DNA of 64,000 bases from Cyanophora paradoxa CCMP329 (lineage: Eukaryota > Plantae > Glaucophyta), in contig QPMI01000623.1 in the NCBI GenBank assembly GCA_004431415.1, positions 62,001 through 126,000 on the forward strand, read 5' to 3'. The notes beneath the pieces are model-generated. The model did not search any database, had not been told where the DNA came from, and saw only the letters and a list, made by a program, of their open reading frames with translations. The translations under genes and the position numbers were made by a program. Shown here piece by piece: positions 1 to 64,000 of this stretch (positions are counted from its first letter, which is position 1; each line of letters opens with the position of its first letter).

Positions 1-2054
1 GCATCTCGAACACCGCGTCGTCTGCGCCCCCGTTGCCGCGGGGCGCCCCGGGGGCGGCGAGGGGCGGCGGGGCCGGGGCGGACCGCTGAGGGCGAGGTTC
101 CAGAGGGCGGCGCAGGCCATGGCGGCGGTGGGCGCCGACGCCGCGTGCTTCTGCATCGCGTCGAACAGCAGCGGCACGGCGTTCAGCCGCAGGAAGAGCG
201 GCCGGTTCCCCTCTGCCCCCGCCCCGTCACCCGCGCGGCGCGGGGCGGGGCGGGGCGGGCGGGGGCGGGGGCGGTGCGGACGGGAGCGGGCGAGGATCCA
301 GACGACGCGGAAGAGGTAGGCGAGGGCGCGGGCGTCGGCGGCGAAGAGGGAGACCGCCCACATGATCCCCTCCACCGCCGCCTTGTTGAAGAAGCACCCC
401 TCGTTCCGCACCGCCTCCACGCTGCCCCCGCACACGCCCGCCTCAGCACCCCTCCCCTCGCATCCCATCCCCTCCCCTCCCCTCGCCGCGGGGCAGGGGC
501 GGGGCGGGGGCGGGGGCGGGGGGCGGGGCGCGCCTGTGCTCGTAGCGGTTGCCGAAGCGCTCGCAGGCGATGAGGCACTCGGTGGGGGGCGTGGTGGGCT
601 GGAGGGTGGCGGCGAGGGCGCGGATCTCGCCCTTGTGCTCCTCGGCGGCCTCGACCTCGCTGTCGTAGAGCGCGGCGTCGTGCGCGTCGGCCTCGCCGTT
701 CTTCAGCGAGAGCTCGAAGTCCTTCTTCAGCGACTTGAGCGCCCCGTTCTGGTCCTCGTGCCACGTCACCTGCCGCCCCCGCCTCACCGCCCCGCCCCGC
801 TCCCGCGCCCCCGCCCCGCCCCGCGCACGTTCTTGTACGACTTGTTGCGTTTCTGGCCGGCGGCGCGGCGTCAGCGGGGCGGAGGCGAGGGGGCGGGGCG
901 GGGCGGGGCGGGGCGGGGCGGGGCGCACGACGGCGGACTTCTGGCGGACGAGGCGGATGCGGCGGATCAGGGAGTCGAGCATGCCGCTGTACTCCTCCAT
1001 GCTCCCGCTCCACATGATCGGGTGCTGCCCGTCCAGGATCGCGCTCAGCGCCGGGTGCCGCTGCGCCTGCGCCGTCCCGGAGTCGAACTTCTTGATCGCC
1101 ACAATCAGCACGTCCTTTTGCTGCGCGCCCCGCCGCCCCCGCAACCGTCAGGCCCGCCCTCGGCGCGGCACGCCGGCGCGTCAAAGAGAAGCGCTTGCCT
1201 GCGCCCTCGCGCATTCTAGCTCGGCCTGTATAACCTCCCCGGGCGTCGCGTCCTCTGGTATCAAAAGAACTGCACGGGAGCGATGAGGACAGGGAAGCGG
1301 AGCGGCGCGCATGTCGGCGGCGGATACCGAGCTTGCGGGCGTAGCTAAGGAAGGAAAAAGGGAGGTGTCAGCGCGCGGTCTTCCTGCGCGGGCGCGCAGG
1401 CTGCGCACGACAGCATCTCTTCGAGTTCGCGCGACCACACGGAGTTCTTGTGCCAATCCTCGAGGTCCAGCCTACGGGCACGAGCGACGGCGGTCAGAGC
1501 AGAGCCGCGCGCGCGAGAGAGACGGGGGACCGGGCTGTGGGCACCAGCATGTGAAGCCTGCGTTGACTATGTCTCTTTGTAACCTCTCGGCTATCTCCTT
1601 CTCGGACAGGGAGTAGGCGAGGAAGACATCTCGCCGCTCCTGCGCAACAGAGTAAGCGCAGGCGCCACAGAACAACGTTTTCTATATGTAGATGCGATCG
1701 CAGCTAGAACATAGGCGCCAGCGGATCCCCCTAGGCGGCCAGGGATCCAGTGCCAGGACTGGGATCGCCAGCCGTTCCAAACCCCAGGAGACCCCGCAGC
1801 TAAGCAGGCTATGCCGTGCTCGAATGAAGCTCCGCGTCGCTCGCAGAGCTCCCAGCTAGCCGCCTTAAAAGACCGTGGCGCACGATTAGTCCTTCTGCAT
1901 TCGACGCCTGGGGCACTGCGCAAAAGGAGCATTTAGCTATCATCCGGGCATGACTGCTGGTGTGCGCACCGCCAATGGGCTCTACCGGCGCAGGTGCTTT
2001 TACGGCAGCGGGCGGTGGGTCACGCGCTGAAGCCGACGAGGCACCGCACCCCAT
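1..2054 (-). CDS. N-acylated TIR-domain + armadillo-repeat protein (multi-exon; 3' end runs off the left edge)
   Basis: Starts MGCGASS (myristoylation/palmitoylation-type N-terminus). Spliced exons read RRDVFLAYSLSEKEIAERLQRDIVNAGFTCW|LDLEDWHKNSVWSRELEEMLS|YARKL|VLLIPEDATPGEVIQAELECARAQ|QKDVLIV, a TIR_2 pattern. A later exon near 90-200 reads NAVPLLFDAMQKHAASAPTAAMACAALWNLALS (ARM-like). The exons between about 1650 and 1970 are uncertain. Confidence 0.75.
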
Positions 2055-2455
2055 GGCCGCTCCTCCGGTCCAGTTCTACACACTCTAAGCTGCACCAGTG
2101 TGAGGTCGGGGTGTGTTTGTTTTGTCGCTGCAGGGGTACGACTAACTCGACATGCGGCGCAATTGCAAGGCGACGACGGCGGACCCCTGCAAGTCCATGC
2201 CCATGGCCTTGCAATTGGCGATTTGCGACGCGCATGTCCGGCGTTGGACCCATCCGGGCCAGCGACTGCAGGCGCCATGCGCAGTGCGGAGCGAGGGTCG
2301 ACGCCGTGACGTCCGCATTCGATCGATTCTCGAGCTCGCTAGCTAGAATTCCATAGCTAGGCACTGGGTCAGGCCACACAGGCCTGCCATAGCTAGAGCT
2401 GGCATGCGCAGGCGCGCGGGGGCGGGCCGGGTGCGAGCTGGGGGCGGGGGCGGGG

Positions 2456-3915
2456 CTACTTGGTATAGAGGACGGGGAGGTTGAGGCGGTGGACGACGTC
2501 GACGGGGAGGGCGAAGACGGGGTCGATGCCCCGCAGGCCCCCGTGCCCCAGCAGCGAGAGCCCTGCCCCCGCCCTCAGCAGCCGCCCCCCGGGGGCGGGG
2601 GCGGGGGCGGGGGCGGGGGCGGGGGCGGGCCGGCGATGCCGAAGAAGGTGTGGAAGACGTCGGCCATGTCCCCCGGGCGGTCCGCGATGCCCCCGTCCGG
2701 GTCCTGCCTCCGCCGGTGAGCCCCCGCGGGGCGGGGCGGGGCGGGGGCGACCTGGCTCTCGAGGATGAAGGCCTTGAGGGCGTCGGCGTCGATCCAGTGC
2801 AGCTTCCCGATCATCGCCAGCGACGACACCACCCACCACGAGTAGCACACCTGCCGCGTGTCGCGCCCCCCGCCCGCCCCGGCAGGGGCCGGCCGGGCGC
2901 ACGTCGGGCTTCTTGTCGGGGCGGCCGTTGAGACCGCCCTCCTTGACCTGGCGCTCGCAGAGCCACCAGCCGAGCAGCTCGCGGTCCACGTGCTCCAGCG
3001 CGCCCCCGATCGCCAGGGCCCCCACGCAGCAGAAGACTGCCCCGCCTCAGCGCCCCCCCTCGCGCGAGCCCCGGGGCGGGGCGGGGCAGGGAGGGGCGGA
3101 CTCTGGCCGGCGTGCGACTCGGCCATGGGGACGCAGCCGAAGCCGCCGTCGAAGTTGCGGCACGAGGCGACGAAGTCGGTCGCCTTCTTGACGTCCACGG
3201 CGCCCAGCCGCCCCAGCAGCGCCAGGCAGTTCAGCGCGCAGTACGAGAACCTGCAGGGGGGCCTCGGCGCCGGGCGGCCGCGGGGCAGGGGGCGGGGGGC
3301 GGCGGGGGGCAGACCGGGTGTCGATCTCGCCCCACTCGTCCCCGGCGAACGAGCCGTCCGGCTGCTGGAGCCCCGCCACGTCTGCCGCCCCCCCGTCAGG
3401 GCCACCCGCGGCGCGCCGGCGCGCCGGCGTGGCGACGCGGCGGGGGCGGCGGCGCGGCGGCGCACACTGCGCGACGCGCTCCTGGTCTATCCTCCCCAGC
3501 TCGTCAAAGATGGCGAGGATCTGCACGGCGCTCAGCGTGTAGAGAAGATGCGGGTCGTGATCCGCGTTGCCTCCGAAGCCACCTGCGCACCCGATGAGCG
3601 CGGCGCGCGAGGCTCTGCCGGCGGCGGACCGGACTCGTGTTGACAGCTGAGTAGCCAGTCGATGATCTCCTGCTTGTTCATCTCGTCGAGCGCGTTCATG
3701 AGGCACATCGCCGAGATGCCCCAGTACGCGCCGCTCATGCGCAAGTGCTCCGAGACGAGCGCCTCGAAGCTGTCCTTCTTCTGCTCGCGCCGGTCGGTCA
3801 GCCAACTCCCGCGCGCGGCAGCGTCGCGCGTCGAGGTGCGCACACGCTCCAGCTTCAGAACGAACGCCTTGTGCTTCTCCTCGAGAAGGCGGGAGGACGG
3901 GCCTGGGTCGCCCAT
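2456..3915 (-). CDS. RABGGTB: Rab geranylgeranyltransferase type II beta subunit (8 exons)
   Basis: Spliced motifs [87 protein letters not shown] and [14 protein letters not shown]. The last intron (2563-2630) is GC-AG. Confidence 0.96.
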
Positions 3916-4159
3916 CGGCCCCGCTCGCCAATCGATGCGTCGAGATCTCCAAGTGCGAGCGGGGCGCAGTTGCTTTAGCTGCGTGCCTCGGGGCCTGGGA
4001 AGCGAGCTTGCTCGTCTTTCTTCAGCGTACCCTCGCGGCGGTTAGTTCGTTGCAACTGGCCCAGCTTAGCTAGCAGCCGCTGCCAGCCATCCAGAGCTCC
4101 GGCGTGCAATTGGCTTTTCTCAGCTAGCACCTGGCTACAGCCCCGTGACAGCCGTCGGG

Positions 4160-5875
4160 ATGCCGAAGCCGCGACCGCGACTTGTCGTTGAGGTCGTCGA
4201 GTTCGAGCGCGGGGCCTACGTCGACCCGGAGCTGCCCGTCTTCATCGTCCTCGAGATTGATGGACGCGCAAACGGTCCGCTTCGCAGGCCTCGGCGCGTC
4301 TCGTGGCCGACCGATTTCGCAGCGACGGAGGAGAGAAGGGGCAGCAGGATCCTGTTCAGAGAGAAGTTCCAAACGAGTCTGATGCGTGCTAACGGACTCT
4401 TCGTCGACGAGTGCGCCGTGAAAGTCTTCCAGCGGGACGGGCTCGCGGGCCAGCCCGTGCAGCTCGGCGGATTCCGCATCGCTCTCGCGAACATGCTCGC
4501 CCGCGGCGACCGCGAGCGCGGTGCGGCCGGCCCGCCACGCGACGCGGCGGCCGCGGGGGGGGAGGGCGGGCGCTGAGGGGCGGCGGCGGCGGGGCGCAGA
4601 CGTGTGGCTGCCGAACCGAGACGGGGAGCGGGTGCACCTGCGCGTGCAGGTCGAGGGGGAGTTCGACCCGCAGGCCGCCGCCGCCTCCGCGCCTCCCGGG
4701 TCCGCGCAGGCCGCGCGGCTGCTCGTGGGCGGGGTGCGAGGCGGGGCGCAGGGGTCGCTGGGCCCGCGCCCGACCATCGAGGAGACGTTCGCGCCGGGGC
4801 CGGCCCGCGGGGCGCCCTCCGGCAGGACGCCTCCCCGACGCCGCGCGGGGCCACCAGGCGGGAGCCGTCGCCCTCGCCCGCGAGGCGGCCGCCTTGGGCG
4901 GCGGCTGGAGCGTGCTCGGCGTCGTCGGCGCCGGCACGGGCGTCGCCGTGCGCGGGCCCAGCTACGTCCGCTACCGCCTCCCCGCCTCGCCCTCGCCCCC
5001 CGCTCCCGCTCCCCGACGCCCCCGGCGGGGGGCCCGGAGAGCGCGCGCTCGGCGGGGAGCGAGGGGGCCCTCCTCGAGCGCACCGCCAGCTTCCAGGCGG
5101 TGCGCCGCCCGCCCCGCCCCGCCCTGCTGCCCGCCTCGGCGTGTGAGGGGCGGGCAGGACCGGTACGCGTCGCCGGGGCGGGGCGGCCTGAGCCGCACGA
5201 GCTCCTTCGGCTCCGCCCGCGACGCCCCCGACTCCGCCCGGCCCCTCCTCGCCCGCCCCGCCCCTCCCCCGCCCGCCCCGCCTCGCCGCCCCGCGCCCCG
5301 GCCTCGCCGCCGACGTCCATGCGGAGCGTGCGCTTCGCGGAGCCCGAGGCCGGCCCCCAGCTCGCCGCCTCCGCCTCCTACCGCCGGCCCGCCCCGACCT
5401 CGCGCCCCCGTCCCCCCGCGCCTCCCCGCCGCCTCGCCCACCCGCCTCCGATCCGCTTCCCCCTCCCCCCGCCCCCCGGCCGTGCGGCTGTACCCCGGAG
5501 AGGGCCCGGCGGGGCTCTCGGTGAGCGCGGGGCCGGCCTGGCAGCAGGGGGCGGTGGGGGCGCGGGGGGCCAGGCCGGGGCACGTCGTGCCCTCGGGGCT
5601 TGGCCCGGGGGCGGCGCCCGCGCCGCTTGCGATCTCCGCACATGCCTCCCCCGCGCCGCGCAAGGATCTTTTCGGGGCGCGCCGGGGGGACCCCGCCCCC
5701 GCCCCCGTCGAGGCCTCCTGGTGGTGCCCCCTGCTCGCCTCCCCCCAGCCCCGCGGGGCCCCCTGAGGCGCCGGTCGGCAGGGACGACTGCCTGGGGCGC
5801 GGGGGCCGGCGGCGGCGCGAGGATGAGGAGGAGGAGTCGTGCTGCCTCCCCACGTACAGCCTGGCCAGGCTCTAG
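4160..5875 (+). CDS. Hypothetical protein with an N-terminal C2-like beta domain and a low-complexity C-terminus (multi-exon)
   Basis: ATG at 4160. MPKPRPRLVVEVVEFERG..VFIVLEIDG..FREKF..VKVF..LGGFRIALANM|DVWLP..HLRVQVE has C2-like strand spacing. Downstream exon boundaries are tentative. Confidence 0.5.
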
Positions 5876-7155
5876 GCCCTCCCGCCACACAGAATACAAG
5901 ACAACACGAGCACAGCAAGACCGTCGGAGTAAGGGGACCGGGGCAGGCGGAACCGATCTCTGCATCGGAACCAATCTCTGGAGTCTCGGTGTTTTGCGTT
6001 CCCCCCAATAGGGTGTACTTCTGGAGGACCCGATCCGGATGCGTAGATCTCATGGCCCAGTGGCCCAGTGGTAGGGGTTCGACGGTCTGGCCAGACGGCT
6101 TGAAAGCTGGCACCGGGGCTGGGGTACCGGGGTGCCGGGCCCAAGAACTTGCACCTGCGCTGGCCCAAGCCGTTGGGTGCCCCAGAAATCATGAAAGCGC
6201 CGAGCGCCGCGGCGGCTTAAGCTTGCCAGCTGCAGCCTCATGATCAAGACGTACTACGGTAACAAGTCAAAGTCCCCTCTGGCCGCGGGCGTCCGCCTGA
6301 ACACAGCCGTAATTTTCCTGTAGCCCCCGCAGATTTGAAAACTCATGATCAAGTCTCATGAAACCTCTTAAAAAATCATTTGAATTTAAACCGCTGAACT
6401 GCCGGGCCGGGCCCCGGGGCTGCTCAGCGGTTGATCATGAGGGCTTCGAGGCTTGCAAAGTTGCCAACTTGGCAAGTTGCCAAGTTGAAGGCTAACTTCA
6501 AGGCTTAGTAACTTCCAAACTTGAAATTAAAGTTTCAATTGAACTTGTCAAGTCACAGGCACTGAGTAGTAGTAACTGCATGTGTAAACCGGCTCGGCCC
6601 GGCGGGTTCAACGGTTCCGAAGCTCCCGGACCGGAGTCCGAAGTTTAAAGGTTTCAAGTTTGCAATTGAACCGTCACGGCGTTGACTTCGGAAGGTCCGA
6701 CGGTCCCGAGTCCTGCTATCGCAGCCGCAGCGCCGAAAGGCTGCCGAAAAGATTTTCAGACTGCAGCCTGGCCCAGTGGCAGGCCTGAGGCTCGATCGGC
6801 GCGAATCGACAAAGTTAACCCGCAAATTAAAGTTAACCCGTCACCAATGGCAATGTCGAATTGCTTCGAATTCATTGAGTCAAATTCTAGATCTTGACGA
6901 CGCATAAATGAACATGTACATGTGTTGCCAATAGCTAGGAGGCTAGCTATAGCTTTAGGCCTAGGCCTGCGCATGCGGGCCTCTGGGCGGGACTCCGGGA
7001 TCTCGGACCCAGATCTAGAATTCGAGAGGCGCCTCGCTAGCTAGGTGCGCCCGGCCCCAGAGGGCGGGGGCGTGGCGGGCCAGGAGCGGGTCCACGAATG
7101 CCGCCCACCGCTGCCAGCCCGAGCCGCTCATGATCAGTCGCTGATCATGACTCGG

Positions 7156-10116
7156 CTAGTGGCGGAGCCGGGGGGCGGGGCGCACGGGGCTGGCGTAGGG
7201 GAGGTGGGCGAGGCGGCGGGCGGCGGCCGCGGGCCCCTCGCTTCCCAGGAACGAGAGCAGCAGCCGCTCGCCGCTCGCCGCCGCCGCCGCCGCCTGCGCC
7301 GCGCCAGCGCCACGCCGAGCATGCGCGGGGCCAGCGTCGCCGGGGCCGGCGCCTCTCGCCCGCGCCCGCCCGCCGGCTCCTCGCTGCCGCCAGGGGCCTC
7401 GCCGCCCGCGCCAGAGCCGCCGGCCGCTGCCGGGGGCCCAGGGCGCTGCGGGCGGGGCGTAAAAGGCGGAAGGGCGGGCGGGGCGGGGCGGGTGGGGCGG
7501 GGCGGGCGGGCCGCTCGACGAGGTCGCAGAAGGCCTCCGCGCTCGTGTACTCCCTGCGCCCCGCCCGCTCAAGCTCGCCCTGCGCCCGCCCCGCTCCGCC
7601 CCATGCCCGCGCCCCGCCCCGCCGCACCAGACGGGCGCCACGTCCGGGGGCGCGTGCGCGAGGGCGCCGGCGCTGCCCTCAGCCCCACCCGGCAGCCCGA
7701 GGCCGACCTCGGCACCCTCCGCCTCCCCCGCCGCCTCCCCCGCCGCCTCGCCCTCCCTGCGCGATTCGCGCTGGGGAGGAGGGTGACGGGGGGCGGGGCT
7801 GGGTGGACGGGCACGGAGGGGCGGGCAGGCGGCGGCGAGGGCGGCGAGGGCGGCGGTGCGGGTGCGGGGGTCGCGGTCGCGCGCCGCCCCGACGAGCGCC
7901 GGGATGGCCCCTGCGGGGGAACGCGGCGGCGCGCCGCGCTCGGACTCGTCTGTGCGGGGCGGGGCGGGGCTCGGGGGCGGACGGCGGGGGTCGAGGTCGA
8001 GGCGGGGGAGAAGCTCGAGGGCGGCGCGGCGGACGGCGGCCGCGGGGTCCCGCTCCAGCGCCCGCAGCAGCGCCGCCCCGCCCGCCCCGCCAGCCGCCCC
8101 TGCCCCCGCCCCTGCTCCCTGGGTGCCCGCGGAGGAGGGGCGGGCGGGCACCGGGGGCCTCGGGGCGGGGCCGCCGAGCTCCAGCAGCTCCACGAGCGCT
8201 GCCGGCCGCTCAGGGGCCGGCGGGAGGGGGAAGAGCAGGGGCGCCCCGCCGGCCCCCCCGCACCCCCGGCGGCCGCCACGCGCGCCTCCGTCGCCGGCGC
8301 CGTCGCGAGGACCTGTCCGCCTGTGGGCGGGGCGTGCGAGGGCGGGCGGGCGGGCGGGGCGGGCCGTGTCGAGGGTGCGGAGGAGGGCCTCCGGCGCCGC
8401 CCGAGTACCGCCGCCGCCAGGCGCATCCCGCCCCGCCCCTGCCCCTCGTCCCTCCTCGCGGGGGCCGCAGCAGGCGGAGGGGTCGGGGGCGGGGCACCGG
8501 CGGCGTGGGCGGCGGGCGTGGCGAGGAAGGAGGCGGCGGGGCCCGCGAGGGGCGGCACGGCGCGCGCCCACAGTCCCGCCCACCGCTCCAGGCGCCCCGC
8601 CGCGGCCTCGCCGCCGCGCGGGGCGGGGCGGCAGAGGGCGCGCAGGAGGCGCTGGAAGGCCGCCTCCGCCGCCGCCTGCGCGCCCCGCAGCCCGCTGGGG
8701 GCCCAGGGGCGGCGGGGCGGGGCGGGGCGGACGGGGTGCTGGGCGTGGAGGTCGCGGGCCCAGGCGGCGAGGTGCGCCTCCGCGGAGGCCTCGCGGGCGG
8801 CGCCCCCCGCGGGAGGGCCTGCAGCACGGCCGCCGCCGCCGCGAGGCAGCCGGCCACGTGCACGTGCGCAGCAGCCGCCGCCCCCGCCTCCCCCTCCTCC
8901 ACCTCCTCCTCTGCAGCCTCTCAGCCCCGGCACCACGGGCGGGGCGGGGCGGGCGGGGCGGGGCGGGCGCGCGGGCGGCGCGGAGGTAGGCGTCGAGGGC
9001 GTCGCGGGGGAGCGGGGGCCGGCCCCGATGGCGCACGGCGGCCCGTCGCGCGCGGCGAGGCCGGCGAGCAGCGCGCGGGCGGAGGGCCAGCGGGCGGGCG
9101 GCAGGCACGCGAGGAGCTCGACGGCGCCGAAGCGCGGGTCGGAGAGCAGGGGCCCCACGAGCGCCTCCTCGAAGCCTGCGCCCCGCTCGGAGCCGCCCCG
9201 CCATGCCCCGCCCCACCCGCGGGCGGGCGGACCGTCGTCGGCGGCGAGGGCGACGAGGAGGCGCTCGAGGGTCTCGCGGGGAGGCAGCAGCGCCGGCAGC
9301 AGCTCCCCCGCAAACGCCAGCGGCAGCTGCCCCTGCCTGCGCCGCGGCCGCGGCTCGAGGCAGGCGCGCGGGGCGGCAAACGAAGCCTTGGCCATGGCGC
9401 TGCGGACCGGAGGACGAAGGCGGCGGAGGCGGCGACGGCGGGGCCGTACTCGAGCCAGGCGTGCGCCTCGGCCTCGAGGGCGTCGAGCTCCTCCTGGTGG
9501 GCGCCCGCCGGCGCGTCCGGCCCGCCCCGCTCCTCCCGCTCCGCCCGCTGCTCCTCCACCTCCCGCGCTCGCACGCTCCTGCTACCCAGCGCTCGGCTCC
9601 CCCCATGCAAATGAACCGGGCTCCGTGATGCCCTCGGGTGTCCCCATGCAAATGTGGCGTCCGATTCGCACCGCGAAAGGAACGCGGCGCGCGCGGAGGC
9701 AGCGCTTAATGTTGCAGCGAGAACCCGTCGGGCATAGTTGTCCCACGATCCGCGCGCTCGCTCCTGCACGTTCACAGTCGGAGCAGGTCGCGTCATAATC
9801 AGCAAAGCGAGCGCGGTTTGAGCGGCCGCACCTGCTCGATGATCGCGTTCGGGTTGGAAGAAAAGGCAGCGAATGACTGTTGGAAGGGTGCCGTGCTCGG
9901 ACCAAGCTCGTCGAACGTCGGCGCAGTATTCGCGCGCGCGGCCGTCGAACGTGCGCTCGCTGCCGCGGGGGGCGCAGCAGCGCGGTCGCCTGCGTGGGCA
10001 GCGGTGTTTGCGCCCGCGGCACTCGAATCCGCCTCCGGATCCTCGGCGTCTCGCACGAGCCGCCTGCGCCTTCGCACGCGCGAACGAATGACGGGCTCCT
10101 CGCTTTCGCTCGACAT
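7156..10116 (-). CDS. Hypothetical HEAT/alpha-solenoid-like protein (multi-exon)
   Basis: Exon-like segments include LRALERDPAAAVRRAALELL and AIPALVGAARDRDPRTRTAALAALA (HEAT-like), separated by GC-rich introns. Both ends are approximate. Confidence 0.45.
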
Positions 10117-10250
10117 GAAGGGGGGAATGACCCTTAATTGGGTACAAGAGCGCGAATCAGGGGACACAAAAAAGCGTCAAAAATGCAGAGGCAGCGATTA
10201 TCAATGAAGCAGAACCAGAGGATGGGGCAGGGAGAGGGGCCAGGCTATAG

Positions 10251-11728
10251 CTAGGGAGCGGACGGGGGCGGGGAGGCTGGGGGCGGGGCGTCGCGGGGCG
10301 CGGGCGGCTCGACGACGCTGCGGGCCTCGATCTCGATGACGGCCTCGCGCGGGTCGATCTCCGGCAGCCGCCGCCGCACCCGCCGCACCCCGGCGCCGCG
10401 CCCCACCCGCCGCAGCGCCCCGGGCTTCTCCTGGCGGGGCCGCGGGGCGCCCCTCGGGGGCGCGGGGGCGGCGGGGGCCATGGGGCGGACGAGGGGCCGG
10501 GCGGGGCGCGGGGATCCGTCGGGGGCCTCCTCCTCGTCGTCCTCGTCCTCGTCGGCCTCGGCGCGCGAGGCGACGGCGCCGTACATCGCGTGGAAGACCG
10601 ACGACCGCCGGTCGCTCCGCTCGTACCTGCCCCGCCCCGCCCTCGGCGCATACCCCAGCTGCCCCGCAGCGAGCGCAGCGCACCGCACGTCCACCACCCG
10701 CTGGCAGCTGCGTCGCGGCGCGGCGTCAGCGGGGGGCACGGGGCGAGCGGGGCGGGGCAGCGGTCGCCTAGGGCACGCGACGAGGACCGAGCTCCGCGTG
10801 GCGCTGATGCTCCACCCGCAGTACGGGCACGGCACCTGCGTCTGCGCGGCCGGCGTGAGCACCAGAGGCTGCAGCGGGGACGGCGGGGGCGGGGCGCGCC
10901 TGCCGGGCCTGGAGACGGCGGGCGACGAAGCCGACGGCCCAGATGAACGGCAGGACGAGGAGGAAGAGCATGCAGATCGACGTGAGCGTCCTCCCGAGGC
11001 GCCCCGTGAGGAGCAGGTAAGCGAGGATGAGCCTGCGGGGCGTGTTGAGGGCCGGCAGCGCCCTGTGGGCGGACATGCACACCACCCGGGCTTCACGCCC
11101 ATCGTCCCAAGCCCGAGGATGATTCCGCCTGCCTGCCACCAGCTGAGCCGCGCCGTCGCCACCTCGCGCAGCGCGTAGCCCAGGTCGCTTCCCAGCGCGA
11201 GCAGGCTTCTGTTCGGGAAATCAGCCGAGCGGCGAGGCTGGTAGAGGACGACATCACCTTCTTGCGGGGTTTAGAAGGATGGTGACGAAGATCAGGATCG
11301 TACCTGAGCGTAGAAGCGTCAGCGGAGACGGCGCGTTCGAACGTTTCTAACCAGCATCGCTCACTCGCAGCGGTCCAGACAGCTGCTTCCGAAGGAGGAG
11401 TGCGGTTGTCCTCTCTAGTTCTGAATGTACACACGACGGCACACGACGGCGAACCGAGCCGTTGAGGCCGCGACCGGAAACGCAGGTGCTCAGCGCCCCG
11501 CTCGAGGAAAGAAACTCGACGATTGTTACGCTCAATCTGATGCAAGCTGCTCCATCTCCAGACTATCGGCGCGGCCGCTGAGCGGCTCTCGGGCCGTGCA
11601 GATCTACATGAAGGCAGCGGAGGAGACAACTCCGAGACGCATGCCACAACGTGCACGATCGTAGTTGGTGCGTCGGGGACGCGGAACCTGTGTGGCCAGA
11701 GTGCGACGAAGCTTATTGGCAGCTCCAT
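10251..11728 (-). CDS. Small membrane protein with a CxxC-x11-CxxC zinc finger, possibly plastid-targeted
   Basis: Spliced: hydrophobic LILAYLLLTGRLGRTLTSICMLFLLVLPFIWAVGFVA, then VPCPYCGWSISATRSSVLVACP|SCQRVVDV, and AVIEIEARSV near the C-terminus. From memory this resembles a cyanobacterial/plastid TM + Zn-finger family. The start codon is uncertain. Confidence 0.5.
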
Positions 11729-11969
11729 GCTCTCCAGCTGCAGCCGCGGCCGAGCTTGCAACCCGCTCTAGCTTCGCAGGCCGAGGCAAAGCGCTGACGT
11801 TGCCCTGAAATTCTCCTACCCCCCCCCCCCCCCCCCCCCCCGCCGGGCCGGGCCTGCAAATTTGCGGAGAATTGTTCGATCCCTTAAGCTTCAATCTGCG
11901 GGCCCCCCTTCAATCTGCGGGCCCCTTCAAACTGACTTGCGAGAGGGGCCCGGCAACAATGGCAGTCTT

Positions 11970-14900
11970 CTACGCCCAGAGGTCCTCGCCGCTGGCGGCG
12001 GAGTGGGCAGGGGAGGCGCCGGCGGCGCGGTGGGCGCCGGCGCGGGAGGAGGCGCCGGCGTCGGAGGCGCGGGAGGAGAGGACCTGAGAGTACTCCCAGG
12101 CGTAGCCGCCCTGTATGGCGCGGGCGGCCTCCTGGGCGGCGCGCTCGTCGGCGAGGAAGTCCTCGACGGCGGCGGCGACGGCCCTCTCCTCTCCCTCCTC
12201 CTCCTCGCCGCTCTCGGGCTCCTCCTGCGAGGGGCGGCCCTCGGAGGCCGGCTCCTGCCACCCGTCCCCCTCCGAGCCCGCCCGCTCCGAGAAGCCGGCC
12301 TCCGAGGCCCCGCCCCGCGGCGTCCCCGCCCCGCTGGCGCTCCGCGTCGGCACGGGGGCCCTCCCCCGCGGCACCGGCGGCGGGCTCGGCGAGCGCCGCC
12401 GGGAGCGGGCCCGCATCTCGCGCATCTCCCGCGGGTTCGGCAGGTGCATGTTGTACGCGCGCCGCACCTGCGCGGCGTGAGCGGGGGCCGGGGGCGCGCG
12501 GTCGGGGCGGGGGGTGCGGGCCTGGTCGAGGAGGGGCACGATGACGGCGCGCTCGCCGCGCAGGATCTCCTGCTCGCTCCACAGGTGGTCCAGCGGCATC
12601 GTCTGCGCCCCGTCGCCCCACGCCCCGCCGCGGCGAGCGCGCGGCGGCGCACGTTCTTGCGGCGGAGGACGTCGAGGGCGCGCGCGATGTTGTGCAGGCG
12701 CGCCGCGGGCCCTTCGGCCGCAGGTCGAGCCCTCGACGGCCCTGCGCGGGCCCTCGGCGGGGCGGGGCGGGGGGCGGGGCGGGGGGGCGGGGCGCCTGTG
12801 CTCGAGGCGGCCGACGATGTCGGCGAGGAGGGTGCCGTCCCCGAACTCGGGGAGCAGCGGCGCCTCCAGGTCCACGTGCCCCGGCAGCCGCACCCCGAGC
12901 GAGCGGATCCACCGCGCCAGCCCGGGGCCCGCCCGCCGCCCGCCCCCTCCCCCCCTCCTCCGACGCCGCCCGCCCCTCGTAGGAGCCCCCCTCCAGCTCC
13001 GACCGCGGCGTCGCGGCGCCCGAGGCGCCCGAGGCAGAGCGGTCGCCGCCGGGGCCCTGCCACGCCGGCGCGATGCGGCGCGGGAGGCGCTGCGGGGAGG
13101 TGCGGGGCGGGGGCGAGGGCGGGACGGGGCGGGCGAGGCGGCGGTTGCTGGAGGGGGCGACGTAGCGGGCGGGGGAGGCGGGGGCGGAGAGGGGGTGGAG
13201 GCGCTCGGCGGGGTGGGCGGGATGGGCAGCGGGTGGGAGAGGTACGGGAACTCGCCCTCCACGCGCTGCGCCGCCCGCGGCGGGATTCTGTGCCGCCGCC
13301 CCGCCGGGCGGTGAGCGGGGGCGGGGGCCGGGGCCGGGCCGGGGCGGGGCGGGGGCGGACCCGTCGGCGGCGCGGTTGACGTCCTCGAGGAGGCCGAAGA
13401 CGGCGGCGGGGTCCCCCGCGAGGAGCGCCTCCTCGTCCCCCAGGTGCCGCCGCCCCATCCGGTGCCGCCCCGCCAGCACCTCGAGCGCCCGGCGCACGTT
13501 GGCCCGCGCGGCGGCCGGGGAGGAGGGGGCGCGGTTGACGCCGGAGAGGGGCGCCCCGTCGAGGGCGGAGATGAGGTCGCAGAGGAGGGTGCCGGTGCGG
13601 GCCCCCTCGAGGACCTCCTCCGCCTGCTCCTCCCGCGCCGGGCCCTCCAGCACGCCCACCGCCACCAGCCACTGCACGATCGAGCACTCCAGCTTCCGCC
13701 GCTCCACCTCGGGGTACGGCCACGCCAGCGGCCGCCGCCGCGCGATCTGCTCCCGCGACGTCGCGAACGGGTACGCCTTCTTGAGGTGCCAGATGAGGGA
13801 CCACCAGACGCCCGGGTTCCCCTTGGCGATCTCGTCGGCGGCGGCGGCGAAGACCTCGGGGAGCTGCTTGTTGCGGAGGGCGACCTGCAGGCCCGCCTCG
13901 ATGTTCTCGATCACGTGCTGCAGCGAGCGCGGCCGCGGCCGGACCCCCGGCACCACCACCTGCGCCCCGCTCAGGCCGGTGCGGGGCGGTGCGGGGCCTG
14001 GGGCGGGCGCGCGTCCTGGAGGAGGGAGACGAGGGCGCAGAGGAGGGTGCCGTTGCGGGTGGCCGAGTCGAGCATCCCCGCCCGCTCGTCCGCCTCCCGC
14101 ACCTCGAAGCCCAGCGCCGCCAGCCAGCGCCGCGCCTCCGCCTCCGTTCCCTCCTCGATCGCCGCCGGCGCCACCAGGCTCACCCGCGGGTTCCCCTCCC
14201 TGCCGCCCCTCGGCCCCTGCGCGCGCCGAGGCGGCGGGGCGGGGGGGACGCACGAGCGCCACGGGCTCGCGGGGCGCGCGGGGGGGCCCTCGGCGCGGCC
14301 CGCGGCACGGGAGAGCGGCCCCTGCTCGGGCCCTGGGCCTCCCGCCGGCGCCCCGCCCCGCCATGGGACTCGGGCGAGCGCCTCCGGGGGGAGCGGCTGG
14401 CCCGCGGCGATCGGGAGCGGCGGGGCGAGCGGGAGCGGCACTCGCGGGCGGCGTAGAACTGCGTCGGCGTGAGGCGGGGGCGGGGGAGGAGCAGGCGGGG
14501 CGGGGCGGGGGCGGTGCGGGCCTCGCGGATGTCGTGGAGGAGGCCCCAGAGGGCGCCGGGCGGGTGGCTGTGCACGATGGCCTCCGCCGCCCAGAGGTAG
14601 CGCGAGGGGAAGGTCGGGTGCGCGCGCAGCGCCGCGAGCGCCCGGTTCGCGTTCGTCAGCATCGCCGCCTGCGAGCGCGCCGAGCGGTTCACCCCGCACA
14701 GCTGCCGCCCCTCGAGCAGCTGCACCAGCTCGCAGAGCAGCACGCCTGCCGCCCCGTGAGGCCGGGGGCGCGCGGGGCGGGCGTGCCGGCGAGGCGCGCA
14801 CCGTCACGGAAGGCCTCCTGGACGTTCTCGGGGGAGTTGTACTCGGAGCCGTCCGCCCGGCGCGTCAGCCGGAAGCGCACCCCGTGGCCCTCCAGCCACC

Positions 14901-15963
14901 GCACGATCTCGTACTGCCGGCCCCGTCGGCGCGCGCCCCGAGCGAGCGCGGCGGCGCGGCGCACCTGCGGCCCGGAGAGCTCGGGGTCCGGCACCCGCTT
15001 GCGGTTGCCTGGGGAGGGCGGGCGGCCCGAAGGGGACGCGGCTCGGGCGGAGCAGGGGCGCTGGATGCGGGGCCGCGGGGCGGCGGCCTGCTGGGCGGCT
15101 TGCGCAGGGACGTGGATGTGGGCGGAGCGGCGGGAGGAAGGGCTGACGGAGCGGCCGCGGACGGCAGTGGCTGCATCGTAGTCGGAGACCGAGGGGGGCA
15201 CCGAGGCTCGCAGCGCCGAGATGCGGGAGGCCCGGACGCTGGCCGAGGGGGAAGGCGAGCGCGCCGCCGGGGTGCGCGCACCTGACCGCCCCCGCCCCTG
15301 CTCGCCCCACGCCTCCGCGGGAGGCGATCGGCGGCGCCCTGCCGGGGAGGGCGAGCGGGCCGTGCGGGGGGCCGCGCCGTGGCTGCGTAGCGTCCAAAGG
15401 CCGCGGACAGGCGACTCGGAGGGCCGCGGGGGGGGCTTGGCTGGAGAGGGTTCGCGGAGGAGGCCCTTCTCGCGGAGAATGGCCCTCACGTCGGCGCCGG
15501 GCTCGACGTTGAGCAGGTCGTGGTACCGACGCAGCGGCCGCAGCGGGCCGCGCTCGGAGAACTCCTCCGAGCTGCGAAGCGCCCCTCCCCTCGCCGAGAA
15601 TTCCGCCGAGTTGAGCAAACTCCGCCTCGGGCTGCGGCTGCGGCTTCGGGGGCGCTGCGGAGGCATGCGCTTCTTCTTCGCCGAGTCGATCAGGATCTCC
15701 CGCGCCGACTCCGGCCCGCTTCGTGGGCTTCGCGGTGTGTGCGGGGCAACCGATGCGTAGGAAATGCTGCCGGATACACTGGCCCTTAGGCGAGAGAGGT
15801 CTAGCTTGGGCGACGCGCTACGACTCCTGCTGCGGCTTCGGCCAGTGATGCCCGATACACTCTCCCGGTAGTACGCCCATGAATACGGATCCGCTGCTCG
15901 GCGTTCGATTTCACGTGCCCGAACAGCTGTGGCAGGCCATAGCAGGTCCGGTGGGGCGCGCAT
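11970..15963 (-). CDS. Protein with four calponin-homology (CH)-like domains and a Ser/Arg/Pro-rich N-terminus
   Basis: Four repeats of a W(L/I)...G(T/V)LL(C/A/D)..(V/I)..L(E/D/Q)...N...(A/G)L..L pattern, for example IVRWLE..FRDGVLLCELVQLLE..TNANRALAAL and IVQWLV..RTGTLLCDLISALD..ANVRRALEVL. Confidence 0.75.
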
Positions 15964-16114
15964 CTAGCTAGTCTGGCGCCTGTAGAACAGTCTTGCGCCT
16001 GAAGAATCGCGGGGAGAGCCTCAGGCTACGGTTGCTACCGTTATTCGTACTCGGTTATGGTGTATCCCCCACCTGTTACCTGTAACCTGTTGAACCTGCC
16101 TACCTGCGCCCCCG

Positions 16115-17981
16115 ATGGGCGCGAAAGAGAGCAAGGGTGTAAAGGGCGGACTTCACGCTGTTCTGCAACAAATCGAGAATGCAGGTTCCCCACACTGACC
16201 ACAGCCAACGCCCACTTATACAGGCGCGTGCAGATCGTCTTCGTCGTCAATGAGAACGCCGATATTATGTCCGTCCGACCCCGATCCTTCTACTTCTGCG
16301 GCCGTGCAGTATTGCTGACGGCCGCCCGGTGGCCCAGTTTTGCGAACGCGGCAGCCTTAAAGTGCGTGAGTTTCGAACTGGCGGATCTCACAAGTAAGAA
16401 CCTTTGGAACGACATGCTATCCGTGCGCTGCCGCCTTGGCCTTTTAACTGCCTGTCCTCAATGTGATCGCTACGGCGCAGGATGTTTGCTTGCCGCGAGC
16501 CCCGGATAATTTCATGATGGTGCGCGGCCCGTGTGCCCTGCTGCGACCCACGTGATCTGCAGCTTATCTTATCGCTTGTCCCGGGCCCCGCTATCCCTCG
16601 CCGAACCCGCGGGCTTGTCTGACAGGCCGCACGCTGCACGGCAGGCCGCTCCTATGAGCAAGTTCTTGGGCGAGAAGTGGCGGGCGCAGCTGTGCGGGGC
16701 GTTCAGCAAGCGGCTCTCCATAGGTGCGGGGCGCCCAGCCGCGTGCAGCGGCGCGGGGCGGCGCTCGAAGTGACGCGGCGGGGCAGAGATGACGATCAGC
16801 AAGATCGCGCTGCCGGGGGAGGCCGCCCCCTCGTACCTCGTCACGTGCAGCGACATCAGCGAGGCCCGCCCCCCCGCCCCGCCCCGCCCCGCGCCGGCGG
16901 CGGCGAGCGTGGCGCAGTTGCTGATGACGAAGAACGCGCTGGCGCGGGCGGAGATGCGGCGGCTGGCGGTGATCGACACGACGATGGACGGGCTCGTGCT
17001 CATGGACTCGAACCACAAGATCCGCTGTGCCTCCGTCCTGTCCGGCCGCCAGTGCGCGAATCCTAATTTTTTGCAGCCTTCAACCCTGCCGCCGCCTCCC
17101 TCTTTGGGTGGTCCAAGGAGGAGGTCCTCAACAAAGACAGTGCGCCCCGCCGCTTTCCTCCCCGCCCCGCCGGCGCCGGCCTCGCGGCCGCCGCCAAGCG
17201 GGCGGGCCGGCAGTCTCGATCCTGGTGCCGTCGCCGCACAAGGAGGCGCACAAGCAGTACGTCGAGAACTTCCTCACCACGGGCGTCAAGAAGGTCCGGC
17301 GTGGCCGGCGTGCCCCGCCGCGGCTGCGCTTGAGGCGGGCGCGCCGGGCGGCAGATCATCGGGATCGGGCGGGAGGTGGAGGCGGAGCGGAAGGACGGGA
17401 CCACCTTCACCATCCAGGCGCCCCCGCCCCGCCCCGCCCCGCCCCGCCCCGCCCCGCGGCGCCGGCCGAGCGCGCGGCGCAGCTCTCCGTCTCGGAGGCC
17501 GTCCAGATCGGCAACGACCGCTTCTTCCTCGGCGTCATAAGAGACCGTTCCCGCCGCAAGCAGGCCGAGCGCGCCATGTCCCAGTCCAAGGTGCCCCCGC
17601 CCCGCCCCTCTCCACCCGCCCCCGCCCGACCCCGCCCCGCGCCTTCCCCGTCGCTCCCCGCCCCCTGCAGACGTGGATGCAGAACGTGCGTGCCGCGGCG
17701 AGCGCCGCGCCCCGCCGGGCGGCCTGACGAGGCGGCGTTGCGCAGATCCTCGACTGCGCCTTCGACGCCTTCTTCACGGTGGACGGCAACGGCAACCTCA
17801 AGATGCACGCCCACGTGCGCCCTCCGCCGCCCGTGCCCCCAGCCCTCCCGCCCGCGCTGGCGCTGCGGCCCGAGGGGTGGGATTTGTGCAGGGCTGGGAG
17901 GCGGAGCCGTCACGGCAGCAGCTCGAGGGGGCGAGGCCCTCGCTCCAGCTGCCGAGCCGCCGCGCCTCCATCCAGCGGTGA
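16115..17981 (+). CDS. Multi-PAS sensor protein with a FixL-type heme-PAS domain and an N-myristoylation motif
   Basis: Starts MGAKESK. Spliced PAS-2 reads IDTTMDGLVLMDSNHKIRSFNPAAASLFGWSKEEVLNKDISILVPSPHKEAHKQYVENFLTTGVKKIIGIGREVEAERKDGTTFTIQLSVSE..FFLGVIRD. A third PAS starts (ILDCAFDAFFTVDGNG) and then the protein ends. The first exons are tentative. Confidence 0.8.
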
Positions 17982-18280
17982 CCCCCGCCCCGGCCTCCGC
18001 CCCCCGTCCCTCCCCCCTGTGCCCCTCCGGCCCCCGCGCCCTGCCGGATGACCGCCTGTAGCCTTCCCTCCTGCCAGCGTCTCCCCTCGGACTCTGCGTG
18101 CGCCCCTGTTGCTTGGACAGATAGCTTATAGTTTACGTCTCTAGATCTGTATGTTTCACTGAGAGTCGAATTTCAAAAACCTGAGTATCTACTGCTATGG
18201 AAAGGAGCTGCAGCTGCAGCGGGTGGCGGGGAGGGGCGGGGCAGGGCGGCCGGATCCGGAACTGCAGCTCGTCAGTCGCG

Positions 18281-18940
18281 TCAGTCCTGCTTGACGTCGG
18301 CCTCGGTGAGGGCGCGGAGGGCGTGGGAGAATTGAACGGCGGAGATGTACTGCTTGAGGACGCAGAAGGGGGCGCACACGAGGGCGCCCGCGTGCCAGAG
18401 GAGGACGGGGCGGCCGAGGAGGGAGAGCTGCCGCGAGGGCTCGAAGTAGCGCAGGTAGAGGAAGACGAAGAAGAGCTCGTTGGTGAGGCAGAGGAAGGTC
18501 AGCACGGGCCGCTTGTAGTAGAGGTGCAGGAGCCAGTTCTCCGTCGCCTTCACCTCCTTGTGGCTCTTCTTCCCACTGTTCATCACCGCCGTGTACATGT
18601 GGAACCAGTGGCTTCCGATGTCGAGGTAGAGCAGCAGCCCGAAGATGATCAGGTGCTCGCGGTACAGGTGCGAGAGCACCAGCAGCAGGCCCGCCGTCCC
18701 CAGCCGGTCCGAGACCATGTCCAGCACCGCGCCAAGCGTTGACGACTGGCCCAGCTTGCGGGCCGCGTAGCCGTCCGCGGCGTCAAGCAAGTGCGAGAGC
18801 GTGTAGGTGATGCCGGAGACGACGTAGTCGGTGAGCGCGTAGTGAATGCTCACCAACGCCAGGATCACCCTAACGTAGCCGATCAGGTTCGGCACGTAGA
18901 AGTAGATGCGCCAGGCCTCGCCCTTGCTCGCCGGCGCCAT
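18281..18940 (-). CDS. PIS1: Phosphatidylinositol synthase (CDP-diacylglycerol-inositol 3-phosphatidyltransferase), intronless
   Basis: 219-aa ORF with YVPNLIGYVR, the CDP-alcohol phosphotransferase motif DAADGYAARKLGQSSTLGAVLDMVSDR, and DIGSHW. Confidence 0.96.
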   Translation of the reverse strand: MAPASKGEAWRIYFYVPNLIGYVRVILALVSIHYALTDYVVSGITYTLSHLLDAADGYAARKLGQSSTLGAVLDMVSDRLGTAGLLLVLSHLYREHLIIFGLLLYLDIGSHWFHMYTAVMNSGKKSHKEVKATENWLLHLYYKRPVLTFLCLTNELFFVFLYLRYFEPSRQLSLLGRPVLLWHAGALVCAPFCVLKQYISAVQFSHALRALTEADVKQD

Positions 18941-19112
18941 CGCTTCCGTGGCGCTGCGAGCAGAAACGATTCAGCTCGACTAGTTCGACACTCAACGAAG
19001 CAGCCGAGCAACCGCCGCCGACCTCTCAGGAAAACGGGGTAGGGGAATTGGGTTCAAAGTTTACGCGGGAGCCTCATTCGGAAGTCGCAGCCGGGCGCCA
19101 CGAGCACGAACA

Positions 19113-21462
19113 ATGCCCGGCCAGCAAAAGAAGAATGGCAAGACTGGCGTCAAGGCGACCGTACAGACGGCCAAGGCCGGTCGCGCGGTTGGACGGCCGG
19201 ACTTCAACCTCGACAAGACGGACCTGGACAAGCGCTACAGGCTCACGCAGGCGGAGGAGGTGGGTCGGCTCGTCGGGCGTCGCGTCCGTGCCCGGCTTCG
19301 CGGTCACCGATGAGCCCGTCGCAGCTGAAACGTTTGCGGGTCAAGTGCGAGGACCTCGAACGCCGCGCGCAGTACTACGCCCGTCAGATGACAGGTATAG
19401 TGCTCTCAGCTTGTCTGGAGCTCCGGCAGCGCGACGAGAGCGCCGATATCCCCGCAGACCGCCAGAAGATTCGTCTCGCGAAGTCCCACGCCCGCGCACT
19501 GCGGACGGGCGAGCAGGAAGAAGACGATGATTTAGGCCAGCCGCTGCATTCGGATGACGATGGCCCCCAGGCGGGCTCGAAGAAGCCTCTCTCGCCGGCG
19601 CGTCGCCCGCCCGCTATCTGCCGGCGCCCCTGACCCGCGGATGGCAGATCAAGGAGCGGCACCTGGACGAGGATGAAGTCGTTGGCGGCGAGGAGGGCGG
19701 GCGGCGCCGGCGGAGCGCGCCGGAGAAGCGGGCGGCCAAGGGCGGGGCGCCCGAGGTGGACTTCGACGTTGAGATGCTCGAGTTCGAGAACGCGCAGGCG
19801 GGCGCCGGCGTCCGCCCTCGCAGCGCCCATCGGGCCCCGGAGGAGGTCCCGGTCACGCGGCCGCCCTTCTACGTCGGCCGCGCGCCCCGCCGCGCCTTCC
19901 GGCCTCGCGTCTCGCCGGCCGTGCGCGTCCCGCCCGCCTCGGGCACGCAAGCGGCCGGTGGCGCTCGGGGGCGGGGCGCGTCGGGGGCGGGCGGGCGGGG
20001 GCGTCGCTGGACCGGCTCGAGGCGCGCTTCCGCGACATCGAGGCGAGCATGGCCCGCTTCGGCGCCGGCCTCCTCAAGGTCCCGCCCTGCTCCACCCCCG
20101 CCCCGCTCTCCGCCCGCCCGGCGGCGCCTGAGGCGGGGCGGCAGGTGCCGGGGAGGCGGCGGCGGGGCAGCAGCAGCAGCCGAAGAGCTACGCGGGGTAC
20201 CTGGAGGTGCTGATGGACGGCGTGGCGCGGCTGGCGGCGCTGGTCGAGCAGGGCGCCGCCAAGGTCGACGCCGACGCCGCCGCCCGCGCCTCCCTCGCCG
20301 ACTCCCTCGCCGCCTCCGCCCGCCGCCTCGACGCCCTCGAGGCCGTGCGCCCCCCCCCGCCCCGCCCCGCCCGCCCCGCACCCCCGGCGTTGCCCGCGCG
20401 GCAGTGACGCGTGTGCAGGAGGTGTCGCGGGGCCGGGAGGAGCGGGATCGGCTTCGGAGCGAGCTGCAGCAGCAGCGCCTCACCAGCGAGGTGCAGGTCG
20501 CCGCCCTCCGCTCCGACCTCGCCATCATGCAGCGCCTCCGCCCCTCCGCCCTCGACGCTCCCGCCCCCGCCCCCGCCCCGCCGCCCCTCCACACGCCCTC
20601 CGCCCCGGCCCCCGCACCCTCTGCCTCCGCCTCCGCCACTCTGGCGGCGGCGACCCCGCAGGCTCGCCTCCTCTCCATCCCTGCCCCACGGCCCGGGCGC
20701 CTGCCCCAGCGGGTGCGGCGGCGGCCGGGGAGAAGGCGGCGAGCGAGGCGGCGGGGCGGGTGGCGGAGCTCCTGGCGCTGCCGGCGCGGGGCGGGGCGGG
20801 GCGGCACGACGTGAGCGCCTGGCTGGACGCCCTCGAGCAGCGCCGCGTGCCCCCGATCGACACGCCCATGCACCCGTCGCCCCGCGAGGCCGCCACGCAG
20901 CCCTTCAGCCGCAACTGGACGGCCGGGCGGCCCCCAGCCCGCCGGCGACCCCCGCGCCGGCCACCGCCCGCTCCGTCGCTGAGAGCGCCGGGACGCCGGC
21001 CACGCCCCTCGAGGTCTGCCCCGCGCCGCCCTCGCCCGCCGGCCCCGCGCCCCGCCCGAGCCGCGCGTGCAGGAGGCCGTGTCCACCGTGACGAACCTCA
21101 GCGCGGTGGAGGACTGGCCGCGGGCTTCCGCGCCCCGCCCTGCCCCGGCCGCAGCCGCCGTCGCCTCCTGCGCCCCCTCCACGCCACCGACGGCCGCGGT
21201 GCTCGTTGGCGAGGCCCGGCGCGCGCTCTGGGCTGGGGAAGGGGCCCGCCGTGGGGCGGAGGCCCCGCCCACGGTGCAGAAGCGTGGGGCGGCGGAGGAG
21301 GATAGCGGGCCAGTGGCGCTGCTGTCGGCGAAGCGGGGGCCGCGCGGGGGGGCGGGGAGCCCGGCGGCAGGGGCCCCGCGGCCGGCGCCCCACCAGCCCG
21401 ACGGCGAATCGATGGCCCTCTCGGCGCACATCCCCTCCCCCGCGGGGCGCCTTCTCCTCTGA
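19113..21462 (+). CDS. Hypothetical coiled-coil protein (multi-exon)
   Basis: Coding-like exons (LKRLRVKCEDLERRAQYY; EERDRLRSELQQQRLTSEVQVAALRSDL) joined by typical short introns. No family recognised. Confidence 0.5.
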
Positions 21463-21742
21463 CCCCCCGCGGCCGTGGCCTCTCGCCGACTGGTCGTGGG
21501 ACTCAGTGCGCGTTCGATATACATAGAGTACCTGAGAACCTTTGAAATTTCAAAACAAAGTGACACGGACTGGCCCAGCCTGGCAGTGGCTATGGTACAC
21601 GTCAGGTACTGGTTTATGAACGGAACAGGGACACTGCTGTCGCAGTGGCCCTGTTGGAGGGGAAGGACCTCTAAGTTCTGAGCAGGAAAGGGCGCCGGCA
21701 TGTTAAGGCTACAATTACAAAGTATACGTAGAGTCTGGATCA

Positions 21743-24090
21743 CTAGCAGACCGCGCCCGCCCCTGTGCAAGTGCGCCAAGTGCGGGCCGCGGGTGCAAGG
21801 GGGGGTACTTGTACACAGTGCAGGGTACTGGGGCGGGGGGGGGGGGGGGGGGGCGGGGCCAGAGAGGCGAGGCGGGCGGCCGGGCGAGGCGGGCAGGGTG
21901 GCGAGGCGGGCAGGGTGGCGAGGCGGGCGGGTGCACGTGGGGTGGCGAGGCGGGCGGCGGCGGCGGCGGGCGGGAAAGCGGGAGGAGAGACAGGTGGCGC
22001 CGGCGCCGGGCCCTGCGCATAGCCTGCACATACGCAGAGCCGAGGCGTCAGCTCGCCCCGGACAGAGGCCGGCCAGCGGTGGCGGCCGGGCCAGGTGCGC
22101 AGCAGCAGCGGCGGGGCGAACCTGGAGTCGGCGAAGCTGAAGCATCCGGCGGGCGGCGGGCGGGAAAGCGGGAGGAGAGGTAGGTGGCGCCGGGACCTGC
22201 GGATAGCCTGCGCATGCGCAGAGCCGAGGCGTCAGCTCGCCCCGGACAGAGGCCGGCCAGCGGTGGCGGCCGGGCCAGGTGCGCAGCAGCAGCGGCGGGG
22301 CGAACCTGGAGTCGGCGAAGCTGAAGCATCCGGCGGGCGGCGGGCGGGAAAGCGGGAGGAGAGGTAGGTGGCGCCGGGACCTGCGGATAGCCTGCGCATG
22401 CGCAGAGCCGAGGCGTCAGCTCGCCCCGGACAGAGGCCGGCCAGCGGTGGCGGCCGGGCCAGGTGCGCAGCAGCAGCGGCGGGGCGAACCTGGAGTCGGC
22501 GAAGCTGAAGCATCCGGCGGGCGGCGGGCGGGAAAGCGGGCGGAGGGGCAGGTGGCGCCGGGCCCTGCGCATAGCCTGCACATACGCAGAGCCGAGGCGT
22601 CAGCTCGCCCCGGACAGAGGCCGGCCAGCGGTGGCGGCCGGGCCAGGTGCGCAGCAGCAGCGGCGGGGCGAACCTGGAGTCGGCGAAGCTGAAGCATCCG
22701 GCGGGCGGCGGGCGGGAAAGCGGGAGGAGAGGTAGGTGGCGCCGGGACCTGCGGATAGCCTGCGCATGCGCAGAGCCGAGGCGTCAGCTCGCCCCGGACA
22801 GCGGCCGTGCGGGGGCGGGGCCCAGCGGGAACGGCCGGGTCAGGTGCGCGGCAGCAGCGGCGGGGCGAACCTGGAGTCGACGACGCTGAAGCAGCCGGCG
22901 AGGCGGCGGGCGAGGAAGCGGGCGGAGGGGCAGGTGGCGCCGGGCCCTGCGCATAGCCTGCACATACGCAGAGCTGAGGCGTCAGCTCGCCCCGGACAGC
23001 GGCCGTGCGGGGGCGGGGCCCAGCGGGGGCGGCCGGGCCAGGTGCGCAGCAGCAGCGGCGGGGCGAACCTGGAGTCGGCGAAGCTGAAGCATCCGGCGGG
23101 CGGCGGGCGGGAAAGCGGGAGGAGAGGTAGGTGGCGCCGGGACCTGCGGATTGCCTGCGCATGCGCAGAGCCGAGGCGTCAGCTAGCGCTCGCCCCGGAC
23201 AGCGGCCGTGCGGGGGCGGGGCCCAGCGGGGACGGCCGGGTCACTGAGTCAGGTGCGCAGCAGCAGCGGCCGGGCGAGCCTGGAGTCGGCGAAGCTGAAG
23301 CATCCGGCGGAGCGGCGAAGCTGAAGTAGCCAGCGGGGCCGCGGGCGAGGAAGCGGGCGGGGCGGCAGGTGGCGCCGGGCCCTGCGCATAGCCTGCGCAA
23401 GGCCGAGGCGTCAGCTCGCGCCAGACAGCGGCGGCGCGGGGGCGGGGCCCAGCGGCAGCGGCCGGGTGAGATGCATATGCGTAGCATGCGCAGCGAAGCT
23501 GATGCGGGGGGGGGAAGTCGATCGAAGCGGGTGGAGCGGGAGGGCCGAGGCGTCAGCGCGCCCTGGAGAGCGGCGGTGTGGGGTCGAAGCCCAGCCCGGC
23601 GCGGCGTACTAGGAGCAGTTGCGAATACTGTAACGCCGCCACCATCTCGGGTCGCTGGCCGCGCGCGGGTCAAGACACGCGGGTCAAGACACGCGTGCGT
23701 GCACGTGCACTGCGGCCTGCACTCGAGGCGCTTGAACGGCTTGAAGGGTTCTAGATGTGCTTGAACCGAAGCCCGTCAGAAACCGAGCTCGAGAGCGTAG
23801 GCAAAACGCCGCGAGCTCGCACCGGCCCGCGGCGTCGCGGGCGCGCGAAGTGCTTCCGGTTGCAAGGCGCGCCACCACCACGACGCGCCATGCTCGTGTA
23901 CCCAGCAATCGCCACAAACTCTCAGGAGCACTTTTTTCGGGCGCCCGGTACAACAGGTACTTGAGGCGGCCTAGCGCGCCACCCTGTGCCCCTCCGGTCT
24001 CGGCATGTATAACATGAATCGTCGGGCTCATCAGGCGCATTCAGACGCACTTGGTCCGGCAGATATATCGCCACTTGGTGAGGCGCTAGA
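21743..24090 (-). mobile_element. Non-autonomous Helitron/Helentron-like element, copy A
   Basis: Homologous in inverted orientation to 43445-44912. Homology stops exactly at GCGCGGTCTG-CTAG|T, preceded by a GC hairpin. It carries an internal tandem array and no transposase ORF. Confidence 0.55.
21960..23480. repeat. Tandem array of about 8 units of 184-197 bp
   Basis: Identical ORF starts at 22095, 22279, 22463 and 22647 (184-bp period). Later units are about 197 bp and diverge. Confidence 0.92.
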
Positions 24091-24736
24091 TCACATTTTT
24101 GTAAAATGTGTTATTGCCCATTCCTGGCCCACCGGACGGGGCCCAGATGTCCCGGAACATGTTTCCGGGCTTTTAGGGGCATGCCTTGCGAGGATCCGGC
24201 GAGAAAACCAGGCTTTTTGGAGGTCGGGACATTTCATTTTGGCCTAGGTTGGGCACCCGAACACCCCCAAGTGGGGGAAGGGGAAGGGGGTCCTTCCCCA
24301 ACTACTCAAAGTTACAAGTTACATTTACACAGGGGCCAGGGCCCAATTGCAAATCGCACAGCCTGGCAGACTCTGAGATAGCTGGAGTCCCTCAGTGCCA
24401 CGGTGGATCCGGACACAAGCTATTCGAATCATCATGAATTCGAATTCGAACTCTCGCAACCGAGGTCCTGTACATCATGCCGCAGACTTGCCGTGCACTG
24501 CGGCGGCTAGCGCTGTCGACGTCTAGATCTTGCAACTGTCCACTACCGTTGCTGCAGATCGAGATCTAGAAAAGAATTCGAAAGTACACTATACAGTGAA
24601 ACAGGTATACAAGTATACAAGTTGCGCGAAGTGCGCAATTGTCGATGAGATGTCAGACGTCGACGCTGTGAAAAGAAAAGAACGGCAGATCGACGTGGAA
24701 AAGTACATTACAAGCGAGTTGCGGGTCAAGGCTGGA

Positions 24737-26632
24737 TCAGTAGCGGCAGGCGCGCTTGATGGCGTCGAGGAGCTTGAGGTCGTCGGGGAGGTAGAGCATC
24801 TCGAAGACGAGGGGGAAGGGCGTGTCGTAGCCGCAGACGCGCGCCACGGGGGCCTCCAGGTGCGTGAAGCACTTCTCCTGGATCGTCGCCGCCAGCTCCG
24901 CCCCGAACCTGCCCCGAGAGGGGTCAGCCGCCGAGGCCGAATCGGCGCCGGCGATCGTTTGCAGTCGAGCAGACCCGCTCGTCAGCGGCGCCTCGTGCGT
25001 CACCAGCGCCCGCCCCGTCTTCTTCACCGACGCGACCACCTGCGCGCCGCCGGCCGGGGGGGGTCGGGCCTCGCCCGCGGCCCCCGGCGAGGGAGGCGCC
25101 GGGGAGGGCGGGCGGACCGTCGGGGCGTCCCAGGGCTGGAGGGTCTGGAGGTCGATGACCTCGACGGAGATGCCCTCGCGCTCCGCCATCGCCGCCGCCC
25201 GCAGCAGCACGTGCACCTGCGCCCCCCTGCGCCCCGCTCGACCCCGCCCTCGCCCCGGCCCCCGCCCCCCGCCCCGCCCCGCCGCCGGCCCGCACCAGGC
25301 GATGGCAGTGATATCCTTGCCGCTCCGCACGACCTCCGCCTTGCCCAGCGGCAGCTCAAAGTCCCCCTCGGGCACCTGCGCCGGGCGCCACGCCCTCGCG
25401 ATCAGAGCCTGCTCGGTGGCCGGGGCGGGTCGGGCGGGGCCGTCTGCGCGCCTCGGCGGTGGCCTGTCTGTACAGGATCTTGGGCTCGAAGAAGAGAACG
25501 GGGTTGGGGTCTCGGGCGGCGGCCACGAGCAGCCCCTTGGCCTGCAGCGGGCCCCGCGGGATGACGACCTTGAGGCCGGGGACGTGCGTGAAGAGACTTT
25601 CCGGGCTCTGAGAGTGGTACAGGCCCCCGTGCCCGACCTGCCCCGTCCGATTAGCGAGCCGGGCGCGGAACGAGGCCCTCTCGCCGCTCACCGCCCCGTA
25701 AGGGGCCCGGACGGTCAAGCCGCCGGCCTGTGGACTCGGGGCTCAGACGGCCGGACGAGAGAGCAGCTGCAGGGCGATAAGCGCACGTTGAACTCGTTGC
25801 CACTCCGGTACCGCATCTTCGCCGCCTCGTTGACGATCTGCCGCGCGGAGGGGCTCAGCGCGCTCAGCGCGCCGGGCTCAGAGCGCGCCGGGGGCAGCGG
25901 AGAGGAGGCGCACCTGATCGAATGCGGGATAAATGTAATCGGCAAACTGTACGACGAAAGTGAAAACTTGACCATGGGTTGATCACAGTTAAAACCTGAC
26001 CTGTATCTCCGCGAGGGCCGTGTGCCCGCAGGCCGCCAGTCCTACTGCAAAGCCGAGAATCCCTTGTTCAGAGAGCGGCGTGTTGAACACACGCTGTGGC
26101 CCGAAGCGCTGCGCGTCGTATATATGAGCGGGCCATGACACGATGCAGCGTGGTGGTAAAGCACCTCCCGGAGATCCGTCGTAGCTCTGAATACACCTCC
26201 GAAGGCCACGTCCTCACCAAAAATACAGGCTGTTGCGTCCGTCGCCCTGGATCGCACGTGGCTTCACTCCCCGAGGAGCGGACTGAAGGGCCGCTGAGAG
26301 ATAGAAGAAATTACTTACAGGACAGTGGCAAGCGCGCTGTTCACCGCCTGGACAGTCGTCATCTTAATAAGTTTCTGCGGGGTCTCTGCCGGCGGCGCGG
26401 CCGCCTCGGTCTCGTACGCCGGCTCTTCATGCTGCAATGCGACTGCAATCGCTGCGTTGCATCTCCGCTGCGCCCACGCCGCGCTCTGCGCTTCAAAGCT
26501 TACACCCCCGCCATGGCCTGCGCGGGCAGCAAACGGCGTTGTATGCACCCGCACGGTACCGTAGCGGGGGGAAGCGCGAAAACCAGAAAGGCGGGCCGCC
26601 TGCGCATGCAGCCCACGACCGAGCGCTAGCAT
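24737..26632 (-). CDS. BCKDHB: Branched-chain 2-oxoacid dehydrogenase E1 beta subunit, mitochondrial (multi-exon)
   Basis: [74 protein letters not shown] and [11 protein letters not shown], with an Arg-rich presequence. Confidence 0.96.
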
Positions 26633-26996
26633 CGGTAAGGTTTTGCGTACCCCGCTGCGTTGTGCCAGTTCTAGTATAAAAGGCGGCGCCAGCCATATGC
26701 GCAGCGGATCAATTTAATATTCAAGCCCCGGGCAGTTCACACGCAGCAAAGGCTTAATGCATCGATGACTGTGTCAGGAGAATGCCATGCGCATGTGATG
26801 GCTGTACACATGTGCAAGAAGAGGGGCGCTCGTGGCCGGGGGCGCTGACATAAGGCACGGACTGGGGGTTGTATGGGCCGACGGGGAAGCCACTGGCGCT
26901 CCACCACAAGCGTAGATGTCGCTTTCGACGTGCTGCAAACAACGCCGTGAGGACGGGATGCCAGCTGCAGAGTATCCGGACGCCTCTAACGCACCT

Positions 26997-28133
26997 CTAC
27001 TTGCGAGACTTCTTGTGCTTGGGGGAGGCGGCTGAGCTGGAAGAGCTGGAGGCGTCGCTCTTGTCCTTCTTTTTGTCCTTCTGCTTCTTCTTCTTTTTCT
27101 CGTCCCCGCTCGACTCCGATTCGCTGCCGCTGCTCGAACTGCTGCCACCCTTCTTCTTCTTGTCCTTCTTACCCTTCTTATCCTTCTTGGCGCCCTAGGG
27201 GACCCAAAGCGGTCAGCATTTGCCCCTCGCGGGCGGTGAGGCGCGCGCGTCTGTGCACCTTGCTGCTCGCCGACGACTCAGAGTCAGACCCGCTCGAGCT
27301 GGAGCCGGAGGAGCTGCTGCCGGAGCTGCTGCTGCTGCCCGAAGAGCTGCTGCCAGAGCTGCTGCTGCTGTCCGAGTCCGAGTCCGACGAGCTAGACGAG
27401 CTGGAGGACTCTTTCTTTCGCTCCTCCTTCTTCTTCCGCTTCGCTTCGGCCTTTTCACGCTTCTCAGCTATAACCTTCGCCTGAATGATCTCTGCATCCG
27501 TCGGCGGCGGAGGGTTGGCCTCAGCGCGCTGCCTTAAGCTCGGCTTTGCAAGTTGTTTTGATCTGCACCGATGAGCGCAAGCCGCAGAACGAAGTGAGCG
27601 CAAGCCGCACCTGGATGGACGGACATTATAGACACGCTCGTTCTTGCACTCGTACGTCCAGTGACCCGGCCTGCGGGAGCGATTCAGAGGAAGACCCATC
27701 TAGACCCCTGGCCTAGGTTGGAGAGTGGTACGAACTTCAGGCACTTCTGGCAAACTTGGGAGCCCTCCGATTTCGCCCCGATCATCGGGATGATGCTCTG
27801 GGCCTTCTCCGTGCTCATCGCTGCGAAGTACTTGTCTTAGCGTCGACTCGCCGACCCGGGGCGCCGACTCGCACCGTACATCTGTTGAAGCTGCTGGCGG
27901 CGCATTTGGAACTTGGAGATTCCCCATTCCTCCTGCGGATAGGCCGCTAAGCGCGGCGCGAGCGTGGGGAAACGCGTAGAGAGGCGGCGGACCTGTCCCA
28001 GCGCATTGACTGTTCTTCCCGACTGCTTTTGTGCTGCCGCTGCACGTAGGATCTGCGGCACGGAGGCTCGGACATCGCGCCCCGGGAAACGAACACAAAC
28101 GACAGCACGCCCAGGCACCTCTGCGGGATCCAT
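26997..28133 (-). CDS. ZCCHC10: Zinc-knuckle protein ZCCHC10 (plant-type N-terminus, Ser/Lys-rich tail)
   Basis: Spliced: RTVNALGQ|EEWG..QMYAMSTEKA..CQKCLK|PGHWTYECKNERVYNVRPSR|SKQL followed by poly-Ser. Confidence 0.85.
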
Positions 28134-28235
28134 CTATCGCGTCGGGCGTGCGTTCAAAATGTTGTACGCGTGCTGCGTTGCCGAGCGGCCTGCGGGCTGT
28201 TCTAGAGTGCTGTACCCAACGGAAAAAAAGAAGCG

Positions 28236-31200
28236 ATGTGGGCGCTGCGCGGCGTCGCCGGCTACTTGTTCGGCGTGAAGGGCGGAGAGGCGAAGCAGGA
28301 CACCTACAGCGTGCTCGGGCGGCTGTACGAGTTCGGCGGGTCCGGACGCGATGTCGTGCGCAAATGCCGGTAAGGGATGTGCCCCCCCGGTCTGGCGCGT
28401 GCTAATTAGCTGCGCAGCTTCCTCTCTTGCAAGGCCACAGCGGTCTCCACGGCCCGGGCGCACTCGTACGAGCTAGTCGTTGAAGAAAACAACGATGGTG
28501 CGGGCTTGCGAGCGCTCGCGCCAGCGTGTAGCCCCGTCGTAGCGCAGCTTGAAGAATGTTGACGCTGCAGCAGACAATAACGAGGCCGCGGGGCAGCTCG
28601 TTTTCGACCTTCTGCCGGGAGCAGACTTCACGCGCTGCAAGCCGGGAGACACGCTGGGATCGAAAGATAGTTTCGAATCCACTGCGTTCTCGTTCAGAGA
28701 CCTCGAGTGCGCATGCTCTGAGACGCTGTGCACCGCCGCTCGGCCGGCGCACATGTGACCGTTCTCGTTCCGCTCGCAGGGGCAAGCTCTTCGCCTTGGA
28801 GCTGGATGACGACTGCGCCGATCCTAACGTTTTCCATGACATCGTTTGCCGCTGCATTTGGGAGCGCGTGAACCAGCGTTCCAGCGAGCATGAACCGGCG
28901 GAGTCATGGCGGAAATACTTGAAGTGCGCATGGCTTTGCTCGAGTGGCCGTCTCTCTCGATTTGATTCGCATACAAAGGTCCGCCGATGCAGCTTCCAGC
29001 TCTTCCTCGCCCGCGCGGCCGAGCGCGGCGGCGTCCGCGGCTGGCGCCGGCCCCTCGTCCCCGGCGCGCCCCGTGGCGCTCACTGGTGACGAGATCGCAC
29101 GCTTCTCGGGAGATCTCTTCGCCCTGAATGCGGGTACGTTTGTCTTCGACCTCGCGGAGAAGGACATCCAGGTGGTCTTCTGCAAAGTGAAGCCGTTCGT
29201 CTGTGCGGAGTTCCCCCCCCGCCGCCCGCTCCGCTGCGCCGCCTGACCGCCGCGCAGACGACATGATCGTCTGCGGGCAGAGGAACCAGATCGTGACACG
29301 CGTGGGGAACGCGATGGCCGTGCAGTACCCTCAGGTGCGGTGGCGGCAGCGGTCGGCTCCTTTTCGTCCCTTTTCGAGCGGGTGGTGCAGGAGCACATAT
29401 CAGCGATCTGGACGCACATGGAGGGCCCGGTGATGTCGTACCACAGCGTCGTCTTCCCGAGCGCGGAGGCGCTGGATGCCTTCCAGCGGACCATCTCGGC
29501 GCTCCTCTACGAGACGGCCCGCAAGGAGGCGCTCGCCCCCGAAGACAACACCTTCGTCTTCGACGCCATGCGCGAATCCCTCGCCCGACCCGCCGGCGAA
29601 GTCCGCGAGGGTCCGGCCCCCCGCCCTGCCCCCGCGCCCTGCGCCCGCCCCCCGACCGGCGGCGCCGCAGACAAGCGCGAGTTCGACGCGACGCTGAGCG
29701 AGCACAAGCGGATGAAGCGGGAGTCGTGGGATTGGGCCAAGGACGAGGAGGAAGAGCCCGAGGAGGAGGAGGAGGAAGAGGTTCGACGCTTGCGCAGCCC
29801 GCGCCGGCCGCCGCGCAGTGGCCGAGTGCCCCCGCGCAGTCGGAGGAGGAGACGCCGCCGCGGCGGTCGGCGATCCGGGCCTCGGCGGCTGGGCGGCGGA
29901 GCTCCGTCCGCAACGGCGACTTCTTCGACACCTCCAAGTCCTCCAAGCTCGCCGTCGGGCCCGCCCCGCCCTTTCCCGCCCCGCCGCGCCCCTCGGGGCG
30001 CGGCGTGACGGTGCTGGGGGCAGGTACACTCACAACCGAACGGTGATGACGCGGGGGAACCAGATCGGCATCTTCAAGGAGGAGGACGACGACCTCTCGC
30101 ACGTCGCCACGATCAAGAACCTCCGCACCCCGCTCAAGGGCGCCTCCTTCACCCCGAGCAAGGCCCGCTCGCCCCGCCCCGCCGGGCGCGCCGGGCGGGC
30201 GCCGAGGCGGCGCAGATCATGATGTACAACAAGGACCAGGAGCTGCTGCTCCTCAGCGAGGCCCGCACGCGTCGCGCCGCGCGCCCTTCGTCCCCGACGC
30301 GCCCCCGCGCAGGAATCGAACGACAGCGTCTTCCGCCTCGACCTCAACCGCGGCGAGGTCGTCGAGGAGTGGGTGCGCGCCCCCGCCCCTCGCCCTTCGC
30401 GGCCGGCTCGGGGCGCGCTGGCAGGACTGAGCGCGGCGGGGCCGGCGAGCAGAAGGCGGGCAATGACATGGCTGTGGACCACGTCACGGGCGAGTCCAAG
30501 TTCTCCCAGATGGAGGCCGGCGGTGCGCGCGAGCGCCCTCCCCGCCGGCCCTCGCCGCGCGCTGACGGGCGGCAGGCAACCTCGTGGGCCTCAACTCGAC
30601 CACCCTCTTCAAGATGGACCCGCGCCTCTGGGGCACGAAGAAGGCCGTCGTCGTGGACGAGTCCGTGTGCGCTCGGGGGGCGGCGGCGGCGTGGCGCGGG
30701 GCGGGAGTGTGACGCCGGCGGGGCGCAGGAAGCAGTACAAGACGAACTACCGCTTCAACCTGGCGTCGACGTCGGCGTCGGGGAACTGCGTCGTGACGAG
30801 CGCCACGGGCGAGATGCGCCTCTACAACGAGATCGGGAAGATAGCCAAGACCCAGCTCCCCGGCCTCGGCGGTCCGCCCCGCCCCGCCCCGCTCCGCTCC
30901 GCTCGCCGGCGGCGGCTGAGTCGGGGCAGACCCGATCACGGGGGTGGACGTGACTGCGGACGGGAAGTACCTGCTCTGCACCACGGACACGTACCTCCTC
31001 ATCGTCCCCACAGAGGGCCCCGACGGCACCTCCGGCTTCAAGGCCCGCCCCCTCCGCCCCGCTCCGCCCCGGCCCCCGCTGCCTCCCGCCCTCTGACGTC
31101 GCTTCGCAGAAATCGCTGGGCCAGAACAAGCCGAAGCCCAAGAAGCTACAGATTTCTGCTGTGGACCGCGCCAAGTACGGCATCAAAAAGGCTTGCCCGC

Positions 31201-31704
31201 TCCCAGCCCCGCCTTGGACCCTCTAGCCTCGCGCGCCCCCTCACCGCGCGTGGATGCAGCTTCAATTCAGTGCAGCGCATTTCAACACGGGCCGGGACGC
31301 CTCCGAGGTGCGCAGCCGGCCGGCCGGTGGGCGGGCGGGGCGGGATGGGGCGGGGCGCCGGCAGGCTCACGGCAACCTCTGCAGGTGTCGATCGTGACAG
31401 CGACGGGCGCGTTCGTCATCACGTGGGACTTCCGCGCCGTCCTCAACAACAAGCTCGACGCCTACAAGGTCCACGCTCACCCACGGCCCCCACCGCGCAC
31501 CCGCCGCGCGCCCTCGCCTGACCCGGGCCTGGCGGCAGATCGTACAAATGGATAGCAAGGTGGTGGCAGACAGCTTCCAGTACAACCGCGACGACAAGGT
31601 GCGACCAGGCGGGCGCCCTGCTCTGGCGCCCCTCACGCCTGGTGGGCCCCCTGCAGGTCCTCGTCGCCTTGCCTACCGATGCCCGCATCCTCACCCGCAA
31701 GTAG
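28236..31704 (+). CDS. VID27: VID27/CYPRO4-family protein (many exons)
   Basis: N-terminus MWALRGVAGYLFG..GRLY. C-terminal propeller motifs LDLNRGEVVEEW, AKTQLPGLG|DPITGVDVTADGKYLLCTTDTYL, FNTG and IVTATGAFVITWDF. Confidence 0.9.
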
Positions 31705-32092
31705 CCAAAGTTGCCAGCCAGCACTAGCTATAGTGCGCGCTAGCGACTGTGCATGCCCCGGCCCCCTCTCCCCTTTGATCATGAATTCCCTGTTTCATGA
31801 TAAACGTTCCACTTCTCCCAATTGCAACCCCAGTGTTCTAGCTCTTGTGCCAAACTTGAAATGCTCGCGGTTTTGTCTGTCGTCAAGTGCTCGATCAGTC
31901 CAGACCACCAATTGCAAAGAGCACTGCGGCAATATTTAATTGCAATTGCGCATGCCGAGCACACCGAGCGGTCATACCCCCGCACCGAGCTCGACTCTGC
32001 TGCTCGAGTACTAGTCTAGATCTGCTCGACTAGTACGTACTCTGTCCCCGCTCGAGCAGCGCTAGCTGAACGCTGCGAGCCGCGTAATTAGG

Positions 32093-32674
32093 ATGAGCGA
32101 CGAAGAAGACCGCGTCGCGGGCCCGCCGCGCCCACCGAAGCGCGCGGCCCCGGACTCCGATAGCGATGCCGGAGACGACAGCGGAGACGATGCCGCTCAA
32201 GCTGGCCCCGCGGCCGCTCGGCCCGCCGCGGGGCCCGAGCGGCCTCCCGCGGGGCCCGCACGACCTCCTGCCGGGCCAGAGCGGCCTTTCGCGGGGCCCG
32301 CCCGCCCTCCCCCAGAGGCTTTCGCCGTCAGCGCCGACGAAGAAGAAGAAGCGCCGGCGCCTGCAAAGCGAGTCAGGCCCGCAAAGCTCGCGAAAGACTC
32401 GAGCGCGAGCTTCGCCAAGGCCAAAGGTTCGCTCTGCTCTCGCGTCCCGATGCGCTACTTGCTCAAGGACAGCCAGCTTCGCAGCTCAAGTTCAAGGACG
32501 GCAGCGTCGTGAAGGATGGCAAAATGTGAGGCCAGCGCTCGCATCCGCGTTCGATCTGCAGCTGACGACCATCGCAGCAAGAAGAAGAAGGAGAAGTCAG
32601 TCCTGGACGAGAAGTCCGCAACTGAGATCCTGAACGAGCGCTGCAAAAAGAAGCACGACAAGCACTGCCGCTGA
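32093..32674 (+). CDS. Small hypothetical protein with a 7-aa AGP(A/E)RP repeat and a basic Cys/His C-terminus
   Basis: MSDEEDRVAGP.., four to five 21-bp repeats at about 32200-32310, and a last exon EKSATEILNERCKKKHDKHCR*. Confidence 0.6.
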
Positions 32675-32957
32675 CGATATTCAGGTCCGTGCATAGCGAT
32701 AGCGCGAAGTAGTGAGCTCTGATGGACGTTCGCGCAGACCGTGCGCGGCGGGAACTGGGAAGGAAGCGCTGTGCATTTCAGAGACGACCGACAACATCTG
32801 GACTAGCCCTAGCAGCTGTTTGGCTAGCAGTGGGCCGCCGGTCGAATCCATGGGCTCAGTCAGATAGGCAAGTGACGTCGAAAATCGAAATCGAATACCG
32901 AAGCTCGAGATCGAAACCTAGGTCTACTTACCCTACGGGCTTAAGATCAAAAGATCA

Positions 32958-33221
32958 AAGGTGCGGGCCGTGCCCGGAGGCTCGCCCGTTCCCGCCACGG
33001 ACGTCGACTGGCCGCTAAGGGAGAGGAATGCCGCAGTGCTGCCCGAGGGGGCCGAAACCCCCACGACTCGGCGAGCCCCGGACCGGGAGACCGGTACCGG
33101 GGGGCCTCCCCCGCTCCCGAAGCCTTGAAGCGCTGTGCAGGAAGCGCACTGTGTTTTGAACGCCCTCCCGGTGACCAGCTAGTGTTTAATAACGAGGTCT
33201 TCGACTAGTACTCCCCCCCGC
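32958..33221 (-). ncRNA. Candidate structured non-coding RNA of unassigned family
   Basis: Nested helices: GCGGG/CCCGC, GUCGA/UCGAC, GCUGGUC/GGCCAGU, GGGAGGG/CUCUCCC, CAGUGC/GCACUG and GCUUCC/GGGAGC, plus a GGGGGU-UUCG-GCCCCC hairpin. The G-U pairs favour the minus strand. It is followed by UUUG..UUUU. Confidence 0.5.
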
Positions 33222-33786
33222 TTTTTGCTCACCTCAGGATGCATATGTGCAAGATGGGCCCGGCCGCGGGGTCTGAATTAACATGAGCGCGGCCCGGCGC
33301 GCGCGGACTCTGCGGCCTCCCTGCCTATCGAGGGGCTCCGGATTGGATCCGGTGCCCTTCTGTGCAGAATGCAGTGGGGTTCAAGAAGGTTTGGGAGGTC
33401 GGCGTCTGCCAAGCTGATGGGCCGGGGGCCGGGTTCAGCGGTTGTGAAGTTCACTTGTAAATGGATACGCTGCAATTGAAACACTGTGACATCTACTAGC
33501 TACGACATCGCAACGTTAACTGCAAGCAACTAGCGATAACGAATTCGAACTGGCCAACGCCTTAGCGAGAGCCCACGGCTGAGCCGCAATCTCTTGTTGC
33601 ACATGGCCCGCAGGCGCGGGCGCACGAGCCCCTCCTCGGTGCGAGACAGGGGGCGGTCCGTGCGGGCGCTGAGGCCCCCGCCTCCTCCGGCGAGGTGCAT
33701 GGTGCGAAGCCGGGAGAGAGCAGGGCAGAGAGATGTCGCGAGAAGTGGGGCGGGGGGAGGGCGATTGGTGCGGCGGACGACTCGAC

Positions 33787-36700
33787 TTAGCGCCGTTCTG
33801 TCTTCCCGAGACCGCGCTTTCCGGAGGAGAGATGCTTGGGCCTGCGGGGGCCGCGGCATTAGCGCGGGGGCCGCGGGGCGGGGGGCGGGCGCCGCACTTG
33901 AGGTCGGGGATGTGACGGTCGGCCTCGCCCTTGCGGGCGCCCTTGTTCATTCGCTTCTGCATCTTGCGGGCGAGGGTGATGGCCATCTCCTTCTGGGCCA
34001 CGTTCCGCAGGCCCTCCTTCTCCGGCCGCACGCTCGCGCTCCGGCTCCGGCTCCGCGCCGAGGGCGTCGAGCTCCGCCCGGCGTCCGCCCGGCTCTCCGA
34101 CCGGCCGCGCTTCTTGCCCGTGACGCGGGCCTCGGCGCCGGCCGACTTGGAACGCGACCGCGTCCTCGCGGTGCGCTGCGCCCCCTCCTCGTCCATTCCC
34201 ATCTCCGTGAGCTGCTTCTCCATGTCCTTCCGGCTCTGCACGAGCGTCGGCGCGCTGCGCACGAGGCGGGGCGGGGCGGGGCGGACCCTTCCGGTGCGCT
34301 TCGCGACGCGGGGGATGTCGGGGCGGTTCTTGTTCTTCTCCTCGCGGTGCGCCTTGACCATGAGCTTCTTCTTCGTCCGGATCTTCTCCAGCTGCTCCGC
34401 CTCCTCCTCGTCGAGCTGCGCGGCGGGCTGAGCGGATGCCGTTCCGCGCGGTGTGCGGGCGGGACAGGGGCGGGTGCGCACGTCGTCGTCGCCGTCGCTG
34501 AGCTCCTCGCTCTCAGCGTCGCCGCGGGCGTCGCGCTCCTCCTCCTCGCGCTCGAGGGCCTCGAGCTTCTCGAGGATGTCCGGGTCGATGAAGTCGAAGA
34601 CGTTGTGCCCGTCCATGATCTCCGGCACCACGTCGTACTTCCACTCGTCCGACTTGAGGTCGTACAACTCTGCGCGGCGAGGGCGGGCGTCAGGCCGCAG
34701 GGCGGGATGGGGCGCATGGGCCGCCTGAGCAAGGGGGAAAGTGGGAAAATCTAAAGAATGTTCCGCGATGGGTTTGTTCCAAGCATAACAGCCACAACGT
34801 GGCACTGCCCGAAAACAAGGAATCATCGTGGGTAGCCCGACCGGAACGCCCGGAGGCGCTCAACAGATCGGGCTCATTCTAGGACGTTTGTGCCGGCGAA
34901 CTATACACCAGACTCGCTCCCGCCCGAGGGCAGGTGCGTGGTGCCTCAGTCGCACTAGAGGGGCGAGGGCGGCCAGCGCCTCGCTTCCTCCCGTCCGTGA
35001 AATAGATCGATATCGGGAAACAGAAAGATCGAATTTGCTGGAAACGGCGAACGCACTGTTGAAGTCCGGCGAGTAGACTCCTGCACCGCCGTTCTCGAGC
35101 ATGAGGTCGCGTTCGAGCTTCCGCTTTGGCTTCTCCGCCTCGGACATCTGCATAGATGCCTTCACCGACTCCGGGATCACCGGCTCCCGAACCTGCGAAG
35201 CGCCTAATCAGGCCACAATACGAAAAGCACGCTGGCCCAGATAGATCTATCTGTCTATTTGAAAAGAATGTTCCGCGATGGGTTTGTTCCAAGCATAACA
35301 GCCACAACGTGGCACTGCCCGAAAACAAGGAATCATCGTGGGTAGCCCGACCGGAACGCCCGGAGGCGCTCAACAGATCGGGCTCATTCTAGGACGTTTG
35401 TGCCGGCGAACTATACACCAGACTCGCTCCCGCCCGAGGGCAGGTGCGTGGTGCCTCAGTCGCACTAGAGGGGCGAGGGCGGCCAGCGCCTCGCTCCCTC
35501 CCGTCCATGGAGGAAATTGCAAGAAAGGCAGCGCGTAAACCTGACCCGCCCCAATGCCTCGCACCTTGTCATCACGTGCTGTAGGCATGGCCACATGCAG
35601 GCGGTTCATAATCTCGTTCGACTTGCGTGCAGTAACCTTCTGCTCCACCCTCATCGCCAGGAGACGCTCGCACGCCTGCGCAAAAATTCAACAACCGCTG
35701 AAGCGCAAGCTCAATTTCTTTCTGCACCTTCTCCTTCACGGCGGAAATGCCCTCCTCGCTTGCGTTGGACATCTGCATCACGTCGACGTTGTCCGTGACC
35801 ATAGACTGCAGCAGCTTCTGATCGGATTCCCTCAGCTGATCCGGACGGACAAGGTCCACTTTGTTGATGACAACGAGGAGTGGCTTGTTTGCGAAAAGCG
35901 GCTTGATGTTCTGGAAGAGGGCGACCTGTGAAAGCGCGTCAGCTGGGAGCGGCAACAAATGTAGGCGCCAGGCGGACCTGATCCTTGATCGAGAAACCAC
36001 ACTGCTCCGATATGTCGACGAAGTAAAGGATGGCAGCACGCAAGTGGGCGAGGGCTGTGATAGACTGCATTTCGATAGTGTTGCGCTCCTCCAGCGGGTG
36101 GTCGAGAATACCGGGAGTGTCAATTACCTAACAAAAGACATTGTCAAGTAGAGCGGAAACAAGAAGTGCAGGCCGGCAAACCTGCCAACGCAAGTACTTG
36201 AAATCCATGTGTCCTACGTAGAGGGACTTGGTGGTGAAGGCGTACGGCTGGACCTCCACATTTGCGCGGGTAACCTTGTTCATGAAGGATGACTTGCCCA
36301 CGTTGGGGTAGCCGCAGACCAACAGGGTGCGGGTGTTCGGGTCGATCGAGGGCAACCGAGCCAGGTGCTGGCGGACTTGCTCGAGGTAGGCGAGACTCGC
36401 TTGCTGCTTGCGCATGAGCGTGCACATACTGTGCGGCGGCAGAAGGCGCAGGGTAAGCGACGAGGAGTTGTCGCGGAGCGATCGCGATCGCACCGGCCCA
36501 TCGCTGCGCGCTTGAGCTGCTTGCAGCGGTAGAGAGAATCTCCGTACTTCATGAGACGCACGTAGTCCTTGCCGATGTTCTCGATCAGCTTCTTGCATGT
36601 GTTGATTTGCCCCAAGGCGAGCTTGTAGTGGTCCTTGTCGTACAACACGTTCATGAGGTCGCCGTAGAACGGATGAATATCCTGCACAGATGTCATTCTT

Positions 36701-37025
36701 AGCCTCGATCGCACGGCGGCAGCGCGAAACAGACCTCGAGGCGAGGGAAGTCGGTCAGGATTTGCGTGAGCTTCTCATCGTAGTTCTGCGCGGTGTATTT
36801 GACCTTGCGCATGTAGAACTTGCGAATGCGGTTGATTGCATAGCCCTTGTGTACAACCTGCGCGTCGAAGGGACGGCGATCGCGCGACTCAGCGCGGGGA
36901 GCCGTGCAACGAGGCAGGGGCGCGCGTACGGTGGGCGTTTTCCTCTGGGTCTTGGACAGGACGATATCGATGAAGTCCTTGGCCGTGGGGACGGTCTGGA
37001 TCTTCTTGAACTGGTAGAGCACCAT
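33787..37025 (-). CDS. NOG1: Nucleolar GTP-binding protein 1 (60S biogenesis GTPase)
   Basis: [91 protein letters not shown] and the C-terminus [18 protein letters not shown]. Confidence 0.98.
34756..34996 (-). ncRNA. Intronic H/ACA snoRNA, U17/snR30-like, copy 1
   Basis: Lies in NOG1 intron 34670-35056 and ends ACA+3 nt. The 3' hairpin has an internal loop with GAUUCCU (m1-like) opposite AAACCCAU (m2-like). The 5' domain is closed by GGACG/CGUCC and followed by an H-like AGAAUGA. Confidence 0.75.
35266..35506 (-). ncRNA. Intronic H/ACA snoRNA, U17/snR30-like, copy 2
   Basis: Lies in NOG1 intron 35193-35564. Identical to copy 1 (offset 510 bp) except one base (34986 vs 35496), while the intron flanks are unrelated. 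Confidence 0.75.
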
Positions 37026-37431
37026 GGTGGGGACTCACTCTGGCCAGGCCAGAACGATCCTCGAAGGAATGGTTCACGTGATGGCAGCCACGCGCAGCAG
37101 AAGCCCAAACAAGGTCGGGGCGCGTTCGCGTCCGGTCTTGATGGCGATCAACAGGCAAAAGGTCGCGCTGCGGGAGCCGCCTTGGGATGTGAGGCGCCTT
37201 GGTAGCACCCCGCGGCAAGCGCGAAGCGCGCACGGCCCGGCGGGCCCGGATGCGCTTGATCGAAGGTTTGGCTCGACTTTCACTGGGTACTAGAATGTCG
37301 GGACCACCTGGGTACAGTCAGACAGCCATTCGAATCGTGGTAGCTCGCGCACCGCCATGCTGCACGGGGTGGTCCCGTTCCGGTTTGGCCGTCCAGCCGG
37401 GACGCAGGACGTGCCAAGACTTCCGCCGGAG

Positions 37432-39556
37432 ATGAGCAACGGGGACCTCGCGTTTGCGCATCGGTACTGCTCGCAGGCCAGTCTCCGCAAGCTCGCAGGC
37501 CAGTCGCCGACCAAGGATGCGCAGGCTTGATTCTCAGTTCCACGAGCTTCTGCAGGAGACGGAGGAGCGCTACACGCGCCTTCCGAAGCACCTGCGCATC
37601 CGGGTCGAACAGTGGGCGCAGAAGGTGCTACGGAATTGCAAACGTCTGCATGCACCTGAAACTGAACGTGCCTGCGGCGCAGCTCGCGGAGCCTTGCGAA
37701 GTCGTTGCCTGGAAAAAGAGCCGCAATGCTGTGCGTCACGCCCGCCGCCGCCAGATCCTGGATCTGAGCGCGGGCTCAGTACGCGAAGCTGTTGCTGGAG
37801 GCTGTAATTCGCGGGGTGCTTGAAGGTAGGGGCACCCTCCGCGATGCCGGGCCGGCGTGCCGCGCTAAAATGTGAATCGGTCACCGTCCGCAGAGCCATT
37901 CAACTCACTGCCGCCCACGAGCCAGCTACCCCAGGCTCCGTCCCACCTTGTGATCGTGGCCCACCCATTCAGCTCGAGAGGGCCCTGACCGCCTTCCAGC
38001 TCGTGCGGACGCGGCTGTCCGCGGCGGGTAAGGGAGTCAAGGATGGGGCGAGCAACGCGCGGGGGCAGGACACAAGCGTGCGGTCCTCGAAGGCGCGCCC
38101 CCTTGATTCCGAGAGGAGGCGGGCGAGCCTCACGCCTCGCCGCGCAGGAATCACCCAAGGATACGTTCGCGCCCGAGCAGTCGACATCCGGGGGCTCGCC
38201 GCCCCGAGACCGCCAGCGCCAACACTTGTTAAACTCACCGCCGCGGGAAGCGCGGGACGGAACCTGGTTCCCCACCGAGGCGCCACGCTCGCCACTGGGA
38301 GGCTCGGTGCGGGGGTGCGACGCGGGGGCGGGGGGCGCCGTACGCGTTGCGAGGGGGCGGGGCGCAGCGGGCCATGGCGGCGCTGCGAGCGTCTGCGGAG
38401 AGGCGAGAGCAAGAGGCCCGGGGCCTCGCGCAGGAACTCGAGGCGGCCCTCGCGGAGCGCAGCGCCCTGGATCGTAAGCTCGCGGCGGCGGTGGAGGAGG
38501 CCGAGAGGTGGCGCCGCGACTGCGAGCGAGCGCGGGCCGAGCTGGAGGACGCGCGGCGCGAGGACGAGGCGGGGTACCGGGCGTGGGAGCGGCAGGCGGG
38601 GGAGGCGCACGGCCTAGAGGTCGAGCGATACCAGAGGCTGTTGGAGGATGTGACGCGGCGGGCGCACCGCGAGGCCGAGCAGCTGCGGGGCCACTACGAG
38701 ACGAAGCTCGTTGCCCTAGAGGCCGAGCTCGCCGACGCCCGCCGCGCTCTCCGCGGCCCCTCCCCGCCCCCCGTGCCCTCCCCACCCGCCCGCCGGCCTA
38801 GCCTTCCGCGAGCTTCGCTGCAGGCCGTCCGGGAGGAGAGCCTTGCCGCCTCGGCGCCCTCCTCGCCGCTGCGCTCCAGCGCCCCGCCGCTCACCTTCAG
38901 CGCCCCGAGCCCCGACACGGCCCTCGCCTTCCGCGCCCGGCAGTGCGCGCTGCCCCTCCTCTGCCGCCTTCACGTGGACCTGCGCCCCTGACGCGCTGCG
39001 CAGGATGGCTGAGGAGGCGGCGCGGGCGATCCAGGAGCTGTCGTCGCGCCTGGAGGGCTCCCCCGCATCCCCCCCCGCCCCCGCGCAGCCCTCCCGGCGT
39101 CCGAACAACCGCTACAGGGAGGCCCTCCGCGGCTCCGGTGACGCCATTCGCACCTCCGCCTCGTCCTTCGATGTCCCTCCCCCCGCTGCCTCGGCGCCGG
39201 CCTCGCCCCTGCGTGCCCGGGCGCCGCCGGCACCTTTGGCGGCCCCGCCCGCGAGCTACACACCGGCCTCGTCCATCGACGGGGACGAGATCGACCGCCT
39301 CATTCGCCGCGCGCGGGCCCTCAGCACCCGCTCCCAGGCCCCCGTAGCCCTCCCCGCCCCCTCCCCCGCCGCCATCTCGGCTGCCATCACGGCGACTGTG
39401 CTCGGAGAAGCCCCCCAGGGTGGGCGTCCCGCCGCTGCACTCAACCAATCATCCCGCGCCCCGAGCTTCGCCAGCCGCTCCCGCGGCGCCTGGACCCCCA
39501 TCGGCGCCGCCACCCCCTTTGACTCCCCATCCCGCTCGCATCTGAGTCCCGGCTGA
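37432..39556 (+). CDS. DUF4485 (CEP112-like N-terminal domain) coiled-coil protein
   Basis: Spliced LDSQFHELLQETEERYTRLPKHLRIRVEQWAQK|LAEP..WKKSRNA|YAKLLLEAVIRGVLE|EPFNSLPP matches the DUF4485 pattern. A coiled coil follows at 38370-38750. Confidence 0.8.
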
Positions 39557-39665
39557 GCTAGGGGGCCAGTTCGCAACGCGTGCATGCTGCAGCTGTCGAC
39601 CAGTTCAAGGTTGACCTGTAACCATAGTAGCTACAGACAGCGCATCAGATCAATTCGATAGTGAG

Positions 39666-42524
39666 ATGCTGTTTGCGCTCGGGTTACTCCCGGCGCGCCA
39701 TGGGTCAGCGGCCCTTGAGCGAGCGGCCCCTGCGCGGGCTGCGCGGCCTCCTGGCGCCGTCTCGCAGCTCGAGCGTCCCGTTGCGCAACAAAGAAGTTTC
39801 AAGGACTCGCGGTCGTTTGTCCTTGCGCGCAAGCGGAGCGCGTTGAGGCGTCCGCACGCGTTAGCGGGTCAGCTCAAGAGTCGCTGCTTGGTGCAAGCAA
39901 CGTCATCCGTTGATAGAGTCGCGAGCAGCGTGGACCCCGTGCAGAGCGCACTCGTACGCGCGCACTCACCCCGTGCAGAGCGCACTCGGGCTTTGACACT
40001 GAGTGCGCACCGCACAGGACGATATACGGAGGATTCTGGTTGACGCGTCGATATCTGAAGACCAGAAGGAATTGGAAGCACAATCACTTTCGCCACCGGC
40101 CCTTGCGACGTTACTGGGGACTGGTGTAGCCGAGCTAGCCCCTGGCGGAAAGCTCAAACCGACGGGGAATAGAACTCTACGCGCCATGCTCGAGGTCATC
40201 GAACGCCTCGCGACCGCATCTCCCCCGCCCTCCGCAATGGGGCAGAAGTTCAGCCCTCCACCGGCGGATGACCGCGATGCATATGAGGAAACTGGAGCTG
40301 AGCCTTCCGAACCCGAGGGAGTGAATGATACCGATCTCTTCAGTGATCTTGGACGTGCTCGCGCCTTTGTCCTCGCCGCCATCAAGCACTACGGCGGCTC
40401 TGCTAAATCTTTCCCGACGCACCGATTCGTAGAGCATTCCTTCTCACAGGGTGGTGAGCATCTCTCTATTTTGCACATCTGTTTCCTTCTAATGTTCGCA
40501 GACTGGGATCGAGTGGTGAAGGTTCTAAGACAAATTAAGAGTGTGCGAACGAAAGCGAAACGTGGATCGAAGTCAGTCTGAATCGATAACGTTAGCAACT
40601 GCTTCGATCTGACGCAACCGGCAGAGCTACGATTTCGATTACATCCTCCTGCGGGGGCACGCTACTGGGGCTCCTCCGTCGGATCGAGCATCTGTTGTCC
40701 CAGCCGCGAGGTGTCGGTAAAGACATGCTCACGAAGGTCGCCGAACCCAAGACTCCTATTCTAGAGGACGCAGCTTTGTCAGTAGTTCTGCCGCCCTCGG
40801 TGCTCTCTGCAGGGTACGTTGATGTTTTAGATTGGCTACCCCCTGTGCTTGCTGCTTCGCTGTGTTCTGAGATTTCGTATAGCATCTCTGCCGAGGATAT
40901 AGTCTTTGCTAGGGATGCGATTGCGCAAGCTGTAATTGTCTCTGGAGCCGACGCACAAGCTGTTCCTCTTCGAACTGCAGGTGACCACTCATTGATCAAT
41001 GCCAGTGCCATTGCGTCACCTCTTTGACGCTGTAACTGCAGGGCTGAAGCAGCGCGACATCACGAGAATGTCTAGAACCCTCATGAGGTTGAACCTGGTC
41101 GAAAAAAACAAGGAGGTGCAGCATTCAGTTGCTCTTCTACTTTTTTCTATTGCGCTCTCTTGTTGTAATGCTATTCTGGTAGAAGAACGGCATCTTTGTC
41201 TCCCCTCTTCTGGGAGGAACACTTGCAAGGCTTTTGGAGATTCTGGACGGGCTTCTGGACGGAAAGGATTTGCTGCCACGTGATGACCCCGAAGAGGATG
41301 CAGATGAGGATGCAGGTTCTGCAGCTGACGATGAATCCGATGAAGAAGATGAGGAAGAACCGGCCCCCGTGTTGCTGTCGCCAGAGGGTATATGCATTAT
41401 GCCCAATCCTTATGATGAGCTTATGGAAAGAGTGCAGATGAGAAGCATGCAGTCTTCCGCGCACTCGCTTTTATTGAAAGTGCCATGGGTGCTCTTTTAC
41501 TGTCACAGATCCACCTCAAATCATTTAACGTTTAACCACAGGAATCCATGGTCCATCTTCCGCCGTGCTCCCAGAGAAGAAGATGATGCCCGAGAGCTTT
41601 GCAGGTCTTTACGTCACTGCGCACTGTGTTTATTCGCTGCCTCACATATTTACAGCCATGTACGATAACAATGTGGATTTCTTGAGCAGTGTCGGTATGG
41701 TCGACTGGGGCGACGACGTCATCGAAATCTCTCCAGAGCTAGGGAACCTGGGGGCAGTAGCAGAGACCCTGGAGCGCCTCATCAACATCATGGAAGGCGA
41801 GGACGCGGCAGCAGAATCTGCGGCTTTACCAGTGGATGCAAGGAGGCCGTCTGCAGAAGGGGAGGCACAGGAGGAGGAGCAGGAGGAGGAGGCGCAGGAG
41901 GAGGAGCAGGAGGGGGAGGCCGAGCCAATGGTCGACAAGGAAGATGTCCGGAAAACCATCAGGGTGCCTTTTCAACCTGTCTTTCGTTGTTTCAAGTAGC
42001 TCAAGTTTGTGCAAGATCGTGGAAGGGGCGATAAAGAGGGCGGGTGCAGACTGTCCCAGCTTTCCCGCGAGCTGGCACAAGCGCAAGTCGAAGAACTACG
42101 AAAGCGCAACACAGAATCTCATCGGTTCTTTGTGTTTTGTATTCTGCAAGGAGTTTTCTGAAGCTTGCATTGCACTCAGAATGGGGGCTCATAGAAGCTG
42201 GGCCTGGTGGATCCTTTGAGATTCTGCAGGTGTCCAACCTTAGCGAGCTGCTTCAGGTCGCCGTGTCTTTCTTATCTGGAAGGTCGGAACTCCGCTGACT
42301 CGGCGCAGGTCCTCCGTGAGTTAGAGAGCACACTGGAAGAACCAGAGAAGGTGGAGGATGGGAAACAGCTAGCTGACGTTATGCGTCACGCCAAAATGCA
42401 CGTTGGAGGGTACAGAAGCACTGAGGAGGAGATTGAGGAGCTCAGGCGCGTGTTGGAGCATGCAACAGCTCGGTTGGCTGAGCTCGAAGGCAAACCAAGC
42501 AGGAATGGCCGCCGCCCAGAGTGA
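39666..42524 (+). CDS. Unknown protein with about 5 internal repeats and acidic linkers; possible plastid transit peptide
   Basis: Can be spliced in frame through short introns. N-terminus MLFALG..RCLVQA. Recurrent L..G(L/V/M)(V/I/A)(E/D)..(G/N)TL..(L/M)L..(I/L)(E/D).L motif. GC content is much lower than neighbouring genes. Confidence 0.6.
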
Positions 42525-42709
42525 CGCTTTTTTTCGTCAGCAATGGGGTTCCTTTAAATTGTACCCCAGCAGTTTTCAAAGAATATGAAGACAACGAGTC
42601 TGAGGTGAACGGCCTCAGCCGCACTCGGTGGGGCGACAAGTAAAACAGTAAACAAAGCGCACGGATCTTGCCTGAGAGATGGTCAAGCGCATAAGCTCAT
42701 GGAGCTAAA

Positions 42710-42890
42710 AAATACGATTACGATCAGATCCAAACAGAAGAATTACGATCGATCTAGACTGAAACCTCAGATCCAAACCTCATAACCATTGCGATTGCGA
42801 TTACGATTAGGGCGTCCTTGATCTGCGATTACGATCGTAATTAGGACGTCCTAGCTTTGATCTGCGATTACGATTAGCTAGGGCGTCCCT
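42710..42890. repeat. Degenerate short repeat cluster (CGATTACGAT; GCGATTACGATTAG..GGCGTCC)
   Basis: GATTACGAT occurs 5 times and GATCTGCGATTACGAT twice. Confidence 0.7.
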
Positions 42891-43444
42891 GCAGGGGGGC
42901 CACTCTCCTTACGGGGGCCACGCAGGGCCCGGCTGGCCGAGCGTGAGCTCGGCCGCGATGCATATGGGCTGGGCCCGGGGCCCGCGGCCGCGGCGGCCGC
43001 AGTGTACATTCCCACACTTGTAGCCCGGACCTGCGTTTTTGTACGTGTACATGTCCAAATGCGTATAGTACTCAGTGACTTTTCCGGAAAAGATTCGAAT
43101 CTGGGGATCCTGCCAATCGGGGTGAAGATTGTTGACTTGATGCATATGGGAGCACGCTCATCTCCGGACCCGGGAGCACCGCGCCGACATGATGATAGGG
43201 TTGGGCTTACTAGTACTCCGGTAATACCCCGTCCGGGCCGAGTAAGGGTAAAGTACTGAAAGTTGCAAGGGGGGGTACCCCCTCCCTTGCTCCCCTGGTG
43301 AGTTGGTGCGGCGTACTTTCTGTGTTAGCAATTTTTGTAAGATGAGATTCTTTGCATGCGCTCTCGTATAGGTGTGATCGCATCCTAGCCGCTGCGAGCG
43401 GCGGAAAAAAATGCAGGGGCGGGGCTGCGCAAACATGTCGAGGT

Positions 43445-44912
43445 CGCGCCTCACCTGCTATCGCTATCTGCACCAAACCACGTGCGCCTGAATGCTCTCA
43501 ATGCGCTCTACAAACTCTGTCATACATGTCCGGGCTCGAGAAGTGGCGCGTGGCGCGCTAGGCCGCCTCAAGTACCTGTTGTACCAGGCGCCGGAAAAAA
43601 GTGCTCCTGCGAGTTTGGCGCCGAAATCGTGTTGCAGTACCCAGCAGACTTCGTTCGCGCGCTGGTACGGCGCTTACATCTGCAGCTGGGCGGAGGCGTG
43701 GCGCCGACCGAATGCAACTGGCAACACCATGCTCTGACCGTGGCGAAGTTCTGCTCTGCTCGACACCATGCGGACACAGCCGGGGCAGATTTGTGGGTTG
43801 CGGAGCCTCGGAGAGCACCTACAGCTGCTGAACAACCTGTACAAGCACGTTCGTCTGCGCCGGTAGTAGGCGCCCGCGACGCCGCCTTCCGGTGCGCATG
43901 CGCGCGCGCCGCGGCCGCTTGGCCGACCGTCGGCGCCCTGCGCCCGCCGACCGCAGATCCGAGCTTCAGCAGCAGCAGCCCTGACGCGTGGGTCTGGCCT
44001 CTAGCTATAGCAGCAGCCGCCTCGCGTGCTAGGCGCTAACGCGCGGGCACGTCGTACGCGTGTTCGGCCGCGGAGTGCTCCTGCATCTGCCGTATTGGTC
44101 TGCATCGGCCCGCGCCAAGCCGCCCTCGCGCACCGATGCCGGCGCCATGTAGCCGGCGGCAGGCTCGAGAGACAAGCGGCGGCGCGGCCGCGGCTCGACG
44201 GGCGCGGCGGGAGCGCGGCGGGCGGGGGCGCGGCTCGCCGGTCAAGCATGTGCATGCGCAGGCTATGCGCAGGGCCCGGCGCCTCCTGCCGCCGCTCCGC
44301 CCGCTTCCTCGCCCGCCGCCCCGCCCGCTGCCTCAGCTTCGTCGACTCCAGGTTCGTCCCGCCGCTGCTGCTACGCACCTGACCCGGCCGATCCCGCCGG
44401 GCCCCGCCCCCGCACAGCCGCTGTCGGGGGCGAGCTGACGCCTCAGCTCTGCGCATGCGCAGGCTATGCGCAGGGCCCGGCGCCACCTGACGCTCCGCTC
44501 GCTTCCTCGCCCGCCGCCCCGCCCGCTGCCTCAGCTTCGTCGACTCCAGGTTCGTCCCGCCGCTGCTGCTACGCACCTGAACCGGCCGATCCCGCCGGGC
44601 CCCGCCCCCGCACAGCCGCTGTCGGGGGAGAGCTGACGCCTCGCGATCGGCCCTTCGCAGGCTATATATGCGGAGGGCACGGCGCCACCTGCCGCTCCTA
44701 GCTCCCGTGCCCCTCCCCGGGCCCGCCGCCGCCTCGCCGCCGCCTCCCTCCCCACCCCACCCGCCCACCTCGGCACCCCGCCTGCCGCTGCCTGCCTTCC
44801 CCCCCCCCCCCCCCCCCCGAAGTGCCCTGCAATGAGTCAAGTACCCCCCCTTGCACCTCCGCGCGCGGCCCGCACTTGAAGCACTTGCACAGGGCCGGGC
44901 GCGGTCTGCTAG
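43445..44912 (+). mobile_element. Non-autonomous Helitron/Helentron-like element, copy B
   Basis: Reverse-complement homology to copy A (for example 43550-43610 vs 23925-23985). It holds about 3 units of the repeat (198-bp period, 44341 vs 44539) and ends CTAG|T at 44909-44913. Confidence 0.55.
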
Positions 44913-44950
44913 TATTACCCCGAGTATTACTGAGGAAACCCCTCTCCTCC

Positions 44951-44984
<34 letters not shown>

Positions 44985-45361
44985 CCCGGCGAGCTCGAGC
45001 TAAGGCGGAGGCATGTCCTGCGACGTGAGCCAGCGCAGCCCGGCTGGAAAGCTTCTGAATCGATAGCTGAGCAACGCTATATGCGCCAAACTGCGCTCCC
45101 CGCGCTGCTAGAGCCTGCCCTGCTAGAGGTTGGACGTGTTTGATTGCGATTGCGATCTGGGGTTGGACGGAATCTAGCCGCGTTTCCTGCACGAAAAGAT
45201 TCGAATCTGGGGATCCTGCCAATCGGGGTGAAGAGTGTTGACTTGATGGGAGCACTCTCATCTCCGGAGCACCGACATGATGTCACTGATAATGATGATG
45301 AGAGTGCTCCGGAACAGAGCTGGGCGCGCTGCACTACATCATGTGTCTACACTGAACGCTT

Positions 45362-46193
45362 CTAGCCGCGTTTCCTGCACGAAAATATGCGGATCTGGGG
45401 GTCCTGCCAGTCTGGATGAAGCTTGCCGGGTGGAACCTGTTCCACCGTAAAGTGCTGACATTCACTTTAGTTCTTCTACCAGGCTGGCATGGCATTAGGA
45501 TCGGGACCATCACAAACCTGCATCAGCATCTTGTAGAAGTTCAGTTCTTCTGCTTTTCGAAGCTCGTGCGAGATAAGGACGGTTGACGTCGCGGTTGTAA
45601 GATCCAAAAGACTCTTCACAAGAAGTGGATGACTTTCAACTGTGAATCGGTTACTATCCATAAAATGTTTGTGGCACCGCGACACATGCATACCATAGTA
45701 TAGGCAATCTGCAACCAGGACGATGTCGAACGGGGGCTGCAATGCGCTCGCGTCTGAGCCCCACTCGAAACTCAAAATTTGTACTCGGTCGTCGACGTGG
45801 TTGCGTTGGGTATTCGAAGTCCTGCATTAAACTCGTTAAAACGAGTTTAAACCGAGTTGCAGCGCTTACATTAGAGGTATTAATGGTTTCCGGTCGGTCA
45901 GTACCACCTCCTTTGCACCAAGGACTCTAAGATCCAATGTCTTGGGGCTGGGGCATGCATATGCGTGGGGTCGCGTACGCGAGAGAGAGGCCGCAGATGC
46001 CAGTGCCTGCTCCCAGCTCGATCACTCTAGATTCCCGTAATCTCTCAGCAGAAAATTCCTCATTGGAGTGCGCCAGATACGCGCTTAGCACCAAAGCCGC
46101 ATCCCATGTGGTACCGCCGTGAGCGAGCAGGCCGAGATCCTCCGTCGTTTTGACCTCGAGGCCGTCCCGCAGCGCGAAGACGCGCTCCGCCAT
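45362..46193 (-). CDS. METTL21/family-16 protein-lysine methyltransferase (multi-exon)
   Basis: GGTTWDAALVLSAYL, VIELGAGTGICGL, FEWG, FDIVLVADCLY and a last exon HFTVEQVPPGKLHPDWQDPQIRIFSCRKRG*. Confidence 0.88.
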
Positions 46194-46412
46194 ACGCGAC
46201 GCTGCGCGGCTCGCTCGAGGGCACGAGCGCGGAGGCGACGCGCGCGCGCGCGCACCCGTCACGCGGAGCGCTCGTCGCTTGCGTTTATCCGCAGCTAGTA
46301 TGCCCGTGTTATCAATGTGCAAGCCTTCGTCTTACGAGAGTACCCCCCGCAAGCTTCGTCCCCGGCTGTGAAGTTGAGCAGCCCGGCCGAACCGTTCCTC
46401 GTGCGGGTTACG

Positions 46413-48582
46413 ATGGCCGAGGCACTAGCTTCACGTTCACGTCTCAATCCGTCGACATCGGCCCCGGCCGGGACGCCAGGGTATGTAGGAGTTCGCGCGG
46501 CGTTGCGGGGCGATATGGCCGACCGTAAGCCGTCACTCTGGGAGCGCTGCACCGCGGTTTGCTCGGCGAGCAAGGTTGACCCGGCCTCGGTGCCCGCCGC
46601 GACCCGCAGTCAAGTTCGCAGCTGCTGACCGCCGCCCGACGGCGTCCAGGTTCTCGACAGCGTGGTCTGGGTAGCGGACTTTCAACAACAGGTATCTCTC
46701 TTGCCCTCTCTCTTGTAGCTATCTTGTAAGAGTTTTTGCCAGCTGCGAACAATCGAAGCCAAGAGGTACACGAGTGCGAGCGAATTCGAGCGCGACAGGC
46801 AACATGTCCTCGACTTCTTCCTCCGGGTGCAGCCCCCCGCCGTGCTGCACCCCCCGAGCGCTCTGACCCGTCGTGCAGGAGGCGGGCATCTCCGAGCAGT
46901 GTTCGCCCGGTCCGCCGGACGGCGGCCCTTCGCAGCTAACGCACCGAGCAGCTGGATATATTGTGCGGGAGGTGGCGCGCGTGAGCGAGAGCGTGACGAG
47001 GGGCATCGACGGGGCGAACAAGTCCCGCCTGCAGACTGCCGAGCGCAAGTCGGTCTTCTTGCAGGAGTTCAACCCGCATGTCGCCGTCCAGACCGACTCC
47101 GGTGCGCCCCGCTCCGCCGCCACGGGCATCGTTTCAAACTCGAGCCGCGCCGGGCAGCGGCGGAGCCGGGGGAGGGGGAGCTGCGGGCGCAGGCGAAGCG
47201 CGACCACGAGAAGCTCGTGGAGACGCTGGGGAAGCTGCGCGGCTTCGAGGAGACGGTGCGATGGCGCGCCTCCGGAGCGCGGCGGCGCTGACGCAGGCAC
47301 GACCAGATCCGCTCCCTCGAGGCCTCCGTCCACGAGCTCGAGGCCGTCCGGGAGCGCTACGAGTCCGAGGCGCGTGCCTGCGCCCCCCGCCGGCCGCACA
47401 CGTCGAGCGGGGCGCGCAGATCAAAGCGCTCTCCGACGAGGTCAGCACACTGGGGGCGGAGAACGTCGTCCTCAAGTGCATCGTCAAGCTGAAGGAGGTG
47501 CGCGGCGCTGCACGGCGCGGCGCGGGGGCGGGCAGGGCGGCGCGGGGAGGCGAGCGTGGCGGGGCGGCAGGTGGAGGCGCAGCAGCAGTCGCGGGGGAGC
47601 ATGGCGTCGAACGCGCACGGGGACGACGGGGCGGAGGGGGAGGAGGGCGGGAGCCCGCGGCGCATCGCGACGGCGTCGGCCTTCGCGGAGGCCCTCCAGG
47701 CCGCCGCCAGCGCCCGCACCTCCGCCGCCGCCGCCCCTCTCCCCGTCTGCCCCGCCCCGCCCGGCGCCCCCGCCCGGCGCCGACGCGCTGCAGGGCGAGC
47801 TCGCGTCGGCGCGGCCCTCGGTGATGGACGCGCGCGCCGAGCCCTCTGCCGCCGCGTCAGGCCGGCCCTCGGCGGCGGCGGCTACGGCGGCGGCGGCGCC
47901 CGACGAGGAGGCTCGGCGGCTGGCCCTGCAACGCGGCCTCAAGGTGCTCCGGCCCGGCCCGAGGGCGCGGGGCCGGGGGCGAGCGGGGCGCAGGGGTACA
48001 TGAGCGACGTGTTCTCCCTGAGGAACCCGGCGTCGCCGCCGACGTCGCCGCCGGGGGCCGGCGCGGAGCTCGGCCCCGAGCTCGCCTCCACCCTCGCCGC
48101 CAGCGGCGTCGACCCCGCCTCCTCCGACCTCCTCCAGGACATCGCCCAGTACGAGGTGCGACCGGCGCCTGTCCGCGGGGCGCGCCCCCGCATCCTTGCC
48201 CCCCGCTCTCACTCACGGCCCTCGCGGGGCGGCAGGCGCGCCTGCGCTCGCACATGCACACCGTCGCGCAGGAGCGCCTCAAGGCCCGCCTCAGCGGCCA
48301 GCTCGGTCCGCCGCGCCGCGCCCGCCTTCGGTCCCCCTCCTGCGCGCTGAGGCCGCCCCAGCAGCTGCCGCGGGTAAGCCGCCGCTGGCGCCGGCGCCGC
48401 CGTCGGGGGGCACGTCGGTGGCGTCGACGTCGGGCGCGGAGAGCGGGCGCTCGAGCCGCTCCAGCACGGGCACCGGCCCCTCGCGGGCCCCCGCGCCCCC
48501 GACCCCGGGCTTCACCGTCGCCGTCCCCGTCGCCGTCCCCGTCGCCGTCCCCGGCGCCCGCCGCTCGAGCGGCGCTGCATAG
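46413..48582 (+). CDS. Hypothetical coiled-coil protein (multi-exon)
   Basis: Exons such as DHEKLVETLGKLRGFEET, IRSLEASVHELEAVRERYESE and IKALSDEVSTLGAENVVLKCIVKLKE, flanked by typical introns. Confidence 0.5.
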
Positions 48583-48634
48583 CGCTTTTTTGAAACTGTT
48601 TTGATTAGGGCATTGTACATGGACGTAAGCCCTC

Positions 48635-49331
48635 TCACGATCCTCCCGCCTCCCCCAACTGCTTCCTGTACCAGCGGGAGACGCCCTGCACGGGCACACT
48701 TGATCAGCGAGCGGCGCCGACGTCGATTTGTCCCGGCCGCGGACCTGGCCGCCTTGGGGAGCGGCGGGCCGGGCAGGAAACAGGGCGGCGATGCCGAGGG
48801 CGCCGCTTGCGCCAAGGCGAGCGAGGGAGGCGTTCCAGGCCACCGCGGGGCCGCTCTCCGCGTATCCCAGCGTCGCGTAGAACGGCGCCACGTCGCTCTG
48901 GCAGCTCAGGTAGCACGCGCGCATCCCCAGGCTGCGATCCCGTCGACAAAGACCCCGCGCGCACGTGCCGGCCGCCGGGCGCACCTCGTAGCGAGCTCCT
49001 CGGCGGCGCGCATGAGCAGGCGGCCGAGGCCCGCCCTCCGCAAGGACGGGTCCACGAGCAGAGACTCGATGACGCCGACGCCGTCCGCACTGGCGTCGCG
49101 CTCGGCCTCATCGACCGGTATGGCCTTGGACAGCTTCACATGCCCCACGACGCGCGTCCGGTCTTCAGCGGGGACCAGGAGCAGCCTGCACGGCAGCTGG
49201 CTCCCAGCCGCGCGCCTCTGAGCGTCCCTGGCGCTCTCGCTCTTATGCCACTGCTCGCTGAGGAGCGCGAGCGCCGCCGGCCAGAGCTCGGGTTGCGCGT
49301 CCAAGTCGATGACCTCGTACGCGCCGCTCAT
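48635..49331 (-). CDS. NAA80: GNAT acetyltransferase, NAA80 (actin N-terminal acetyltransferase)-like
   Basis: PELWPAALALLSEQWHKSESAR..LPCRLLL..VVGHVKLS..IESLLVDPSLRRAGLGRLLM..|LGMRACYLS..FYATLGY..|WYRK. Confidence 0.72.
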
Positions 49332-49747
49332 TGCTGAAGCAAGATGAGCTGCGCGGCGGTGCGGCGGCGCCTGGCGCGGCCGCCGACGTCGACGGGCCGC
49401 TGCGAGCGCCGGCGGCGATCAGGGGGGTAGACTCGACGCAAGGCGGCCCGGCAACGTGGACGCTACGCTCATCGCTGAGCAGGAGTCAGACCCCCGACGA
49501 AATAGTGGCCGGCGCTGGCCGCAGCCAGAGCAACCGCTGCGCTCATCGCTGAGCAGGACTTCTGTCTGCAGCCCTGTATGTTTCTCGAAGTACAAAATAG
49601 TTGCCGCAGCCAAAGCTGCGCTCGTAAGCGCGTACGTGGTCACCGTATGCGTACTAGGGCGGGGCATCCAGCTCTGGCGTCTGCAGCTGCGTAGACGAGT
49701 AGTATGTTTCTCGAAGTACAGTAAGCCACGTCGACACCATCCTGCCA

Positions 49748-52700
49748 ATGGCCTCGGTTGAGGGATTTACACTAGCTCCTCGTCCGGGCGGGTCGCTTTC
49801 CCAGCGGGCCCCGAGAAGGTCCAGCATCGCAGCCGATGAAGCGTACGCAGGCTTGCTGCAGCCTCCCAGGCCGCGGCGCGCGAGCGTGTCGGTGTCGCCA
49901 GCCCGGGAGCGAGCGATGGAGAGCGCCAGCGCCTATCTCGAGCACCTGCCGGCGATCGAGCCGCGTTTGGCTCTCAAGCTTCAACGACTGTCCATCCCGA
50001 GCCATAGGGCAGTGGACGGCGTGCCGGGGGCGCCCAGCGAGAGCGTGAAGCAGAGGCGTTCGGTGCGGCTCCTCGTGGAAGACGGAGACGCCGCGCAGCC
50101 TGCCTCGGAGACGGGCGGCAGCGCCGGTGCGCACCCGCAGCCGGCGGAGGCGACGGGCTCGGGCCCTGGCCCGAGCGTCCCGGCGCTGAAGAGCCACGGT
50201 CTCCGCGACGAGGGCGAGTCGCACAAGGCGGCACATGGCGGGGCGCAGGGGGCCCACCGCTCCCCGCCGCGGGCGTCCCACCGGCACCCGCCGCGGGAGG
50301 CGGAGGCCGGGGCGACGGGGGCGCACGTCCTCTACTCGAGCCAGAGCGTGCCGGCCCTGCACCCCGACGCTCACACGTCCTCGCGGCCCCACTTCCTTCG
50401 GCCGATGGCGCCGGACGCCTCGGGGCCGTCTTCGAGCGAGGAGCTGGGGCGGCAGCCGCGGCAGCGCGCGCTCTCCACGCCCTCGCTGCACCACGCGGGG
50501 CGGCCCCCGCAGGCGGCCTCGCACGCCGGCGTGCCGGAGGGCGAGGGTGGGGCGCCGGCGCCGGCGGCGACGGAGGGCGACGTCAAGGAGGCGCTGTTCC
50601 TCGGCAAGATCCTCGTGCGCCGCGCCGCGGGGCCGGCAAGGGGAGGGAGGGGCGAGCGGGGCGGCAGGTGCGGTACGTGCTGCGGGCGGACGGGGGCCGG
50701 CTGGTGGCGCGGGACGACGTCGCCGCCGCGCTCGGCCTCCCCGCCTCCGCCGTCCCCGCCCGCCACCCCTCCGCCTCGCCCGGGGCGCGCCTCGGCCCGG
50801 GCGCCGCTGGAGGTGCCGTTCGCGGACGACGCGGGGGTCTTCGCGGCCTGCCTGGGGCGCGGGGTCCCCGCGGAGCGCGCGCAGGCCTTCACAGACTTCC
50901 TCCACGCCCTCGCCGCCCCTCCCCGCCCTCCCGCCCCGCCCGGCCTCGCCGCCCGCCCCGCCCTGGAGCCGGGCGACCCGAGCGAGCTCTGGCGCGCCTC
51001 GAACGCGGAGATCGCGAGCTGGCTCTCCCGCCGCGACTGCGAGCGTGCGTCCGGCCGCCGCCGCAGCCCCCCGCGCGCGGCGACGCGGCGCGCAGGGATC
51101 GACGAAGAGCGGACGCGCATGCAGGCGTCGCTGTCGGCAGCGTGGGAGACGGGCGTGGGGCCGGGGCCGGGGGCGGGGGCGGAGGGCAAGGTCTCCCCCA
51201 CCAGGGGCCTCCTCTACGAGGGGGTGGAGGCGGGGCGGGAGACCCCCGCGCCGCCCTCACCCGCAAGGCGCGCGCCCCGCCGGCCGGCCCGCCGCCCGGG
51301 GCCTCACGGGCGGGGCGCAGTACGAGGCGCTGCGGGCGGCGGCGCGGGCGGTGCACGACACGCGCCGCGAGGTCGCCGACGAGCCCGGCCCGCCCGACGC
51401 CCGCCGCCGCGGGTGCGCTCCTCGCTCGCTTGCCGCCCTCCGCTGCCCCACGCGACCCGAGCCGGGCGCGCAGGTCGCTCGCCGGGTCCGACTCGGAGAT
51501 GCCGCCGCCGGCGCTGCTCGCCGGCGGCTCGCCGCGGCGTGGGCCGGGGCCGCCTGGGCCGCCGGGGCGGGGCCGGCGCGGAAAGCGGGCACGGCGAGCG
51601 TGCCGGAGCTCGCGGCGCCGCGCGGGCGGGCGCTATCGGTCTCGCCGCAGCCGCGGCGGGCGGGGGCGGGGCCGGGGAGGCGGGCGGGGCGTGGCGGGCG
51701 GTGGCGATGGATGGCTGGGCGGCCGTGCAGGCGTTCATCAAGCGTCCGGCTGGCTCGCACGTGCCCATCCTCCGCTCCACCGGCACCGTCGCGGCGAGCC
51801 CCGCGACCGTCGCCTCGTTCCTGTGGAGCCGCCGGCGCGCGTGGTGCGCCCCCGCCCCGCGCGCCGGGCTCGGGGTCGCGGGGGCGAGGGGGGCGGGGCC
51901 AGGGAGGGGATGGCGCGCCACGTGGAAGTCCTCGAGATGCTCGACGAGCGCACCCGCCTCGAGAAGGCCCGCCCCACGCCCCCGCCCCGCCCCTCCCGCC
52001 CCCCACCCGACGCGCGGCGGCGGGGGCGCAGGTGACGCACGAGGCGCTGGCGGAGGGGGTGCCGCCGCGCGACTTCCTGCTCGCCACGACGTACCGCCGC
52101 TACGCCCCCGACCGCTACCTCGTCGCCTCCGCCTCCGTCCAGCACCCCGCCCACCCGCCCCGCCCCGCCGCCCCTCCCGGCCCCCTCCCCGGCCCCTCCT
52201 CCGGCCCCTCGCCAAGGCCCGCCCCCCCGCGCCCCCGCGATGCAGACAGCGGCGCCTCACCGGCGGGGCGCGCAGTCGACGAGCGAGCGGGGGCACGTCT
52301 TCTTCTCGGGGTGCGCCGCCTCCCGCCCCCGCCCCCGCGGCGCCCCGCCTTCTCAGCCCTCCCCCGCAGCTTCTACGTGCGCCCCGGGCCCCCGGGGGCG
52401 GCTGTCGGCCCGACGGGCGAGGCGGCCCAGGTGCGGCGCCGTTTCCGCCTCCCCTGCGACCCCAGCGGGCGATCCCCGCCGGCGCGGCGCCGCAGATCGT
52501 GCACGTGGCGCAAATCGAGTACGGGTCGCTGCTGCCCTCCTTCCTGCAGCGCTTCTGCTGGCAGAACGAGCTCCTCAACGGCGCGCCGGCCCCTCCCGCG
52601 GGGCGCCGGGGGGCGGGGCGGGCGGGGGCGACGGGGGCGGCAGTGGCGACGCTGCGGGGGGCGCTGCTGGGGAGCTCTCGACGGCCGGCTCGGGCTTCAC

Positions 52701-53135
52701 GGCGCTGGCGGGGGCGCAGCTCGACGAGGCGCCGCGCCCCGCCGGCGCCGCCTGGCGCACCGCCTCCCTCGCCCTCACCGCCATCGCCGTCCGCCCCGCC
52801 CTCTGCCCCCTCGCAACCCCCTCACCGCAGCGCAGGCGGCGCGCGGGGCGGGGCGGGCGGGGCGGAGGGCGGGGCCGGGGGCGCGGGGAGCGCCTCGGAG
52901 GAGGAGGAGGCGGAGGAGCGGGTGCAGGCGGCCGAGGAGGCCGAGCGCCGCCGCATCGCCGCCGCCGAGCGCGCCGCCCGCACCCTCCCCAACCTCCAGT
53001 GCCCGCCCCGCGCCCCCGCATCCCCGCCCCGCGCCCCCGCCGAGGCCGCCGCCGCGCAGGCAGTGGACGGAGCTCGAGGAGAAGCGGGCGAGGCGCGAGG
53101 GGCAGCTACCGAAGGCCGACGCCCGGCCCCCCTGA
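49748..53135 (+). CDS. START/SRPBCC lipid-binding domain protein with a long disordered N-terminus
   Basis: ILRSTGTVAASPATVASFLWSRRRAW|..VEVLEMLDERTRLE|..VPPRDFLLAT..YLVASASVQHP..|IVHVAQIEYGSLLP. Confidence 0.7.
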
Positions 53136-53492
53136 CCATGATCCCGGCCCCCTCTTCGTACCCACCTTTCGTCCTGTCTTGTCCATGCCCCAATTTCGTC
53201 CCCACGCTTCAGTCTTAGGCCCCTGAGGCTTGGAGTCTGCTCTTTGCTGCACTGCGGCATGAAGCCACACAGCTTTAAAAATTTCGTTACTGCAACAGTA
53301 CAGGCGCCAATTGCAAACATCTCTGAATTTCAAGTTTACACATGTACATGTACATCATGGCATTGGTCGAGGCTCAGCGGCTTGCAAGGTTTGGTTGGAG
53401 TCGGTTTTGGCCCACTGGGCCAGTGGGGTCCCTGTCACTGATCATGAGAGTAGCTAAAGGTACCGTTGCACTGGTTGAGCAGTGGCTTACAG

Positions 53493-56400
53493 CTACGTCC
53501 GCACGCTTCGAGGCTCAAGTGGGGCGGCCTTGCCAAGATGCACTAGGCGAGGATAACGAGGGCGGCGGCGAGGGCGAGGGCGAGGGCGAGGAGGCCCGCC
53601 CGGGCGCGGGCCGCCGCGGGGGGCGCGCCCCCGCTCGCGGGCCCCGGGGACGGGCCGGAGGCGGCGGTGGCGGCGCCGCCCTCGGGCCCGCAAGGATGGC
53701 GCCGGGGCGCCGAGCGGGGTGGCGGCGGCTCCGGGGCCGGGGGCGGGGGCGCTGGGGGCGAGGGTGCCGTCGGCGGTGACGAGGAGGAGGGCGTAGGGCC
53801 CGGCGAGGCGGAGGGGCACGCGGATGCGGGGCGGGGCGGGGCCCGGGAGGGCCTCGTGGGGCACCTCGCGCGGCTCGGGGGCCTCGAATGTCGCCACCCG
53901 CACGGAGCGCAGGGCGCCCCACAGCCGCACCACCACCACCGCCTCCGCCGCCGCCACCGTCCAGTCTGGCCCCGCCCGGGCCCTCAGGGGATGCGGTGGC
54001 GCAGGGAGCAGGGGACGCGGTGGCGCACTGGCGGAGGCGGCGGGGTCGAGGGCGGAAGGCCTTCCGACATAGTTCGTTACGTGGACGGCGAGGGTGCGGG
54101 GGTCGTCGGCGGCGGCCGCCGCCTCGAGGTGCAGGCGCCGGTCCAGCCCCGCCTCCAGCGCCGCCCACGGCGTCCCCGACTCCCGCAGCGCCGGGCCCGC
54201 CAGCGCCTCGAACCCTGCGCCCGTCACCGCTCGGCGCCACTGCGGGCGGGGCGGGGGCGGGCGGGGCGGGCCCGGGGTGGCGGGGCGGCCGTCGCGCATG
54301 TAGGCGGCGCCCGGGGCGTCGCGCAGGTAGAAGAGCGCCCCGCCCCCTGCGCCCCTCAGCGCCGCCGGGCGGGGCGCTGGCGGGCGCTGGGGGGCCGACC
54401 TTGGCCTTGGAGCGGAGGGCGGCGGCCGGCGGGGCGGCGGCGGCGCTGCTGAAGCCGAGGACGTCTGCCAGCGCGAGCTCCGTCCGGTTCGCCCCGTACT
54501 CTGCTCCGCCGGGGGCCGCCTCGAACACGCCCGGCGGGCAGGCGCGGCGGGGCGGGGGGCAGGGGGCGGGGCGGGGCACGGTCGAGGGCGGTGGGGCGGG
54601 GCCCCGTGAGGACGGCGGTGCCGCCGGCGGCGACGAAGGCGCGGATGGCCGCCGCCTCCGCGTCCGAGAGGGCCTCCAGCCCCGGGAAGTAGACCGTCTG
54701 CGGGCCCCGCGCCCCGCCTCGAATCCCCGGAGCGGGCTCGCGGGGGGGCGGGTGGGGCGGGCCTTGTAGCGGAAGAGGTCGGCGGCGGTGGCGGCGGGGC
54801 TCGCAAGGACGTCGAAGGGGACTGTTTTCTTGTAACGCCCCAGTACAAGGCGTGGGGCGTTACAAGAAAACAGAATACTCACCCCCGGCGTGCAGCAGCG
54901 CCCGCACCGTCCCCCGGTACTCCGACAGGTACGGCCGCGCGTAGCACGACCTGCGTTGTTCTCGGTGGGCCGGCGGCCCCGGGGGCGCGGGCGGGGCGGA
55001 GGGCACCAGAAGGGGGCCCACGCCCACCACACGGAGCCGACGTCGCAGCCGGCCGGCGGCGCCGTCGTGCAGAACTGCGGCCGCCGGCGGGTGAAACTGG
55101 GGCGGGCTCGGAGGGCGGGGGGCTGGCTCCAGGCTCCCACCTGCCCCGTGCCGGGCGCCGAGCTGGGCGGGGGTCAGGGGGCGGTGTGAGGAGGGGCGGG
55201 GGCAGCGGGCGCGCCGGTCGACGAAGTCTCTGGAGGGGGAGGAGAAGTAGACGGCGACGCCGGCGAGAGAGCGGCGGGGGAAGATGGCGGCCCCGTGCCG
55301 CGCCAGGAACCCGTACACCCGCCGCCGGTACTCCCGCCCCACGCTCTCCGTCTGCGCCCCCGCCCCGCCCCCTCGCCGTCCCCCCGCGAGCTCGAACGGC
55401 CGGGGGCGGAGGAGGGAGCGCGCGGGCCTTGCCGGGGATCTTGGTCTCGTAGGGGGCGTTCCCCGCGGCGATGCACTCGGCGAGTACCGCCTCCGCGTCC
55501 GACGCCTCCGACCCGTACGAGAAGGCCCACGACGGCTTCGACGGCCCCACCGCCCCCCGCCCGTACCTGCCCCCTCCCTCAGACGCCCGCGCGCGGCGTG
55601 CAGTCGGGGGGCGGGGCCGGGGCGCGCTTGAAGAGGGCGATGAGGGCCTGCCAGTCCTCCTCCCGCGCGCACCGCATCCCGTTCGCGTTGGAGAGCTTGT
55701 CGACCTGCCCCCGCCGCGGCTGGCGCCGGGCGGCTGGGGCGGGGCGCGGGGCGCGGGGACCTCCCAGACGACGGAGACGTTCTCCTCGGCGGTGAAGTAG
55801 CCCCCATCGAGGCCTAGCCGTGAAATAATGGTTCACGTGCAGCATCAGCTGCCTCACTGAGTAAACATCGATCATCTAAAACGCTTGAATCACCTGCTAA
55901 AGTCCCGTCCGCCCAGTCCACTGCGCCCCGCCCCGCCATGAGCCCCCGCCCCGCCCGCCCAGCCCCCGCCGGCCCGGCGCGCAGAGCACGCACGCGTGTA
56001 CACCTGCGAGGGCGGGGGCGTGAGGGGGAGGCGAGGGGCGGGGCGGGGCGCGGGGGCGCCTGGGCGAGGACGAGGGTGTCGGGCCGCTGCGCCCGCGCCT
56101 CCCGCGCCATCTCCGCCACGAACCGCCCCAGCGCCTCGTGCCTGCCACCCCGCCCTCGCCCCCGCCCGCTCCCCCGGCGCAGGGCGGGGCGGGCGGGGCG
56201 GGCGGGCCGCCAGACGATCCAGCGGCGGAAGACGGGGTCGCTCCAGTCGATCGCCCGCGGCAGCTGCAGGCCCGTCTCCCGCGCGAACGCCACTGCCCCT
56301 GCGCCCCGCCACGCTCTCCCCACGCCGCCGGGGCCCCGCGCGCGGCGGCGGCTCGCCAGGGAACGAGGTGTCGCTGAACTGGCGCACTGGGGGAGGTGAG

Positions 56401-57605
56401 CGGGGGGCGGGGGCCGGGGCGGCGGGGGCGCGGGCAACTGGAGTTGAAGTAGATGGGGACGTCCATCCAGAGGCCGTCGGCGCCGGCCTCCACGATCTTC
56501 CGCACGCGCCCCGCGAAGTACTCCCGCCACCCGCCTGCCCCGCCTCAGCACCCGCGCACGCCCCGCCGCGCCCGCGCCTGCACGGCCCCGCCCGCGCACT
56601 GTTCGGTGACATCCACGCCTGCGCGCGGCCGGGCGGGGGCGTCAGAGCGGCCGGGGGACCCGCGGAGGGGCGCCTCACCCCCTCCTGGTGCCCTTGCACC
56701 CACCAGGCACCCGGGTCGCCTGCGGCCGTCGGCCCGGGGCTCGGCGGCGGGACAAAAGGGGGGAGGGCGGGGCGGGGGCGGGGCTCGGGCGGGCCTGGGC
56801 GGATGATGTTGGAGAGGTTGGCCTGCGGCGTGCACTTCCACGTCGAGCCGCCCCCCGCCAGCGCCATCTGCCCCCGTCACGCCCCCGACCCCACCACCGC
56901 TCCCCGCGCCCCGCGCACCTCACTGCACTCGTCGTAGTACGACCACCCGCGCTGCAGCTGCGGCCCCGCACGCGTCGGCCGCGGCCACCCTCGTACACGC
57001 GCGCCGATCGCGACCGACGGGGACGCACCCAGTCCGGATGCAGCTCGGACATCGGGGTCCGGCCCCATTTCGTCACCGCCTCAAGGGCGGGTATGTACCA
57101 CACGGTCTTCAAGCCCGCCGCGTGTGCCGCGTTCTGCGCGCCCGATGAACGGTCTCTCCCGCGCCGAAATTATAGCGCAAAGGCGCACGTTTATCCTCCG
57201 CGCTATCACCATACTCTTCTCGAACTCCGTGTCGTTGTCCTGATTCAACGCCTGCGTCGTTGGGCCCGGCCCGCGCGTGCGGCGGTTGCCGGTAAACTGC
57301 CGGCGCGCGCGCGCGCGCATGGGTCGGATTTCGTACATTATCGATCTCAATCACGTTGACGTGTTGCGAGGCCAAATCTTCAACGAGGCTCGCGAGGTAT
57401 GCATTTGCGGTGGAGTCTGAACGTGCGGCGCACGTACGTCAGCAAAGCAAACCCTCGGGAGCGGTCGCCGACACTCGGTTCATGCACCATTCCAACTCGA
57501 GAAATACTGGAGGTGACCGACCCTCGCGCCGTGAGCCCAGCCGATTGAGGCGAGAGCGCCCTGCGCGAACGAGAGCGCCAACAGAGCCACGGCAAACGCG
57601 CGCAT
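53493..57605 (-). CDS. Secreted glycoside-hydrolase-like protein (TIM-barrel; many exons)
   Basis: Signal peptide MRAFAVALLALSFAQGALA, then AAHAAGLKTVWY..ELHPDW, WMSPNS|GWREYF..AGADGLWMDVP, FARETG..LP..DWSDPVFRRWIVW|R and VAVYFS..SRD. Resembles bacterial GH42/GHL6-like proteins; the family is not certain. Confidence 0.6.
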
Positions 57606-57744
57606 TGCAAGTGGGCTCGATCCGACGCGCAGGGAGAGTAACCGCGAGGCCTGCCGCCTGCCGCTTGCAGCCTGCTGCCTGCAGCTGAGCGGGGTAGAGG
57701 TCTCTTCGTTCGCAACTGTTCAGGGCGGCGATTAAAGTTCGACG

Positions 57745-59708
57745 ATGCTCCGCCACAGCATAAAGATCTTCGCCAGGCCCTCCAGCAGCGGCCTGAACGT
57801 AGCAGTATCGGCTCGCGCGTTCGCATCGAAGGCGGCCAGCAAAGATGCCCAGAGGTTCGAGTTCACGGTGCGCCCGGCAGCGCGCGTGTGTTAGATACCT
57901 CTAGCTTCCCCGGAGACGAGGCTTGGGGACGGCTTTGAGATGCGCGCGCGCCGCCCGTGCGCGATCCGGGCTGATTTCATCGCGCCCCGACGTTTTTGCC
58001 ATTAGCCCTTCGAGAGCCACCGCTGCGAGCCCCCGCCGAACTTCGCATACTCTACCAAGGAGGAGATGATGCGGTTCCACCGGGAGATGTACGAGATGAG
58101 GCGCATGGAGCTGGTTTCGGACACCCTTTACAAGGCGAAGATGATCCGCGGCTTCTGCCACCTCTACGATGGCCAGGTTCTTCAGCTTTCTTTATCCGTG
58201 CCGCCGGCGGGCCCGAAGCGCCCGCGCGCCCGCGATCAAGCCGTGCGTTCTGGCGCCGACCCGCCCACGCCGCGCAGGAGGCCATCACATCCGGCATGGA
58301 GGCGGTGCTCACGAAGCAGGACTCCGTGATCACCTCGTACCGCGACCACTGCACTCAGGCGCGGCGCACCGTCTGGCCGGCCCTCGTCTCGCGTCGCTTC
58401 AGTTTCTGATCCGCACCGCGCCCGCACGCAGTGGGGCCGCGGCGACTCCGTCTTCAGCATCATGGCCGAGCTTATGGGCCGGTATCCTGGTGCGCGTGCC
58501 CTCCGCGTGCCTTCTTTTGTTCCTTTCGTGACCTCTTCCGCCAGGCTGCTCGAAGGGAAAGGGCGGCTCCATGCACTTGTACAAGCGCGACGCCAACTTC
58601 TTTGGCGGCAACGGCATCGTCGGCGCGCAGGGCCCGCTCGGCACCGGCCTCGCCTTCTACCACAAGTGCGCCGTGCGGGACCGCGAAGGCGCGGCTGAGC
58701 CTCTGACGCTCCGCCCCAGGTACCAGAACACTGGCGGCGTCGCCGTAACCATCTACGGTGACGGTGCCGCGAACCAGGTGCCGAGACCGCTCCTCCGCCG
58801 GCCCGCTCCCTCGCCCGCCTGACGCCGGGCGCCTCGCAGGGCCAGCTGTTCGAGGCCTTCAACATGGCGGCCCTGTGGCAGCTCCCCTGCATCTACGTCT
58901 GCGAGAACAACAAGTGCGCGCCGGCCGCCGAGGGCGTCGCCGGAGCGAGCGGTGGTCCTCTGACCGCACGCGCGCTGCAGGTACGCCATGGGCACGTCGA
59001 ACAAGCGGTCAGCGTACGCGGAGACGTACTACACGCGCGGCGACTACATCCCGGGCCTGGAGGTGCGGGGCGGCGGGGCGGGGCGGGCGGGGCGGGGGTG
59101 ACGGGGGCGGGGGGGCAGGTGGACGGAATGGACGTGCTGGCGGTCAAGGTCGCCTTCGAGTACGCCGTCGCCCACGCCAAGGCGCCCCCGCCCCGCCCCG
59201 CCCCGCCCCCCTCCCCCGCACCCGCCCCGCCTGACGGGGCGGCGGGGCAGAACAACGGCCCGATCCTGCTCGAGCTGGACACGTACCGGTACCACGGCCA
59301 CTCCATGTCCGACCCCGGCCTCTACCGCTCCAAGGACGAGGCCCGCCCCCCGCCCCCGTCCCCGCCCCCGCCCCCGCGCCTCTCCGCGCTGATCGGCGCT
59401 GCAGGTCACGGAGACGCGGCAGACGCGCGACCCGATCGAGCGCGTGAAGGCGCGCATCATCTCCAGCGGCTGGGCCACCGAGGAGGAGCTCAAGGTCCGC
59501 CCGCCTTCGCCCCGGCCCCCGCCGGCGGGCGCCAACGGCCGCGGCGCAGGCGGTGGAGAAGGAGATCCGCGGGAAGGTGGACGCCGAGATCGAGAAGGCC
59601 AAGGCTGCCCCGGAGCCGCCCGTCAGCGAGCTCACCAACGACATCTACAGCGGCAAGACCCCCCAGTTCATCCGTATGCCCGACTTCAAGGCCTCCTTCT
59701 GGGCATGA
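57745..59708 (+). CDS. PDHA1: Pyruvate dehydrogenase E1 alpha subunit, mitochondrial (12 exons)
   Basis: [11 protein letters not shown]|[31 protein letters not shown]|GQLFE..CENNK|YAMGT and [13 protein letters not shown], with a mitochondrial presequence. 8 GT-AG and 3 GC-AG introns. Confidence 0.97.
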
Positions 59709-60154
59709 GCCGTAGCTTCTTACGGCATCTGTAGCGTTCATTTCAAGGAGTAGGTCCCCTGCAGAACGGATGCATCGCAGCTTTTTCAAGCGATCCGAAT
59801 ATGATCGATATCGAATGCAATTATCGTATATCGAATTGAATGCGCCGTCAGCCGCGGCCGGCGCCGCCTATGCAGCCGCTTACTAAGCCGCATGCATATG
59901 CGCATATACTAGTATGCATATGCGCATCATGGCATGCGCATGTTGATCCGGGCCTGGGTACAGCCGCTCAACGGGCCTGGTTACAGCAAACCCAGCACCT
60001 TGCATTGCCGGCGCCGTGCTCGTACGTGGTTAAGCCCATAGATCGCTCCTCGGCCCGACCAGTGCGCTCCTCGGCCCCCCTGCACGCGCGGTATCGGCGA
60101 CACCTTTGAACAAAGCCGCCGTTCACCTGTCCAAGCGGCCTGCAGCGCTTGCAC

Positions 60155-63010
60155 ATGGACAGCATCAAGGTTCGCGCTCCCACCACCCCGCTGCTCAGAA
60201 CGTGGTAGCTCTTAGCACTCAGAGTGCTGCGGCTGCGCCCGCGTTCGGCCGCCCCAAATAGACGTCGTTTTCTTTTCTCTTATCCTTTCTCGCGCCGTAG
60301 AAATGGGCCCTGTGCAAGTCGAGCAACGGCCCGGAGGAGGAGCGCCCAGCGTTCGACAATCGGGCCCGCGACATCCTCGAGCTCTGGGCTAGAGAGCTAG
60401 GTGCACACTTGCATTCGCGCCGACGCTGAAATTCGACCCCGCCTCTTGACACGCCCGCCGCAGTCGACCAGCGAAAGTACACGACCTTCGCACAGTGGGA
60501 ACAGTGCGTGCCCGAGTGCCGTGCATGAGTCTCCCTGTTTTCTCATGCTCGGTCGTCCGCAGTGACAAGGGTCAGAGGAGATCTGGTTTCCTGTGACCGC
60601 TCTGCGATATCTGACTTGCGCTCCTTTTCCTTTCTCTTCGGCTCACAGAGAAGATGATGGACGTGCGTGTATCGTCTCTCTTTCGCATCCTCGCTTTTGG
60701 CAGCGCCTGAATCTCTTCTTGCCCGCGTGACAGGCCTACTTTGCAAACGCCCGCTCGAAGGAGGATCTTGTGTACCTGAAAGAATTTCTGCGGACGATGG
60801 GAAAGTAAGCGGCTTGCATTCCTTTGTCGCGGGCGTTGCAGATTGTCGTCGCAGGTCCGTCACCAACCACCTGGAGCAGCTGTACGACGAGCAGGTCAGC
60901 GGGCTGAAGACGAAGCTCTTGCTCGTGCACCAGGCGATGGAGGACTGCCAGCTCCTGAAGTCCGTCGCCGTCGCGATCAGAGGTGCGGGGCCGCTGTGGC
61001 GTGGTCGGCGGCCTCGGGTGCGAGGGCCGCGCAGGGGAGTTCGCGGCGCGGCTGGACGAGATGGGGCGCGACATCGAGGAGTTCAAGCACAAGATGGAGC
61101 TCGTTGTGCAGATGTCCATCGGCCGCATCGAGGAGAGCCGCGGCGACAGCATCGTGCGCTTCCCCCGCTAGCCCCCGCCCGACCGCCCTCACTCCGCCCC
61201 CAGTCCGTCTTGCAAGAGGGCTTGGAGAAGGCGCAGGAGGAGATCGCTCGGTAGGCGCTGCCCCTGTCGCGCCGGCCGTCTGCGTTGACGGGCGCTGCGG
61301 GCAGGCTGCACGAGCTGCAGCGGCTGCAGGAGACGCAGAACAAGAAGGCGAAGGAGTGCATCGAGGCGATGCAGCACGCGCTGCGCAACGCGGAGCGGGA
61401 CAAGGGCATCCTCGAGCGCGGGCTCGCCGAGGCCCGCATGGAGATCGCCCGCCTCAAGGGCCTCGCCACCGCCCCGCCGTCCGCGCCCCCGCCCTCGAGC
61501 CCCCGGCGCCCGCCTGCTGACACCCCGCCGCGCAGCGCCTCGCCGCCGCCGCCGACGGCGAGCGTGCCGCTACCCCCGATCGCGGAAGGCGCTCCGGAGG
61601 TGGAGGCAGCAGCGGAGGCGCGCAGCTCGGAGGGCACCGCCGACGCTGCGCCGGCGGCGCCGGCGCCGGCGCCGGAGGAGGGCGCGGGGAGCCCGCGGGA
61701 GAGGTCGCCGCCGGAGGCCGAGCACGCACCGGCAGAGGCGCCCGAGGCCGACACTCCTCCCGCCCCCGCCGATGAGCCTGAAACCCCGTCGGCGGACCCG
61801 CCAGCTGCCCCCGCGCCGCCGCCGCCCTCGACGCCGGCGGCACCGGCAGCGGCGAACGGCGCGCCGGTCGCGGCGCCGGCGCCGGCGCCCCTCGGGAAGA
61901 CGATGCTTGCGAAGACCCCGATCCCCTGCCCGCGGCAGCGGCAGCGGCTGCGACGAAGCCGATGGCCGGCGCTCAGCCCGGCGGCAGGTCGCAGGCAGCA
62001 GCAGCAGCGCCCCCGGGCCACGCTTCGGCAGCGCCGGGCCCGGTCGCGGCGGCGAGCAGCGAGCAGAAGAAGCCGGCAGGGGCGCAGGGGCCTGCCGCGG
62101 CGTCCAAAGCGCCTGCAGGGCAGCAGGCTGCGCCCGCCGGGCGGCCGCAAGCACAGGCGCAGGGGGCGGCAGCGAAGCTCGCGCCGTGGCAGTCGGCGCG
62201 GCCAAAAACCGCCCCGGCCGCCCCGAGCTTCGTGCCGTCACCGGCGGTGGCGGCGGCGCGGGCGAGGGCGGAGGCTGCGGCACGCGCGGCGGCGGCGGCG
62301 GCGGCGGGGCCGACGAAGGCGGGGAGCCCGCCTTCCCAGCGGCCGGCGCCGGCGGCCGGCGCGGCGGGGGGCGCGGCGGCGGCGTCGGAGATCGGGACGG
62401 GCGGGGCGAGGTGAGTCTGGAGCGCTTCGCGGAGCTCTTCCAGCTCTCCCCGAGGGCCGTCGAGGTGCCCCGGGCGCGCCCGCACGCCGCGGGGCCGCGC
62501 CGACGCCGGCCTCCGCAGCGGGCGATCGCGGAGGAGGAGGAGAAGCGCAAGCGCGAGGCCGCCGCCGCGGAGGCCGCCCGCAAGGCCGCCCACGCCCCCA
62601 AGCCCGGCACCGCCCCCGCGGCCGCCAAGCCCGCGCTGAAACCCGCCCCCGCGCCTGCGCCCGCGGCGGCCGCGGCGAAGGAGGCCGCCGCCCCGCGGCC
62701 CGCCGCCAACGGCGCGCCGAAGACGGAGACACCCGCGGCGACCCCCGCGGCGGGGCCGGCGGCGGGGCCGGCGGCGGGGCCGGCGGGGGTTGCGGGCGGG
62801 GAGAAGCCGACGAAGAAGCCGAGCGAGGAGTACACGGAGGAGGAGAATCCGTTCGCCGAGGGTGCGCGCCCCGCCCGCCCCCCTCGCCCCGCCACCCCAG
62901 CCCGGCCCAGCGGCGGTTGACGCGGTGCGGGGCGCAGGGTGGTCGCCCCTGGACGCGGTGAAGAACATCGCGCCCAACCCGGGCCGCAAGATGCCACTGT
63001 CCGGCAGCTA
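60155..63010 (+). CDS. Hypothetical protein with a coiled coil and a long Pro/Ala-rich region
   Basis: Exons EFAARLDEMGRDIEEFKHKMELVVQ and LHELQRLQETQNKKAKECIEAMQ; last exon GWSPLDAVKNIAPNPGRKMPLSGS*. The start is tentative. Confidence 0.55.
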
Positions 63011-63224
63011 GCTCGAGCCTGCCCCCCGCGCGCCTCCGCCTGCCCTTGAGCTTCGGAGCACGTGTCGCAGCGCCGGCGCTGTTGAAGCTCGCGTGCGAGA
63101 GCTTGATATGCGTGCACACGTACGAGTACGCGTGCCGTGCCGCGGCCGGCGAGTGTGCTCAGTGCGCCGAAGTGCGCCGCTTAGTGCGGCTCCGCCCGGG
63201 TACAGGATTCTTGCCAGTTCTACG

Positions 63225-63974
63225 ATGACTGCGTTCTCTTTCTCCCCCGTTACCGCGAAGCCCACCAGTGCGATCACTGCAGAGGCGTTTCTAAAGCCCG
63301 CCGGACTGTCGTCCCGCCGTGCGCTGGTCGCTCGGGCCCAGCCTCGTTTTACCGCCCGCACCTTCGAGGCCGCGCCGGCTCCGAGCCGTCGGTTCTTCGT
63401 CGTCGCGTCCGAGGTGAGACGCAGCCCTTCCTCGCCGCCCGCCAGCCTGCGCGCACGTGCTTCCTGGGACCGCACAGTGACGTATGCGATCGCAAATGAT
63501 CGCACATAGCCAGCGTTACCGGACGATCACCCGTCACGTTTAGCCCATCATTGCTCGCAGTCCGCCCGAGGGCAGTCCGCCCCGGGGAGTGACGCATCGC
63601 AGGAGCAGGAGAAGCCCGAGGTGCCGGCGGCGGGCGGGGACAAGAAGAAGGACATTTACATGTCGGACGAGGAGATGGACACCCCGAAGTGTACGTCTGC
63701 GAATGTGGCACCGGGCGTGGGGCCAGCGCGCGTCTCACTGGGAGCAGACGTGGCGACGCCGCGGCAGCGGAAGATGCTCCGGGACGAGGTCGCGAACCCC
63801 TACCGCCAGAATTGGTTCTTCCTCATCTCCGTCGGGGTCCGCGCCCCCGGCCCCCGGGGCGCGCTCCCCGCCTCGTATGAGCCTGTGGCCTCCTCACTAA
63901 CCGCCGGCCCGGCCGGTGCCCCGATCCAGATTGCGATCCTTGCCATCCTTAGCTACGTGACCGGCGCAATTTGA
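63225..63974 (+). CDS. Small plastid-targeted membrane protein
   Basis: Transit-peptide-like exon 1 MTAFSFSPVTAKPTSAITAEAFLKPAGLSSRRALVARAQPRFTARTFEAAPAPSRRFFVVASE and a C-terminal hydrophobic helix NWFFLISVG|IAILAILSYVTGAI*. Confidence 0.7.
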
Positions 63975-64000
63975 TGCGACCTCGGGCGGCACTGCGGCAC

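Follow-up and report, generated by a model that had tools for sequence, protein, structure and literature searches.

Two near-identical 241-nt blocks lying in consecutive introns of the NOG1 gene of Cyanophora paradoxa are probably genes for a box H/ACA snoRNA of the U17/snR30 type, the RNA being a probable orthologue of that family. On balance, the balance being a modest one, the sequence favors a functional U17/snR30 of a glaucophyte, the first to be identified in Archaeplastida. In yeast U17/snR30 is the sole H/ACA RNA that is essential, and its family has been described as ubiquitous. U17/snR30 is bound by Cbf5, Nop10, Nhp2 and Gar1, plus Utp23/Kri1, and recent cryo-EM work has it chaperoning the folding of the 18S platform via a three-way junction with ES6.

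The NOG1 Host Gene and the Duplicated Unit

The host gene occupies the minus strand of the window, which is the whole 64-kb stretch of DNA analyzed. Exon open reading frames on this strand match the Pfam domains NOG1_N, MMR_HSR1, NOG1 and NOGCT, the domain search having been run on the separate exon ORFs. The closest database relative of the gene is EukProt EP00741_Cyanophora_paradoxa_P021990 (tig00021432_g21227.t1), which aligns exon by exon to 37025-33790 (tblastn). The parts of the gene used below are as follows.

33790-37025, minus strand: NOG1 host gene, nucleolar GTPase of 60S assembly, about 10 exons (Pfam and EukProt mapping)
35193-35564, minus strand: upstream host intron, 372 nt, GUGCGA...UUCGCAG, with a CUGAU branch-like site 16 nt before the AG
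35057-35192, minus strand: exon separating the two long introns, 136 nt, start of the NOGCT domain (Pfam, tblastn)
34670-35056, minus strand: downstream host intron, 387 nt, GUGCGU...CGCGCAG, with a CUGAC branch-like site 20 nt before the AG

Both long introns have GT...AG borders, with the exon borders taken from tblastn, and are ~6 times longer than the remaining NOG1 introns, which are ~50-75 nt as judged from the spacing of the tblastn segments. The published Cyanophora NOG1 model omits the 136-nt exon and joins across both introns; the exon is missing from the model because the model merges the two introns that carry the blocks. The exon at 35057-35192 is real, and the published annotation is wrong at this point, since the reading frame is maintained through it, the NOGCT domain begins in it, and alignments with the NOG1 proteins of Chlamydomonas, Picochlorum and an MMETSP protist include it. 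As a practical by-product of the analysis, the published gene model of C. paradoxa is seen to lack these 136 nt.

A repeat search of the window returns a direct repeat of 247 nt with 99% identity at 34753-34999 and 35263-35509, one copy in each long intron. The predicted mature RNAs are placed within it.

35266-35506, minus strand: copy B, predicted mature U17/snR30-like RNA, 241 nt (repeat and fold)
34756-34996, minus strand: copy A, predicted mature RNA, 241 nt, its sub-parts having the copy B coordinates minus 510

The 241-nt copies are 99.6% identical with a single mismatch, G at 35496 in copy B and A at 34986 in copy A, and the A of copy A changes a helix-end G-C pair to A.C. The distances to the 5' and 3' splice sites are 58 and 73 nt for copy B and 60 and 86 nt for copy A. 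The intron sequences flanking the two copies have only chance 7-mers in common. The identity sets in with the first base of a closing helix (GGACG...) and stops 6 nt past an ACA trinucleotide; each 241-nt unit closes with ACA+UUC, and the inter-copy identity extends 3 nt beyond it. Conservation thus covers the structured RNA and 3 nt more. These observations agree with the first-pass annotation, which had described two introns of 387 and 372 nt in NOG1 at about six times the local norm, holding one 241-nt block that differs by one base between the copies, has unrelated flanks and ends in ACA+3.

Near-identity of the copies against unrelated flanks points either to gene conversion that did not extend beyond the RNA unit or to a unit-sized segment having been copied very recently. 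A retrogene origin was rejected, as neither a poly(A) tail nor a target-site duplication is seen at the unit ends. The same pattern is what a recent insertion leaves behind, and the blocks might be a non-functional duplicated segment or a small mobile element that folds well by chance in two neighboring introns. This explanation has a very slim chance of being right. Both copies are oriented in the host sense and lie well inside their introns, clear of the splice and branch sites, whereas the borders of the unit are those of a closed RNA structure ending in ACA+3. No terminal repeats are seen at the ends either, and a 32-nt probe from the unit matches copies A and B only within the 64-kb window (0 matches expected by chance). 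Further against a mobile element, strong structure is confined to one strand: the minus (sense) strand folds at -122.5 kcal/mol with a z score of -5.3 relative to dinucleotide shuffles, none of 200 shuffles equaling it, whereas the plus (antisense) strand reaches only -1.7.

Predicted Fold and the m1- and m2-like Elements

The 241-nt RNA is predicted to adopt the hairpin-hinge-hairpin-tail fold of the H/ACA class, with its parts ordered as a two-stem 5' domain, a hinge, an internal hairpin, a 3' hairpin and the ACA box.

35392-35506, minus strand: copy B 5' domain, helix GGACG/CGUCC closing over two similar-sized stems
35384-35390, minus strand: copy B hinge AGAAUGA, H-box-like, one base longer than ANANNA
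35345-35383, minus strand: copy B internal hairpin, separating the hinge from the 3' hairpin (fold)
35273-35341, minus strand: copy B 3' hairpin, lower stem CCACGAUG/CAUCGCGG with one A.C mismatch, a small pocket and a long upper stem
35269-35271, minus strand: copy B ACA box, one A after the 3' hairpin and followed by UUC up to the predicted 3' end
34759-34761, minus strand: copy A ACA box, copy B position minus 510

The 3' hairpin proposed in the first-pass annotation is recovered as the minimum-free-energy fold of that segment folded alone. The 5' and 3' strands of its internal loop carry AUUCCUU and AAACC, respectively. The distance from the upper stem to ACA is 14 nt if AAACC is left unpaired, and 12 nt in the minimum-free-energy fold, which adds two A-U pairs; the H/ACA yardstick for the top of the 3' pocket is 14-16 nt from ACA. 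From the end of the shared unit we infer that the RNA terminates at ACA+UUC.

A canonical ANANNA H box is absent from all 241 nt, in keeping with the earlier remark that AGAAUGA is non-canonical, and AGAAUG is perfectly complementary to CAUUCU, which spans the ACA box. Both features give some room to a different structured intronic RNA, either a Cajal-body H/ACA RNA or a cis-acting splicing element of NOG1, as the hinge and tail could pair into a closed form hiding both boxes. Such an RNA has a slim chance of being the correct reading. The hinge-tail helix is worth only 2.9 kcal/mol, this being the total loss when it is forbidden in the fold, and a splicing element would not need the exact 241-nt unit in two introns. 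UGAG occurs three times in the RNA but never in a terminal loop, which leaves the RNA with no CAB box, and a Cajal-body RNA was rejected on this ground. The H/ACA snoRNA of U17/snR30 type remains the preferred assignment, and the elements that point to this family are found in the 3' hairpin.

35327-35335, minus strand: copy B m1-like 9-mer UGAUUCCUU, consensus AUAUUCCUA, core AUUCCU identical
35279-35285, minus strand: copy B m2-like 7-mer AAACCCA, consensus AAACCAU, core AAACC identical, followed by UCGCGGA and ACA
34817-34825 and 34769-34775, minus strand: copy A m1- and m2-like elements, copy B positions minus 510

Members of the family have m1 (AUAUUCCUA) and m2 (AAACCAU) on opposite strands of the 3'-hairpin loop at its basal side, where they pair with rm1 (GGAAU...) and rm2 (UGGUUU) of 18S ES6 (PMC7601244, PMC2664660). 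The m1/m2 consensus is almost invariant from yeast to ciliates (Tetrahymena) (PMC7601244). The Cyanophora RNA reads CCACGA-UGAUUCCUU-G... on one strand and ...ACAAACCCA-UCGCGGA-ACA-UUC on the other. UGAUUCCUU agrees with the m1 consensus at 6 of 9 positions with the rRNA-pairing core AUUCCU unchanged, and its final U is also present in C. elegans (PMC7601244); AAACCCA agrees with the m2 consensus at 5 of 7 positions with the core AAACC unchanged. The altered outer bases still pair, UG...CA (U-A, G-C) replacing AU...AU (A-U, U-A), and both cores sit basally in the pocket, immediately next to the lower stem CCACGAUG/CAUCGCGG. Between AAACC and ACA lie 9 nt (7 nt, UCGCGGA, counted from the end of AAACCCA), which is the same m2-ACA spacing as in yeast snR30; the 7 nt between the m1/m2 element and ACA have been called invariant (PMC2664660). 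AUUCC and AAACC are complementary to 18S GGAAU and (U)GGUUU, which are conserved in yeast, human, S. pombe and Tetrahymena (PMC2664660). An Rfam scan places no rDNA in the 64-kb window.

In simulations, random sequences of 64 kb contain the composite ATTCC...AAACC-N9-ACA 0.02 times on average, counting both strands, and it is observed twice in the window. With at least 7 of the 8 lower-stem pairs also present, the composite was found in 0 of 200 simulations and is again observed twice. Scaled from these simulations to a genome of ~100 Mb, an estimated ~30 bare motifs and ~0.5 with the lower stem would be expected by chance. Since ~0.5 chance cases are expected per 100 Mb, the motif alone is no proof, and its weight comes from its place in a duplicated, H/ACA-shaped intronic unit.

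These estimates bear on the possibility that the blocks encode an ordinary box H/ACA snoRNA (a pseudouridylation guide) or an orphan one, with a 3' pocket that resembles m1/m2 by chance. The matches to the motifs extend over just 6 and 5 nt, and the Rfam U17 models do not recognize the RNA, as would be expected of such an RNA. The reading is nevertheless unlikely. The pocket strands are just ~7 and ~5 nt and lie basally, beside the lower stem; with a pocket too small for it, and basal in position, a canonical pseudouridine guide was rejected. The 5' domain folds with no pocket of the pseudouridylation type at all, and the RNA is ~100 nt above the length of the usual guide snoRNAs. The succession of H region, internal hairpin and 3' hairpin is a U17/snR30 trait, and the joint chance of two specific 5-6-mers each falling in a fixed place with respect to stem and ACA is estimated at ~1e-6 per hairpin.

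Searches for Relatives, Proposed Function and Lineage

The SNORA73/snR30 models of Rfam 15 give no match at gathering score in the 64-kb window, nor at E<=10 when 1 kb or 131 nt was submitted to cmscan. The scans returned noise only, e.g. snoR41, mir-7961 and a lncRNA. The first-pass annotation had recommended a search with these models and had proposed a divergent U17/snR30 in the NOG1 introns; the search gives no match to them even when just 131 nt are scanned at E<=10, and the proposal holds in part, the anatomy fitting while an Rfam match and an ANANNA H box are absent.

Two reading frames that overlap the blocks were searched with a protein word index. A 436-aa ORF starting within m1 matches only its own EukProt model and distant NOG1 proteins, and a 106-aa ORF covering the middle exon and half of copy A has no match. 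The nearest other NOG1, a spliced MMETSP transcript with 41% identity (word search), contains no homologue of the RNA. A metagenome scan for the pattern m1 variant, gap, m2 variant, 6 nt, ACA gave 57 matches, with ~30 expected by chance (estimate). As none of the 57 forms a lower stem, pocket and upper stem, they were rejected as relatives and are taken as chance matches. The NOG1 loci of Chlamydomonas, Coccomyxa and Micractinium hold nothing similar, with no Rfam match and no U17-like hairpin even with relaxed cores. A homologue in another species was thus not found with the protein index, in the MMETSP NOG1 transcript, in the metagenome scan or at the three green-algal NOG1 loci.

By the proposed route, the units would be transcribed by RNA polymerase II within the NOG1 pre-mRNA, and the H/ACA proteins Cbf5/dyskerin, Nop10, Nhp2 and Gar1 would assemble on the nascent intron. 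Intronic snoRNAs are usually released by splicing and exonucleolytic trimming, and here splicing and debranching followed by exonuclease trimming would leave a protected 241-nt RNA running from GGACG... to ...ACAUUC. In the nucleolus, AUUCCU and AAACC at the base of the pocket are predicted to pair with the separate 18S elements rm1 (GGAAU) and rm2 (GGUUU) in ES6. The resulting three-way junction between the snoRNA and ES6 would hold the segment open, so that the 18S platform subdomain could fold and the early 18S-releasing cleavages proceed, as in yeast. There the snR30-ES6 junction is sensed by Utp23 and prevents early folding of ES6 during assembly of the platform subdomain (PMC12095548), and snR30 is needed for the A0/A1/A2 cleavages.

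The novelty is probably one of lineage, the RNA being the first Archaeplastida U17/snR30 candidate found. A literature search found no description of Cyanophora snoRNAs and no report of U17/snR30 for plants or algae, and a 2021 review states that U17/snR30 could not be identified in Arabidopsis. With a credible member in a glaucophyte, U17/snR30 would be placed in the common ancestor of Archaeplastida. If the assignment is right, the features surviving divergence are the internal hairpin, the 9 nt before ACA and the two cores of 5-6 nt with their place on the basal side, and those lost are the H box and the outer bases of the motifs. The re-paired pocket bases (UG/CA), the lack of a canonical H box and the lack of an Rfam match would then explain how homology searches came to miss the RNA in the plant lineage. 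A relaxed descriptor would consist of a lower stem, a 5-6-nt strand against the organism's own rm1, an upper stem, a 5-nt strand against its own rm2, 9 nt and ACA. With the Cyanophora RNA as template, the hunt for the missing plant U17 would become a defined search.

Comparison with Known U17/snR30 RNAs

The sequence of Saccharomyces cerevisiae snR30 was rebuilt from printed primers (PMC9176245), with the m2-ACA part taken from the snR30R primer, and reads ...UUAGAUUAAG, internal hairpin, CCGCAGU-AUAUUCCUA-AACAC..., ...GGGUAAAACCAU-ACUGCAG-ACA-UCU. Yeast snR30 and the Cyanophora RNA share the same succession of 5' domain, H region, internal hairpin, 3' hairpin and ACA+3. They also share the cores AUUCCU and AAACC atop the lower stem, the spacing AAACC-9 nt-ACA and a 5' domain without a usable pocket. 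They differ in length and gene organization, as snR30 is an independent capped gene of 606 nt, 2.5 times longer, whereas the Cyanophora RNA is intronic with 241 nt. The yeast motifs are the full AUAUUCCUA/AAACCAU, compared with UGAUUCCUU/AAACCCA in Cyanophora, and at the outer motif positions AU faces AU in yeast and UG faces CA in Cyanophora, these being paired in both. The yeast H box is canonical, AGAUUA as read from the primer, in place of the hinge AGAAUGA, and the Rfam snR30 model has no match to the Cyanophora RNA.

Vertebrate U17/SNORA73 (E1) is similar in size and plan, with 203-222 nt and a four-stem arrangement that places two stems before the H box. A two-stem 5' domain like that of the Cyanophora RNA is described for human U17, and U17 lengths range over 203-240 nt (PMC7601244). 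Vertebrate U17 is likewise intron-encoded and freed by exonucleolytic trimming, and it is multicopy in successive introns, two of human U17HG and six of Xenopus S8, which bears out the earlier statement that intronic duplicates of U17 occur in vertebrates in other host genes. The vertebrate host is a non-coding or ribosomal-protein gene, compared with NOG1 in Cyanophora, and the vertebrate m1/m2 are canonical and recognized by Rfam RF00045, which is not the case for the Cyanophora RNA. Because multiple intronic copies of U17 and switching of its host gene are already known, the twin introns and the NOG1 host are unsurprising; they are ordinary for snoRNAs and add little. The idea that the arrangement couples a 40S-processing RNA to a 60S factor is best regarded as a speculative gloss, as U17 host genes vary between lineages and the three green-algal NOG1 genes are empty.

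Protist members of the family also depart from the consensus. Tetrahymena U17, which at ~240 nt is near the Cyanophora length, has AUAUUCCUG as its m1 and an rm2 of only 5 nt, providing a precedent for an m2/rm2 helix of 5 bp (PMC2664660). The snR30 of Trypanosoma brucei has an altered m1 that is matched by changes in its own 18S (PMC2664660). In both of these RNAs pairing with the cognate 18S is documented, whereas that of the Cyanophora RNA is a prediction. Since the Tetrahymena and T. brucei members depart from the consensus, the U17/snR30 family tolerates variation of the kind present in the Cyanophora RNA.

Limits of the identity between the two candidate snoRNA copies

Copies A and B, the near-identical U17/snR30-like snoRNA candidates in consecutive introns of NOG1, remain identical for 3 nt (UUU) beyond the predicted RNA 3' end at ACA+3, the ACA box followed by UUC.

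35263-35265 (-), UUU beyond copy B
34753-34755 (-), UUU beyond copy A

The identity breaks off sharply at either end of the RNA unit, and the putative conversion tract or copy unit is the RNA and not the intron.

Complementarity of hinge and tail

Within copy B the H-box-like hinge is fully complementary to a hexamer covering the ACA box and tail, and copy A shows the same complementarity at coordinates lower by 510.

35385-35390 (-), hinge AGAAUG, copy B
35265-35270 (-), CAUUCU, copy B

The two segments are paired in the unconstrained fold, and a fold in which this helix is disallowed is just 2.9 kcal/mol less stable; the modeled pairing may be a chance match or a closed form of the precursor.

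NOG1 gene model and overlapping reading frame

The published Cyanophora NOG1 model (EukProt P021990, 613 aa) omits a 136-nt exon backed by Pfam NOGCT and three other NOG1 proteins, and in its place reads a few codons of the upstream intron. The gene predictor probably fused both snoRNA introns into a single intron of ~890 nt.

35057-35192 (-), omitted exon
33516-34826 (-), 436-aa ORF

The window (1-64000) has a G+C content of 70%, and around NOG1 each of the six frames contains long spurious ORFs. At the gathering score the Rfam scan of the whole window (1-64000) returns no family anywhere, including 32958-33221, a stretch of ~265 nt lying ~570 nt past the NOG1 stop. The start AUG of the 436-aa ORF is placed inside the copy A m1-like motif (gAUGAUUCC), from where the frame crosses the remaining intron and continues into the last of the large NOG1 exons. 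Gene callers that work from ORFs would mistakenly stretch this exon across the putative copy A snoRNA.
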